The notes beneath the pieces were generated by a model. It was not told the origin of the DNA. It saw only the letters and a list, made by a program, of their open reading frames with translations, and searched no databases. This document shows positions 1 to 44,051 of a DNA stretch of 44,051 nt, in pieces (the stretch's first letter is position 1; the number at the start of each line of letters is the position of its first letter). This stretch comes from a virus. The stretch lies in the IMG/VR virus record IMGVR_UViG_3300029705_000244; one strand, 5' to 3'. The position numbers and the translations under genes are program-made.

Positions 1-127
1 AGAAGTGAAAACCGGGTATTATATGCGTACCCTTGGTTTGTATGCGATTGACCCTGACAAGGGTGAAATCTTATATGCGGTTGCAATCGAAACATCAGGT
101 AACTGTTATATGCCACCTTACAACGGT
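1..127. repeat. Terminal direct repeat identical to 43925-44051: closure overlap of a circular or circularly permuted genome (unit length 43924 bp)
   Basis: Bases 1-127 (agaagtgaaaaccggg...ccttacaacggt) recur exactly as the last 127 bases. The repeat lies inside one continuous reading frame. Confidence 0.9.
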
Positions 128-1570
128 GTTACTGTCACCGCTGCATACATTCAGTTGTATACCACAGTAGGAAATGCAGACAATGTTTCCCTTGAAGTCA
201 ATCCGGGTGCATACGCAACTATTGGTGACATTCAGGCATTGGAAGCAGAAATTGCAGACCTGAAAGCATTTGTTGGTTATACAGATGATGACATTTATGG
301 TGTTGAAGTGGATTTCACAAATAAGAAGTTCACACGTCTTGCGGGTGCGGTAGGTCGCACACCGGGTGAAGGTTTTGATTCTATTCAGGCATTTGGTGGA
401 AGAAAACTTTGTAACCTGACAAATGACGGTAAGGTTGTAGCATATCAGGGTGATGCAGCTTTCACAACCACTGGTAAGTTGACCATGGCGGTTGACCTTA
501 ACCCGGAAGGAACTGAAACACCTGACAGTGCTTTACAGTTTGCAGCGGGTACAATCGTTCAGACTATGGTTGAACAACCAAAGTTCTATTACAAGGTTGT
601 TCCACTTATCACTGAAAAGACAACCAAGGGTTCAATCATCCGCAAGGCACGTTGGTATGTGTCTGATACACCAAAGGCGGGATTCAAACTGCATCCTGAC
701 TTTATTGTGAACGGTGCAGAAAATGATTATTCTTATCATTCCGCATTTGAAGGTTCACTTTGGGATGCTTCTGCAAGTGCTTATATCTTGGATGATGCAC
801 AGGTTGCTGACTTTGCTGCTGATATGCTTGCAAGTATTGCAAATGCAAAACCGCTTTCAGGTCTTACACAGAACGCAACACGTGCAAACGTCAGAAAACT
901 TGCACAGAACCGTGGCACTGGTTGGGAACAGTTGACTGTTCAGGCTGCTTGTGCAACTGAAATCTTGATGTTGATTGAGTATGCAACCTTTAACACACAG
1001 GCTGCTATTGGAAACGGTGCGGTGTTCAAAACTGATGACGGTACTTCCAACATGGCAGAAAATACAGGTGCAACCGTTTCCCTTGGTAATAAGTCCGGGG
1101 CAGTCATCAATGACAACGGTATTCAGATTGTGTCCTATCGTGGTGAAGAAAACCCTTGGGGTAATATTTGGAAGTGGGTTGACGGTATCAATCGACACGT
1201 CACCGCAGATAGAAACATTGTCTATATTGCAGACCATGGTTTCAAGGATGACACAAGTGAAGCACCGTATGAAGATGCGGGAATTTCTGCTTGCACAAAA
1301 GAAGGTTACGTTTCCGCTTTCTGCTATTCAGAAGAATATGATTGGTTATTCATTGCCGGAGAAACAAACGGAAACAGTTCACTTCCTGTTGGTGATTATT
1401 TTTGGAACTATCAGGGAACTGTTTGGACGGTCGCTATACTCTGTGCGGGTTGGACTGATTCTTCTAAGGCGGGCGGTTTCTGTTGGCGTCTTCATTATGG
1501 TTCGGGTAGTCGTTATCGTATTGTTTCGGGTCGGTTGGTGTACCACAAGAGAACCGCAGTTGTTGCGTAA
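2..1570 (+). CDS. Tail fibre protein, C-terminal part (continues 43689-43924 across the circular junction). The C-terminal lectin-like domain carries the DGR variable region.
   Basis: ORF 5..1570 is in frame with 43689..44051 through the 127-bp overlap. It sits after the XkdT/XkdU-like baseplate genes. The C-terminus (...AGWTDSSKAGGFCWRLHYGSGSRYRIVSGRLVY) resembles DGR target C-type-lectin/FGE-like folds and contains the VR. Confidence 0.85.
   Translation, partial: EVKTGYYMRTLGLYAIDPDKGEILYAVAIETSGNCYMPPYNGVTVTAAYIQLYTTVGNADNVSLEVNPGAYATIGDIQALEAEIADLKAFVGYTDDDIYGVEVDFTNKKFTRLAGAVGRTPGEGFDSIQAFGGRKLCNLTNDGKVVAYQGDAAFTTTGKLTMAVDLNPEGTETPDSALQFAAGTIVQTMVEQPKFYYKVVPLITEKTTKGSIIRKARWYVSDTPKAGFKLHPDFIVNGAENDYSYHSAFEGSLWDASASAYILDDAQVADFAADMLASIANAKPLSGLTQNATRANVRKLAQNRGTGWEQLTVQAACATEILMLIEYATFNTQAAIGNGAVFKTDDGTSNMAENTGATVSLGNKSGAVINDNGIQIVSYRGEENPWGNIWKWVDGINRHVTADRNIVYIADHGFKDDTSEAPYEDAGISACTKEGYVSAFCYSEEYDWLFIAGETNGNSSLPVGDYFWNYQGTVWTVAILCAGWTDSSKAGGFCWRLHYGSGSRYRIVSGRLVYHKRTAVVA
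1428..1542 (+). repeat. DGR variable region (VR) at the 3' end of the tail-fibre gene
   Basis: Aligns without gaps to 1688-1802 (offset 260). There are 25 differences and every one is at a position where the template copy has A. Confidence 0.93.
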
Positions 1571-1687
1571 CCGCTGCATAGCAGCATGACTATATATTTG
1601 TAAGGTAGTCAGTTTGAATATACAGATGACATTATCAATTTAACCATGAATGAAACAAATCCTTGCTGAAAAAGTGAAAAAGCAATT

Positions 1688-1802
1688 CAGTCACTAAACT
1701 CAGTGCGAATTGGAATAATTCTTCTAAAGCGGGCAGTTTCTATTGGAATCTTAATAATGGTTCAGGTAATCGTAATCGTAATATTTCAGGTCAGTTAGTA
1801 AA
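1688..1802 (+). repeat. DGR template repeat (TR), non-coding, between the tail-fibre stop and the RT gene
   Basis: 115-bp near-copy of the VR. Read in the VR frame it gives VTKLSANWNNSSKAGSFYWNLNNGSGNRNRNISGQLV with nine AAT (Asn) codons, the typical adenine-rich diversification template. Confidence 0.93.
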
Positions 1803-1809
1803 TGCACTA

Positions 1810-1839
1810 AACACCCCACTTGTTTTCAGGTGGGGTGTT
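1810..1839 (+). other. Perfect 10-bp GC-rich hairpin immediately 3' of the TR (candidate DGR RNA structural element)
   Basis: aacaccccac (1810-1819) / gtggggtgtt (1830-1839) with a 10-nt loop ttgttttcag. It lies in the TR-RT spacer. Confidence 0.6.
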
Positions 1840-1976
1840 GTTATTTCAAAAATCAATGCTTATACCCTGACTACCGTGCCACTTGGCAAAAAAACTTAAA
1901 ATTACAAGACTGTATTAGTAGACCGTCACAAGCGGGTTGAAAGTTCGGTCTTAGTGCATACAAAGAAGGGAACAAC

Positions 1977-3185
1977 GTGAAACGTTATGGCAACATATAT
2001 GACAAAATCTGTTCAATGGAAAACCTTGAACTTGCGTACAAAAATGCAAAGAAAGGAAAAGGGTGGTACAGAGAAGTAAGAGAAATTGAAGCAAATCCAC
2101 AGTATTACTTGGAACTGCTGCAATCCATGTTGAAAAATCACACCTATCAAACATCAGAGTATTCCACATTTATGAAGAAAGACGGTAGGAAAGAAAGGGA
2201 AATATACAAACTTCCATTCTTCCCGGACAGAATCGCACAGTGGGCGGTCTTGCAGATAATTGAACCGCAGTTGTTGGCATACTTCACTGATGACACCTAT
2301 TCCGCAATACCAAACAAAGGTATTCATGCAGCTTTCAGAAAGTTGCGAAAAGCAGTTGATGAACACCCGGAAGAAATGACCTACTGTTTGAAAATCGACT
2401 GCAAGAAATTCTACCCTTCTATTGACCATGACATACTAAAGCAGAAGTTCAGGAAGAAATACAAAGACCCTGAACTATTGTTTTTGATTGATGAAATTAT
2501 TGACAGTATCAACACTTGCCCGGCAACGGAAGAAAACATTGACTTCTATGCGGGACAGGGAAAAGAAATCAAGATTGTGACCGGGGATAACGGTCAGGAA
2601 TTTATTGACGGTATCGGCATACCGATAGGGAATTATTTTTCACAATATGCCGGGAATTTTTATCTGACGGAATTTGACCACTGGATGAAAGAGGTCAAGC
2701 ACGTTAAGCACTATTACAGGTACATGGATGATATTTGTATTTTCGCATCATCCAAAGAAGAACTGCACCAGTTACTTCAAGAAATTGAAGAATATTTGAA
2801 CACTAAGTTGAACTTACGTCTGAAAGGTAACTATCAAATCTTTCCTTCATTCATCAGAGGTGTTGACTTTGTTGGGTATAGGATTTTCTTAGATTATACA
2901 CTGCTTAGAAAATCCACCTGTCAGCAGTTCAAACAGAAGATGACCGCAATCAGGAAGAAAATTGAAAGCGGTCAGGAAATGAACTATTCAGAATGGTGTT
3001 CAATCAATTCATATAAGGGTTGGTTGAAACATTGTGACAGTTACCGATTGACTGAAAAATATATTGTGCCTATTCAGCCTTATGCTGATGAATATTATAA
3101 AAACCATATCAAGGCAAAAAAGAAAAAGAAAGGTGGTAAGAACCATGCAGCAGTACGGAAAAGTGAGAAGTACGCAGCAGCCTGA
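1977..3185 (+). CDS. DGR-type reverse transcriptase
   Basis: GTG start after gaaggg. The N-terminus YGNIYDKICSMENLELAYKNAKKGK is typical. RT motifs include IPIGNYFSQYAGNFYL (the DGR-type IGxxxSQ signature) and YRYMDDICIF (YxDD box). It is adjacent to the TR. Confidence 0.95.
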   Translation: MKRYGNIYDKICSMENLELAYKNAKKGKGWYREVREIEANPQYYLELLQSMLKNHTYQTSEYSTFMKKDGRKEREIYKLPFFPDRIAQWAVLQIIEPQLLAYFTDDTYSAIPNKGIHAAFRKLRKAVDEHPEEMTYCLKIDCKKFYPSIDHDILKQKFRKKYKDPELLFLIDEIIDSINTCPATEENIDFYAGQGKEIKIVTGDNGQEFIDGIGIPIGNYFSQYAGNFYLTEFDHWMKEVKHVKHYYRYMDDICIFASSKEELHQLLQEIEEYLNTKLNLRLKGNYQIFPSFIRGVDFVGYRIFLDYTLLRKSTCQQFKQKMTAIRKKIESGQEMNYSEWCSINSYKGWLKHCDSYRLTEKYIVPIQPYADEYYKNHIKAKKKKKGGKNHAAVRKSEKYAAA

Positions 3186-3411
3186 AACACAGGTCATTGA
3201 TGAATACAGTGTTTGGGTTGCAGAAAACATCACCCCGGTGAGTGAACCGGGAACAGATGAACAACCGGGTTTTGTTGGTTATGAATATGACCTGACCCAG
3301 TACACCAAGGATGAATACATCAAGATGATTGATGAAAAGAACGCAGCCTTGGAAACACAGGTTACTGACACGCAGCTTGCGTTGTGTGAAGTCTATGAAA
3401 TGTTGGCATAA
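3145..3411 (+). CDS. Hypothetical acidic protein downstream of tail fibre/DGR, in the position of xkdW-like tail-fibre accessory genes
   Basis: ATG at 3145 follows aggtgg by 8 nt and overlaps the RT 3' end by 41 nt. Protein MQQYGKVRSTQQPE...DTQLALCEVYEMLA. The longer track ORF from 3064 lacks an RBS. Confidence 0.6.
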   Translation: MQQYGKVRSTQQPETQVIDEYSVWVAENITPVSEPGTDEQPGFVGYEYDLTQYTKDEYIKMIDEKNAALETQVTDTQLALCEVYEMLA

Positions 3412-3428
3412 GGAAGGGGTGAAGAATC

Positions 3429-3536
3429 ATGGCAAAAGTTTATGCTGACCTTATCCGCAAGGGTTTGAAAACGATTGATGACGTGCCGGACAAACTCAAA
3501 GATGAAGTTCAGGCAATCTTGGACGGTGATAACTGA
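3429..3536 (+). CDS. Small conserved-looking phage protein (35 aa), paralog of 3587-3715
   Basis: MAKVYADLIRKGLKTIDDVPDKLKDEVQAILDGDN, with RBS aaggggtgaag upstream. Shares the motif YAxLIxKGxKxxxDVPDxxKxxVxxIL with the next ORF. Below the ORF-track length cut-off. Confidence 0.55.
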   Translation: MAKVYADLIRKGLKTIDDVPDKLKDEVQAILDGDN

Positions 3537-3586
3537 TGCTTAGTCAGATTATCATAAAAATACTATTCAGAAAGGATGTGGGTGAA

Positions 3587-3715
3587 ATGGCAGTAGTTTA
3601 TGCAACTTTGATTGTCAAGGGTAAGAAGTCTTATGCTGACGTACCTGACAGAATCAAGGAACAGGTCAAAGAAATCCTGATTGATTTGGACTGTTCTGAC
3701 CTTGTTACTGAATAA
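3587..3715 (+). CDS. Small phage protein (42 aa), paralog of 3429-3536
   Basis: MAVVYATLIVKGKKSYADVPDRIKEQVKEILIDLDCSDLVTE, with RBS aaaggatgtgggtga upstream. Confidence 0.55.
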   Translation: MAVVYATLIVKGKKSYADVPDRIKEQVKEILIDLDCSDLVTE

Positions 3716-3739
3716 GACAAGGAAATTATCAAGCACACT

Positions 3740-3787
3740 AAAACAACCGCTATATGACGATTATATGAGGTCATAGGCGGTTGTTTT
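3740..3787 (+). terminator. Rho-independent terminator
   Basis: Arms aaaacaaccgc / gcggttgtttt with an inner tatgac/gtcata stem, ending in a T-run. Confidence 0.7.
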
Positions 3788-3812
3788 GCGTGTAGAAAGT
3801 AGGTGAAAAGTA

Positions 3813-4133
3813 ATGGTATCAATCCAAGCAGTGATTACAATGGTTATTTCCATTATTTCAGTAACAGTTGCGGTTATTTCAGCAGTAATTGCAATCAGAC
3901 GAAACAAGACCGCAGATGACAAAAGGGAAGCAACGGAAATGACAACAGTGATTGTGGAACTGAAACAAATCAGTAAGGACACCGGGGAAATCAAGAATGA
4001 TGTGAAAAGTGTCAAGTCTGATGTGAAGCACAACACTGAACAAATTATCAGGCTTGATGAAAGTCTGAAATCCGCATGGAGAGCAATCAATAAATTGCAA
4101 GACAAGGAAGGGGCTGATTCCCATGTGGACTGA
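3813..4133 (+). CDS. Membrane-anchored coiled-coil protein of the lysis region (N-terminal TM helix)
   Basis: RBS aggtga 6 nt upstream. N-terminus VITMVISIISVTVAVISAVIAI is hydrophobic and the rest is charged coiled-coil. Position is just before the holin/endolysin. Confidence 0.6.
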   Translation: MVSIQAVITMVISIISVTVAVISAVIAIRRNKTADDKREATEMTTVIVELKQISKDTGEIKNDVKSVKSDVKHNTEQIIRLDESLKSAWRAINKLQDKEGADSHVD

Positions 4134-4536
4134 AAAGGAAGTCAGACAGTTGGAACGCAAAGACCGCATTGAAGCGGTCTTGCACCACAGGAAGATGCGA
4201 AAAATCGAACTTAAAGCCCAAAAGAAGAAATACAGTAATTCAATGGTTTGGGTTTGGGAGTTTTCAAAGAAACTGGTGCTGATTTGTTCAGCACTATACA
4301 TTTTCAGTTTCTTTTATTCATGCGTGGTTATGTGGAAATTCTTTGATTTCACATACCTTGGTACATTCATTGAACAGGCAAGTGACATTTTGAAAACGTG
4401 CGTATTTGGTTACTTTGTCAAAGCGGGTGTTGAAAATGTTTTCAAGATTGCAAGTTCAAAGTTGAACAAAAGAACTGAACAGGATGATGCGGGTGCAACT
4501 GTTGCACCTGACGGTGAAGAAAGTGAGGAAAAATAG
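4123..4536 (+). CDS. Membrane protein of the lysis region (holin-associated?)
   Basis: RBS ggaagggg upstream. Basic N-terminus, then hydrophobic segments (LVLICSALYIFSFFYSCVVMW), then an acidic tail. Confidence 0.55.
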   Translation: MWTEKEVRQLERKDRIEAVLHHRKMRKIELKAQKKKYSNSMVWVWEFSKKLVLICSALYIFSFFYSCVVMWKFFDFTYLGTFIEQASDILKTCVFGYFVKAGVENVFKIASSKLNKRTEQDDAGATVAPDGEESEEK

Positions 4537-4538
4537 AA

Positions 4539-4856
4539 ATGGACTACATGACAATTATCAGTCAGGTACTTCTTATTGTGGGAATCCTGACACTTTTTGT
4601 AAACATCATCACAGAGGTAATGAAGAACACCTTTGGAATCTTAAAGGGTTCAAAGGTCATCAACGTGTTTGTGCTGATTCTGTCATTAGTGGCAACAGTT
4701 GGTGTGTTCCTTGCCTACTGGGAGATTAAACAGTTAGAAATCACATGGTACATCATTGCAGCTTTCATTGTTGTGGGCTTTTTGGTTGCCTATGCTGCAA
4801 TGTTTGGGTATGACAAATTACTGAAACATTTTGAGAAAGGGACAGGTGGAAAATAA
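4539..4856 (+). CDS. Holin (about 3 TM segments)
   Basis: 105 aa with three hydrophobic stretches and a charged C-terminus (KLLKHFEKGTGGK). Its stop overlaps the endolysin ATG. Confidence 0.75.
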   Translation: MDYMTIISQVLLIVGILTLFVNIITEVMKNTFGILKGSKVINVFVLILSLVATVGVFLAYWEIKQLEITWYIIAAFIVVGFLVAYAAMFGYDKLLKHFEKGTGGK

Positions 4857-5707
4857 TGAATATTATCGAAAAAATCATCAGCATTGCAAAGGCTGAAATT
4901 GGTACTTGTGAACCGTCAGGTGATGACAAGTATATCAAAGTTTACAATGCACTTTCAGGTGCGGGGTTCAATATGGCGGTTGCGTGGTGTGCAATCTTTG
5001 TGACTTGGGTGATGTATACTGCCGGAGTTGCAAAAAGCATTGTCCCATACTTTGCATCATGTGACATTGGTATGAACTGGTTCAAGAAAAAAGGTCTTTG
5101 GAAAAATGGCAAGGCATACGGTGGAAATTACACACCAAAAAAGGGTGATGTGATTTTCTTTTCATCCAAACATAATCAGAATGATTCAACGCACACTGGT
5201 ATTGTAACAGGTACGTCAGGCAATAAAGTCCATACGATTGAAGGAAACACGTCTGATGCGGTACATGAAAGAACCTATGATATGGGTGATGCGTATATCC
5301 TTGGCTATGGATGCCCTGAATACGGTGTGACGGTTGAAAAGACAGAAGATGATGTTGCAACTTCCGGCTATGAAACGTATACTGTAAAGAAAGGGGATTG
5401 TCTTTGGGGGATTGCTGCAAAGTACCTTGGTAACGGCAACCGCTACAAAGAAATTATGACCCTGAACAGTTTAACCAGTACAACAATCCACACTGGTCTT
5501 GTCCTGATGATTCCGGGAACAAATAAGAAAGCGGAAGAAGCAGCAAGTTCAGTCAGAACCTATACAGTGGTTCGTGGTGATTCCCTTTGGAAGATTGCCA
5601 CAAAACTTCTTGGTAAGGGTTCACGTTACAAGGAAATTATGCAGCTTTCCGGCATCAGTTCCACATTGATTCATGCGGGTCAGGTGCTTACTGTTCCTGA
5701 AAAATAG
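4856..5707 (+). CDS. Endolysin: CHAP-type peptidase/amidase domain plus two LysM repeats
   Basis: N-terminal Cys/His motifs (WCAIFVTWV ... STHTGIV ... EGNTSD). Two LysM repeats (YTVKKGDCLWGIAAKYLGNGNRYKEIMTLN..., YTVVRGDSLWKIATKLLGKGSRYKEIMQLS...). Confidence 0.9.
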   Translation: MNIIEKIISIAKAEIGTCEPSGDDKYIKVYNALSGAGFNMAVAWCAIFVTWVMYTAGVAKSIVPYFASCDIGMNWFKKKGLWKNGKAYGGNYTPKKGDVIFFSSKHNQNDSTHTGIVTGTSGNKVHTIEGNTSDAVHERTYDMGDAYILGYGCPEYGVTVEKTEDDVATSGYETYTVKKGDCLWGIAAKYLGNGNRYKEIMTLNSLTSTTIHTGLVLMIPGTNKKAEEAASSVRTYTVVRGDSLWKIATKLLGKGSRYKEIMQLSGISSTLIHAGQVLTVPEK

Positions 5708-5974
5708 AAGTTCATTTTTGTTCAATGTGCATGAGAACTGAACTTCTTACTGGTTGCTTACAAATTGCCTGAAAAGGCTTTATTTTAGGGGGTCTGTACT
5801 TATGCAAGAGATAATGCAGAACCCCTTGAAACAAGGGAAAATGCAGAAAAGTCAAGGTGTTCATCTTTGTTCATCTTGCACAATCCTTGTAACGCTTCTT
5901 ACAAGTTGCTTACAGGTTGCTTACAAAATAAAGGCAAAAATCAACCCCGGTGCATTACGCACTGGGGTCTTTTT
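5708..5974. other. Candidate attP region (non-coding, repeat-rich, between endolysin and integrase)
   Basis: No convincing ORF. Short direct repeats: gttgcttaca at 5753, 5905 and 5916; gttcatctt x2 at 5859-5877; aatgcagaa x2 at 5813/5839. Hairpin agaagttca/tgaacttct at 5707-5749. This is the classical attP position next to int. Confidence 0.45.
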
Positions 5975-5977
5975 TTA
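5944..5977. terminator. Bidirectional rho-independent terminator between the lysis operon and int
   Basis: accccggtgc-atta-gcactggggt, followed by ttttttt on the + strand and preceded by an A-rich run (gatttttg when read on the - strand). Confidence 0.7.
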
Positions 5978-7036
5978 TATCTTATCAATGGCTTCTATCA
6001 GTTGTTGAATCTCAAAATGAGTGTAGACGATTTCTGTTACACCTTGCCCCTTGTGTCCCACAATCTTCTTGATAATCTTATCATCCACCCCGGCAGCAGT
6101 CAGCAGTGTAACAGTGGTGTGGCGGGTGTCATGTGGTCGGTGGTCAGGCATCCCCATTTGGTCAACCATAGGTTTCCAGTAGGAATCATAATAATTGCGG
6201 TATTCAAAGTGTTTTGCATCAGGTGTTGACAGAAGGTATTCACAATCGTTCTTGGTCATCCAGTATTCAAAGTATGGTATCAGTTTTTGTGCAATCGGTA
6301 CTTTTCTAATACCCGCTTCCGTTTTGGATGCAATCACATCAAACCACCGTTCTTCAAGGTTCACGTTCTCTTTTTTCAGGTCAAGCAGTTCACTGATTCG
6401 TACCCCGGTATAAATAAGCATCAGGACAACGGTGAAGTATTCATTGGTATCTTTCCACTTCCAAACCTTTGTGATTTCATCAGTGCTGAACGGTTTCCTG
6501 TCATATTTGTTTGGATTGCGGTCTTTGTACTGGTTTATATCAACGTATTGTGCATAGTCCTTTGCACAAATGTCATTCTGCATTGCGAACTTATAAAGCA
6601 TGGTAAACAGAACTTTGAGTTTCCGCAGTGTTGGGTAATTCTTGCCGGAATCATCAACCACACCTTGCAGATGACTTTTTCTAATATCATTGAACCGCAT
6701 GGACTTGATTGGTTCACAAAGAAGGTATGAAGCATTATACCCCTGAATATTGGACTTGGAAACCTTTGGGTAATGTTCCGCAGACCATTTTTCAAAGACT
6801 TCCGCAAAGGTGATTTTATTGGCATCCATATCATACGGATTTTCATTGAAGTGTGCCAAAGCAACCAGTGCTTCACTTTGGGTTTCATAGTAACCCAAGT
6901 ATTTGTATTTCCAGTGAGTTCTTCCGTCCTTTCCTTCTTTTCTTGACACGGTGATTCTGACCGCCCAAGGTTTTCTTCTGTTTCCGGGCAGTTTGTAAAC
7001 TGACCCATAACCGTTTGGTAATTTCATTGTATTCAT
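5975..7036 (-). CDS. int: Tyrosine integrase (site-specific recombinase, phage integrase family)
   Basis: Catalytic motifs TGVRISELLDL, HDTRHTTVT (HxxR) and GH...IVYTH (Tyr). The N-terminal arm-binding-like domain has PNGYGSVYKLPGNRRKPW. An alternative start at 7027 (MKLPNG) has better SD spacing. Confidence 0.93.
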   Translation of the reverse strand: MNTMKLPNGYGSVYKLPGNRRKPWAVRITVSRKEGKDGRTHWKYKYLGYYETQSEALVALAHFNENPYDMDANKITFAEVFEKWSAEHYPKVSKSNIQGYNASYLLCEPIKSMRFNDIRKSHLQGVVDDSGKNYPTLRKLKVLFTMLYKFAMQNDICAKDYAQYVDINQYKDRNPNKYDRKPFSTDEITKVWKWKDTNEYFTVVLMLIYTGVRISELLDLKKENVNLEERWFDVIASKTEAGIRKVPIAQKLIPYFEYWMTKNDCEYLLSTPDAKHFEYRNYYDSYWKPMVDQMGMPDHRPHDTRHTTVTLLTAAGVDDKIIKKIVGHKGQGVTEIVYTHFEIQQLIEAIDKI

Positions 7037-7086
7037 CCTTTCTTGATTGAAATTTCAAGGGTTGGATGATATAATATTGTTTGCAT
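7033..7086 (-). CDS. Possible 17-codon upstream ORF (MQTILYHPTLEISIKKG) overlapping the int start (ATGA)
   Basis: ATG at 7086-7084 and TGA at 7035-7033, overlapping the int ATG 7036-7034. Its initiation region is homologous to that of ORF 8331. There is no other support. Confidence 0.25.
   Translation of the reverse strand: MQTILYHPTLEISIKKG
7047..7075 (+). promoter_or_regulatory. Near-consensus sigma-A type promoter with extended -10
   Basis: TTGAAA (7047-7052), 17-nt spacer, TGaTATAAT (7067-7075). Confidence 0.6.
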
Positions 7087-7163
7087 AGTCCTATATCACC
7101 CTATTCCTTGATGTAGGTTTGTAACTGACCCTGACCGCTGCAACGGTTGGGGTCAATTTTTTT
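7082..7163 (+). ncRNA. Candidate small antisense RNA (about 80 nt) running from promoter 7047-7075 to an intrinsic terminator
   Basis: No ORF on the + strand. An 11-bp stem 7127-7137/7144-7154 (two pairs are G.U only in the + strand RNA), loop CUGCAA, then AAUUUUUUU (7155-7163). The 5' half contains CCCUAUUCCUUGAU (anti-SD-like). It is antisense to the int leader. Confidence 0.45.
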
Positions 7164-7165
7164 GG

Positions 7166-7492
7166 TTATTTACAACGTTTTCTAAGATATAAAATCACAT
7201 CATCCAACCTATCAATGAAATCTTGCACAGTTCCGTCAATTTCATCATACTTATATAGTGATTTCAAAATCTGCATATAGTGTTTTCTTCCCTGTAATTT
7301 CACTTTACCCAGTGGATAGGTTTTATAATAGGGTTCAAGTGTACCGTTTGAAAATCTATGCAGTGTAATGTGACTGTTTTCTGATTCATCCAGTCTTTCA
7401 TACAATTCATTAAAAAACAATTCTTCATCAGGATTCACATTGTATAACTTGGTTGGTGGATTCACATTGTATACTATCCTATATTTCAACAC
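7166..7492 (-). CDS. Hypothetical protein (108 aa) in the lysogeny module between repressor and integrase (moron position)
   Basis: GTG start with agaaagga 8 nt upstream. Internal duplicated YNVNP motif. No family recognised. Confidence 0.6.
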   Translation of the reverse strand: MLKYRIVYNVNPPTKLYNVNPDEELFFNELYERLDESENSHITLHRFSNGTLEPYYKTYPLGKVKLQGRKHYMQILKSLYKYDEIDGTVQDFIDRLDDVILYLRKRCK

Positions 7493-7512
7493 AACACCGT
7501 CCTTTCTTTATT

Positions 7513-7686
7513 GGTTACGGTTACGGTTCAAGTTCCTATTCTCTATATATTTATTTTTTTTTCTTTTCTAAGATATAAACATAAATATCAAATATAAAGA
7601 AAGTCTATATAAACCGTAACCAACCGTAACTTCATAGAAAATTGTTGAGTTTGCAACCGTAACTGCAAACCGTAACCAACAGTAAC
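7513..7686. repeat. Regulatory module 1: AT-rich promoter-like core (7529-7611) flanked by opposed arrays of GGTTACGG / CCGTAACC
   Basis: GTTACGG x2 (7514-7526). CCGTAAC x4 plus one variant (7614, 7624, 7657, 7670, 7680). Homologous to 23283-23542 in inverted genome orientation. Confidence 0.8.
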
Positions 7687-7702
7687 TAAGTGAAATCAAC
7701 AA

Positions 7703-8149
7703 CTATGATATTGCCCTTGCATTGGATGATTCTTTTTTCACAGAATATTTGTCATCTTCAAGTAAAGTGTTTATTCGTTCCATTACTTTCACTTGGTCAA
7801 TGTCATCCAGTTTTGTAAAAAGTTCAATCAGTGGTTCAGCCTTTGAACCATACACTTCTTCAAGAAGGTTGTGCAGCAACATTTTCTTCTGCAATTCTTC
7901 CGTGTTTTGGGTTAAATCACATACGGTCACACCAAGTGCCTTTGCAATGGCTTTCAGAGTAGATGCCGGAACATCATTGACACCCTTTTCTATTTTGGAA
8001 ATGGTTGACCGACTATTACTACTGTCAAAACCACATAATTTTGCAAGTTCTGCTTGGGATAACCCTTTTTCAGTTCTGTACTTCTTAATGTTCTGACCTA
8101 ATCTTTGTAAAAAATCATCTTTTCCTTTATTTTCACTCATTTGGTACAC
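7703..8149 (-). CDS. CI-like repressor (XRE-family HTH)
   Basis: HTH KGLSQAELAKLCGFDSSNSRSTISKIEKG. Divergent from the early operon. The most likely start is the ATG at 8140 (aaaggtagg, 8 nt, ATG) rather than the GTG at 8149. Confidence 0.88.
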   Translation of the reverse strand: MYQMSENKGKDDFLQRLGQNIKKYRTEKGLSQAELAKLCGFDSSNSRSTISKIEKGVNDVPASTLKAIAKALGVTVCDLTQNTEELQKKMLLHNLLEEVYGSKAEPLIELFTKLDDIDQVKVMERINTLLEDDKYSVKKESSNARAIS

Positions 8150-8165
8150 CTACCTTTCAACCCAA

Positions 8166-8194
8166 ATTATACAGTAAAATGGACTAAAAATCAA
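8166..8194 (-). promoter_or_regulatory. Leftward promoter for the repressor gene (PRM-like)
   Basis: On the minus strand: TTGATT (8194-8189), 17 nt, TATAAT (8171-8166). Confidence 0.65.
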
Positions 8195-8222
8195 CTTTTA
8201 TAAATTTTTTTATAAATTTTTG

Positions 8223-8251
8223 TTGACATTCAATCCACAATGATGTATAGT
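8223..8251 (+). promoter_or_regulatory. Rightward early promoter (PR-like)
   Basis: TTGACA (8223-8228), 17 nt, TATAGT (8246-8251), preceded by duplicated A/T UP-like repeats ttataaattttt x2. Confidence 0.7.
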
Positions 8252-8257
8252 GTGAAA

Positions 8258-8276
8258 TGTGGACGGACAATCCACA
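8258..8276. promoter_or_regulatory. Operator-like palindrome TGTGGA-N7-TCCACA (copy 1 of 4)
   Basis: tgtgga cggacaa tccaca lies just downstream of the PR -10. An extra TCCACA half-site sits in the PR spacer (8234-8239). Confidence 0.6.
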
Positions 8277-8284
8277 ATAAAAAC

Positions 8285-8329
8285 AACCGTTGCAGCGGTT
8301 CAAAAATCAAGGAATAGGACGGTATAGGG
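8285..8329 (+). promoter_or_regulatory. PR-leader element: hairpin AACCG-UUGCAG-CGGUU plus AUCAAGGAAUAGG.., an inverted copy of 7089-7148
   Basis: 8285-8300 is the reverse complement of 7133-7148 (15/16 plus one wobble). 8306-8329 is the reverse complement of 7089-7112 (13 contiguous bp, a 2-nt gap, then 9 bp including 2 G.U). Confidence 0.6.
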
Positions 8330-8330
8330 A

Positions 8331-8498
8331 ATGAGAACTTACAGAGCAGAAATCGAAGATGATAATTTTGAAATCATTCTTGCTGATGATGACAATGATG
8401 CGTTAAAGCAATACTGGAAATTGGAAGAACAAGGTCACGAACTGTTTAATCTGCATGAGATTGATGAAGATTATGATGTAATCAGAACACTTTGTTAG
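8331..8498 (+). CDS. Small acidic early protein (55 aa), first gene of the rightward operon
   Basis: MRTYRAEIEDDNFEIILADDDNDALKQYWKLEEQGHELFNLHEIDEDYDVIRTLC. Below the ORF-track cut-off. Confidence 0.5.
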   Translation: MRTYRAEIEDDNFEIILADDDNDALKQYWKLEEQGHELFNLHEIDEDYDVIRTLC

Positions 8499-8514
8499 AA
8501 AGGGGTCATGAAGT

Positions 8515-8724
8515 ATGAGAGAAAATAAGCAGAAGATATGTGATTTGTTACTGGTGACATTACAGGCAACCAGTAATGCAGCGGATGTTGTTGCAATCGT
8601 GTATGACGATAGTACGGAAAAAGTTCAGGTGACTTTTGCAAGCGGTGGTCATAGGAATATCAATGTTGCAATGGATTCCGGTACTGCAATGATTCGTGAC
8701 ATTATGAATAATCTTGGGTGTTAG
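8515..8724 (+). CDS. Hypothetical early protein (69 aa)
   Basis: ORF with RBS aaagggg upstream. No motif recognised. Confidence 0.55.
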   Translation: MRENKQKICDLLLVTLQATSNAADVVAIVYDDSTEKVQVTFASGGHRNINVAMDSGTAMIRDIMNNLGC

Positions 8725-8738
8725 AAAGAAGGGATTCA

Positions 8739-8924
8739 ATGTTTCAGATTTATGATACAAAGGCAAAATGTTATTGTGGCAGACCCAATGAAATTCAGGT
8801 CAATGCTGCACGTAAATGTCAGGTAGCAAATGTGAAAATATGTGGTATTGAAGAACTGGATAAGCCGGAAGAAGAAAGAAGGTTTGTGGTTCACGATTTA
8901 TCAAGATTTTTGGAAAGTAGGTGA
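8739..8924 (+). CDS. Hypothetical early protein (61 aa)
   Basis: Internal ATG 8739 with gaaggga upstream (MFQIYDTKAKCYCGRPNE...). Confidence 0.5.
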   Translation: MFQIYDTKAKCYCGRPNEIQVNAARKCQVANVKICGIEELDKPEEERRFVVHDLSRFLESR

Positions 8925-8928
8925 TAAT

Positions 8929-9141
8929 ATGGCAAAGAAGGTCTTAACTGCATTTACTGAACAGGTGTTACAGTTCGACAGTGAAAGTGAATATGAAGGT
9001 TATGTGTTAGGATTGAAGCACAAAAGAACCAAGTTCTGCATCAAGGATGTGAAAACAGATGCGGTTGGTAAAGTTTTTGTGACTATCAGAAAGCAGTACA
9101 ACAATAACGCATTTCCTGATGATATGGAAGGTGGTGAATAA
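8929..9141 (+). CDS. Hypothetical early protein (70 aa)
   Basis: ATG 8929 after aaagtaggtga (MAKKVLTAFTEQ...). Confidence 0.55.
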   Translation: MAKKVLTAFTEQVLQFDSESEYEGYVLGLKHKRTKFCIKDVKTDAVGKVFVTIRKQYNNNAFPDDMEGGE

Positions 9142-9142
9142 A

Positions 9143-9373
9143 GTGAAAAGAATAATGACAAATACAAAGTTGTTAAGAGAAAAAATTGATGCTTGCGGGT
9201 ATAAGATAACATTTGTTGCAAAACAGTGTGGTCTTACTTATCAGGGTTTTTTGAAAAAGGTGAACAATGAATCAGAGTTCAAAGTCAGTGAAACTATGAT
9301 ACTAAAAGAACTTCTTCACATGACTGATGAAGAATGGGAAGAAATTTTTTTTACAGAGGATGTGGATTTATAG
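9143..9373 (+). CDS. Small HTH regulator (Cro/XRE-like, DUF739-like pattern)
   Basis: GTG 9143 after aggtggtga. KITFVAKQCGLTYQGFLKKVNNESEFKVSE...EEIFF resembles small phage HTH proteins. The start is uncertain (alternative ATG at 9155). Confidence 0.55.
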   Translation: MKRIMTNTKLLREKIDACGYKITFVAKQCGLTYQGFLKKVNNESEFKVSETMILKELLHMTDEEWEEIFFTEDVDL

Positions 9374-9379
9374 TCCACA
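9361..9379. promoter_or_regulatory. Operator-like palindrome TGTGGA-N7-TCCACA (copy 2)
   Basis: tgtgga tttatag tccaca overlaps the stop of 9143-9373, upstream of HTH gene 9398. Confidence 0.55.
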
Positions 9380-9397
9380 AATAAAAGAAAGGAATAG

Positions 9398-9814
9398 GTG
9401 AACAAAATGAACTTTAGTGAAAAGTTAAAAAAGGCTATGCAAGAATTAGGAATCAATCAGGCAAAAGTGGTCAGTCTGACCGGGAAAAGTAAAGGGTCAA
9501 TCAGTCAGTACATTTCCGGCAAGCAGACACCACCCGCAGAAGTGCAACGTGATATTGCAGTATCACTTGGACTTGCCCCGGACTACTTTGAACAGGAAGT
9601 TACGGTTGTGCAGCTTGCAAGGAACACGGACGGAATCAGAACCCTTGACGTGGTTGAGGTTGCAAAGGTGATGCACATGAATCACAACACCGTCAGAAAA
9701 GGTTTACAACAGGGTGTGTTCCCTTGGGGGTATGCAATCAAGACCAGTGAAAACCGTTGGGTATACTTCATCAATGCAAAACGATTTGCAGAAATTGAAG
9801 GATGTGCAGTTTGA
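9398..9814 (+). CDS. DNA-binding protein: N-terminal XRE HTH plus C-terminal MerR/excisionase-like HTH
   Basis: LGINQAKVVSLTGKSKGSISQYISGKQ (HTH). The C-terminal part LDVVEVAKVMHMNHNTVRKGLQQGVFPWGYAI..WVYFINAKRFAEIEG is Xis-like. An alternative start is the ATG at 9407. Confidence 0.7.
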   Translation: MNKMNFSEKLKKAMQELGINQAKVVSLTGKSKGSISQYISGKQTPPAEVQRDIAVSLGLAPDYFEQEVTVVQLARNTDGIRTLDVVEVAKVMHMNHNTVRKGLQQGVFPWGYAIKTSENRWVYFINAKRFAEIEGCAV

Positions 9815-9830
9815 AAGGACGGTGTGAAAG

Positions 9831-10742
9831 ATGCCTAAGATATGTTACAAGGAAATCAATTTCAGACAGTCAAGTCTTGATTTGATAAGTCTGATAAATC
9901 AGGTAATAGATGAATACAGTGCAATGGGGTATGAACTGACCCTTAGACAAGCCTATTATCAGTTAGTTGCACGTGGTTACATACCAAATAATGAACGTAG
10001 TTATAAGAACGTGGGAAATCTGATAAATGACGGTAGACTTGCCGGACTGATTGACTGGCACGCAATCACAGACAGAACCCGCAACCTTAGAGCAAACGGA
10101 CACTGGGACAATCCCGCAGACGTTATTGCATCCGCAAGATATAGTTATCTGCTTGATAAATGGGAAGGTCAACCAAATTACGTTGAAGTGTGGGTTGAAA
10201 AAGATGCCTTGGTTGATATTGTGGGACAGGCTTGCAGTCCTATTGACACACCTTACTTCTCATGTAGGGGTTACACATCCCAGTCAGAAATGTGGGCTGC
10301 TGCACAGAGATTCAAAAGACAGAACCAAGAAAGGGAAGGTTGCTTCATCATTCATCTTGGTGACCATGACCCAAGCGGTATTGATATGACACGTGACATT
10401 CAGGAAAGATTGTGGATGTTTGGGGCTGATGTGGAAGTTAAACGTGTTGCACTGACAATGAATCAGGTGCAGACATACAACCCGCCACCTAACCCGGCAA
10501 AGATAACTGACAGTAGAGCATCAAAATATATTGATGAATACGGTGATGAATCGTGGGAACTGGATGCCCTTGAACCGCAAATGTTGAACCAGTTGATAAC
10601 GGATGAAGTGACTGCATTACGTGATTATGAAATCTATCAGGCAGTATGTGACCGGGAAAAACGTGGAAAGACAGAACTTAGAATGTTGGAACGTAACTAT
10701 GACAAGGCAGTTGCATATTTGGAGTGTGAAGGTTATGAATAA
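9831..10742 (+). CDS. Spo11/Topoisomerase VI-A-like protein (5Y-CAP-like plus Toprim), stand-alone 'Mini-A'-type
   Basis: LTLRQAYYQLVARG (candidate catalytic-Tyr winged helix). VEVWVEKDALVDIV (Toprim Glu, the VEKDA motif of TopoVI-A). IIHLGDHDPSGIDM (Toprim DxD). No B subunit is adjacent. Confidence 0.6.
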   Translation: MPKICYKEINFRQSSLDLISLINQVIDEYSAMGYELTLRQAYYQLVARGYIPNNERSYKNVGNLINDGRLAGLIDWHAITDRTRNLRANGHWDNPADVIASARYSYLLDKWEGQPNYVEVWVEKDALVDIVGQACSPIDTPYFSCRGYTSQSEMWAAAQRFKRQNQEREGCFIIHLGDHDPSGIDMTRDIQERLWMFGADVEVKRVALTMNQVQTYNPPPNPAKITDSRASKYIDEYGDESWELDALEPQMLNQLITDEVTALRDYEIYQAVCDREKRGKTELRMLERNYDKAVAYLECEGYE

Positions 10743-12033
10743 TCTGAACTTCATGCCACATCAGACGGATGTACTGAACAAAACAGAACCGTTCAACAGG
10801 TGTGCATATTACCTTGATATGGGACTGGGGAAAACATTTGTGGGTGCTGAAAAGGTGTGGCGGTTAAACAATGCGGTGAATGTTGTCATCTGTCAGAAAT
10901 CAAAGATTGATGACTGGGTGCAGCACTTCACAGAACACTACCCTGATTATCATGTGTTGAACCTGACCAAGAAAAGTGAAGCGGTCACATTCAGAAATGA
11001 AGTTAAAACACTGAAAATGTACGGTGACCAACAAAGGGATATTATAGGTGTCATCAACTATGAACTTGCTTTCAGACGGTCATGGTTGCGGGAACTGGAA
11101 GGGTTCACAATGATGCTTGATGAAAGTTCCCTGATTCAGAATGAGAACGCAAAGCGGTCAAAATTCATCCTGAAAATGCAACCTGAAAGTGTGGTACTGC
11201 TATCAGGAACACCAACTGCCGGGAAGTATGAAAGATTATGGTCACAGGTTCAGTTGCTTGGTTGGGATATTACCAAGAAAGCCTTTTACAAAAGTTATGT
11301 TGAAACCCAGTGGGTTGAAAACGGTGACGGTTACAAGGAAGAAGTCATTGTTGGGTATAAGCACGTAGAACACCTGAAAAAGAAACTTGCACAACATGGT
11401 GCGGTGTTTATGAAAACAGAAGAAGTGTTGAACCTTCCTGAACAGATTGAACAGAAAATCATGGTCAAGGTCACCAAGGAATACAGGTTTTTTATGAAAA
11501 ACTGTTACCTGATAATAGGTGATACGGAACTGGTTGGTGACAATGCCCTGACAAAGATGCTATATGCCCGGCAGTTATGCGGTCAGTATCATGCTGAAAA
11601 ACTGGATGCGTTCAGGGACTTGATTCAGTCAACAGAAGATAGGCTAATTGTATTTTACAATTTCACCGCAGAACTGGAAGCAATGAAAGAAATTGCAGCA
11701 GAACTTGAAAGACCTGTTTCCGTGGTTCGTGGTGATGAAGATGACCGAACTGCCTATGAAGAATGTGACAACAGTATCACATTCATTCAATATCAGGCGG
11801 GTGCAATGGGTGGTAACTTCCAAAAGGCAAATAAAATCATATATTTCACCCTTCCGTTGGGAAAAGGTTCATGTGACCTTTGGGAACAGTCAAAGAAACG
11901 TATTCACAGAATTGGTCAGGACAAGACCTGTTTCTATTACTACCTACTGGTGAAGGGCAGCATAGAAGAAAGGAATCTTGCAGCACTGCAAGAAGGAAAG
12001 GAATTGACAGATGAACTATTCAAGGAATCTTAG
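10735..12033 (+). CDS. SNF2-family helicase/ATPase
   Basis: DMGLGKT (Walker A), MLDESSLIQN (DExx box), LLSGTP, QAGAMGGNFQKAN, RIHRIGQ. ATG 10735 overlaps the upstream stop; the track ORF from 10621 is an in-frame upstream extension. Confidence 0.9.
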   Translation: MNNLNFMPHQTDVLNKTEPFNRCAYYLDMGLGKTFVGAEKVWRLNNAVNVVICQKSKIDDWVQHFTEHYPDYHVLNLTKKSEAVTFRNEVKTLKMYGDQQRDIIGVINYELAFRRSWLRELEGFTMMLDESSLIQNENAKRSKFILKMQPESVVLLSGTPTAGKYERLWSQVQLLGWDITKKAFYKSYVETQWVENGDGYKEEVIVGYKHVEHLKKKLAQHGAVFMKTEEVLNLPEQIEQKIMVKVTKEYRFFMKNCYLIIGDTELVGDNALTKMLYARQLCGQYHAEKLDAFRDLIQSTEDRLIVFYNFTAELEAMKEIAAELERPVSVVRGDEDDRTAYEECDNSITFIQYQAGAMGGNFQKANKIIYFTLPLGKGSCDLWEQSKKRIHRIGQDKTCFYYYLLVKGSIEERNLAALQEGKELTDELFKES

Positions 12034-12043
12034 AAGGTCAGCA

Positions 12044-12703
12044 ATGGCAAAACGCATCATTGCATCATGGGTGATTGTCGCAGTTGTCTTTTTACTGATA
12101 GGTGGTGTGTCAGGATATGCCCTGAAAACTCATATAACCGCCAAAGACGAACCCAAAGAAGAAACACAAGGAAATATTCAGGTAGACACAGAACCCCTTG
12201 TATTTGGTCAATATGATGACCGTATTTTCACAACGGAAATGTCACTTGACTGGGGTGTGGGTGATTTAGATTTCACACCGCTTGACTGCAATATGCCGGA
12301 AGAACAACAGGAATTTTTATTTTACCTTTGTGCGGGGTATAACATAGATTTCACCCTTGCAATGGCGGTGATTCAGCAAGAAAGCAGTTTCAGGGCTGAT
12401 ATAATTGCCGGGAATGATTACGGATTGATGCAGATTAACAAAATCAACCATGAATGGTTGACAGAAACCATTGGTGTGACGGATTTCACAGACCCCTATG
12501 AAAATATGCGGGCGGGCTGCTTCATTCTTAGAAAGTTGTTTGAAAGATACCAAGAACCTGAACTTGTCCTGATGTGTTACAACATGGGTGAAACCGGGGC
12601 GGGTAGATTGTGGGACAAAGGTGTTTTTTCCACCAACTACACGCAGAAGGTTTTGACATATCAGCACCAGTTCAATGAACAGTTGGAAGGTGGTGCGGAA
12701 TAA
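12044..12703 (+). CDS. Membrane-anchored lytic transglycosylase (SLT domain)
   Basis: N-terminal TM segment IIASWVIVAVVFLLIGGVSGYAL. SLT motifs AVIQQESSFRADI and YGLMQIN. Confidence 0.8.
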   Translation: MAKRIIASWVIVAVVFLLIGGVSGYALKTHITAKDEPKEETQGNIQVDTEPLVFGQYDDRIFTTEMSLDWGVGDLDFTPLDCNMPEEQQEFLFYLCAGYNIDFTLAMAVIQQESSFRADIIAGNDYGLMQINKINHEWLTETIGVTDFTDPYENMRAGCFILRKLFERYQEPELVLMCYNMGETGAGRLWDKGVFSTNYTQKVLTYQHQFNEQLEGGAE

Positions 12704-12766
12704 TGGGATATAAGCAGAAACACCCCTACTTGATGCAGTTATGGTACATAATCAAGTATCTATTCA

Positions 12767-12776
12767 AGGGGGGGGG
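12767..12776. repeat. G10 homopolymer forming the SD region of the HNH gene
   Basis: aaggggggggggcatagATG. Confidence 0.9.
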
Positions 12777-12782
12777 GCATAG

Positions 12783-13148
12783 ATGCCAAAATGGAAAATC
12801 ATAGAAAACCACCCAAATTATGAAGTCAGCAGAATGGGACAGGTCAGAAACATCATCACTGGTAAGTTGCTGACACCATATGATGACGGAAACGGTTACT
12901 TGCGTGTGAAGTTGGACGGTGAAAATTGCAGACTGCACATATTGGTTGCAGTGGCACACGTTCCGAACCCTGACCCGGAAACCAAGAATGTTGTGAACCA
13001 CAAGAAAGGTAAAAAGCATGATTGCAGAGCATCACAACTTGAATGGGTCACACAGGCTGAAAATATTCAACACGCATGGGACACTGGACTTTGTAAACGT
13101 AAGAGAAGAAAGAAGGTGAAAACCGTTGGCAAAGGAAAAGAACTTTGA
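12783..13148 (+). CDS. HNH homing endonuclease (NUMOD4 plus HNH_3-like)
   Basis: WKIIENHPNYEVSRMGQVRN (NUMOD4-like). GYLRVKLDGENCRLHILVA...VNHKKGKKHDCRASQLEWVTQAEN (HNH). Confidence 0.85.
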   Translation: MPKWKIIENHPNYEVSRMGQVRNIITGKLLTPYDDGNGYLRVKLDGENCRLHILVAVAHVPNPDPETKNVVNHKKGKKHDCRASQLEWVTQAENIQHAWDTGLCKRKRRKKVKTVGKGKEL

Positions 13149-13485
13149 AAACCGACTGAAAGACTATCTGAAAAAGTATGGTTGTTACTTCCTGAAATAC
13201 TGGGCGGGTGCAGCTTATACCAAAAGTGGAATCCCTGACCTGTTGGTCAGTTCTGACGGTTGGTTTTTAGGGATAGAAGTCAAAGCGGATAACGGTGAAC
13301 CTACACTGTTACAGTTACACAACCTGAATAAAATCAGGGAATCAGGTGGGTATGGAATCCTACTATACCCAAAAGACTTTGAACTGTTCAAACGGTTCAA
13401 TGCGAATAAATCAAAAACTGATGCTTGGTATCTTTCCAACTTGGAAGAACAAGAGCATTGGAAAATAAAACTATTATCAAAGTAA
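13126..13485 (+). CDS. VRR-NUC / PD-(D/E)xK nuclease (Holliday-junction-resolvase-like)
   Basis: TTG start after aggtga. GIPDLLV ... GIEVK motif. Confidence 0.75.
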   Translation: MAKEKNFENRLKDYLKKYGCYFLKYWAGAAYTKSGIPDLLVSSDGWFLGIEVKADNGEPTLLQLHNLNKIRESGGYGILLYPKDFELFKRFNANKSKTDAWYLSNLEEQEHWKIKLLSK

Positions 13486-13500
13486 AGGAGTAAAAGAACT

Positions 13501-14181
13501 ATGGCAGCAAAGAAAAAAGATGCAGCAGTTGCAGAAGCAACAACAGAACAGGTTGACTTGGATAAGGTCACAGAAGAAAACAAGAAGCAACTTGACAACA
13601 AGAAGTATGTGGTTGACCGCTTACTGGAAACCAAACGTGAAGGAATGGAAGATTTGGTTGAGTATATGGACGAAATCGGTTTCTTTTCCGCACCTTGCAG
13701 CGGTGGCAATCACTTGTGTTGCGAATTTGGTCTTGTTCATCACACCCGCAACGTCATCATGGCAGCAGAAAACATTGGCTGTGCGTTACTTGGTAAGCAG
13801 AAGTACATGGAAATCAGGGATTCAGTCACCATTGCAGCAGCATTACATGACCTTGGTAAGTGCGGTGACTATGGTAAGCAGTTGTATGTACCTAATGTTT
13901 TGAAGTCCGGCAAGGTGTCAGATGCCAAACCGTTCAAGCAGAACAAAGAATTGTTACCGCTTGACCATGCAACCCGCAGTATTAAGTTAGCAACCCTTTT
14001 CATTGACCTGACAGAAGAAGAAGAATTTGCTATCAGATACCATGACGGTCTGTATGAACGTGCAAACTATGCGGTCAATGGTAATGAAACCGCATTGTAC
14101 CTGATTATACATTATGCGGATTTGTGGTCAAGCAGAATCACAGAAGGTGGAAAATCAGAGGAAGGAAACGGTGAAGAATAA
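13501..14181 (+). CDS. HD-domain phosphohydrolase (YhaM-like)
   Basis: FFSAPCSGGNHLCCEFGLVHHT, AAALHDLGK, RYHDG. Confidence 0.8.
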   Translation: MAAKKKDAAVAEATTEQVDLDKVTEENKKQLDNKKYVVDRLLETKREGMEDLVEYMDEIGFFSAPCSGGNHLCCEFGLVHHTRNVIMAAENIGCALLGKQKYMEIRDSVTIAAALHDLGKCGDYGKQLYVPNVLKSGKVSDAKPFKQNKELLPLDHATRSIKLATLFIDLTEEEEFAIRYHDGLYERANYAVNGNETALYLIIHYADLWSSRITEGGKSEEGNGEE

Positions 14182-14465
14182 TGGGAAAACATGAGAACAT
14201 CACACCTGAACAGGTTCAGGAAATGGAAGAAACTATTGAGAGTTTAAGAGAAGAAGTCAGAAAGCACATGGAACTTCGTGCAGAATCCGCAGAAAAACAC
14301 AAAGCGGAAATTGCTGAAATCACTGCAAAGCATCAGGAAGAAGTTCAGGATTTGGAAGGTCAGATTAGATTGTTAGAAATGCACATTGAACAGTTGATTA
14401 CTGACAATACAATCATGGATGCACAGTTGGATATTGTGAAGATGATGTGCGGTGTGCATGAGTAG
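14181..14465 (+). CDS. Hypothetical coiled-coil protein
   Basis: Start is coupled to the upstream stop (ATAATG). Glu/Lys-rich heptad-like sequence. Confidence 0.6.
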   Translation: MGKHENITPEQVQEMEETIESLREEVRKHMELRAESAEKHKAEIAEITAKHQEEVQDLEGQIRLLEMHIEQLITDNTIMDAQLDIVKMMCGVHE

Positions 14466-14483
14466 AAAGGACAGGTGAAAATC

Positions 14484-14651
14484 ATGGTAAATGAGAAACA
14501 GGGCAAAGTCTACAATCCAAGACCAGTATACAACCGCAAGTTGTTACGTTCCGTAATTCGTGCGGGTGTTCAGAAACAGTTTGGTCAGCATCATGTATCT
14601 GCTAATATGGCGGGTAACTTTGAGAGAATCAGAAAGGGACAGGTGAAGTAA
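14484..14651 (+). CDS. Hypothetical basic protein (55 aa)
   Basis: ATG after aggtgaaaatc (MVNEKQGKVYNPRPVYNRKLLRS...). It fills the gap between neighbouring genes and is below the track cut-off. Confidence 0.5.
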   Translation: MVNEKQGKVYNPRPVYNRKLLRSVIRAGVQKQFGQHHVSANMAGNFERIRKGQVK

Positions 14652-14652
14652 T

Positions 14653-15921
14653 ATGGCACAGATGCTTTTAGTTATGGGTGAATCCGGCACTGGTAAAAGT
14701 ACCAGTTTAAGAAATTGTGACCCGGTGACAACTGCGGTTGTCAACCCGGTGGGTAAACCGTTACCGTTCAAGAATCGTTTTGAAATGTTGAACAATGTGA
14801 CAGATGCCCGCACAATTACCAAGTACATGAAGGAACAGGCAGCAACCGGGAAGAAGTTGATTGTGGTTGATGACTTCCAGTATATTCTTGCAGTACCGTA
14901 CATGAACCGTATCAAGGAAACAGGTTGGGATAAGTACAATGATTTTGGTGCGAACTACTTTGACATTATCAATGTATGCAAAGACCTTCCTGATGACGTT
15001 GTGGTTGCTTATATGACCCATTTGGAAACCCTTGAAAACGGTCTGACAACCGTGAAACTGATTGGTAAGTTGTTACGTGAGAAAATCACCATTGAAGGAC
15101 TTTTCACCGTTGTTCTTAGAACCGGGGTGAATGAAGGTAAGTATTACTTCTACACACAGAACAGTGGAAAGGACACCGTAAAGTCACCGCTTGGAATGTT
15201 CCCGGCTTATGCGATTGACAATGATTTGAATTATGTTGCTGACAAAATCCGCAACTTCTATGAAATCGGTGAATACAAGTCTGATGCTGAAATGAATCAG
15301 GCTGATGCAGCGGTTGCGGGTGATGTGGAAAAGCCGGATGCAAATGGTAGACGTGCAAGAAGTGGCAGAAGTTCAAAGGCAACTGAACAAACTGCTGAAA
15401 CCACTGAACAGGGTACTACATCCACTGGCAGACGTGCAAGAGGTACTAAAACACATGATGAAGTGGTTGCAGAGAATCAGCAGAAAATGGCAGAGTATCA
15501 GGAAAAGTGTGATGCAGCTATTGCAGAAGTGGCGGGGGATGCAGAAGAAGTTGATTTTGATACTGCTTGTGCTGCTACTGAAAACATCCCTAAACCTGAA
15601 TTTGAAACACCGCCAAGAAGAACCCGCAAGGAAAGACAGGCTGCAAGTGCATCCGCTACATCCGCACCTGAAACACTTACAGAAACCACATACTTCTTCA
15701 TTGAAGCAACTGGTAACTATGTAATGAAACAGGCGGGGGATGTTGCCCCGGAAGGTGGCAAGGTCATCACTAAGGATGAATTTGTTAAGGGCGGTGCTGC
15801 CATTGCCCGCAGTGGTCAGGGAACTACTGAAAACGCAGTTGAAGGTGCTATGAATCCACCTGAAACTGGTGCAGCAGAAGAACAGGGTGGACGTACCCGC
15901 AGACAAAGAAGAACACGATAA
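14653..15921 (+). CDS. P-loop NTPase (AAA_24/Sak4-like recombination ATPase) with a long low-complexity C-terminal tail
   Basis: LLVMGESGTGKST (Walker A) and LIVVDDF (Walker B). The last ~200 aa are Ala/Glu/Thr/Arg-rich and look disordered. Confidence 0.75.
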   Translation: MAQMLLVMGESGTGKSTSLRNCDPVTTAVVNPVGKPLPFKNRFEMLNNVTDARTITKYMKEQAATGKKLIVVDDFQYILAVPYMNRIKETGWDKYNDFGANYFDIINVCKDLPDDVVVAYMTHLETLENGLTTVKLIGKLLREKITIEGLFTVVLRTGVNEGKYYFYTQNSGKDTVKSPLGMFPAYAIDNDLNYVADKIRNFYEIGEYKSDAEMNQADAAVAGDVEKPDANGRRARSGRSSKATEQTAETTEQGTTSTGRRARGTKTHDEVVAENQQKMAEYQEKCDAAIAEVAGDAEEVDFDTACAATENIPKPEFETPPRRTRKERQAASASATSAPETLTETTYFFIEATGNYVMKQAGDVAPEGGKVITKDEFVKGGAAIARSGQGTTENAVEGAMNPPETGAAEEQGGRTRRQRRTR

Positions 15922-15946
15922 AAGAAAGGTTAAAAGGTGAAAGATT

Positions 15947-16426
15947 ATGAGTATTGATTTCAGTGCATTTGACAACAAGGTTGATTTGGAAGGTTTACAG
16001 AAGGAAGTTCAGGAAGCACCAAGTAATGATTTTCAGGACGTGCCGGACGGTAAGTATATCGTAAGTATTGAGAAAATGGAAATCAGACTGACCAACGCAA
16101 AGGACAAGTTGATGTTTGCGGTTCAGTGTAAAATTACGGAAGATTTACAGGGCGGTGGTCAGGAAAAACGCATGATTTTCTTCAACCGTGTTATCAGCGG
16201 TAACAAGAGCAGTGAAACATGGAATGACGGACGTGCAATCAAATCTGTCATCACTTGGTTGGAAAAGTTGGAAACAGAGGTTGTGCCGGAGTTCATCAAC
16301 TATTCAGACTTTGCAGATTGTGTCCTTGACATTTTTCAGGAAATTCAGGGCAAGATTGAAATGGAAGTTACTTACAAGGGTGATGCGTTCAACCCTATCA
16401 CTATCAATGAAGTATTCGACTGCTAA
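15947..16426 (+). CDS. DUF669-like protein (putative ssDNA-binding partner of the ATPase)
   Basis: Size, position after the ATPase and the motif VPDGKYIVSIEKMEI match DUF669-type phage proteins. Assigned from memory only. Confidence 0.5.
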   Translation: MSIDFSAFDNKVDLEGLQKEVQEAPSNDFQDVPDGKYIVSIEKMEIRLTNAKDKLMFAVQCKITEDLQGGGQEKRMIFFNRVISGNKSSETWNDGRAIKSVITWLEKLETEVVPEFINYSDFADCVLDIFQEIQGKIEMEVTYKGDAFNPITINEVFDC

Positions 16427-16442
16427 AATTTTTTAGTTGCAA

Positions 16443-16461
16443 TGTGGATTGTAAGTCCACA
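16443..16461. promoter_or_regulatory. Operator-like palindrome TGTGGA-N7-TCCACA (copy 3) in a promoter-like context
   Basis: tgtgga ttgtaag tccaca lies between TTGCAA (16437-16442) and CATAAT (16460-16465). Confidence 0.55.
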
Positions 16462-16472
16462 TAATATAATCA

Positions 16473-16509
16473 GGCGGTGGCGGGGAATCCCCCCCCCACT
16501 GCCTTTTTT
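16473..16509 (+). terminator. Rho-independent terminator containing a C9 run
   Basis: ggcggtggcgggg / ccccccccc-actgcc stem (12 of 13 pairs) followed by tttttt. Confidence 0.8.
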
Positions 16510-16526
16510 AAGAAGGATGTGACGAA

Positions 16527-18440
16527 ATGTTATTTTATGACTTTGAGGTTTTCAAGTATGACTGGTTAGTTGTGGTGATTGATGTGACCCGCAAAAAGGA
16601 ACACGTGATTATCAATAACCCTGATGAATTAAAAGCCTTATATGAAGCAAATAGAAATGATATATGGGTGGGTTTCAATAACAGGCACTATGACCAGTAT
16701 ATTATGAAAGGCATCCTGTTAGGAATGAACCCAAAGAAAATCAATGATTTCATTGTGGTTCAGGGTGGTGAAGGTTGGCAGTTCTCAAATGCGTTCAACA
16801 AAGTTCCTATGATAAATTATGATGTAATGCCAAACCCACCAGTAGGTTTGAAAACAATGGAAGCCTTCCTTGGTAGTAACATCAAGGAAACGGAAGTTCC
16901 TTTTGATATAGATAGACCGCTGACACAGAAGGAAATTGAACAGACAGTTTTCTATTGTCGGCATGACGTAGAACAGACCATTAAGGTCTTTTTGGAAAAG
17001 GTTGATGATTTCAATGCAATGCACGAAATTGTCAAGGCTTTCAAACTTCCACTGTCCTGTATAGGTGACAGTGAAGCAAGAATTACTGCAAAAGTGCTTG
17101 GATGTGAAAGGCAGACTTTTGATGATGAATTTGAAGTTGAATTTTTACCTTGCATCCGGCTGAAAAAATATAAATATGTTCAGGAATGGTTTGAAAAGAA
17201 CCTTGCTGAAATCAGGGAAACAATTTCATTCAACCGGGAACTGGCTGCATCCGGGCAAGGTAAACCACCAAATGAAGAAATCGTAAAAAGGGACTTTTAC
17301 AAGAACCGTTCCCTGACAACCATGATTGCCGGAATCCCACACACCTTTGGGTTCGGTGGGTTACACGGTGCATCTGATAAACCGATTCACAGAACCGGGG
17401 CAATATATCATGTTGACGTTGGTAACTATTACCCTTCTTTCTTACTGGCACATGGTTATGTTACAAGAGCAGCAACAAATGATAATTATTTCAATGTATA
17501 TATGACACGAAAAGCAATGAAGGGTAAACAGATTGCATTTGCCAAGGCGGGAAATAAGGCTGAATCAAAGCGGTGGAAAAAGGCACAGTTACCATACAAG
17601 AAAATGCTGAACGCACTTTCAGGTGCTATGAAGGACAAGACCAACCCCGCCTATGACCCAAGAAACAACAATATCATGTGTATCAACGGTCAGTTGCTTA
17701 TGCTTGACCTGATTGAACACTTGGAAGCAATACCGGGATTTGAACTGATTCAGACCAACACTGACGGTCTGATTGTAAGAGTGCCGGACACTGATGAAGC
17801 ATTTGAAATGTTGGATGATATTTGTTGGGAATGGGAATCACGCATCAGTACCGACAGGTGCAGCATCCTTCTTGAACTGGATAGTATCAAAGAAATCTAT
17901 CAGAAGGACGTAAACAATTACCTTTGGGTAGATGCTGACGGTGGTGTTGAACGTATTGGGGCATACGTGAAGGAACTTTCAAAGATTGACAATGACCTTC
18001 CTATCCTGAACAAAGCACTGGTTGATTATATGGTACACAAAACACCTGTTGAAGATACCATAAATCAGTGTGATGACCTGATTATGTTCCAAAAGGTTGT
18101 GAAGTTATCAAGCAATTACAAGTGGGTTGAACATGAACACTGCACCCCTATTGAACGGAAAACTGGGGTCAGGGTCATCAAGACACATTTGGAATATCCT
18201 GAATCTATCAGGTACACATACAAATCATACCGGGTGTTTGCATCCAAAGATATTCAGGACGGTAGGCTTTTACGGTGTGGTGGTAAAAAGGCAAAGGGTG
18301 AAAAGTTCGGAAACACGTCAGAACACTGTTTCATTTTCAATGATTCCGTGGTCGGTGTAAAAGTACCGCAGACCCTTGATAAGCAGTGGTATATAAATTT
18401 AGCAAAGAAAAGATTGAAAGATTTTGGTGTTGTTGCCTGA
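16527..18440 (+). CDS. DNA polymerase with N-terminal 3'-5' exonuclease (family-B-like motifs)
   Basis: Exo motifs FYDFEVF, NNRHYDQYI, YCRHDV. Pol motifs DVGNYYPS (A), KKMLNALSGAMK (B), QTNTDGLIV (C). Confidence 0.8.
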   Translation: MLFYDFEVFKYDWLVVVIDVTRKKEHVIINNPDELKALYEANRNDIWVGFNNRHYDQYIMKGILLGMNPKKINDFIVVQGGEGWQFSNAFNKVPMINYDVMPNPPVGLKTMEAFLGSNIKETEVPFDIDRPLTQKEIEQTVFYCRHDVEQTIKVFLEKVDDFNAMHEIVKAFKLPLSCIGDSEARITAKVLGCERQTFDDEFEVEFLPCIRLKKYKYVQEWFEKNLAEIRETISFNRELAASGQGKPPNEEIVKRDFYKNRSLTTMIAGIPHTFGFGGLHGASDKPIHRTGAIYHVDVGNYYPSFLLAHGYVTRAATNDNYFNVYMTRKAMKGKQIAFAKAGNKAESKRWKKAQLPYKKMLNALSGAMKDKTNPAYDPRNNNIMCINGQLLMLDLIEHLEAIPGFELIQTNTDGLIVRVPDTDEAFEMLDDICWEWESRISTDRCSILLELDSIKEIYQKDVNNYLWVDADGGVERIGAYVKELSKIDNDLPILNKALVDYMVHKTPVEDTINQCDDLIMFQKVVKLSSNYKWVEHEHCTPIERKTGVRVIKTHLEYPESIRYTYKSYRVFASKDIQDGRLLRCGGKKAKGEKFGNTSEHCFIFNDSVVGVKVPQTLDKQWYINLAKKRLKDFGVVA

Positions 18441-18460
18441 CACCGGGAAGGAAGGTCAAA

Positions 18461-18907
18461 ATGGAAATTTTACAAATCAAGTATGAAAACGGTTCAATGT
18501 CAGTGAACTTGGAAGAATTTCTTGGGTGCAGAAATATCACTAAATTCAAGAAGTTGGTAAAACTGATACGTCAGAGTTATACCCCTGATGAAATCTATAA
18601 GATACTGAACCATATTGAACAATTCAACGCAAACTATGAACTTGACCAAAAGGTCACGGAACAGAAAATCACTGGGTATTCACAGAAGGTGCGTTTTTGT
18701 GAAGGTCAGGTTGAACTTGTCACCCATTCAAGGGATAGATACAAGAGAAAGTCAGAGAACTGGGAAACCTTCAATGATAATTTGAAGGGTCACAGGGAAG
18801 AACTGAAAAAGATGCAGCAGTTGTTGAGGTCTGCAAAACAGGAATATAACAAAAGACTGAAAGATAAGGCATTTTTAGATAAATGTTCAATCGTGTTGCA
18901 AGGGTAG
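18461..18907 (+). CDS. Hypothetical protein
   Basis: ATG 18461 after gaaggaaggtca (MEILQIKYENGS...). The upstream part of the track ORF overlaps the polymerase gene. Confidence 0.6.
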   Translation: MEILQIKYENGSMSVNLEEFLGCRNITKFKKLVKLIRQSYTPDEIYKILNHIEQFNANYELDQKVTEQKITGYSQKVRFCEGQVELVTHSRDRYKRKSENWETFNDNLKGHREELKKMQQLLRSAKQEYNKRLKDKAFLDKCSIVLQG

Positions 18908-18916
18908 GTGAAAAGG

Positions 18917-20797
18917 ATGCTTTACAAAGGTTATGTTGAAACCAAGGGGAAACAACCCCTTGAAAAACTGAAAAACAGAACCAAGTGGAAAACCTATGAT
19001 GAAGTGAAGAACTTAAACGGTTATGGTGGTGTTCTTGCTGATGATACTATCCTGATTGACATTGATGACCCTGAACAGTCTGAAATGATGATGAACATTG
19101 TGGAAGAATATCAGTTGAATTGTAAAGTGTTGTGTACCAGTAGGGGCAGACACTTCCTGTTCAAGAATACTAAGGTGAACCGCAACCGTACACACGCAGC
19201 ACTGGCAGTTGGTTTGACCGCTGACATTAAGGTTGGGACACGTCTTTCTTATGAGGTCATCAAGATAGACGGTGAAGAAAGGTTTTGTGAATGGGATGTT
19301 GAACCGGGTGAAAAGTATGATGAACTTCCAAAGTATTTCTTCCCGGTCAAAGCGGTCACAGATTTTGTTGATATGGATGCCGGGGACGGAAGAAATCAGG
19401 CATTGTTCAACTACATATTGACCCTACAAAGTAATGATTTCACAGTGGAAGAAACAAGGGAGTGCATCAGAATCCTGAACAGGTTTGTACTGAAAGAACC
19501 ACTGTCAGATGATGAACTGGAAGTGATTCTTAGGGATGAAGCATTTCAGAAACCAGTGTTTTTCCTTGGTGCAACCTTCCTGTTTGATAAGTTTGCAACG
19601 TTCCTGAAAAATAATGGTCACGTGGTGAAAATCAACGGTCAGTTGCATATCTATCGGGACGGTATCTATATCAACGGTTACAAGGAAATTGAAGCGGAAA
19701 TGATTCAGCACATTCCGAACCTGAAAAAGACCCAAAGGCGGGAAGTTCTTGACTACATGGAATTGATTGTTGATGAAGTCCCGGCAGCAGATGCCCGCTA
19801 TATAGCATTTAACAACGGTGTGTATGATGTGGTTGAAGGTGAACTGAAACCGTTCAGTACAGAAATTGTTGTCACAAATCAAATCCCTTGGAACTATGTG
19901 CCGGATGCCTACAATGAACTGGCAGATAAGACCTTGACCAAGTTGTCATGTGGTGATGTAACAATCAGGGCATTGTTGGAAGAATGTATTGGATATTGCT
20001 TTTACAGAAGAAATGAACTGGGTAAGGCTTTCATCCTGACTGGTGATAAGTCCAACGGTAAAAGTACCTTTTTGGATGTACTGAAACATATTCTTGGTGA
20101 AGGGAATATTTCAGCCCTTGACCTGAAAGAACTGGGTGACCGTTTCAACACATCAATGATGTTCGGAAAACTGGCAAATATCGGTGATGATATTGGTGAT
20201 GATTTCCTTCAAGGGTCACAGGTCAGTATCTTCAAAAAGATTGTCACTGGTAACAGAATCAAGGCAGAACGAAAAGGACAAGACCCCTTTGAGTTTAACC
20301 CCTATATCAAATTACTGTTCGCAGCAAATGATATACCAAGAATGAAGGACAAGACTGGTGCAGTGCTTAGAAGATTGGTCATCATACCGTTCAATGCTTC
20401 ATTCAGTAAGAGTGACCCGGACTATGACCCTTTTATCAAGTACAAGTTAGTATCACAGGAAGCCATTGAATATATGATACAGTTGGGTATTGCCGGACTG
20501 ATTAGAATTTTGGAAAACAATGAGTTCACCAAGTCTGAAAAAGTGCAGAATCAGTTGGATGAATATGAAGAAGAAAACAATCCTATCATTGCATTTATTG
20601 CTGATACTGGGGTTGATATGATTGAGGATGAACCGACAAATGAAGTTTACAAACGTTATCAGGTATTTTGTGCTGACAATTCAATGACCCCTATGTCAAA
20701 TATCGTATTCAGTAAGCAGATAAACAAGCGGTTGGGACTGGAAATTAACGTTGTAAAACTGAACGGAAAGACAAGAAGAATATTCAGAAAAGTATAA
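18917..20797 (+). CDS. Bifunctional primase-polymerase / D5-P4-type helicase
   Basis: Prim-pol N-terminus (ILIDIDD, SRGRHFLF). C-terminal P-loop LTGDKSNGKSTFLDVL plus a Walker B-like stretch (LANIGDD). Confidence 0.88.
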   Translation: MLYKGYVETKGKQPLEKLKNRTKWKTYDEVKNLNGYGGVLADDTILIDIDDPEQSEMMMNIVEEYQLNCKVLCTSRGRHFLFKNTKVNRNRTHAALAVGLTADIKVGTRLSYEVIKIDGEERFCEWDVEPGEKYDELPKYFFPVKAVTDFVDMDAGDGRNQALFNYILTLQSNDFTVEETRECIRILNRFVLKEPLSDDELEVILRDEAFQKPVFFLGATFLFDKFATFLKNNGHVVKINGQLHIYRDGIYINGYKEIEAEMIQHIPNLKKTQRREVLDYMELIVDEVPAADARYIAFNNGVYDVVEGELKPFSTEIVVTNQIPWNYVPDAYNELADKTLTKLSCGDVTIRALLEECIGYCFYRRNELGKAFILTGDKSNGKSTFLDVLKHILGEGNISALDLKELGDRFNTSMMFGKLANIGDDIGDDFLQGSQVSIFKKIVTGNRIKAERKGQDPFEFNPYIKLLFAANDIPRMKDKTGAVLRRLVIIPFNASFSKSDPDYDPFIKYKLVSQEAIEYMIQLGIAGLIRILENNEFTKSEKVQNQLDEYEEENNPIIAFIADTGVDMIEDEPTNEVYKRYQVFCADNSMTPMSNIVFSKQINKRLGLEINVVKLNGKTRRIFRKV

Positions 20798-20813
20798 ATT
20801 TTTTTAGATGCAG

Positions 20814-20832
20814 AGTGGATTATACATCCACA
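20814..20832. promoter_or_regulatory. Operator-like palindrome (A)GTGGA-N7-TCCACA (copy 4)
   Basis: agtgga ttataca tccaca, in a context (aaatttttttagatgcag...cataag) paralogous to the 16425-16470 context. Confidence 0.5.
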
Positions 20833-20875
20833 TAAGAAAGGAAAGGTGCTGATATTATGTTGAATGAAAAGAAGT

Positions 20876-20886
20876 GGGGGGGGGGG
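20876..20886. repeat. G11 homopolymer upstream of the PAPS-reductase-like gene
   Basis: aagtgggggggggggtgaccgtcaATG. The tract lies inside a 10-codon mini-ORF (20857-20889). Confidence 0.9.
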
Positions 20887-20895
20887 TGACCGTCA

Positions 20896-22164
20896 ATGCC
20901 TGATTATATATACACTGAAAATGAAGTAAGAAAAATGTGGCAGCGGTCTTATGGTGAACAGTTAGGTGTTGCACAAGCAAAATGTATTGAAGCAATCGTG
21001 AGAACAGAAGGAAACCTTGCAGTATCGTTCAGTGGTGGAAAGGATTCCGCAGTACTGCTTTATTTAATGGCTGAAATGTGGGTAGTCACTTATCCTGATA
21101 AACCCCTTGAAGTTATGTTTGCGAACACAACAAATGAATTTGCTTGTATGCCGGGATATGTAAAGTTTTATTGTGCGTGGATTGAACAGAAGTTCAACAT
21201 AAAAATACACCTTACCCCGGTACATGGTGATAAGAGTTATTTTCAGGTCACTGATGAAGTTGGTCTACCATTTGTAAGTAAGAAGGTTTCACGCATGGTG
21301 AGAGATTGTAAAAAAGTCCTTCGTGGTTTGGGGTTGACTTATGCTGATATCAAGGATTTATTACCGCAACATTATACAGATAGTCATTATGATGAATTGG
21401 TTGCATCTGCCGATAAATTGCGTGAACTTGGTGTGTCAAATACGGTTATCTTATATCTAACTAAGGTTACCAGTGATAACAAAACCAGTCAGCAGCGGTT
21501 TTTACCAGTACAGTACAGACCATTGATTGATGCCCCTTTTGAATTGTCGGAAGAATGTTGTAAGTTCCTGAAAAAAGACCCTATAAAATACGCAAGTAAA
21601 GATATAGGTCAGTTGTTACCTGTTGTTGGTGAAATGGCTTGTGATTCTAAGGACAGAATGAACGCATACCGTCAGACTGGATGCAATATGTTTGACGGTA
21701 GCAGACCAAAATCAAAACCTTTGGGTGCAGCAACAGAGCAGACAATCTTGCGTTTCATCTATGAAGAAAAAATACCATGTTCACCTGTTTATGGTGAATG
21801 TATCTATGATGAAGAAACCGACACATATAAGTTCACCGGGGAACAAAGAACCGGGTGCAAATTATGCGGTTTTGGTTTGAAATTTGACCCTGAAAGATAT
21901 GTTAGATTACAAAAATTAGAACCAAATGTTGTAACCTTTGCCTTTACTGATAGGGATAGGGGTGGGTTGGGGTACATGGAAGTATGTACTTTCCTGAATG
22001 AACATTGTGATATGAATATTGCTATTCCTGAAATAGAACAGGGTTATTATGAAAAAAGAGCATTGGCATATAAAGCAAGAAAAGAGGAAGAAAATGAATG
22101 TGAGAAATCCAAAGTTAAACGCAGAAGGGTACGCAGACCCAACCGCTTACATGGGGATGCGTGA
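20896..22164 (+). CDS. PAPS-reductase-family PP-loop enzyme (DndC-like ATP pyrophosphatase fold)
   Basis: AVSFSGGKDSAVLLYL (PP-loop SGGKDS). C-terminal Cys cluster GCKLCGFG. Confidence 0.8.
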   Translation: MPDYIYTENEVRKMWQRSYGEQLGVAQAKCIEAIVRTEGNLAVSFSGGKDSAVLLYLMAEMWVVTYPDKPLEVMFANTTNEFACMPGYVKFYCAWIEQKFNIKIHLTPVHGDKSYFQVTDEVGLPFVSKKVSRMVRDCKKVLRGLGLTYADIKDLLPQHYTDSHYDELVASADKLRELGVSNTVILYLTKVTSDNKTSQQRFLPVQYRPLIDAPFELSEECCKFLKKDPIKYASKDIGQLLPVVGEMACDSKDRMNAYRQTGCNMFDGSRPKSKPLGAATEQTILRFIYEEKIPCSPVYGECIYDEETDTYKFTGEQRTGCKLCGFGLKFDPERYVRLQKLEPNVVTFAFTDRDRGGLGYMEVCTFLNEHCDMNIAIPEIEQGYYEKRALAYKARKEEENECEKSKVKRRRVRRPNRLHGDA

Positions 22165-22306
22165 TGTAATAAAAACAGAAAGTGAAGCAGATAAACGTGC
22201 CTATGATTTGGTGAAGGTCTTGAAGTACATAGTCCGTGCAGCGGGTTTTGAACTGATTGAACGTGTTCAGTTGCGTGATACCAAGTCAGGAAGGGAGTAC
22301 AAATAA
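22094..22306 (+). CDS. Hypothetical conserved-looking small phage protein
   Basis: MNVRNPKLNAEGYADPTAYMGM... It overlaps the previous gene by 71 nt in another frame. The start is uncertain (alternative M at 22151). Confidence 0.5.
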   Translation: MNVRNPKLNAEGYADPTAYMGMRDVIKTESEADKRAYDLVKVLKYIVRAAGFELIERVQLRDTKSGREYK

Positions 22307-22307
22307 T

Positions 22308-22643
22308 ATGGTTATTAAGAATGAACTGAAACTGTTTGATGTGGTTGATAAGATAGGGACTGAAAACCTTCTGATTCAGGTTGCAGAAGAATGTTCTGAA
22401 CTGTCAAAGGCTGCATTGAAATTACACAGAGTTGCAACCGGGACAACCCCGGTGTCATTGGAAGATGCCAAGGAAAACCTGATTGAAGAAATGGCTGATG
22501 TGTTGGTGTGCATGGAAGCAATGAAATATGAACTTGGTCAGTTTATTCCTGACCTGAACACTGAACTGGTGAAGATTGCGGAACATAAAACTGACCGTTG
22601 GCACAACAGAGTATTTGGAAGGGGTGACCAAGATGAATCCTGA
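22308..22643 (+). CDS. MazG-like nucleotide pyrophosphohydrolase
   Basis: QVAEECSELSKAALK ... LIEEMADVLVCMEAM (EExxE...EExxD pattern). Confidence 0.8.
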   Translation: MVIKNELKLFDVVDKIGTENLLIQVAEECSELSKAALKLHRVATGTTPVSLEDAKENLIEEMADVLVCMEAMKYELGQFIPDLNTELVKIAEHKTDRWHNRVFGRGDQDES

Positions 22644-22869
22644 ATATCTATCTGAATGTTATATCAGGGCATACAATAAAGCATTTGAACTGACCAAGAA
22701 TCCAAACCTTGCAGTTGGTGCGGGAATGGCGGTCATCAATACCATTGCAAATCAATCCAAGGTTCAGAATCAGAACCCTTCCATGAATTTGTTCATGGCT
22801 GCACTGATGAACGGTTACATGAAGAAATCACAGGAACAGGAAGAAGGTGACCAAAATGAAACTGATTGA
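22633..22869 (+). CDS. Hypothetical protein
   Basis: ATG 22633 overlaps the MazG stop (MNPEYLSECYIRAYNKAFE...). Confidence 0.55.
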   Translation: MNPEYLSECYIRAYNKAFELTKNPNLAVGAGMAVINTIANQSKVQNQNPSMNLFMAALMNGYMKKSQEQEEGDQNETD

Positions 22870-23041
22870 AGATAATGCCGGGTGTTTTCCCGGTGAAGTA
22901 TGTCACAGACCAGTGTGCAGTAAGTGCGGGTACAAAAGGTTATACAAACAGGTCACTGGTGCATTGCACCGCTTGAAGAAATGCCCGCAGTGTGGTCACG
23001 TGTTGGACTGGTCACCAGTAGATAAGAAAGTGGGTGTGTAA
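22856..23041 (+). CDS. Small zinc-ribbon protein
   Basis: CSKCG ... CPQCGH (two CxxC pairs), with RBS gaagg 8 nt upstream. Confidence 0.6.
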   Translation: MKLIEDNAGCFPGEVCHRPVCSKCGYKRLYKQVTGALHRLKKCPQCGHVLDWSPVDKKVGV

Positions 23042-23043
23042 GG

Positions 23044-23286
23044 GTGATGATGTTGAAATTAGAAAGTGATTGTGTTGGTACTATGTATGCGAATGTTCAC
23101 GGTCAGGAAATACCGATTGCATACTTGATTTCAGAAGTTCGTTGGCAAAAGGGATGTACGAACTATGAAGAACTGAAAGAACGGTGCAGCGGAATAGAAC
23201 TGGATGATAAAGCATTGAAACGTGCGGTTCGCAAAATCAAATGGTCATTGTTGTGGTTGAGTATTAAGAACTTATTCACAAAGTAA
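23044..23286 (+). CDS. Hypothetical protein
   Basis: ORF only. Start is ambiguous (GTG 23044 or ATG 23047). Confidence 0.5.
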   Translation: MMMLKLESDCVGTMYANVHGQEIPIAYLISEVRWQKGCTNYEELKERCSGIELDDKALKRAVRKIKWSLLWLSIKNLFTK

Positions 23287-23542
23287 CGGTTGGTTACGGT
23301 TGGTTACAGTTGAAAGGTTACGGTTAAAACCCTTATAAAATAAGGTGGTTACGGTTGGTTACGGTTAAAACTAATTTCTTTAATATAACAAAAAAAAAAT
23401 ATATTTCATATTAGAATATTAAAAATATAAATATATAGGGAATGAAGTGCAAACCGTAACCGTAACATCCGTAACCCTTGCATAAAATAAGGGTTTGAAG
23501 GGATTTTTGAACCGTAACTTGAAACGTAACTTTCCGTAACCG
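23283..23542. repeat. Regulatory module 2: AT-rich promoter-like core (23367-23451) flanked by opposed arrays of GGTTACGG / CCGTAACC
   Basis: Six forward copies (23283v, 23293, 23303v, 23317, 23348, 23358) and six reverse copies (23454, 23460, 23469, 23512, 23524v, 23534), where v marks a variant. It shares a 19-mer, a 15-mer and the core TTAGAA..ATAAATATATAG with module 1. Confidence 0.85.
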
Positions 23543-23564
23543 ATAGGAAAGGACAGGTGAAAAC

Positions 23565-24014
23565 ATGAGTGATAAGAAGAAATTGACTGCAAGACAGTAT
23601 TTAGAGCAGTTAGAAACTATTGATATTAAAATCAATCAGCATTTAGAACGGTTATCTGAAATGAAAGCAAATGCGACAAGTACCGGGGCAATAGATTATT
23701 CTAAGGACAGGGTGCAGACTTCTTTGTTAGGGGACAAGTTGAGTAATGATGTAGGAAGGTATGTTGATTTTGATGCACAGATAAATGCAGAAATAGACCA
23801 ATTTGTTGATGCAAAAAGTCAAATTATTGCTGAAATACAGGGGTTAAATGTGAAAAATTATATTCAGGTGCTATTCAAAAGGTACGTGCAGTATAAGAAT
23901 CTGAAAGTGACCGCATCTGAAATGAATATGTCATATCAGTATGTGCGTGACCTACATAAGAAAGCACTTGCATTGTTCGGTGAAACCTACAAAAACCTAC
24001 ATTACTTAACATAG
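23565..24014 (+). CDS. Sigma-70 region-4-like late transcriptional regulator (DUF1492/ArpU-RinA class)
   Basis: C-terminal YIQVLFKRYVQYKNLKVTASEMNMSYQYVRDLHKKAL resembles sigma region 4. It sits immediately upstream of terS. Confidence 0.65.
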   Translation: MSDKKKLTARQYLEQLETIDIKINQHLERLSEMKANATSTGAIDYSKDRVQTSLLGDKLSNDVGRYVDFDAQINAEIDQFVDAKSQIIAEIQGLNVKNYIQVLFKRYVQYKNLKVTASEMNMSYQYVRDLHKKALALFGETYKNLHYLT

Positions 24015-24079
24015 AACCTACACTTGTTATTATTTACACACATTATTTATTATGATAGACTATATGCTGAAAATCCATG

Positions 24080-24120
24080 TTGCTGAAAGAAAAGTATTTC
24101 TTTCAGCAATTTTTATTTTT
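24080..24120 (+). terminator. Strong rho-independent terminator between the late regulator and terS
   Basis: ttgctgaaagaaa-agta-tttctttcagcaa (13-bp stem) followed by tttttattttt. Confidence 0.85.
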
Positions 24121-24140
24121 AAGGAAAGGGGTGTTGCGGA

Positions 24141-24644
24141 ATGGCAAAAAAACTGACCAAGAAGCAGCAGTTATTTGTTGATGAATACCTGATTGACCTG
24201 AACGCAACACAGGCTGCAATTCGTGCGGGATATTCTGTTGATACTGCAAGGGAAATAGGATGCGAAAACCTTACAAAACCTAACATTCAACAGGCTATTG
24301 CTGAACACATGGCTGAACGCAGCAAACGAACAGGAATCAATCAGGACAGGGTTGTTTTAGAACTTGCTAAGATTGCCTTTGTAAAAATGACGGACGTTGT
24401 TGACCCTGATACTGGTGAAATACTTCCAAATGCTTCGGATGATGACCTTGCCTGTATTGAATCAGTGAAGTTCAAACAATCTGATAATCAGTACGGTGGA
24501 AGCATTGAACGTGAAGTGAAATTATCATCCAAGATGAAAGCACTGGAACTGTTGGGTAAACACTTGGGTATGTGGAATGACAAGATAAATGTGAATGTTG
24601 CAGTTCCTGTTGTTATATCAGGTGAAGATGCCCTTGAAGATTAG
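24141..24644 (+). CDS. terS: Terminase small subunit
   Basis: LTKKQQLFVDEYLIDLNATQAAIRAGYSVDTAREIGCENLTKPNIQ is the typical Terminase_2 N-terminus. Confidence 0.9.
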   Translation: MAKKLTKKQQLFVDEYLIDLNATQAAIRAGYSVDTAREIGCENLTKPNIQQAIAEHMAERSKRTGINQDRVVLELAKIAFVKMTDVVDPDTGEILPNASDDDLACIESVKFKQSDNQYGGSIEREVKLSSKMKALELLGKHLGMWNDKINVNVAVPVVISGEDALED

Positions 24645-24652
24645 GCGGGTAA

Positions 24653-26002
24653 TTGCCTATGGTAAAAGAACGCAGCATATCATCACAGTATGTGTTTGGG
24701 TACATGAAATACATTTTGTACCCGGAAGATTACAAACCAAAGACTTCCAACGGTAAACAGGTTGTAAGACTGCCGGAAGTAGTTGGTAAGGGTTACGGTA
24801 CATTTTGGCGGTGGAAAGGTAGATACAGGGTGTGCAAAGGTTCACGTGCATCCAAGAAATCAAAAACCACTGCACTTTGGTACATAACCAACATGATGAA
24901 ATACCCTGATGCAAACTTGCTTGTTGTCAGGAAAACATTCAGAACCTTAAAGGATTCCTGTTTCACAGAATTAAAATGGGCTATTCACCGCTTGGGTGTT
25001 GATGCACACTGGGAAATTAAGGAATCACCACTTGAAATGACCTACAAACCGACAGGTCAGAAGATATATTTTAGGGGTCTTGATGACCCTTTGAAAGTAA
25101 CATCCATTACCACAGACAAAGGTTGCCTATGTTGGATGTGGATTGAAGAAGCATACGAAATCAGTTCAGAAGATGATTTCAATATGCTTGATGAATCAAT
25201 CCGTGGTGCTATCCCGGAAGGTTCAGGGTTGTTCAAACAAATTACCCTGACATTGAACCCTTGGAATGAACACCACTGGATAAAGAAACGATTCTTTGAC
25301 AACCCGGATGATGAAACACTTGCAATGACCACCAACTATAAATGCAATGAATGGTTGGATAAGGCTGACTTGAAGGTCTTTGAAACCATGAAGAAGCAGA
25401 ACCCAAGACGTTACAGAGTAGCGGGACTTGGTGACTGGGGTATTGTTGACGGTCTTGTATATGAAAACTGGGAAGAAAAAGCATTTTCGATTGATGAAGT
25501 CAAAGCAATACCGGGTGTGAAATCTGTATTTGGTCTTGACTTTGGTTATACAAATGACCCTACTGCACTGTTCTGTGGATTCATAGACCAGTCAAGCAAA
25601 ACCATTTGGGTCTTTGATGAAATGTATAAGCCCGGCATGAGTAATGAAGCAATCGCAGCAGAAATCTTACGCATGGGTTACCTGAAAGAAAAGATAACTG
25701 CTGATTCTGCTGAACCTAAGAGTATTGACCGCTTGCGGGAACTTGGGTTGAAGGGAATCAGGAAAGCCCGCAAGGGTAAGGATTCCATAAACAACGGTAT
25801 TGACTTCATTCAGGACTATCACATTATAGTTCATCCAAGGTGTGTGAACTTCATCACTGAAATCAGCAACTATCAGTGGGACACAGACCCAAAGACAGGA
25901 AAGAAATTGAACATCCCTATTGATGACTTCAATCATCTTATGGATGCAATGCGTTATGCAGTTGAAAGTATTGCAAAAGGTGATGCTTTCAGTTTTGATT
26001 AG
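24653..26002 (+). CDS. terL: Terminase large subunit (PBSX-type)
   Basis: Walker-A-like KGSRASKKSKT and Walker B CWMWIEEA. C-terminal nuclease region with DFGYTNDPTAL and NHLMDAMRYA. Start is TTG 24653 or ATG 24659. Confidence 0.9.
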   Translation: MPMVKERSISSQYVFGYMKYILYPEDYKPKTSNGKQVVRLPEVVGKGYGTFWRWKGRYRVCKGSRASKKSKTTALWYITNMMKYPDANLLVVRKTFRTLKDSCFTELKWAIHRLGVDAHWEIKESPLEMTYKPTGQKIYFRGLDDPLKVTSITTDKGCLCWMWIEEAYEISSEDDFNMLDESIRGAIPEGSGLFKQITLTLNPWNEHHWIKKRFFDNPDDETLAMTTNYKCNEWLDKADLKVFETMKKQNPRRYRVAGLGDWGIVDGLVYENWEEKAFSIDEVKAIPGVKSVFGLDFGYTNDPTALFCGFIDQSSKTIWVFDEMYKPGMSNEAIAAEILRMGYLKEKITADSAEPKSIDRLRELGLKGIRKARKGKDSINNGIDFIQDYHIIVHPRCVNFITEISNYQWDTDPKTGKKLNIPIDDFNHLMDAMRYAVESIAKGDAFSFD

Positions 26003-26144
26003 ACGTTATCGGATAGGATGCACAGTGTCAGCAACCTGACCGTGGGAAAGTCACTGGTTGTCAAATACCTTACTCCGGGGACGGTGGCACTTGGTCACCG
26101 TTTATGGCACTTGCATCACTATTTTTCATATTATCAAAAACCCT

Positions 26145-26183
26145 AACGTGCATGATTGTGACTTTCATGCACGTTACGTTTTT
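26145..26183 (+). terminator. Hairpin/terminator in the terL-portal intergenic region
   Basis: aacgtgcatg (26145-26154) / catgcacgtt (26166-26175), 11-nt loop, then acgttttt. Confidence 0.6.
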
Positions 26184-26217
26184 ATATATCACATAAAGAA
26201 AGGGGTGAATTGAACCA

Positions 26218-27753
26218 TTGTTCAGTAACCTAATTGACACATTGACCTTGAAGGTCAGCAATTTCATATTGTCAGGGGTTCATTCAAGGATGACTGATAG
26301 ACAGTTTCTTGAAAAGGAAATCCAAAAGTGGGAATATTCCCCTAAAAGACTGATGCAGATTAAGGGTTTTCTGTATTATGACGGTGACCATGATATTATG
26401 ACCCGCAAACGTACAATGATAGGTGAGAACGGACAACTGGAAGTTGTTGAAAACCTTCCAAACAACCGCATCATTGATAATCAGTACGCAAAAATGGTCA
26501 ATCAGAAAGCAAATTACCTGTTCGGTAAACCTATCACACTTAACGGTGATAATGACCAGTACATTGAACTTCTCAAAAAGGTGTTCAATAAGAAGTTTAT
26601 GAAAACCCTGAAAAACAGTGGTAAAGCTGCATACAATGGGGGTATTGCTTGGTTATACCCTTATTACAATGAACAGGGTGAATTTTCGTTCAGACTGTTC
26701 CCGGCTTATGAAATTCTTCCATTTTGGAAGGACAACGAACACACAATATTAGACTTTGCACTTAGAATGTATTTGACGATTGGGTATGAAGGAACAACCC
26801 CAGTCATCATCAAGAAAGTAGAAGTGTATGATTTGGACGGTGTGCATAAATTCATTTATGACCATGACAGACTGATACCTGATATTGTGAATGATGAAGT
26901 GCCGGATGTACCACACGTCACCATGATTGACGGTCAGGGAAAGGTGACAGGGTTCAACTGGTCACGTGTTCCTTTGATTCCGTTGAAGTACAATGAAAAT
27001 GAAACACCGTTGCTGAAAAAGGTAAAATCCTTACAGGACGGTATCAATATTATGTTGTCGGACTTTGAAAACAATATGCAAGAAGATGCCCGCAACACTA
27101 TTTTGGTGTTGAAGAACTATGACGGTCAGAACCTTGGTGAGTTCAGAAAGAACCTTGCAACATACGGTGCAGTCAAAGTCAGGTATGACGGTGACACAAA
27201 GGGTGGTGTTGAAACCCTTGAAATCACGGTCAATGCGGATAACTACAAGGCTATTGTGGAAATCTTCAAGAAAGCCCTGATTGAAAATGCTATGGGTTAT
27301 GATGCAAAAGATGATAGAATGTCCGGCAATCCAAATCAGATGAACATTCAATCAATGTATTCTGATATTGACCTTGATGCAAATGACACCGAAACGGAAT
27401 ATCAGGCATCCTTTGAAGATATACTTTGGTTTGTGAACGCACACCTTGCGAACACAGGACAGGGTGACTTTGAAGGTCAGGAAGTAACCATTATTTTCAA
27501 CCGTGATATTCTTATCAATGAAAGTGAAGCAATAGATAACTGTCAGAAGTCTATGGGTCTGTTATCTGATGAAACAATTATCAGTATGCACCCTTGGGTG
27601 GATGACCCACAGGCAGAATTGGAACGTTTGGAAAAGCAGAAGCAGAAACAACAGGAAGAACTTGAAAAACAGTACAATCCTTTTCAGCAGAAGCAGAACC
27701 CAACAGACCCAAACAACCCTGATGATGACCCAACACAAGGCGGTGATGAATAA
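26218..27753 (+). CDS. Portal protein (SPP1 gp6 type)
   Basis: IKGFLYYDGDHDIMTRKR...NNRIIDNQYAKMVNQKANYLFGKPITL resembles SPP1-family portals. The acidic/Gln-rich C-terminus is typical. The TTG start is uncertain (alternative ATG at 26290). Confidence 0.85.
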   Translation: MFSNLIDTLTLKVSNFILSGVHSRMTDRQFLEKEIQKWEYSPKRLMQIKGFLYYDGDHDIMTRKRTMIGENGQLEVVENLPNNRIIDNQYAKMVNQKANYLFGKPITLNGDNDQYIELLKKVFNKKFMKTLKNSGKAAYNGGIAWLYPYYNEQGEFSFRLFPAYEILPFWKDNEHTILDFALRMYLTIGYEGTTPVIIKKVEVYDLDGVHKFIYDHDRLIPDIVNDEVPDVPHVTMIDGQGKVTGFNWSRVPLIPLKYNENETPLLKKVKSLQDGINIMLSDFENNMQEDARNTILVLKNYDGQNLGEFRKNLATYGAVKVRYDGDTKGGVETLEITVNADNYKAIVEIFKKALIENAMGYDAKDDRMSGNPNQMNIQSMYSDIDLDANDTETEYQASFEDILWFVNAHLANTGQGDFEGQEVTIIFNRDILINESEAIDNCQKSMGLLSDETIISMHPWVDDPQAELERLEKQKQKQQEELEKQYNPFQQKQNPTDPNNPDDDPTQGGDE

Positions 27754-29573
27754 TGCCAAATTCTGAATACTGGAAGAAACGGTTTGAACTTCTTGAACAG
27801 TCGCAGAACCAGTTGGGTATTCAGTGCTATGCTGATATAGAAAGACAGTACAGACAAGCCCAAAAACAGATTGAAGGTCAATTATCTTCTTGGTATCAGC
27901 GGTTTGCATCAAATAATGGTATCACTGTTCAGGAAGCCCGCAAGATGCTGACTGCAAAAGAACTGGAAGAATTTAAGTGGGACGTACATGAGTATATCCG
28001 CTATGGTCAGGAAAATGCAATCAATGGTGCTTGGTGTAAGCAGCTTGAAAACGCATCAGCCCGGTTTCACATTAGTAGACTGGAAGCATTGAAAATTCAT
28101 ACACAACAATCACTTGAAGTGATGTTTGGGAATCAGTTGGATTCCATTGATTCAGCAATGCGGGAAATTTACACAAGCGGGTATTATCACACCGCCTTTG
28201 AAATACAGAAGGGTGTGGGTGTCGGTTGGGACTTTTCCACACTGGATGACAAGCAGATTTCTAAGGTCATCAACAAACCTTGGGCTGCTGACGGTAAGAA
28301 CTTTTCACAAAGGATTTGGGGCAACCGTCAAAAGTTGGTCAATGAACTGAACACTGAACTGACCCGCAATATTATCTTAGGGCAAGACCCGCAGAAAGCA
28401 ATAGATGCGATTGCCCGGAAGATGAACACATCAAAGTCAAATGCCGGGCGGTTAGTTATGACGGAAGAAGCCTTTTTCAGTTCCGCAGCACAAAAGGACT
28501 GTTTCACTGAACTTGACGTTGAACAGTTTGAAGTGTTGGCAACATTGGATTCACATACTTCTGATATTTGTCAGGATATGGACGGTAAACACTTTCCTAT
28601 GTCACAATGGGAAGTTGGAACAACCGCACCGCCTTTTCACGTGCGTTGCAGAAGTACCACAATACCGTACTTTGATGATGACTTTGGTGCGATTGGTGAA
28701 CGTGCTGCAAGGGGTGCAGACGGTAAAACGTACTTTGTTCCGGCAAATATGACCTATAAGGAATGGGAAAAGTCCTTCTTGACAGGTGATGATAAGTCAG
28801 GATTGCAAGAAATCCCAGCTGATGATACAATTAAGGTGGAAGAAGTAAAGGTTGAAGAAGTTCAAACACCTGAACCGATTGTTGAACCCATTGAATACAA
28901 AGAACCTGTTCATGCTGATTATGTCAGATTGTTGCATGGGTCACAAAAGGCGGTTTCCCTTGATGATAGGATGCAGATTGCTAAACATGAAAAACCTGAC
29001 GGTTCACAAAATGGTGGATATGTGGCAACCACAAATTACAGTACAATCAATTCCAACATGAGAAATGACGGTTATTCAGGTAACCAGTTAGATGATGACG
29101 ATAGGAAAACCATTGAATCATTGCGTACTGCAATATCTGCTTATGAACTGGATGATGATTTCATTATGACAAGGTATGTCAATGCTGATTATCTAACAGA
29201 AGTATTTGGTATTACTGGTGCATACAATAAGCGGGATATACCGTCAAGATTGGCAAATTCTTTTGTCAATGTGGCAAATCCTTATGTTGTAAAAACGGAA
29301 ATACCAAGAATTACGGAAGAACTGCAAGCACTTATTGGTGAATGTATCACTGAAAAAGCCTTTATTTCAACCAGTGTGATACCGACAAAGAATATTATGA
29401 AAGATAAAGCGGTGTTGTTCAGGATTCAAGCAAAGAAGGGAACACACTGTTATCTTCCTGTAAACAGGAAAGAATCTGAATGTATCTTTGCCGATAACTC
29501 AAAGTTATATATTCGTGATGTTCAGTGGGATGACCAGTCAAGAAAATGGGTCATTACTGCTGAAATAGAATAG
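27753..29573 (+). CDS. Minor head protein (MuF / SPP1 gp7 domain) fused to a C-terminal ADP-ribosyltransferase toxin domain
   Basis: MuF motif TLDSHTSDICQDMDGK...PPFHVRCRSTT. C-terminal R-S-E triad: MTRYV (Arg 29171-29173), FISTSV (29367-29375), KESECIF (ExE 29472-29480). Confidence 0.85.
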   Translation: MPNSEYWKKRFELLEQSQNQLGIQCYADIERQYRQAQKQIEGQLSSWYQRFASNNGITVQEARKMLTAKELEEFKWDVHEYIRYGQENAINGAWCKQLENASARFHISRLEALKIHTQQSLEVMFGNQLDSIDSAMREIYTSGYYHTAFEIQKGVGVGWDFSTLDDKQISKVINKPWAADGKNFSQRIWGNRQKLVNELNTELTRNIILGQDPQKAIDAIARKMNTSKSNAGRLVMTEEAFFSSAAQKDCFTELDVEQFEVLATLDSHTSDICQDMDGKHFPMSQWEVGTTAPPFHVRCRSTTIPYFDDDFGAIGERAARGADGKTYFVPANMTYKEWEKSFLTGDDKSGLQEIPADDTIKVEEVKVEEVQTPEPIVEPIEYKEPVHADYVRLLHGSQKAVSLDDRMQIAKHEKPDGSQNGGYVATTNYSTINSNMRNDGYSGNQLDDDDRKTIESLRTAISAYELDDDFIMTRYVNADYLTEVFGITGAYNKRDIPSRLANSFVNVANPYVVKTEIPRITEELQALIGECITEKAFISTSVIPTKNIMKDKAVLFRIQAKKGTHCYLPVNRKESECIFADNSKLYIRDVQWDDQSRKWVITAEIE

Positions 29574-29584
29574 GCGGTGATAGA

Positions 29585-29809
29585 ATGGATGATTACAAAG
29601 GTATTGAACTTGCATATATACCGCAGTGTGCGGTGTGTAAATGTGTAAAGGGTAAAGGGTGCAAGGCATTTGATACTGATACACGTGATGCAAAGTATTA
29701 TGATAGTCAACATGAAGATTTTTCAAGGTGTGATAAGTTTGAATTGAATGAATCCGCACCAAAGGTTGAGAGGTTCAAAGAGTTATCAAAGGGATATAAT
29801 TGGAAGTAG
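29585..29809 (+). CDS. Small Cys-rich hypothetical protein (moron)
   Basis: CAVCKCVKGKGC motif. Followed by its own terminator. Confidence 0.55.
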   Translation: MDDYKGIELAYIPQCAVCKCVKGKGCKAFDTDTRDAKYYDSQHEDFSRCDKFELNESAPKVERFKELSKGYNWK

Positions 29810-29810
29810 A

Positions 29811-29839
29811 AAAGCACGGTCATTTGACGGTGCTTTTTT
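29811..29839 (+). terminator. Rho-independent terminator
   Basis: aaagcac...gtgcttt stem with an inner gtc/gac pair, then a tttttt run. Confidence 0.65.
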
Positions 29840-29930
29840 CATACCCTAAGAAATACCCATTGACCTGATTTTAATGGTTATATGGTGATTATATGAGTTT
29901 TCAAGTATATTCAGGAAGGTGGTGAACAAC

Positions 29931-30197
29931 ATGATGAATTTTGGTGCAGCATTGGAAGCCCTGAAAGCGGGTCAGAAGGTCGCAAGAAAGGGTTGGAACG
30001 GTCAGGGACAGTTCTTATTTCTTGTCAAAGGTAACACACTGGAATATTCCGTTGATGCGGATATGACCTGTTTACTTGATAAGGAACTGGTACACCCTGA
30101 TGTTATTGCTATCAAGACAACTGCTGATATGATTCAGGTGGGTTGGTTAGCAAGTCAGACAGATATGCTTTCAGAAGATTGGTATATCGTAGAGTAG
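29931..30197 (+). CDS. DUF2829-family protein (Tad2-like candidate anti-defence nucleotide sponge)
   Basis: MMNFGAALEALKAGQKVARKGWNGQGQFLFLV ... GWLASQTDMLSEDWYIV matches the DUF2829 pattern as I remember it. ATG 29931 follows aggtgg by 8 nt. Confidence 0.7.
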   Translation: MMNFGAALEALKAGQKVARKGWNGQGQFLFLVKGNTLEYSVDADMTCLLDKELVHPDVIAIKTTADMIQVGWLASQTDMLSEDWYIVE

Positions 30198-30204
30198 TGA
30201 AAAG

Positions 30205-30229
30205 ACACCCTTCCGGGTGTTTTTATTTT
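30205..30229 (+). terminator. Rho-independent terminator
   Basis: acaccc-ttcc-gggtgt followed by ttttatttt. Confidence 0.8.
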
Positions 30230-30319
30230 GCGGGTTGTCAAGCGTATAACCGAACAAACCAAACAATCATGTGTGAGTGAACACGTACAAAAACGTAATT
30301 GAAAGTGAGGAAAAAAGAA

Positions 30320-30943
30320 ATGACAAGAAAAGAATTAGAGGATTTAGGACTTTCCAAGGAACAGGCTGATGCAGTTATCAAAATCAATGGTGCGGATATT
30401 GAAAATGCAAAATCTGCATCCGCTGCTGAAATTAAGAACTTACAGACAGAGGTGTCCGGGTTAAAGACACAGGTTTCTGATAGAGATAAGCAGCTTGAAA
30501 CGTTAAAGGCAACTGCCGGGGACAATGAAGCACTGAAAACACAGATTGCTGATTTACAGGCAGAGAATACCAAGACCAAAGAAGCCCATGAATCCGAAAT
30601 GACCCAGTTGAAGATTGATTTTGCAGTTGAAAAGGCATTGACCGGGGCAAACGCAAAGAACGTGAAAGCGGTCAAGGCACTGTTAGACCTTACGGATGCC
30701 AAACTTGACAAGGAAGGTAGTGTTAAGGGGTTACAGGAACAGATTGATAAGTTGATTGCGGATGAAGGAACTAAGTTCCTTTTTGATGTTCAGCAGACAA
30801 ATCAGAATCAGCAGCAGTTCAAGGGATTTCAGCCGGGTGCATCCAGTGAACAACCGGGTGCGGGGTCAGAAGTGGATTTTTCCAAGATGACCTATGAACA
30901 GTTGACTGCATATATGGAAGCAAATCCTAATGCACAAATCTAA
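30320..30943 (+). CDS. Scaffolding protein
   Basis: Coiled-coil, Glu/Lys/Gln-rich, immediately upstream of the capsid gene (MTRKELEDLGLSKEQADAVIKINGADIENAK...). Confidence 0.75.
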   Translation: MTRKELEDLGLSKEQADAVIKINGADIENAKSASAAEIKNLQTEVSGLKTQVSDRDKQLETLKATAGDNEALKTQIADLQAENTKTKEAHESEMTQLKIDFAVEKALTGANAKNVKAVKALLDLTDAKLDKEGSVKGLQEQIDKLIADEGTKFLFDVQQTNQNQQQFKGFQPGASSEQPGAGSEVDFSKMTYEQLTAYMEANPNAQI

Positions 30944-30972
30944 CAAGAAAATTGAAAGGTAGGTAATTGAAA

Positions 30973-32049
30973 ATGGCAAAATTTGATGCTAAGAGTTTCA
31001 ATGAAAGAGCATTTGGTAAGTACATGAGTGCTGTTCCAAATACCAAATTGAACAAGTTACGTGAATCTAAGGCAATCGTAGGTGATGCAAGATTACGTGA
31101 AACTTTTGTGAATAATTCGCAGACAGGTAGTGTGTACGCAATCCTTCCTTACTTTGGACTGCTTGGCGGTACTGCACAGAACTATGACGGTGTTTCCAAC
31201 TTAACACCGGGAAAAACTGACACCTTTGAACAGGGTGTTTTCACTTATGGTCGAATGAACGGTTGGACGGAAGCAGATTTCAGTTATGATGTAACTGGTG
31301 GTACTGACTTCATGGCAAACGTAAGAGAGCAGATTAACGAATACTGGAACGGTGTTGACCAGGATGTAATTCTTGCAATCCTTGAAGGTATTTTTGGTAT
31401 GGCTGCAACTGGTACAGGTGCAATCAAGACTGCTAACGCAGAATTTGTTGACAAGCACACACATGATATTTCTGCAAATGCAGAAGGTGGTAACATGGAT
31501 GCAACTACCCTGAACACTGCAATTCAGAAGGCTTGTGGTGATAACAAGGGTAAGTTTAAGTTGGTTTACTGCCACAGTGCGGTTGCAACTAACCTTGAAA
31601 ACCTGAAACTGCTTGCGTACTTAAAGTACACAGATGCACAGGGTATTGAACGTGACCTTGAAATGGGTACTTGGAACGGTAGACTTGTCATCATTGATGA
31701 CAGTATGCCAACAGTAAACGTTGAAGCAACTGATGATGCCGCAGCATACACCAAGTATACCACATACGTTCTTGGTGAAGGTGCGATTGGTTTTGAACCT
31801 GTTGGTGCAAAAGTACCTTACGAAATGGTTCGTGATGCGAAGTTACACGGTGGTGAAGATACCCTTATTTCCCGTAAGAGAAACGCAGTGTCCGTTGCGG
31901 GTGTTTCTTACTTGAAAGCAAGTCAGGCAACAAATTCCCCTACTGATGCAGAACTTGCAAACGGTAAGAACTGGTCACTTGTAAGCAGTGAGAACAAGAC
32001 CATTGCACACAAGGCAGTTCCGATTGCAAGAATCATTTCCAGAGGTTAA
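30973..32049 (+). CDS. Major capsid protein
   Basis: 359-aa ORF after the scaffold gene with a strong RBS (gaaaggtaggtaa). Assigned by position and size; no motif was checked. Confidence 0.8.
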   Translation: MAKFDAKSFNERAFGKYMSAVPNTKLNKLRESKAIVGDARLRETFVNNSQTGSVYAILPYFGLLGGTAQNYDGVSNLTPGKTDTFEQGVFTYGRMNGWTEADFSYDVTGGTDFMANVREQINEYWNGVDQDVILAILEGIFGMAATGTGAIKTANAEFVDKHTHDISANAEGGNMDATTLNTAIQKACGDNKGKFKLVYCHSAVATNLENLKLLAYLKYTDAQGIERDLEMGTWNGRLVIIDDSMPTVNVEATDDAAAYTKYTTYVLGEGAIGFEPVGAKVPYEMVRDAKLHGGEDTLISRKRNAVSVAGVSYLKASQATNSPTDAELANGKNWSLVSSENKTIAHKAVPIARIISRG

Positions 32050-32075
32050 GCCGGGAAAGGGTCAGGTGGTTCAAT

Positions 32076-32471
32076 ATGTTCAGTGTTGATACAGTAAAAG
32101 AACGGTTGAAGTCATTTGGGTATGAGGTCAAGGAAGGTGATGAATTTTCCTTGACCTTTTGCGTTGATAAAGTACGCAATACTATCAAGAATGACACCAA
32201 CCAGTCAGAAGTGCCGGAAGGGTTGGAACACATTGCGGTTGATATGACCGTGGGTGAATTTCTTCTTGCCAAGAAAACCTTTGCACCTGATGACCTTGCG
32301 AACTTTGATTTGACCTATGCAGTAAAGCAGATTCAGACCGGGGACACCAACACGGTGTTTGCGACTGGTGACAGTTCCCTGACCCCGGAACAAAGGCTGA
32401 CCACCTTCATCAATTACCTTTTATCTTATGGAAGGGCTGAATTTTCAGCATACAGAAGATTGAAATGGTAA
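32076..32471 (+). CDS. Head-tail connector/adaptor protein (gp6-like)
   Basis: Position and size. Sequence begins MFSVDTVKERLKSFGYEVKEGDE... Confidence 0.6.
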   Translation: MFSVDTVKERLKSFGYEVKEGDEFSLTFCVDKVRNTIKNDTNQSEVPEGLEHIAVDMTVGEFLLAKKTFAPDDLANFDLTYAVKQIQTGDTNTVFATGDSSLTPEQRLTTFINYLLSYGRAEFSAYRRLKW

Positions 32472-32848
32472 AAGCGGTACAGGCTGCAAGGATTGCAGCA
32501 AGAAAGGCTATTGAAAGCACCTATGACGGTGTGGCGGTAGTCACAGAGTATCAGAAGGTAAAGGATGAGGTCACAAAACTGGTAAACGGTCAGGCGGTGG
32601 TTGTTTTAGAAAATCAACCTTGCCGGGTATCGTTTGAAGGTCTGCAAGCGGTCAATCAGACGGAATCAGCAGCATCAGTCACACAGACCACAAAACTGTT
32701 CATATCACCTGACATTGTTATCAAGCCGGGTTCAAAAATCACAGTGACACAGGCGGGAAGAACTGCTGATTATACTTACAGTAGTGTTCCGGCAGTGTAT
32801 GACACGCATCAGGAAATCATTCTTGACCTGTTCACTGACTGGACGTAA
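32465..32848 (+). CDS. Head closure / head-tail joining protein
   Basis: Overlapping start. Position in the connector block. Confidence 0.55.
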   Translation: MVKAVQAARIAARKAIESTYDGVAVVTEYQKVKDEVTKLVNGQAVVVLENQPCRVSFEGLQAVNQTESAASVTQTTKLFISPDIVIKPGSKITVTQAGRTADYTYSSVPAVYDTHQEIILDLFTDWT

Positions 32849-33310
32849 ATGGGACGGTTTGGAAGTTTTAACATCAGGGGATTGCAAGAATTTCAGAAGG
32901 AACTGAACAAACTGCAAGACCCTGATAAATTTGTGGAATCGTGTGCAAAGGAACTTGCTGCAAGGTTACTTGCAAAGGTAATAAAAAGAACCCCAGTGGG
33001 TGAATACCCTAACGGTTCAGGCAAGTCCGGGGGAACATTAAGAAGGGGTTGGACTGGTCAGAAAAGAGCATCCGCACAGAATTATGCGGAATCCCTGACA
33101 GTTCACCACTTTGGTGACACATACGTCATTGAAATTGTAAACCCGGTGGAATACGCATCTTATGTTGAATACGGTCACAGAACCGCAAATCACAAGGGGT
33201 GGGTCAAGGGTCAGTTTATGATGACCATTTCCGAACAGGAACTTGAAACCATTGCCCCAAAGGTGCTTGAAGCAAAGATTAAGAAGTATTTGAAGGGGTG
33301 CATGAAATAA
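32849..33310 (+). CDS. HK97 gp10-like neck/tail-completion protein
   Basis: The ending ...IVNPVEYASYVEYGHRT is typical of the HK97 gp10 family. Confidence 0.65.
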   Translation: MGRFGSFNIRGLQEFQKELNKLQDPDKFVESCAKELAARLLAKVIKRTPVGEYPNGSGKSGGTLRRGWTGQKRASAQNYAESLTVHHFGDTYVIEIVNPVEYASYVEYGHRTANHKGWVKGQFMMTISEQELETIAPKVLEAKIKKYLKGCMK

Positions 33311-33741
33311 TGATAAATACAATAATTCAGACGGTCAGCATCACTTTAGATGCGGAATTTACAGAAAAGCAGTATGAAATGCACATGGAAGAAGTGAAAC
33401 AGGACTTAGTTGAACCCTGTTTTTTTATTGCGTGTTTGAACCCAACCACTGAACTTTTCCTTGGAAAGCGGTATTTCAGACAAAACAAGTTTGTCATTCA
33501 GTATTTCCCTGAATCAAAAGAGAATTTACAGAATGAATGTAATGCGGTTGCTGAAAGAATGACGTGGTGTTTAGAGTATATCACCATACCGGGTGAAACC
33601 AAACCTATCCGTGGTACAAAGATGAATTATGAAATCATTGACGGTGTTCTGAACTTCTTTGTGAACTATGATTGTTTTGTTTACAGGGTGGAACAGAATG
33701 AAGTTATGGAAACCTTGGAATCAAACACCACAGTAAACTGA
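33310..33741 (+). CDS. Tail completion/terminator-type protein
   Basis: ATG 33310 overlaps the upstream stop, with gaaggggtg 9 nt upstream. Assigned by position before the sheath gene. Confidence 0.55.
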   Translation: MINTIIQTVSITLDAEFTEKQYEMHMEEVKQDLVEPCFFIACLNPTTELFLGKRYFRQNKFVIQYFPESKENLQNECNAVAERMTWCLEYITIPGETKPIRGTKMNYEIIDGVLNFFVNYDCFVYRVEQNEVMETLESNTTVN

Positions 33742-33748
33742 AAGGAAG

Positions 33749-33958
33749 GTGAAGAAGTTGGCAGCTAAGAAGAACAAAGCAGAAGTACAGAGTTCAGCAA
33801 AGGTTGAACAGAAGTTCAGCAAAGTACAGATTCTTGCATCTGCACAGTATGCAAACAGAAGGGATTTGGTGGATGCCCTTCTTGATGACAACAAAAAGTA
33901 CACCAAAGCAGAAGTTGACCAGTTGGTTGACAAATTTATGAAAGGACAGGTGAAATAA
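33749..33958 (+). CDS. Small hypothetical protein preceding the sheath gene
   Basis: GTG after aggaagg. Lys-rich 69-aa protein. Confidence 0.5.
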   Translation: MKKLAAKKNKAEVQSSAKVEQKFSKVQILASAQYANRRDLVDALLDDNKKYTKAEVDQLVDKFMKGQVK

Positions 33959-33959
33959 A

Positions 33960-35267
33960 ATGGCATTAGGTGGCGGTAGTTTTACTACACAAAACAAAGA
34001 ATTACCGGGTGCGTATATCAACTTTGTATCTGCTGCATCCGCATCTGCAACCTTGTCTGCAAGAGGTATTGCAACAATGCCCCTTGAACTTGACTGGGGT
34101 GTAGAAGGTGAAGTTTTTGAAATCACTAATGAAGATTTTCAGAAACGCAGTCAGAAGATTTTGGGTTATGCTTATGACCATGCTAAACTGAAAGGTTTGC
34201 GTGATTTGTTCATTGGTGCAAAGACCCTTTACGCATACCGTTTGAATGGTGGCGGTGCAAAGGCTGCAAATACTTTTGCGGAAGCACGTTACAGTGGTAT
34301 TCGTGGTAATGACATTAAGATTGTGATTCAGGCAAATGCTGATGATGAAGCAAAATTTGATGTTATCACTTACCTTGGTACAGTAGCGGTTGACACACAG
34401 ACCGTTGCAAAAGCAGCAGACCTTGTTGCAAATGATTATGTTGTGTTCAAGGCTGATGCAGTTCTTGCAGTAACCGCAGCAACACCACTTGAAGGTGGTA
34501 CAAACGGTGAAGTGAACGGTGCATCTTATCAGGCATACCTTGACAGAATTGAAGCATACACCTACAACACAATGGGTGTGGTGACAGATGATGCAACAAC
34601 CATTAAGTTGTTCAATTCGTTCAACAAGCGTTTGCGTGATGAAATGGGTATCAAGTTCCAGTTGGTAACCTACAACAACGCAGCCGATTTCATGGGTATC
34701 ATCAGTGTTAAGAACAAGGTAACAGATGAAGGTTGGTCTGCCGCATCCCTTGTATACTGGGTAACTGGTATTCAGGCGGGTTGTGAGGTCAACAAGTCTT
34801 GTCAGAATAAGAAGTATGACGGTGAATTTACTGTTGATGTGGCTTATACACAGACACAGTTGAAGCAGTGCATTAAGAACGGTGAATTTGTATTACACCG
34901 TGTAAATTCTGACATTCGTGTGTTAGATGACATTAACACAATGGTGACAACCAGTGACACTTGCGGTGACGTTTTCAAGGACAATCAGACAATCCGTGTG
35001 ATTGACCAGTTGGGTAATGATGATGCGGTGTTGTTCAACACTAAGTACCTTGGTGTTGTACCAAACAATGCTTCCGGCAGAACTTCCCTTTGGTCTGACC
35101 TTGTTAAGATTCGTCAGAACTTACAGGATATGGGTGCGATTGAAAACTTTGCTGATTCTGATGTTACCATTGCACAGGGTGACACCAAAAAGGCAGTAGT
35201 TGTCACAAGTGGTGTTGAAGTTGTCAATGCTATGGGTAAACTTTATATGACAGTTACGGTTCGATAA
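33960..35267 (+). CDS. Tail sheath protein (XkdK-like)
   Basis: N-terminus MALGGGSFTTQNKELPGAYINFVSAA is typical of PBSX-type sheath proteins. Confidence 0.9.
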   Translation: MALGGGSFTTQNKELPGAYINFVSAASASATLSARGIATMPLELDWGVEGEVFEITNEDFQKRSQKILGYAYDHAKLKGLRDLFIGAKTLYAYRLNGGGAKAANTFAEARYSGIRGNDIKIVIQANADDEAKFDVITYLGTVAVDTQTVAKAADLVANDYVVFKADAVLAVTAATPLEGGTNGEVNGASYQAYLDRIEAYTYNTMGVVTDDATTIKLFNSFNKRLRDEMGIKFQLVTYNNAADFMGIISVKNKVTDEGWSAASLVYWVTGIQAGCEVNKSCQNKKYDGEFTVDVAYTQTQLKQCIKNGEFVLHRVNSDIRVLDDINTMVTTSDTCGDVFKDNQTIRVIDQLGNDDAVLFNTKYLGVVPNNASGRTSLWSDLVKIRQNLQDMGAIENFADSDVTIAQGDTKKAVVVTSGVEVVNAMGKLYMTVTVR

Positions 35268-35285
35268 GGAAGGCGGTGAAAGAAG

Positions 35286-35768
35286 ATGCAGAACAATGTT
35301 ACAATGAAAGCACGTGACACGATTGCTGCAAAGTTGGCTGAATGTTTCATCACTGTTGGAACACGCAGATACAACTTCATGCAGATGATTGACATGGAAG
35401 TTAAGGTTGAAAAGACCAAGACAACAGTTCCCCGCCTTGGTGCTATCATGGCGGGTCACAAGTCTTGTGGTATGGAAGGTACTTTCAGCGGTACTGCACA
35501 CTACAATCAGTCGGTAATGCGTCAGTGTTTGCTTGATTACAAGAACACTGGTGAAGATACCTACTTTGAAATGCAGATTACTAATGATGACCCTACCAGT
35601 GAAGCGGGCAGACAGACAATCATTTTGTATGACTGCAACACTGACGGTGGTGTACTTGCCAAGTTTGATGCAGACGGTGAGTATTTGGATGAAGAAATTG
35701 AAGGAACTTTTGAAGATTTCTCTATGCCTGAATCCTTTGCAAATCTCACTGGTTTCCTTACCAACTAA
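35286..35768 (+). CDS. Tail tube protein (XkdM-like)
   Basis: Size and position after the sheath gene. Sequence includes KARDTIAAKLAECFITVGTRRYNFMQ. Confidence 0.85.
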   Translation: MQNNVTMKARDTIAAKLAECFITVGTRRYNFMQMIDMEVKVEKTKTTVPRLGAIMAGHKSCGMEGTFSGTAHYNQSVMRQCLLDYKNTGEDTYFEMQITNDDPTSEAGRQTIILYDCNTDGGVLAKFDADGEYLDEEIEGTFEDFSMPESFANLTGFLTN

Positions 35769-35779
35769 CAACTGAATAA

Positions 35780-35822
35780 CCCCTTGTGTGACCTTATATA
35801 ACGGTCATATAAGGGGTTTTTT
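35780..35822 (+). terminator. Rho-independent terminator after the tube gene
   Basis: cccctt...aagggg with an inner tgacc/ggtca stem, then tttttt. Confidence 0.7.
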
Positions 35823-35857
35823 CTATTTATTGAATAACTGAAAAGGAGTAAAAGAAA

Positions 35858-36289
35858 ATGAGTAAATTTAGTCAGTTTATGAAATCCAACAAAGCACAGA
35901 AAACAAACGGTTTCTATGCACCAACTGCATCCCTTACGGATGAAAACGGTAAACCCCTTGAATGGGAGTTCAGACACATTGGGTCTAAGGAAAATGAAAC
36001 CTTGCGTGAATCTTGCACCATTGAAGTTCAGGTTACTGGTAAACCAAACTTGTTCAGACCTAAGTTGAACACTTCCCAGTATCTTTCCAAGATGATTGTT
36101 GCTGCAACGGTGACACCTGACCTTTATGATGTAGAATTACAGGATTCCTATGGTGTGAAAACCCCGGAAGATTTGCTTTTTGCAATGGTTGATGATGCGG
36201 GTGAATATCAGGATTTCAGTGTTTGGATGCAGAAGTTTCAGGGTTTCACTAAGACTTTTGAAGAAAAGGTTGATGAAGCAAAAAACTAA
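35858..36289 (+). CDS. Tail assembly chaperone (XkdN-like), zero-frame product
   Basis: Lies between the tube and tape-measure genes. Ends in the slippery sequence A_AAA_AAC then TAA. Confidence 0.85.
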   Translation: MSKFSQFMKSNKAQKTNGFYAPTASLTDENGKPLEWEFRHIGSKENETLRESCTIEVQVTGKPNLFRPKLNTSQYLSKMIVAATVTPDLYDVELQDSYGVKTPEDLLFAMVDDAGEYQDFSVWMQKFQGFTKTFEEKVDEAKN

Positions 36290-36480
36290 TAGAAGAAGGG
36301 GATTGGGAAGCAAACGTTGCTTACTATGCCCTTCACAAACTTCACATTTTACCTTCTGCCTTACTTGAAATGGAAGAACAGGAAAAAGCATTTGTTGTTG
36401 CTGCTATCAGGTTAAAGACAGAAAACGATAAGAAAGAAAAGAAGAAAGCGGAAAGTAAAGCCCGCAAGAAAGGAAAATAG
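35858..36480 (+). CDS. Tail assembly chaperone, -1 frameshift-extended product (G/GT-like)
   Basis: The -1 frame is open from 36286 to TAG 36478-36480 (..KKLIEEGDWEANVAYYALHKL...KKGK). There is no independent start or RBS for this frame. Confidence 0.7.
36280..36286 (+). promoter_or_regulatory. Programmed -1 ribosomal frameshift slippery heptamer A_AAA_AAC
   Basis: The X_XXY_YYZ pattern is in the zero frame, immediately before the stop codon. Confidence 0.7.
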
Positions 36481-36498
36481 AAAGGTAGGTGAAAAGCG

Positions 36499-39141
36499 GT
36501 GGCATCAATTCAGACAGGTATTGAATTACAAGACCAGTTCACAGGGGTCATTTACGGTATTATCAATGCAGTCAATATGACAGTTTCCACAATGGAAAAT
36601 ATGCAACACACCATGAACAGTGATGTGGATGCAAGTGCCTTTGAAGGTGTACGTGATGAAATCAATGAAGCAACCCTTGCACTGGATGAATTTATTGCAT
36701 CTATGGGAAACCTTTCAGTCACAAATACTGACCCATTTGTGCAACCAACCGTACCAAGTCCGGCTGAACCGCAAAGAACACCTGAATGGACACACGCACC
36801 CCCCGGTATGGATGTATTTACAGGTTCAGGGTTTGAACGATTTCATCAGGAAGTTCAGAGTGCTAACACAATGCTTGACCAGTTATGCACAACGCAAGAT
36901 GCGATTGCACAACAGGCATACAATACAAACGTTTTATCCCCTGAAGCATTTCAGGACTTAAACAGATTAGCGGTCAGAATCGACACAGTGCGTGACCGTA
37001 TTCATCAGATTGAAAGTAACCCGCTGAACATGGGAACTGATACCGCAAATGCGGAATTGGAACAGTTGCGTTCCCAGTTAAGTCAGGCAGTTCAGGAACA
37101 GAATGATTTGAATACTGCAATGCAGAACATGGACGTGTCAGCAGTAAATGATGCGTATTTGAGATTATCGAACACCGTAAGCAATACGGAACGATACATC
37201 AGGGACAATGTTGATGAACAGGGCAGATTCAATCAGGAAATCAATGAAGGTATTTCACAGGCTGATGACCTGATGAATACTATCAAAGGTGTGGTTGGTG
37301 CTTACATCAGTGTTCAGGCACTTGGTGATGTACTGAACCTATCTGATGAACTGGTTCAAACCAACGCAAGACTGGATATGGTTGCTAAGAACTTAGAAGG
37401 TTCAGATGAATTACTAAACATGGTGTACGCATCCGCACAGAACGCAAGGGGTTCACTGTCAGGTATGGCAGACGTTGTTGCCCGGTTCGGTAACAATGCA
37501 AGGGATGCTTTCAGTAGTTCAGAAGAAGTTGTTGCGTTTGCTGAACTGGTGCAGAAGCAGATGACAGTTGCCGGGGCATCCACAACGGAAGCATCCGCAG
37601 CAATGTTACAGTTGTCACAGGGCTTGGGTTCAGGTGTGTTACGTGGTGACGAATTGAACAGTATTTTTGAACAAGCACCTAACCTGATTCAGAATATTGC
37701 TGATTATTTGGGTGTTCCTATTGGAACAATCCGTGAAATGGCATCAGAAGGTGAGTTGACCGCTGACATTGTAAAGAACGCAATCTTTGCAGCATCAGAT
37801 GAAATCAACGCAAACTTTGCTGCAATGTCTATGACTTGGGGACAGATTTGGCAGTCTATGCAGAATACCGCAACCATGGCTTTCCAACCAGTCCTTCAAA
37901 GAATCAATCAGATTGCCGGAAGTGACGGTTTCCAAACCTTTGTGAATGGTGCGATTGAAGCACTTGCAACACTGGCAAACGTTGCCCTGAACGTCTTTGA
38001 TTTCATGGCTTCTTGCGGTCAGTTCGTTGCTGATAACTGGTCAATCATCAGCCCTATTGTTTGGGGTCTTGTTGGTGCATTGGCGGTATATGGTGCATAC
38101 CTTGCTATCACAAAAGGTCTTGAACTGGCAAGTGCAGCAGCTTCCGCAATTCATGCAGCATTTATGTCTGCAAAAATTGGAATTACCGCAGCACTTACAG
38201 GTTCAACAATGGCTGCAACCGCTGCACAAATGGGTTATAACGGTGCGTTATATGCGTGTCCTATCGTGTGGATTATCATGCTGATTATTGCCCTGATTGC
38301 AATTATCTATGCGGTTTGTAGTGCAATCGCAGAAATGACAGGTGTTGCAAATAGTGGGTTCGGTGTCATCACTGGTGGTGTCAACGTGGTTATTCAGTTC
38401 TTTAAGAATTTAGGGTTATCCATTGCGAACATTGCACTGGGTATTGGTAATGCGATTGCTGCCCTTGGTTCAAACATGATGACCGCATTTAAGAACGCAA
38501 TCCTTTCCATTCAGTCTTGGTTTTATGGTTTACTTTCCACTGCCTTGACCGTTGTGGAAGGTATATGTGAAGCACTGAACAAATTACCATTCGTTGAATT
38601 TGATTATTCAGGTATCAGTCAGGCAGCAGATGACTATGCTGCAAAATCGGCAGAAGCAGCCAACAGTAAGGGTGAATATAAGTCAATCGGTGATGCGTTC
38701 AATGAAGGTATGTCAACCTTTGATACGTTTCAGGACGGTTGGGTTTCAGATGCCTTTGATGCGGGTGCTGCTTGGGGTGACGGTATTGCGGATTCAGTTA
38801 GTAATTTCAGTATGTCGGACTTACTTGGTAGTACGGATATTCCGAACCCGGCAGATTATGACTACACTTCCCAGTTTGCGGGAATGAATGACAGTCTTGA
38901 CAGTATTTCAACGGACACAAGTGGTATATCTGATGCAATGGATATTACCCAAGAAGAATTGAAGTATATGCGTGACCTTGCTGAACAGGAATCAGTGAAC
39001 AGATACACAACCGCAGAAATCACCATTGAGCAGACCAACCATAACACTGTGAACGGTGGAATGGACTTAGACGGTATTGTTTCAGGTTTGACGGATGCAG
39101 TTGATGAAGCAGTTGAAATTGTAGTTGGAAAGGGGGAATAA
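36499..39141 (+). CDS. Tape measure protein
   Basis: 880 aa with coiled-coil and central hydrophobic segments. Conserved TMP core (..AMLQLSQGLGSGVLRGDELNSIFEQAPNL..). GTG start after aggtgaaaagcg. Confidence 0.92.
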   Translation: MASIQTGIELQDQFTGVIYGIINAVNMTVSTMENMQHTMNSDVDASAFEGVRDEINEATLALDEFIASMGNLSVTNTDPFVQPTVPSPAEPQRTPEWTHAPPGMDVFTGSGFERFHQEVQSANTMLDQLCTTQDAIAQQAYNTNVLSPEAFQDLNRLAVRIDTVRDRIHQIESNPLNMGTDTANAELEQLRSQLSQAVQEQNDLNTAMQNMDVSAVNDAYLRLSNTVSNTERYIRDNVDEQGRFNQEINEGISQADDLMNTIKGVVGAYISVQALGDVLNLSDELVQTNARLDMVAKNLEGSDELLNMVYASAQNARGSLSGMADVVARFGNNARDAFSSSEEVVAFAELVQKQMTVAGASTTEASAAMLQLSQGLGSGVLRGDELNSIFEQAPNLIQNIADYLGVPIGTIREMASEGELTADIVKNAIFAASDEINANFAAMSMTWGQIWQSMQNTATMAFQPVLQRINQIAGSDGFQTFVNGAIEALATLANVALNVFDFMASCGQFVADNWSIISPIVWGLVGALAVYGAYLAITKGLELASAAASAIHAAFMSAKIGITAALTGSTMAATAAQMGYNGALYACPIVWIIMLIIALIAIIYAVCSAIAEMTGVANSGFGVITGGVNVVIQFFKNLGLSIANIALGIGNAIAALGSNMMTAFKNAILSIQSWFYGLLSTALTVVEGICEALNKLPFVEFDYSGISQAADDYAAKSAEAANSKGEYKSIGDAFNEGMSTFDTFQDGWVSDAFDAGAAWGDGIADSVSNFSMSDLLGSTDIPNPADYDYTSQFAGMNDSLDSISTDTSGISDAMDITQEELKYMRDLAEQESVNRYTTAEITIEQTNHNTVNGGMDLDGIVSGLTDAVDEAVEIVVGKGE

Positions 39142-39145
39142 GAGA

Positions 39146-39835
39146 ATGGCAAAAACTGGATATGATTTTTATTTAGATAAGTGCTTGTTACCTGTTGCCC
39201 CTTCTAAACTCACAATCAAGATAAACAATAAAAATGACACGTTGACCCTTATCAATGAAGGTGAAATTAACATCCTGAAAAAAGCGGGGTTGACTGATGT
39301 TGAGTTTGAATGTGATATACCGCAAGTGAAACAACCCTATGCGGTATATCCGTCAGGGTTCAAGGGTGCAAGTTACTTCCTGAACTACTTTGAACAGTTA
39401 AAAACAGACAAGAAACCGTTTCAGTTTATCGTATGCAGACAGTCACCAAATGGTAAGAAGTTCTTCAATACCAACATCAAGGTGACCTTGGAAGATTATA
39501 AAATCACAGAGGATGCGAAACAGGGATTTGACCTGAAAGTCAAAGTGAAACTGAAACAGTGGCGGGACTATGGTACAAAAACGGTCAATGTTACGATTGC
39601 CGGAAATAAACCAAAGGCAAGTGTTGAACCGACAAGACCGACACCAACCGCACCTGTTCCGGCATCACCGCAGACGTACACGGTCAAGAAGGGTGATTGT
39701 CTTTGGGCTATTGCTAAGAAGTATTATGGCAACGGTTCAAAATATACCATTATTTACAATGCAAACAAGGGTGTCATTGGTGGCAACCCTAACCTGATTT
39801 ATCCGGGACAGGTTTTGACGATTCCGGCAGCATAG
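39146..39835 (+). CDS. LysM-domain tail protein (XkdP-like)
   Basis: C-terminal LysM repeat YTVKKGDCLWAIAKKYYGNGSKYTIIYNANK...GQVLTIP. Confidence 0.85.
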   Translation: MAKTGYDFYLDKCLLPVAPSKLTIKINNKNDTLTLINEGEINILKKAGLTDVEFECDIPQVKQPYAVYPSGFKGASYFLNYFEQLKTDKKPFQFIVCRQSPNGKKFFNTNIKVTLEDYKITEDAKQGFDLKVKVKLKQWRDYGTKTVNVTIAGNKPKASVEPTRPTPTAPVPASPQTYTVKKGDCLWAIAKKYYGNGSKYTIIYNANKGVIGGNPNLIYPGQVLTIPAA

Positions 39836-39849
39836 AAAGGGGTGATTCA

Positions 39850-40830
39850 ATGAACGTTGAACTTTTGGTTGGTAATGAATCAGGAACAAAAGTATATCAG
39901 CCCGCAGTGGAAGAAGGGGTTGAATGGTCAACTGAAAGAAGAAGCACCCCCGGAAAACTGGTTTTCAAAGTCTTGAAGGATGACATTCTTGATTTTTCGG
40001 AAGGTAGTCCTGTCAGGTTACGTGTGGACGGTGACAATGTGTTTTTTGGTTTTGTGTTCAAGCAACAGAGAACAAAAGACCAAATTATCACGGTCACCGC
40101 CTATGACCAGTTGCGGTATTTGAAAAATAAAGATACCAAGGTCTATGAAAACAAGACCGCTTCCCAGTTTATTTCAATGTTGGCTGCTGATTTTCAGTTG
40201 AACGTTGGGACACTGGAAAACACCGGGTATGTGATACCTTCAAGGGTGGAAGAAAATACCGCCTTATTTGAAATGATTGAAAATGCCCTTGACCTGACCC
40301 TGACAAATACCGGGGAAATGTTCGTGTTATATGATGACTTTGGTAAGTTGACCTTGAAAGCACTGTCATCAATGTATGTCGGTGTTCCGGGTGCATATCT
40401 GATGATTGATGAAGAAACAGGTGAAAACTTTGAATATTCTTCTTCTATTGATGACAACACCTACAACAAAGTGAAACTGACCTATGACAATGAAGATACA
40501 GGATATAGGGAAGTATATATTGCACAGGATTCTTCCAACATTGGCAAATGGGGCATCTTGCAGTATTTTGATACATTGCAGAAAGGGGAAAACGGTCAGG
40601 CAAAGGCTGATGCACTGTTATCCCTTTATAATAAAAAGACCCGCAGCCTTAGAATCACCAACGCAATCGGTGACAATAGGGTCAGGGCGGGTTCAATGGT
40701 AGTCATCAACCTTGACCTTGGTGATACAAAGGTGAAAAATTTCATGCTTGTGGAAAAAGTCACTCACACCTACAAGGAAGGTGAACACTGGATGAACCTG
40801 ACGTTGAGAGGTGGTGAGTTCGTTGCCTGA
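39850..40830 (+). CDS. Baseplate hub / late-control-D-like protein (XkdQ-like)
   Basis: Position and size. Sequence begins MNVELLVGNESGTKVYQPAVEEGVEWSTER... Confidence 0.75.
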   Translation: MNVELLVGNESGTKVYQPAVEEGVEWSTERRSTPGKLVFKVLKDDILDFSEGSPVRLRVDGDNVFFGFVFKQQRTKDQIITVTAYDQLRYLKNKDTKVYENKTASQFISMLAADFQLNVGTLENTGYVIPSRVEENTALFEMIENALDLTLTNTGEMFVLYDDFGKLTLKALSSMYVGVPGAYLMIDEETGENFEYSSSIDDNTYNKVKLTYDNEDTGYREVYIAQDSSNIGKWGILQYFDTLQKGENGQAKADALLSLYNKKTRSLRITNAIGDNRVRAGSMVVINLDLGDTKVKNFMLVEKVTHTYKEGEHWMNLTLRGGEFVA

Positions 40831-41263
40831 TGCAGTTGGGCTTGTCAAAGCAATGAAACGTGCAGCACTTGAAGCAATGGAATCCGCTAAACCAGTGAAC
40901 GTGTACTTTGGTCAGGTGGTATCTGCTTCACCGTTGCAGATAAATGTTGAACAAAAAATGATACTGGGGAAAGCCCAGTTGATTCTTTCCCGGAACGTGA
41001 CGGAATACAAAACCATGGTCACGGTTCAGTGGGAAACTGAAAAGGAAACACAGAACCATACCCACAAGGTTGAAGGGTCTGACGGTGAAGGTGATTCAAT
41101 CAATATCACCAGTAAGACCCAAAATGTGAAACACACGCATAACGTTGTGGGTCAGAAAGAAATCACTATCCACAATCAGTTGGAAGTTGGTGATGAAGTA
41201 ATTTTAATCAGGCAACAGGAAGGTCAGAAGTATGTTGTCATTGACAGAATTGGGGTGATGTAA
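40811..41263 (+). CDS. Baseplate protein (XkdR-like, DUF2577-like)
   Basis: VNVYFGQVVSASPLQINVEQKMILGKAQLILSR pattern. Start is uncertain. Confidence 0.7.
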   Translation: MVSSLPDAVGLVKAMKRAALEAMESAKPVNVYFGQVVSASPLQINVEQKMILGKAQLILSRNVTEYKTMVTVQWETEKETQNHTHKVEGSDGEGDSINITSKTQNVKHTHNVVGQKEITIHNQLEVGDEVILIRQQEGQKYVVIDRIGVM

Positions 41264-41265
41264 AC

Positions 41266-41670
41266 GTGATACCTTCAACCGTTGGTTTCCTTGACCAAGA
41301 TTTTGAGATTGAGGAACAACCAAGTAAAAACTACAAAATGGACTTGAACGGAAATTCAGTCAGGGGTTTTTGTGATTCACTGGAAGCAATGAAACAGACT
41401 GTTTTCAGGATATTAAGCACGGAACGGTATCAGTATGTTATCTATTCGTGGAATTATGGCATTGAAACCCTTGACCTTTACGGTCAGCCTGTTACTTATG
41501 TATGCCCTGAACTTGAACGCAGAATTGAAGAAGCATTACTTGCTGATTCACGCATTGTCAGGGTATCAGACTTTGAACATGACACCAGTGTCAAAGGGGT
41601 GGTTCATACCACTTTTACCGTTCACACGGTATTTGGTGATTTTGCAGCAGAGAAAGAGGTGAATATTTGA
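41266..41670 (+). CDS. Baseplate protein (XkdS-like, DUF2634-like)
   Basis: DFEIEEQPSKNYKMDLNGNSVRGFCDSLEAMKQTVFRILSTERYQY pattern. Confidence 0.75.
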   Translation: MIPSTVGFLDQDFEIEEQPSKNYKMDLNGNSVRGFCDSLEAMKQTVFRILSTERYQYVIYSWNYGIETLDLYGQPVTYVCPELERRIEEALLADSRIVRVSDFEHDTSVKGVVHTTFTVHTVFGDFAAEKEVNI

Positions 41671-42875
41671 TGTATGAAACAGAAACTTATGAAGTGATTC
41701 TGCAACGTATGCTTGACCGTGTATCTGACAAACTGGATAAAAGGGAAAGTTCCCTGATTTGGGACACACACAGTTCAACCGCCATTGAACTTCAAGTTTT
41801 GTATATTGAACTTGAAACCTTGATTGTCAATTCATACGGTGACACCGCTGCAAGGGAATTTTTAATCAGACTTTGCAAAGACAGGGGTATCACCCCGGAA
41901 GAAGCAACCAACACAATCCTGAAAGGTGAATTTGTTCCGGCAACCATTGATGTGACCGGGCAACGTTTCAATATCGGTGATGTGAATTATTTGGTGACTG
42001 AAATGATAACACCGGGGTCATACAGGGTCATTTGTGAAACACCGGGTGTGATTGGAAATCAGTATTTGGGTCAGATGATTCCTATGGAATACATTGACGG
42101 TTTACAGACCGCAACCCTGACTGAAATCCTGATACCGGGTGAAGATGATGAAGATACCGAAGTGTTAAGACAAAGGTACTTTGACAGTTTCAAGGAACAG
42201 TCATTTGGTGGTAACCGTGCAGACTATATTGAAACTGTTAAGAAAATCAACGGTGTGGGTGATGTGAAGGTCACACGCATTTGGAACGGTGACATTCATC
42301 CGGCTGAAATGATTCCAAACACAACTGTTCAGACTTGGGTTCAGGCAAATATTGCTTCCCTTCCTGACGGTGATGTGAAGTCTTGGTTGTCAACCGTATT
42401 TGATGCAGCAAAGGAAAAGAAGTTGACCGTTGGCGGTACTGTCCTTGTTACAATCGTTGATTCAGATGACTTTGGTGAAGCATCCAAAACTTTGATTGAT
42501 ACGGTTCAGACTGCACTTGACCCAGTGCAAAATGCGGGTGAAGGTGTTGGACTTGCCCCTATTGGTCATGTGGTCAGTGTGAAATCAGCGGGTGCAACCT
42601 TGGTATATGTCACCACAACGGTGACCTTTGATGAAGGTTATAACTGGTCAAATCTGAAAACTGCAATTCAGGATGCAGTTGATGCGTACCTGTTGGAACT
42701 TAGACAGGGGTGGGCTGCAACAACATCCACCATTGTCAGAATCAGTCAGATTGAATCAAGAATACTTGCAGTTCCGGGTGTGGCAGATATTGCAAACACC
42801 AAGATAAACGGTTCAGCAAGCAACCTGACCCTTGGAACTTATAACATCCCAGTGATAGGGGGTGTGTCTGCATGA
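41670..42875 (+). CDS. Baseplate J-like protein (XkdT-like)
   Basis: N-terminus MYETETYEVILQRMLDRVSDKLDKRESSLIWD is typical of the baseplate J family. Confidence 0.85.
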   Translation: MYETETYEVILQRMLDRVSDKLDKRESSLIWDTHSSTAIELQVLYIELETLIVNSYGDTAAREFLIRLCKDRGITPEEATNTILKGEFVPATIDVTGQRFNIGDVNYLVTEMITPGSYRVICETPGVIGNQYLGQMIPMEYIDGLQTATLTEILIPGEDDEDTEVLRQRYFDSFKEQSFGGNRADYIETVKKINGVGDVKVTRIWNGDIHPAEMIPNTTVQTWVQANIASLPDGDVKSWLSTVFDAAKEKKLTVGGTVLVTIVDSDDFGEASKTLIDTVQTALDPVQNAGEGVGLAPIGHVVSVKSAGATLVYVTTTVTFDEGYNWSNLKTAIQDAVDAYLLELRQGWAATTSTIVRISQIESRILAVPGVADIANTKINGSASNLTLGTYNIPVIGGVSA

Positions 42876-43660
42876 TAAGGGAAGTTGACCTTGTTTCTTA
42901 TTTGCCGGAGTTCATGCAGTCCTACATTGAACCAGTCGCAGCACTGGAAGGGGAAAACCCTGAATTTGATATTATGTGGAAAGCGGTTGACAGGGTTTTG
43001 TGCAACCGCTTTATTGCAACCGCTGATGAATACGGTATTAGTCGATTTGAAAAGATGCTTGGTATTCACCCGGCAAATGAAGATACCCTTGAATCAAGAA
43101 GGTCAAGGGTTCACAGTAAATGGTTCAATAGAATACCGTACACATGGAAAACACTGCTGCAAAAACTGATTGTATTATGCAGTGACACAGATTTTACCTT
43201 GACCCACAATTTCACAGAAGGGTACACCCTGACGATTCAGACAAACCTTGAATTGTTCGGACAGGTGGAAGAACTTGAAAATATCATCAATCAGATGATT
43301 CCTTGTAATATCGTCATTGATTCACAGAACAGTATTCCTTGCAACATCAAGGGTGCTGCTCTGTTTGGTGGTGGAATGGTGTTCATCAATGGGTTCACTA
43401 TCACAAATGACTTCAAGGAAGTCTTTGCAGTGGAAAGCAACGTTGCCTTTGGTGGTGGTGTGGTCAGTGTGGAAGGTTTGGAAGTGTCAGATGCGTTCAA
43501 TGAAACAATGCGGGCTGACGGTTCAGCAAGTGTTGGCGGTGGGGTGGTTCACACCGCTATGTTACAAATCACAGAAGATTTTAATGAAACCTTGAAAGCA
43601 AATAGTGATGCACTGGTTGCATCCGGGGTTGTGACAGTGGATTTCATTGAAATAAAATAA
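42872..43660 (+). CDS. Tail protein (XkdU/YmfQ-like, DUF2313-like)
   Basis: LPEFMQSYIEPVAALEGENPEFDIMWKAVDRVLCNRFIATADEYGISRFEKMLGI pattern. Confidence 0.8.
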   Translation: MIREVDLVSYLPEFMQSYIEPVAALEGENPEFDIMWKAVDRVLCNRFIATADEYGISRFEKMLGIHPANEDTLESRRSRVHSKWFNRIPYTWKTLLQKLIVLCSDTDFTLTHNFTEGYTLTIQTNLELFGQVEELENIINQMIPCNIVIDSQNSIPCNIKGAALFGGGMVFINGFTITNDFKEVFAVESNVAFGGGVVSVEGLEVSDAFNETMRADGSASVGGGVVHTAMLQITEDFNETLKANSDALVASGVVTVDFIEIK

Positions 43661-43688
43661 AAAATCAGAAAGGAAATGGTGAAAAATA

Positions 43689-44051
43689 ATGGCAGAATTT
43701 TCAAAATTAGTCATTACACAAAACGGTCAGGCACTTATGGCAAAGATGATTGCCGGGACTGGTAACATTGAGTTCACAAAGATTTGTGCATCAAGTACCC
43801 AGTACACTGAAAATCAGTTGTCAGCCTTGACCGCACTTAGTAACGTGAAACAGACAACCCTTGTTTCCAAGGTTACAAGAACAAATGAGGTTGCAATCAA
43901 GGTTGAAGGTGCGTATACCAACGCAGAAGTGAAAACCGGGTATTATATGCGTACCCTTGGTTTGTATGCGATTGACCCTGACAAGGGTGAAATCTTATAT
44001 GCGGTTGCAATCGAAACATCAGGTAACTGTTATATGCCACCTTACAACGGT
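43689..44051 (+). CDS. Tail fibre protein, N-terminal part (tail-collar-fibre-like). Continues at 2-1570 across the circular junction.
   Basis: ATG 43689 after aggaaatggtga. MAEFSKLVITQNGQALMAKMIAG... The reading frame is open to the window end and is identical to bases 1-127. Confidence 0.85.
   Translation, partial: MAEFSKLVITQNGQALMAKMIAGTGNIEFTKICASSTQYTENQLSALTALSNVKQTTLVSKVTRTNEVAIKVEGAYTNAEVKTGYYMRTLGLYAIDPDKGEILYAVAIETSGNCYMPPYNG
43925..44051. repeat. Terminal direct repeat (copy of 1-127)
   Basis: Exact 127-nt identity with the window start. Confidence 0.9.

Follow-up and report, generated by a model that had tools for sequence, protein, structure and literature searches.

The diversity-generating retroelement (DGR) of Bordetella phage BPP-1, with the gene order mtd-avd-TR-brt, acts on the tip of a phage tail fibre, where the VR lies C-terminally in a C-type-lectin fold and differs from the TR at adenines only. 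Its VR ends in a G-rich IMH opposed to an A-containing IMH* in the TR, and Avd is essential. DGRs without accessory genes account for 29% of 372 DGRs; Avd-less systems with a TR-RT core ('Architecture A', lineage 3) are a recognised class, and a retrohoming variant independent of Avd has been proposed (Wu et al., 2018, PMC5758913). Furthermore, DGRs are found in phages of the human gut, such as crAss-like phages and Hankyphage, in which a C-type-lectin fold likewise forms the end of tail-fibre or tail-collar proteins, and TaqVP of Thermus aquaticus (PDB 5VF4) is a DGR variable protein of cellular rather than phage origin. Regarding the RNA, the Rfam motif RT-10 lies in the TR-RT spacer of BPP-1, and it is the only one of the RT-n motifs that was tied to a DGR by Weinberg et al. 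(2017, PMC5737381).

The window, i.e., the whole stretch of 44,051 nucleotides analysed here, is a circular 43.9-kb temperate phage contig with an integrase, in which positions 43925-44051 repeat positions 1-127 as a 127-bp overlap. The phage is contractile-tailed and its host belongs to the gut Lachnospiraceae; lineage and host differ from those of the DGR gut phages mentioned above. This ~43.9-kb genome very probably carries a complete Avd-less DGR in the order target-TR-RT, and the DGR is real, recently active and of a kind already well known. The gene order and the absence of an accessory gene are those of the Avd-less lineage 3 described in PMC5758913, of which the system may be a member; its VR is CLec1-like by motif.

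The TR/VR pair and its tail-fibre target

The features of the target gene and of the two repeats are as follows.

43689-44051, + strand: 5' part of the target gene, continuing at position 1 through the 127-bp circular overlap
1-1570, + strand: remainder of the target gene, stop codon 1568-1570
803-1567, + strand: C-type-lectin/FGE-like receptor-binding domain (predicted fold), the C-terminal 255 aa, carrying the VR
1428-1542, + strand: VR; the stretch varying among relatives is ~1436-1523
1526-1542, + strand: candidate IMH, CGGGTCGGTTGGTGTA, with more G than the matching TR segment and without variation in any relative, synonymous sites included
1573-1585, + strand: inverted repeat GCTGC-ATA-GCAGC (5 bp), closely following the stop codon; weak as a candidate post-IMH hairpin
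1688-1802, + strand: TR, with 37 adenines; in the closest relatives (L081-L090) it is unchanged or differs by 1-2 nt
1786-1802, + strand: candidate IMH* in the TR, CAGGTCAGTTAGTAAA, placed by the VR/TR alignment and the relatives

A TR/VR pair differing at TR adenines, which is a criterion for a DGR, is present. The initial annotation had described the two repeats as gapless at an offset of 260 with 25 differences over 115 bp, all at TR adenines, and recomputing the alignment from the sequence reproduced this exactly: the 25 mismatches (A>G 16, A>T 6, A>C 3) occupy 25 of the 37 TR adenines, and none of the 78 non-adenine positions, at which mismatches had been named as an argument against a DGR, differs. 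Given 25 mismatches, the hypergeometric probability that all fall on A is ~1.5e-16. The edges of homology are sharp, with A/T at 1427/1687 and unrelated sequence from 1543 on, and the base composition is asymmetric, the TR being A-rich and the VR, with 12 A, G/T-rich. The TR starts 118 nt after the end of the target gene, and no second VR was found on either strand of the window. Read in the target frame, the TR contains the nine AAT codons reported previously, in addition to 2 AAA, 2 AGT, 1 ACT, 1 TAT and 1 ATT; AAT takes the place of the AAC of BPP-1. The further description as a 'classic' template is qualified by the two AAA codons, which are able to yield stop codons; the design is therefore not purely AAY.

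The VR has a conserved 3' end throughout the family. The last five VR/TR differences (1528, 1533, 1537, 1540 and 1541) are the same in every relative, TR positions 101, 106, 110, 113 and 114 always reading G, G, G, G and T in the VRs of both lineages. Judged from this conservation, the five fixed differences look IMH/IMH*-like, as in BPP-1, rather than the result of fresh mutagenesis; the 17-nt end is devoid of a 14-nt G/C run of the BPP-1 kind. No conserved GC-rich inverted repeat was found after the VR in the family, comparable GC-rich hairpins of 5-6 bp occurring in some relatives only and in none of the main sister lineage. A post-VR cruciform was set aside because the hairpin at 1573-1585 is not conserved among relatives. 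GC-rich inverted repeats are found downstream of the IMH in only 34% of DGRs (PMC5758913).

The contig ends interrupt the target gene, whose frame is kept across the terminal direct repeat of 127 bp; an ORF call on the circularised sequence gives a protein of 601 aa, and homologues are full length at 593-611 aa. The VR occupies codons 555-593 of the 601, and its placement at the C-terminus of a tail fibre, as proposed in the initial annotation, is upheld by a match to phrog_5302 'tail protein' at 3e-156, by the resemblance of the N-terminal part to tail-fibre phrogs, and by the position of the gene directly after baseplate J and Mu-Gp48-like genes (Sheath_initiator, Baseplate_J and Phage_Mu_Gp48 are its neighbours in relatives). 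Given a shallow alignment of sequences 73-95% identical, AF2 reached a pLDDT of 40 for the 521-aa ORF, and a diverse 40-sequence alignment of the C-terminal domain was used instead, with which the C-terminal 255 aa were modelled at pLDDT 93.6 and pTM 0.90. The model agrees with the C-type-lectin fold that had been anticipated for this region. In Foldseek searches of the PDB, it matches TaqVP (5vf4; E 2e-7, prob 1.0, TMq 0.50-0.54), which is the best structural match, at 14-15% identity, and Mtd (1yu0-1yu4; prob 0.63-0.93). In BFVD, tail collar fibre proteins match at TM 0.8-0.96, and proteins of the crAss-like phages cr55_1, cr6_1, cr85_1 and cr7_1 at TM 0.77-0.85. As a lone query, the target protein has no Pfam, NCBIfam or PDB sequence match, Mtd included, and its likeness to Mtd is at the fold level only. 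The only match of a lectin-domain profile to PDB sequences is TaqVP, at an E of 2.4 that is not significant alone, with the GNxW motif and the VR aligned. The domain is present in 2502 representative clusters, and it ends ≤3 residues from the C-terminus in most of 140 aligned representatives. According to the model, the VR thus lies in the C-terminus of a target with a variation-tolerant fold, which is also a criterion for a DGR.

The reverse transcriptase and the structured RNA of the spacer

Downstream of the target gene, the RNA elements and the reverse transcriptase (RT) are arranged as listed below.

1604-1612, + strand: 5' arm of the TR-bracketing long-range duplex, GGTAGTCAG, pairing with 1867-1875
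1802-1810, + strand: candidate template:primer duplex, 5' strand AUGCAC[UAA], starting exactly where the TR/VR homology stops
1812-1837, + strand: P1, a stem-loop with a GC-rich stem of 9 bp, adjoining the TR on its 3' side and, with the U-rich run that follows, terminator-like
1867-1875, + strand: 3' arm of the TR-bracketing duplex, CTGACTACC, pairing with 1604-1612
1872-1963, + strand: Rfam RT-17 RNA (RF03020), 63.6 bits against a gathering score of 40.4
1877-1888 and 1889-1895, + strand: P2 tetraloop hairpin and A-run of RT-17
1907-1916/1942-1952 and 1923-1935, + strand: P3 and the inner P4 of RT-17
1951-1959, + strand: candidate template:primer duplex, 3' strand [UUA]GUGCAU, followed by a conserved ACA and the RT ribosome-binding site
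1977-3185, + strand: DGR reverse transcriptase, an intact ORF of 402 aa

The adjacent ORF had been credited with RT signatures of the DGR type, and both are in place: the IGxxxSQ motif reads IGNYFSQ (aa 217-223, nt 2625-2645), and YMDD lies at aa 249-252 (nt 2721-2732). The protein matches RVT_1 at 4e-19 and phrog_1423 at 8e-129; its best PDB relative is the Bordetella phage bRT (8ub7) at 6.7e-33, with group II and retron RTs behind at 1e-13. By these motifs and relatives, the RT is assigned to the DGR type. It is 74 aa longer than bRT and has an insertion of ~33 aa between two aligned blocks and a basic C-terminal tail.

RT-17 is matched over its full length (model positions 1-95) and is found at the same place in 17 of 20 relatives. 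Comparison with relatives shows that this motif covers no more than the 3' two-thirds of a larger structure, whose pairings also involve both flanks of the TR. At homologous positions in about 78 loci, the TR-bracketing duplex takes 14 distinct forms of 7-12 bp that covary, and the functional RNA accordingly reaches upstream of the TR, at least to 1604. In the RNAalifold consensus of diverse relatives, the candidate template:primer duplex has canonical pairs at all 6 core positions in 23 of 23 sequences; one relative (L080) has a double compensatory change, two others (L073 and L075) have wobble changes, and the extension covaries. The P1 stem, flagged by a terminator scan, also covaries with 3-5 pair types per position. 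All helices are intact in the window itself. Single-sequence folds are not significantly more stable than shuffles, either as RNA (1670-1980, z -1.90) or, for the region after the VR, as DNA (1525-1625, z -1.05), and structural claims therefore rest on covariation and not on energy. A scan of the + strand from the target stop codon to the TR gave no sigma-70-like promoter for the TR RNA.

The helices are of the same kinds as those of BPP-1, although their order is partly different. In both RNAs, the TR is bracketed by a duplex next to which a short tetraloop hairpin and an A-run lie, one stem-loop directly follows the TR, another, long one precedes the RT gene, and a short duplex sits at the 3' edge of the TR. 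P1 occupies the place of the BPP-1 stem-loop that binds Avd (bioRxiv 10.1101/2023.10.23.563531), and RT-17 lies where RT-10 sits in BPP-1. By contrast, the candidate primer strand follows the RT-binding-like stem here and precedes it in BPP-1, and the TR/VR homology stops at the duplex with no extension beyond. A primer strand placed as in BPP-1, between P1 and the bracketing duplex, was also considered, but only complementarities of 5-7 nt at inconsistent positions were found there, and the 3' GUGCAU strand was preferred.

Starting from the directly supported elements (the repeat pair, the A-only pattern, the RT type, the lectin fold, VR turnover on a near-constant TR, and the covarying helices), an RNA spanning at least 1604-1962 and containing the TR would be folded by the long-range helices and RT-17, so that a short duplex formed with the conserved GUGCAU (1954-1959) would present the TR 3' edge (1801/1802). 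By analogy with BPP-1, this duplex may prime synthesis in cis, and the bracketing duplex may function as a stop. The RT would copy the TR to cDNA with misincorporation opposite template adenines, and the cDNA would replace the VR (1428-1542) at the 3' end of the tail-fibre gene, the G-rich IMH-like end at 1526-1542 presumably marking the recipient in an IMH-directed homing of the BPP-1 kind. In the C-terminal part of the C-type-lectin domain, about 17 codons would be recoded, allowing for about 1e16 peptides, and the phage population could thereby sample new receptor specificities. An effect on tropism, up to the tropism switching put forward in the initial annotation, would be expected from the same analogy.

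Turnover of the variable repeat and alternative explanations

Relatives of the locus were reached via protein searches and not via nucleotide matches. A megablast of 1-3600 against GenBank phages gave no match, no RT more than 52% identical was found among deposited phages (those of the DGR gut phages are 40-44% identical), and an exact scan for other TR/VR copies with A positions as N gave none in viral_contigs, as did a shorter pattern in metagenome_contigs. Homologues number in the thousands, with 14,362 sequence variants in one cluster at 90% identity; within the 90% protein cluster of the closest homologue, differences from the window lie mainly at TR-A codons. Family members are also present in Clostridium sp. 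OF09-36, Hominiventricola filiformis CLA-AA-H276 and Acetatifactor aquisgranensis DSM 110981. An A-only TR/VR pair is callable in about 70 of 80 related loci.

Among the closest relatives (L081, whose locus is 96.6% identical, and L082-L090), the TR has 0-2 changes and seven distinct VRs occur, with variation in 25 of the 37 TR-A columns and in 2 of the 78 others. Of these two, one is a G/T polymorphism of the TR (window position 1760) that is mirrored in the VR, as would be expected of the TR-to-VR information flow of a DGR. In the sister lineage, 35 loci with one identical TR carry 34 distinct VRs, variable in 27 of the 36 A columns and in 7 of the 79 others. Since different VRs occur at 96-97% nucleotide identity on TRs that differ by ≤2 nt, turnover is recent on the lineage timescale; the VR of the window was also assembled identically in two other metagenomes (L084 and L085), and the consensus VR is consequently not in constant flux. 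By between-sample comparison, mutagenic TR-to-VR transfer, likewise a criterion for a DGR, appears to be ongoing.

The recurrence of one VR in those two contigs, together with the absence of Avd, would also suit a DGR that was active in ancestors of the family and no longer diversifies in this genome, its VR being frozen by selection. Such a fossil is unlikely in view of the full-length RT with all catalytic motifs, the intact TR and RNA helices, and the distinct VRs of such close relatives, and Avd-less DGRs are themselves a recognised class. That the turnover tracks TR adenines in relatives also bears on whether an RT of another class (a retron, a group II intron maturase or a defence DRT/Abi enzyme) merely adjoins an unrelated gene-end duplication: the two copies are distinguished by changes at A alone, and their turnover is likewise confined to A. 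NCBIfam models for group II intron RT, Drt3a, Drt2 and retron RT do match the protein, but far under their cut-offs (e.g., 110 against 300 bits), whereas bRT, a DGR enzyme, is the best relative among solved structures and the IGxxxSQ signature is present; many RT-n motifs were speculated to be retron RNAs (Weinberg et al., 2017, PMC5737381), but neither intron domains flanking the ORF nor an msr/msd-like arrangement is found here. An RT of another class is therefore highly improbable.

A repeat produced by chance or recombination, its tandem copies having simply diverged in an AT-rich genome, has nothing in its favour beyond the fact that a repeat exists. Its probability is negligible and it is already refuted by the confinement of all mismatches to A, by the asymmetric direction of change (37 A in the TR, 12 A in the VR), and by the same pattern arising independently in about 70 related loci. 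A DGR that was recently active is the preferred reading.

Possible Avd independence and implications

Unlike in BPP-1, no avd is recognised: no Avd family appeared among the Pfam matches for the ORFs of 3145-24644, Avd proteins being poorly conserved. Among these ORFs, no other known accessory gene (HRDC, MSL, CH1 or otherwise) was found, and the VR-TR and TR-RT intervals contain no ORF. One small gene follows the RT.

3145-3411, + strand: ORF of 88 aa, acidic, overlapping the RT 3' end by 41 nt

In the family, the RT is immediately followed by a homologue at 89 of 89 loci that have room for one. The protein matches phrog_18126 (function unknown), with no Pfam match and no match in GenBank phages; being acidic and of no family of known function, it was not called as Avd, and it is possibly a phage tail-module gene or an accessory factor. 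Tentatively, and with somewhat less than even confidence, mutagenic retrohoming in this abundant gut-phage lineage may be independent of Avd, whose scaffolding may have been taken over by the RT-17 RNA and the two long-range duplexes, together with either the longer RT, through its ~33-aa insertion and basic tail, or the 88-aa ORF; the primer strand would have moved to the spacer 3' end, and the stem-loop that binds Avd in BPP-1 would have been retained.

The understanding of DGRs is unchanged by this locus, which is a well-documented example and not a discovery. It provides a compact Avd-less system of ~1.6 kb (TR, structured RNA and one RT) for studies on DGR mechanism, with RNA elements defined by covariation that are comparable one-to-one with those of the BPP-1 ribonucleoprotein, and the orphan Rfam motif RT-17 gains a concrete context. 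Furthermore, a very abundant family of Lachnospiraceae prophages would re-tip its tail fibre by this system, and the resulting variation is traceable across public metagenomes.

The repeat pair, the reverse transcriptase and their genomic setting

The ungapped alignment of the variable repeat (VR, 1428-1542) with the template repeat (TR, 1688-1802) at an offset of 260, proposed in the initial annotation, is exact on recomputation, as is its count of 25 differences, all located at TR adenines (25 of the 37 present; A to G, 16; A to T, 6; A to C, 3; hypergeometric P for all 25 mismatches on A, 1.5e-16). Mismatches at other positions, which it had excluded and had named beforehand as the finding that would count against the element, number 0 of 78. 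The homology stops sharply at both edges, and searching the entire window on both strands with the TR, A positions disregarded, revealed no further VR. The nine AAT codons claimed for the TR are present in the frame of the upstream ORF, together with two AAA codons (1696-1698, aa 558; 1726-1728, aa 568), at which adenine mutagenesis can yield stop codons, in contrast to the stop-proof AAY design. The theoretical repertoire is approximately 1e16 peptides from 17 codons.

The RT ORF (1977-3185, 402 aa) matches RVT_1 (4e-19) and carries both signatures given in the initial annotation, as IGNYFSQ (aa 217-223) and YMDD (aa 249-252). Its best solved relative is bRT, the diversity-generating retroelement (DGR) enzyme of Bordetella phage BPP-1 (8ub7, 6.7e-33), and group II intron and retron-type RTs rank behind it in the PDB comparison, at 1e-13 or worse. 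Assignment to the group II, DRT or retron type was also considered and rejected, the NCBIfam matches all being well under the model cut-offs. In comparison with bRT, the window RT has approximately 33 additional residues between two aligned blocks and ends in a lysine-rich C-terminal tail. The nearest RTs among GenBank phages are those of Psychrobacillus phage Perkons (51% identical) and of crAss-like phages (40-44%). One related locus (L068) has a match to group II intron domains D1-D4 (7564-7778, 87.7 bits) 3′ of the DGR.

No coding content was found in the VR-TR gap (118 nt) or the TR-RT gap, and no ORF within 3145-24644 matches the family of Avd, the BPP-1 accessory protein. Cassettes without an accessory gene comprise 29% of DGRs in the survey of Wu et al., and an avd-less lineage has also been described (PMC5758913). 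The ORF following the RT has a homologue directly after the RT in 89/89 family loci with room for it. It belongs to no known family, and GenBank phages contain no match to it; it may be a tail-module gene or a DGR accessory factor, the synteny being compatible with either. The window ends (1-127 and 43925-44051) are identical and a reading frame runs across this 127-bp terminal direct repeat; therefore, the contig is circular, with 43,924 bp. The target gene spans the junction: it is truncated at the window start, and its true start at 43689 gives a protein of 601 aa. The genes 5′ of the target, as called in relatives, are Sheath_initiator, Baseplate_J and Phage_Mu_Gp48, and the following genes are located downstream of the cassette.

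3145-3411: 88-aa acidic ORF, overlapping the RT end by 41 nt
3429-3536 and 3536-3715: two small CD1375-like ORFs in tandem, of 35 and 59 aa, separating the DGR from the lysis genes
4856-5707: CHAP-LysM endolysin
5975-7036, opposite strand: tyrosine integrase
18908-20797: D5-like primase/helicase of the replication module
20896-22164: 422-aa protein with a PAPS-reductase domain, adjoining the D5-like gene in the replication module
Also downstream: membrane proteins, HTH repressor-like genes, replication genes (SNF2 helicase and the D5-like gene listed above) and a small terminase

The integrase- and repressor-type gene content and the tail genes of relatives thus indicate a temperate contractile-tailed phage. 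Host genomes with RT relatives are Lachnospiraceae: Clostridium sp. OF09-36 and OF03-18AA, Acetatifactor aquisgranensis and Hominiventricola filiformis.

The lectin-fold target and its diversification among relatives

The target protein belongs to phrog_5302 "tail protein" (3e-156), its N-terminal part resembling tail-fibre phrogs, and as a single query it has no match in Pfam, NCBIfam or PDB sequences. Its C-terminal 255-aa module is carried by 2502 representative clusters, in proteins of many lengths, and ends no more than three residues from the C-terminus in most of 140 aligned representatives. The AF2 model of this domain, built with 39 diverse domain sequences, reached pLDDT 93.6 and pTM 0.90. 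The top Foldseek match of this model in the PDB is the DGR variable protein TaqVP (5vf4, E 2e-7, prob 1.0), followed by five variants of Mtd, the BPP-1 variable tail protein (prob 0.63-0.93), and then by other C-type lectins and FGE-like proteins; the suggested C-type-lectin fold of the variable C-terminus is thereby supported. The domain sequence profile finds TaqVP only, with the GNxW motif and the VR aligned, at a non-significant E of 2.4. In BFVD, the same fold occurs in tail collar fibre proteins of gut phages, crAss-like phages included (TM 0.77-0.96). The variable codons (aa 557-587) map to the final strands and loops of the modeled domain.

Eighty IMG/VR loci were retrieved via the RT (50-83% identity), all with a homologue of the TR plus spacer directly 5′ of the RT. 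In approximately 70 of them a VR lies 204-272 nt upstream, with 16-30 mismatches at A and 0-2 at other positions. One identical TR is shared by 35 of the 80, which display 34 different VRs, varying in 27/36 A columns versus 7/79 others. Members of the nearest tail-fibre cluster (44 sequences, 95% identity) differ from the window mainly at TR-A codons. DNA was compared for six of these members within ten close loci altogether; over 5.5 kb, L081 shares 96.6% identity with the window. The TR across these loci is that of the window or differs at 1-2 positions, and the seven distinct VRs vary in 25/37 A columns versus 2/78 others. At one of the two variable non-A columns (window 1760) the TR itself is polymorphic (G/T), and each VR carries the base of its own TR, in keeping with the TR-to-VR information flow expected of a DGR. 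The exact VR of the window also occurs on two JGI metagenome contigs, L084 (3300024303), whose TR is identical as well, and L085 (3300018493), which stops before the TR. This phage variant thus recurs unchanged in other samples, and the consensus VR is stable over at least some of them. The protein cluster of P0016 (a tail fibre, 75% identical) comprises 14,362 distinct member sequences at 90% identity, and >7,900 clusters match the target protein; such inflation is expected from a DGR continually rewriting one gene of an abundant phage.

At TR positions 101, 106, 110, 113 and 114 (VR 1528, 1533, 1537, 1540 and 1541), all VRs of the two lineages carry G, G, G, G and T, respectively. Three of these five fixed changes are synonymous, and the VR end CGG(G/C)GGTCGGTTGGTGTA is kept across the whole family. 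This end and its TR counterpart are interpreted as a candidate IMH/IMH* pair, the terms being used as for BPP-1 (PMC5758913). On this reading, the count and positions of the 25 adenine differences stand, but approximately five of them would be fixed markers and not the outcome of mutagenesis. Just 3′ of the target stop codon lies a short hairpin (1573-1585); it has no consistent counterpart in relatives, and no conserved post-VR repeat was found in the family.

RNA architecture of the cassette

The Rfam motif RT-17 matches 1872-1963 (63.6 bits; gathering score, 40.4) and the equivalent place in 17/20 relatives. Motifs RT-1 to RT-19 adjoin RT genes, and only RT-10, that of BPP-1, was assigned to a DGR by Weinberg et al., who speculated on the others (PMC5737381). 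RNAalifold on 23 diverse aligned spacers, pair counting and a complementarity search across the TR yielded five elements.

1604-1612/1867-1875: (i) TR-bracketing duplex, 14 different covarying variants at homologous positions
1812-1837: (ii) P1, a 9-bp GC-rich hairpin directly 3′ of the TR, 3-5 pair types per position, U-rich tail
1877-1888: (iii) P2, a 4-bp tetraloop hairpin followed by seven adenines
1907-1952: (iv) P3/P4
1802-1810/1951-1959: (v) duplex AUGCAC(UAA)/(UUA)GUGCAU, a candidate template:primer duplex

Single-sequence folding energies are not significant, and the structural case therefore rests on covariation. The six core pairs of duplex (v), 1802-1807 with 1954-1959, are canonical in 23/23 sequences, with one double compensatory change (L080), wobbles (L073, L075) and a covarying extension, and the duplex starts at the exact end point of TR/VR homology. 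A terminator scan flags the P1 region (1810-1849) as intrinsic-terminator-like, with a 13-pair stem and a U-rich tail, and covarying helices span it; the hairpin could restrict read-through to the RT ORF. [quoted passage not shown] The window elements are of the same kinds, and by analogy would serve corresponding functions. By contrast, the candidate primer strand lies 3′ of the long stem in the window and that of BPP-1 precedes the stop duplex; no consistent candidate was found at the BPP-1 position in the window family. Two related loci have a RAGATH-8 RNA (RF02687), absent from the window, at approximately 3 kb 5′ of the RT (L011, 740-1015, 306 bits; L096, 887-1135, 136 bits).

Implications for the phage family

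The DGR proposed for the tail-fibre C-terminus is borne out by the A-only TR/VR pattern, the DGR-type RT and the lectin-fold tip. It is a bona fide, recently active element of the known Avd-less architecture, an additional member of a kind of system already described. Its added interest is modest: RT-17 is now placed within a DGR, covariation defines the RNA architecture, and a stem-loop resembling the Avd site is kept although the system has no Avd. Through this element, an abundant but uncultured prophage family of Lachnospiraceae diversifies the lectin-fold tip of its tail fibre.

Follow-up and report, generated by a model that had tools for sequence, protein, structure and literature searches.

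A small RNA gene with predicted targets in the early-operon and integrase leaders of gut Lachnospiraceae phages

A family of temperate phages of gut Lachnospiraceae carries a lysogeny module that comprises int, the gene of a small RNA, an optional accessory gene and the repressor gene. The comparative evidence presented here points to a new antisense RNA family that would work like P1 c4 or P22 sar and would have two targets, the leader of the rightward early operon in trans and the leader of int in cis. We consider it likely that this two-target RNA, when in excess, restrains the early operon at its head as well as the synthesis of Int, and it probably helps to keep the phage dormant.

Results

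The RNA gene in the window

The stretch of DNA that was analysed (the window), a metagenomic contig of 44,051 bp, has the appearance of a complete temperate phage genome. Its only leftward genes are int, ORF108 and the repressor gene. The first-pass annotation had proposed a promoter upstream of int, a terminator with an 11-bp stem that contains two G.U pairs favouring the plus-strand RNA, and no plus-strand open reading frame in between, and all of these were found again (Table 1). On the two strands of the 44-kb window only three sites match at 11 of the 12 promoter positions; the RNA promoter is one of them and the only one with a perfect −10 box plus the TG extension. The terminator stem extends to 12 bp if the outer U-A pair is counted, and is followed by AA and a run of seven T residues (7157-7163) that would give the U-run of the transcript. 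The G.U pairs are 7133.7148 and 7132.7149; they are conserved in relatives and become A.C mismatches on the opposite transcript. The plus-strand RNA of 7082-7163 indeed folds better (−32.1 kcal/mol, z −5.3) than its minus-strand version (−25.5 kcal/mol, z −3.3). Among the open reading frames of the window none lies on the plus strand between promoter and terminator.

By themselves the promoter and terminator matches are not significant, since in comparison with shuffled sequences the region is enriched neither in promoter-like matches (18 versus 14.3 expected) nor in terminator-like matches (5 versus 3.3 expected). It is conservation and covariation among relatives that carry the case. The motif CAATCCACAAT, a probable operator, is confined to positions 8231 and 8268, away from the RNA promoter, so nothing points to control of the RNA by the repressor; the promoter appears to be strong and is apparently unregulated. 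Among the properties by which base-pairing small RNAs are recognized as a class, a conserved promoter, a conserved terminator hairpin with a U-run, the lack of an open reading frame and a complementarity to the target that is kept by compensatory change were found here.

Table 1. Positions of the RNA gene, of the elements in the int leader and of the predicted target in the early-operon leader (coordinates of the window).
Feature	Position	Strand	Details
RNA promoter	7047-7075	+	−35 TTGAAA 7047-7052, 17-nt spacer, extended −10 TGaTATAAT 7067-7075
Predicted non-coding RNA, ~80 nt	7083-7163	+	ends are predictions; covariance-model match 83.9 bits
Stem-loop 1	7090-7117	+	arms 7090-7098 / 7109-7117; loop CCCUAUUCCU 7099-7108 with anti-Shine-Dalgarno; from fold and covariation
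Stem-loop 2 (intrinsic terminator)	7126-7163	+	stem 7126-7137 / 7144-7155; loop CUGCAA 7138-7143
Element X	7091-7111	−	complement of the RNA 5′ half; Shine-Dalgarno-like decoy; can pair with Y
Element Y	7055-7074	−	anti-Shine-Dalgarno UAUAUCAUCCAACCCUUGA; under the RNA promoter spacer and −10
Element Z	7025-7046	−	int Shine-Dalgarno UCAAGAAAGGAUGA 7046-7033 and int start codons
Early rightward promoter	8223-8251	+	TTGACA-17-TATAGT; would transcribe the trans target
Direct repeats flanking the early promoter	8221-8241 / 8258-8278		probable operators
Leader hairpin	8284-8300	+	CAACCG-UUGCAG-CGGUU, loop 8290-8295; complementary to RNA 7133-7149
Shine-Dalgarno region and AUG of the first early ORF	8306-8333	+	intermolecular covariation; cognate better than non-cognate
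ORF55	8331-8498		first early ORF
Predicted duplex, start codon	7084-7086 with 8331-8333		RNA CAU with leader AUG
Predicted duplex, 5′ arm	7089-7097 with 8321-8329		
Predicted duplex, Shine-Dalgarno region	7100-7112 with 8306-8318		
Predicted duplex, leader hairpin	7133-7149 with 8284-8300		

Distribution and genome context

At least 112 loci in phages or prophages have the RNA unit, and the RNA sequences among them fall into 42 variants. Eight viral contigs that were reached via the integrase and repressor proteins carry it at 72-88% identity. In these contigs the extended −10 ATGATATAAT and GCATAG are invariant and the −35 TTGA is nearly so, GCAUAG being the predicted 5′ end of the RNA; over nine homologs obtained by integrase, repressor or hairpin searches ATGATATAAT and TTGA are likewise invariant or almost invariant. 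The hairpin and the T-run are conserved in the homologs found through the integrase and repressor proteins. A search pattern built on the invariants of these protein-derived homologs returned 93 viral contigs and about 14 true matches in Lachnospiraceae genomes. Since this pattern included the −10 box, GCAUAG and CUGCAA, part of the invariance that they show in the large set is imposed by the search. Two loci are independent of the pattern, L025, which was found by the covariance model only, and L023; both have a divergent extended −10 promoter and a terminator in the same place, with the loop CUGCAA in the terminator of L025 and a different RNA sequence in L023. Genera with the unit include Roseburia, Hominiventricola, Blautia, Sporofaciens, Acetatifactor and Merdimonas, and cultured carriers include Roseburia zhanii BX1005, Hominiventricola filiformis CLA-AA-H276, Sporofaciens sp. 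SGI.106 and Clostridium sp. OF03-18AA and OF09-36. The unit is absent from three integrase relatives (L024, L026 and L028), and a distant blastn search with positions 5900-8600 as the query gave no relative with the unit among cultured phages. The conservation of promoter and stem on which the first-pass annotation had staked its reading thus extends to more than 100 loci, in which promoter, start, two stem-loops and terminator are kept.

The RNA gene lies 46-73 nt from the divergent int start in 88 of 88 loci. This fixed position holds while the integrases are 32-94% and the repressors 28-57% identical and the first early genes are unrelated, the latter belonging to at least seven families across the loci. 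The modules that surround the RNA form a mosaic: ORF108 is present in only 11 loci, and in L143 the first early gene is the HTH regulator that in the window lies 1 kb deeper in the operon.

Fold of the RNA

A two-stem covariance model was built and 41 sequences were realigned to count covariation. Standard pairs occupy 87.1% of the cells of this alignment versus 74.5% in shuffles, 18 of the 20 pairs are changed on both sides, and none of 500 shuffles reached the observed value of any of five measures. When as a control the 3′ partners were slid along the alignment, pairing dropped to 33-50%. All 12 pairs of stem-loop 2 co-vary, with 95% of the cells paired. In stem-loop 1, 6 of the 8 pairs show both-sided changes, and its arms occur as CCUAUAUCA/UGAUGUAGG, CCUAUA/UAUAG and CCAAAUC/GAUUUGG. 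The 5′ half of the RNA, earlier described as unstructured, thus forms a co-varying stem. The anti-Shine-Dalgarno sequence that the first-pass annotation had noticed there is real and is displayed in the loop of stem-loop 1, which is of the type AUCAUUCCUU; the compensatory stem changes that it had suggested looking for in relatives are those just given. RNAalifold on MAFFT alignments missed both stem-loop 1 and the hairpin of the int leader because the arm lengths differ, and was replaced by covariance-model alignment and per-sequence partition-function folding.

The trans target in the early-operon leader

A repeat search showed that 7090-7112 is an inverted copy of 8306-8328 and 7134-7149 one of 8284-8299. 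Both copies lie on the plus strand, so two plus-strand RNAs would pair. The second of these RNAs is the leader at the 5′ end of the rightward early operon, 1.2 kb from the RNA gene, in which the target ends at the ATG at 8331; the repressor gene lies between RNA and target on the opposite strand. The predicted duplex of the RNA with 8284-8333 comprises 45 bp at −63.8 kcal/mol; the window scan gave −63.7 kcal/mol for this partner against a background of −24.3 ± 6.2 kcal/mol, and the net gain after unfolding of both partners is −28.9 kcal/mol. In the whole window, on both strands, the early leader is the best partner of the RNA besides its own complement. The terminator loop CUGCAA is complementary to the leader hairpin loop UUGCAG, and the first loop and the 5′ end of the RNA cover the Shine-Dalgarno sequence and AUG of the first early ORF. 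The predicted pairing lies exactly over these two signals, with the invariant 5′ CAU of the RNA included, in the window and in ten further variants. The first-pass annotation had proposed an antisense RNA; comparative evidence upholds a discrete small antisense RNA on the plus strand, and what that reading had missed is the target in trans, the sole one for which the sequence itself gives a demonstration.

Of 43 distinct loci, 41 have a promoter of the form TTGACA-17-TAnnnT ahead of the target. In short leaders, such as that of the window, it precedes the target by 32-38 nt, and in long leaders a RAGATH-8 RNA is situated between promoter and target. The target follows directly after this RNA, within the leader of the early lytic operon, in many phages. 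The commonest relatives have what we call type B leaders, with a AAGGAAUAGGA block that has no adjacent start codon and with an element of about 205 nt, bounded by inverted repeats, between the target and the first ATG. Since the type B target is away from the start codon, simple occlusion of the ribosome binding site cannot be the universal mechanism; the duplex might instead be cleaved, or the RNA titrated. For the units of L001, L022 and L023 no target was detected in the DNA searched.

Where the downstream DNA is long enough, in about 28 variants, the RNA has its best partner on the same strand 1.2-2.1 kb downstream in the same form, with z values of −4.3 to −7.4. The pairing is retained as the sequences change. 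In the window CCUUGAU faces AUCAAGG, in L027 CCGUGAU faces AUCACGG, and RNAs of the CCAAAUC type face ..GGAAUGAAA..GGACUAUG. A gapless count of duplexes anchored on UUCC/GGAA gave at least 15 contiguous base pairs in 19 of 19 distinct duplexes, with two to four Watson-Crick pair types at each of seven flanking positions. When targets were permuted among loci, none of 2000 permutations reached the observed pairing. With 12 non-redundant types, the values were −61.2 kcal/mol for cognate and −50.6 kcal/mol for non-cognate pairs (0 of 5000 permutations). In L025 a different RNA 5′ sequence matches its own site 881 nt downstream over about 70 nt (−81.7 kcal/mol, z −7.1).

The hairpin stems of RNA and leader vary independently of each other while complementarity is kept between the loops, CUGCAA and UUGCAG. 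The arms GACCG/CGGUU face AACUG/CAGUU in 20 of 43 loci, each hairpin keeping its own five pairs. We read this combination of independent stems and complementary loops as the signature of RNA hairpins that meet by their loops. The asymmetry between G.U and A.C pairs was also considered as evidence for the strand of the intermolecular duplex and was set aside as not decisive: the preference for plus over minus strand is modest, and the plus strand is better in most of the divergent types with a small effect.

The int leader

The RNA gene also lies opposite the leader of int. No leftward terminator was found between the upstream gene and int, so leftward transcripts would carry the complement of the RNA. 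The overlap stops 46 nt short of the int ATG. Two start candidates are present (ATG 7036-7034 and ATG 7027-7025), of which the second appears the likelier since relatives align from residue 4.

Three elements of this leader, X, Y and Z, can form alternative pairings. In the full int leader of the window X pairs with Y and the Shine-Dalgarno sequence of int is open (−40.1 kcal/mol, z −5.3); without X, Y folds onto Z. The calculated probability that the int Shine-Dalgarno sequence is unpaired is 0.48 with X free versus 0.10 with X blocked, and the change has the same direction in 31 of 31 variants (p 9e-10). This sequence is open at 0.11 with the native upstream segment versus 0.42 with a shuffled one, and at 0.45 with native X versus 0.11 with shuffled X. 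Y and Z co-vary, as in UCAUCC/GGAUGA, UCAUUCC/GGAAUGA and UCAGUCC/GGACUGA. Cognate combinations are favoured for both X-Y (−16.7 versus −12.5 kcal/mol for non-cognate ones) and Y-Z (−11.3 versus −9.2 kcal/mol), with 0 of 5000 permutations in each case. X resembles both the early-leader site and the int Shine-Dalgarno sequence. These computations support a model in which RNA that occupies X would let Y shut the int Shine-Dalgarno sequence. Such a switch would require int transcripts that start upstream of X; with an int promoter solely downstream of Y there would be no switch.

The first-pass annotation had taken the int leader as the cis target of the RNA. The support that this proposal gains is indirect and comes from the co-evolving X/Y/Z switch, not from covariation of the overlap itself. 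Two other connections with int were tried and rejected. Pairing of the RNA with the int initiation region outside the overlap gave a median z of −0.39 over 38 variants. A minus-strand leader peptide coupled to int would correspond to a 17-codon ORF that ends at the int ATG in the window, and this ORF is reduced to 3 codons in the commonest variants.

Discussion

Proposed mode of action and alternatives

From the sequence elements, their conservation, the two sets of covariation and the thermodynamics of the switch, all of which are observed, we infer synthesis of the RNA, intracellular pairing, and both the direction of the control and its physiological role. The RNA would be made from its own promoter, end at its own intrinsic terminator and fold into two stem-loops. 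In trans, the terminator loop CUGCAA would make the first contact with the leader hairpin loop UUGCAG, after which pairing would spread via the first loop, with its anti-Shine-Dalgarno sequence, and the 5′ end over the Shine-Dalgarno sequence and AUG. Translation would thereby be blocked at the head of the early operon, and the message would probably be exposed to cleavage. In cis, the RNA would bind its complement X in leftward transcripts entering int; Y would be freed and would close on the Shine-Dalgarno sequence in Z, so that no Int would be made. With an excess of the RNA in a lysogen, or in a cell with a related prophage, early lytic expression and Int would both be held down post-transcriptionally, and the RNA would form a second lock beside the protein repressor.

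The same pairings could also serve a reversed logic, which we consider possible but doubtful, with Int as the regulated output and the early leader as a sponge. In a lysogen the RNA would keep the int Shine-Dalgarno sequence closed; on inactivation of the repressor a flood of early leaders would soak up the RNA, new int leaders would then fold X onto Y, and Int would be made when excision is needed. This arrangement would account for the strict linkage to int across integrase families that are only about 33% identical, for a leader site that is kept although the first early gene varies, and for a type B site away from the ribosome binding site. The resemblance of X to both the leader site and the int Shine-Dalgarno sequence fits as well, as does the behaviour of the switch in 31 of 31 variants. 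A sponge site, however, would not need the exact cover of Shine-Dalgarno sequence and AUG that is seen in the window and ten variants. A related idea, to which we give similarly little weight, is that the RNA acts as a hub that ties Int synthesis to the lytic promoter, bursts of early leader, which carries a mimic of the cis site, opening the int switch upon induction.

We regard it as unlikely that the RNA acts purely in cis as an antisense RNA to the int leader, with the similarity to the early leader being a functionless relic of a duplication. The perfect overlap with any leftward transcript entering int, the fixed position by int and the fact that the covariance model also matches, as a partial copy, the target's reverse complement all agree with this explanation, but a relic would decay and instead the two sites change together in many lineages, including L025 with its some 70 nt of different sequence. 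Moreover, cognate pairs outperform non-cognate ones and the site is always inside the leader of the early transcript. Less probable still is that the repeats act as DNA, either as the ends of an invertible segment with the repressor gene and early promoter or as looping operators of one protein. It is true that the core ACCG-CTGCAA-CGGT is nearly palindromic around an asymmetric centre of 6 bp and occurs twice, inverted and 1.15 kb apart, beside int, which encodes a tyrosine recombinase. Against inversion, nevertheless, stands the orientation of the repressor gene relative to the RNA gene, identical in 84 of 84 loci, and against a shared protein site the independent variation of the core arms, which differ in most loci (e.g. 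GACCG/CGGTT versus AACTG/CAGTT). The same core also stands alongside unrelated integrases and repressors, the complementarity extends over 45-70 nt with a variable gap and covers Shine-Dalgarno sequence and AUG, one copy lies within a promoter-to-terminator unit with strand-specific G.U pairs, and the likely operators are different repeats (CAATCCACAAT). Hardly credible, finally, is a chance promoter and hairpin that lack a function, or a type I toxin-antitoxin system with a small ORF on the opposite strand. The absence of enrichment of promoter- and terminator-like matches in the region would be expected of the former, and the minus strand has a Shine-Dalgarno-like sequence and an AUG opposite the RNA 5′ end as the latter would need; yet conservation and covariation in more than 100 loci speak against a lack of function, and the minus-strand ORF is not a conserved small ORF, having 3 codons in the commonest variants and ranging from 3 to more than 30.

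Significance

The preferred reading, an RNA that restrains the early operon and Int together, suggests that dormancy and cross-immunity in these phages rest on RNA as well as on the repressor. Lysogeny control in phages of human-gut Clostridia is to our knowledge almost unstudied, and we know of no phage antisense immunity RNAs beyond those of a few enterobacterial phages. The present RNA would be one with a wide distribution among phages of Clostridia that abound in the human gut. The antisense immunity RNAs described for phages in a 2025 review come from few enterobacterial phages (PMC12197685). No description of the present element was found in the literature searched; what appears to be new is an RNA family in Gram-positive gut phages, its combined cis and trans targets, and the fold switch on int. 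A dormancy that depends on RNA would bear on predictions of prophage induction in the gut and on the engineering of these bacteria. The proposal offers features that can be tested: two complementary 6-nt loops, an anti-Shine-Dalgarno loop, a three-element switch on the int Shine-Dalgarno sequence and cultured strains that carry the unit. If the RNA were indeed a hub between the lytic promoter and Int, it would also confer cross-immunity throughout this family of gut Lachnospiraceae phages, since members with unrelated repressors and integrases share the pairing core. The RAGATH-8 RNA, for which we know of no established function, would in that case gain its first functional context.

Comparison with known antisense RNAs

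At the Rfam gathering threshold the window has no match at this locus, so that the covariance-model search proposed by the first-pass annotation led to no family. The best Rfam family is sar (RF00262), with a sub-threshold 25.4 bits (E 0.022; 7098-7158, plus strand) against a gathering cut-off of 43, and in L107 the sar score is 21.2 bits. The C4 model gave no match in 6900-8450 at E values up to 10. Judged by these models the RNA belongs to none of the sar, c4 and OOP families. The comparison with these three RNAs that had been drawn earlier thus holds for the kind of RNA and not for family membership.

The c4 RNA of P1 and P7 (immI) is a small structured phage RNA with loops that are complementary to a distant ribosome binding site region on the same strand (PMC12197685). 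Its target heads an operon that would break lysogeny, two separate complementary segments are involved, and it acts beside a protein repressor (PMC12197685). The present RNA is similar in that two loop segments are predicted to pair with the ribosome binding site region of a target in the same phage, a likeness in function only. Its gene lies 1.2 kb from the target, beyond the repressor gene, and unlike c4 it also overlaps the int leader and belongs to phages with Gram-positive Clostridia as hosts. c4 is cut from the same transcript as its target, icd-ant, whereas the present RNA has a promoter and terminator of its own.

In the latter respect it is closer to P22 sar, an antisense RNA of about 70-80 nt with its own promoter and terminator that covers the ribosome binding site of an anti-lysogeny gene. 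sar is encoded opposite its target, the ant ribosome binding site, and acts in cis; the co-varying target of the present RNA is in trans, on the same strand at 1.2 kb, and the gene leader that the RNA overlaps is that of int. In lambda, the short terminated antisense RNA OOP of the immunity region overlaps the 3′ end of cII and acts via RNase III, and lambda sib, located downstream of int, provides a post-transcriptional control of int that depends on the transcript carrying it. The control elements described here differ from both in being upstream of int and in acting, by prediction, on the Shine-Dalgarno sequence through alternative pairing. The CI RNA of P4 and the CA RNA of N15 are immunity RNAs that pair with repeats in their own early leader; they arise by processing of the leader under their control and act by terminating transcription. 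Neither such an origin nor such a relation to a terminator was observed in the present phages, membership having been compared through Rfam.

A first contact between loops and an antisense RNA that selects the fold of a leader are known from the plasmid systems ColE1 RNAI/RNAII, R1 CopA/CopT and pCF10 Anti-Q. The genes of these plasmid RNAs lie opposite their targets, and the processes controlled are replication or conjugation, whereas the predicted kissing partner of the phage RNA is a separate locus and the fold switch lies in an integrase leader.

Structured RNAs in the early operons of related loci

The early lytic operon has a full RAGATH-8 RNA (RF02687, up to 319 bits) in its 5' leader in the related loci L107, L130, L018, L032, L066, L116, L139 and L083. 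In these loci the RNA follows the early promoter and precedes the target of the antisense small RNA, which places RAGATH-8 in a defined transcript context, the leader of an early lytic operon. No RAGATH-8 RNA was found in the window. Several relatives have type II hammerhead ribozymes (39-52 bits) within their early operons, a few hundred nucleotides 3' of the first early gene; the window contains none.

In L107 an element of ~205 nt separates the RNA target from the first start codon. Its ends form a 27-bp inverted repeat (CAGTTCTTTCAAAAAATTGTCTATTGT / ACAATAGACAACTTTTTGAAGGAACTG), and it was also found in L018, L032, L033, L116 and the commonest variant group. No Rfam family matches the element, which may represent a structured RNA domain or else a small mobile insertion. 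In the commonest variant (30 contigs) the first long ORF appears, when its translation is read by eye, to combine an N-terminal part that is PP-loop-like with a tail-like C-terminal part. This fusion points to a prophage remnant that has undergone a large internal deletion but still keeps the small RNA and its target.

Coordinates of features in the window and in related loci
Feature	Sequence	Position	Strand
RT-17 RNA (Rfam RF03020, 63.6 bits)	window	1872-1963	
Reverse transcriptase gene (RVT_1)	window	1977-3185	
Small RNA promoter, -10	window	7070-7075	+
Promoter-like site (9/12)	window	7099..7071	leftward
ORF108	window	7166-7492	
16-nt direct repeat	window	7178-7193, 7564-7579	
Gap from ORF108 to repressor gene	window	7508-7687	
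Direct repeats at early promoter	window	8221-8241, 8258-8278	
RAGATH-8 RNA	L107	2327-2602	
~205-nt element	L107	2689-2893	
First long ORF	L107	2910-4601	
Promoter-to-terminator unit	L023	3819-3981	minus strand of locus
Type II hammerhead ribozyme (RF02276)	L039	3062-3128	
Type II hammerhead ribozyme (RF02276)	L066	2347-2413	
Type II hammerhead ribozyme (RF02276)	L074	2331-2398	
Type II hammerhead ribozyme (RF02276)	L083	3420-3486	
Type II hammerhead ribozyme (RF02276)	L139	1115-1184	

Promoters, repeats and accessory genes

Direct repeats of the form TGTNGAC...CAATCCACAAT overlap both the early promoter and the start predicted for it. Exact copies of their 11-mer occur at these two places only, and the repeats are probably repressor operators.

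A weak leftward promoter-like site shares its -10 region with that of the small RNA promoter (overlap at 7070-7076). Predicted int transcripts from this site would begin inside element Y, the anti-SD sequence of the int leader, and would thus escape the hairpin that closes the SD. In L023, an integrase relative with 72% identity, a promoter-to-terminator unit occupies the position equivalent to the small RNA gene. Both of its hairpins carry UUGCAG, the target-type loop, and no pairing partner was found in the 5.9 kb of L023 DNA searched.

Only 11 of the 112 related loci contain ORF108, the accessory gene between the small RNA gene and the repressor gene; other loci have a different gene at that place. 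An exact 16-nt direct repeat, TTTTCTAAGATATAAA, lies on both sides of ORF108, and the pair resembles a scar left when an accessory gene was inserted. At least five repeat copies, in both orientations and with the units AACCGTAAC(C) and TTGGTTACGGTT, occupy the gap that separates ORF108 from the repressor gene. These may be protein-binding sites, and similar repeats are present in L050.

Elsewhere in the window, an RT-17 RNA lies immediately 5' of a reverse transcriptase gene, with tail-like genes adjoining; together the RNA and the gene (1872-3185) probably constitute a diversity-generating retroelement.
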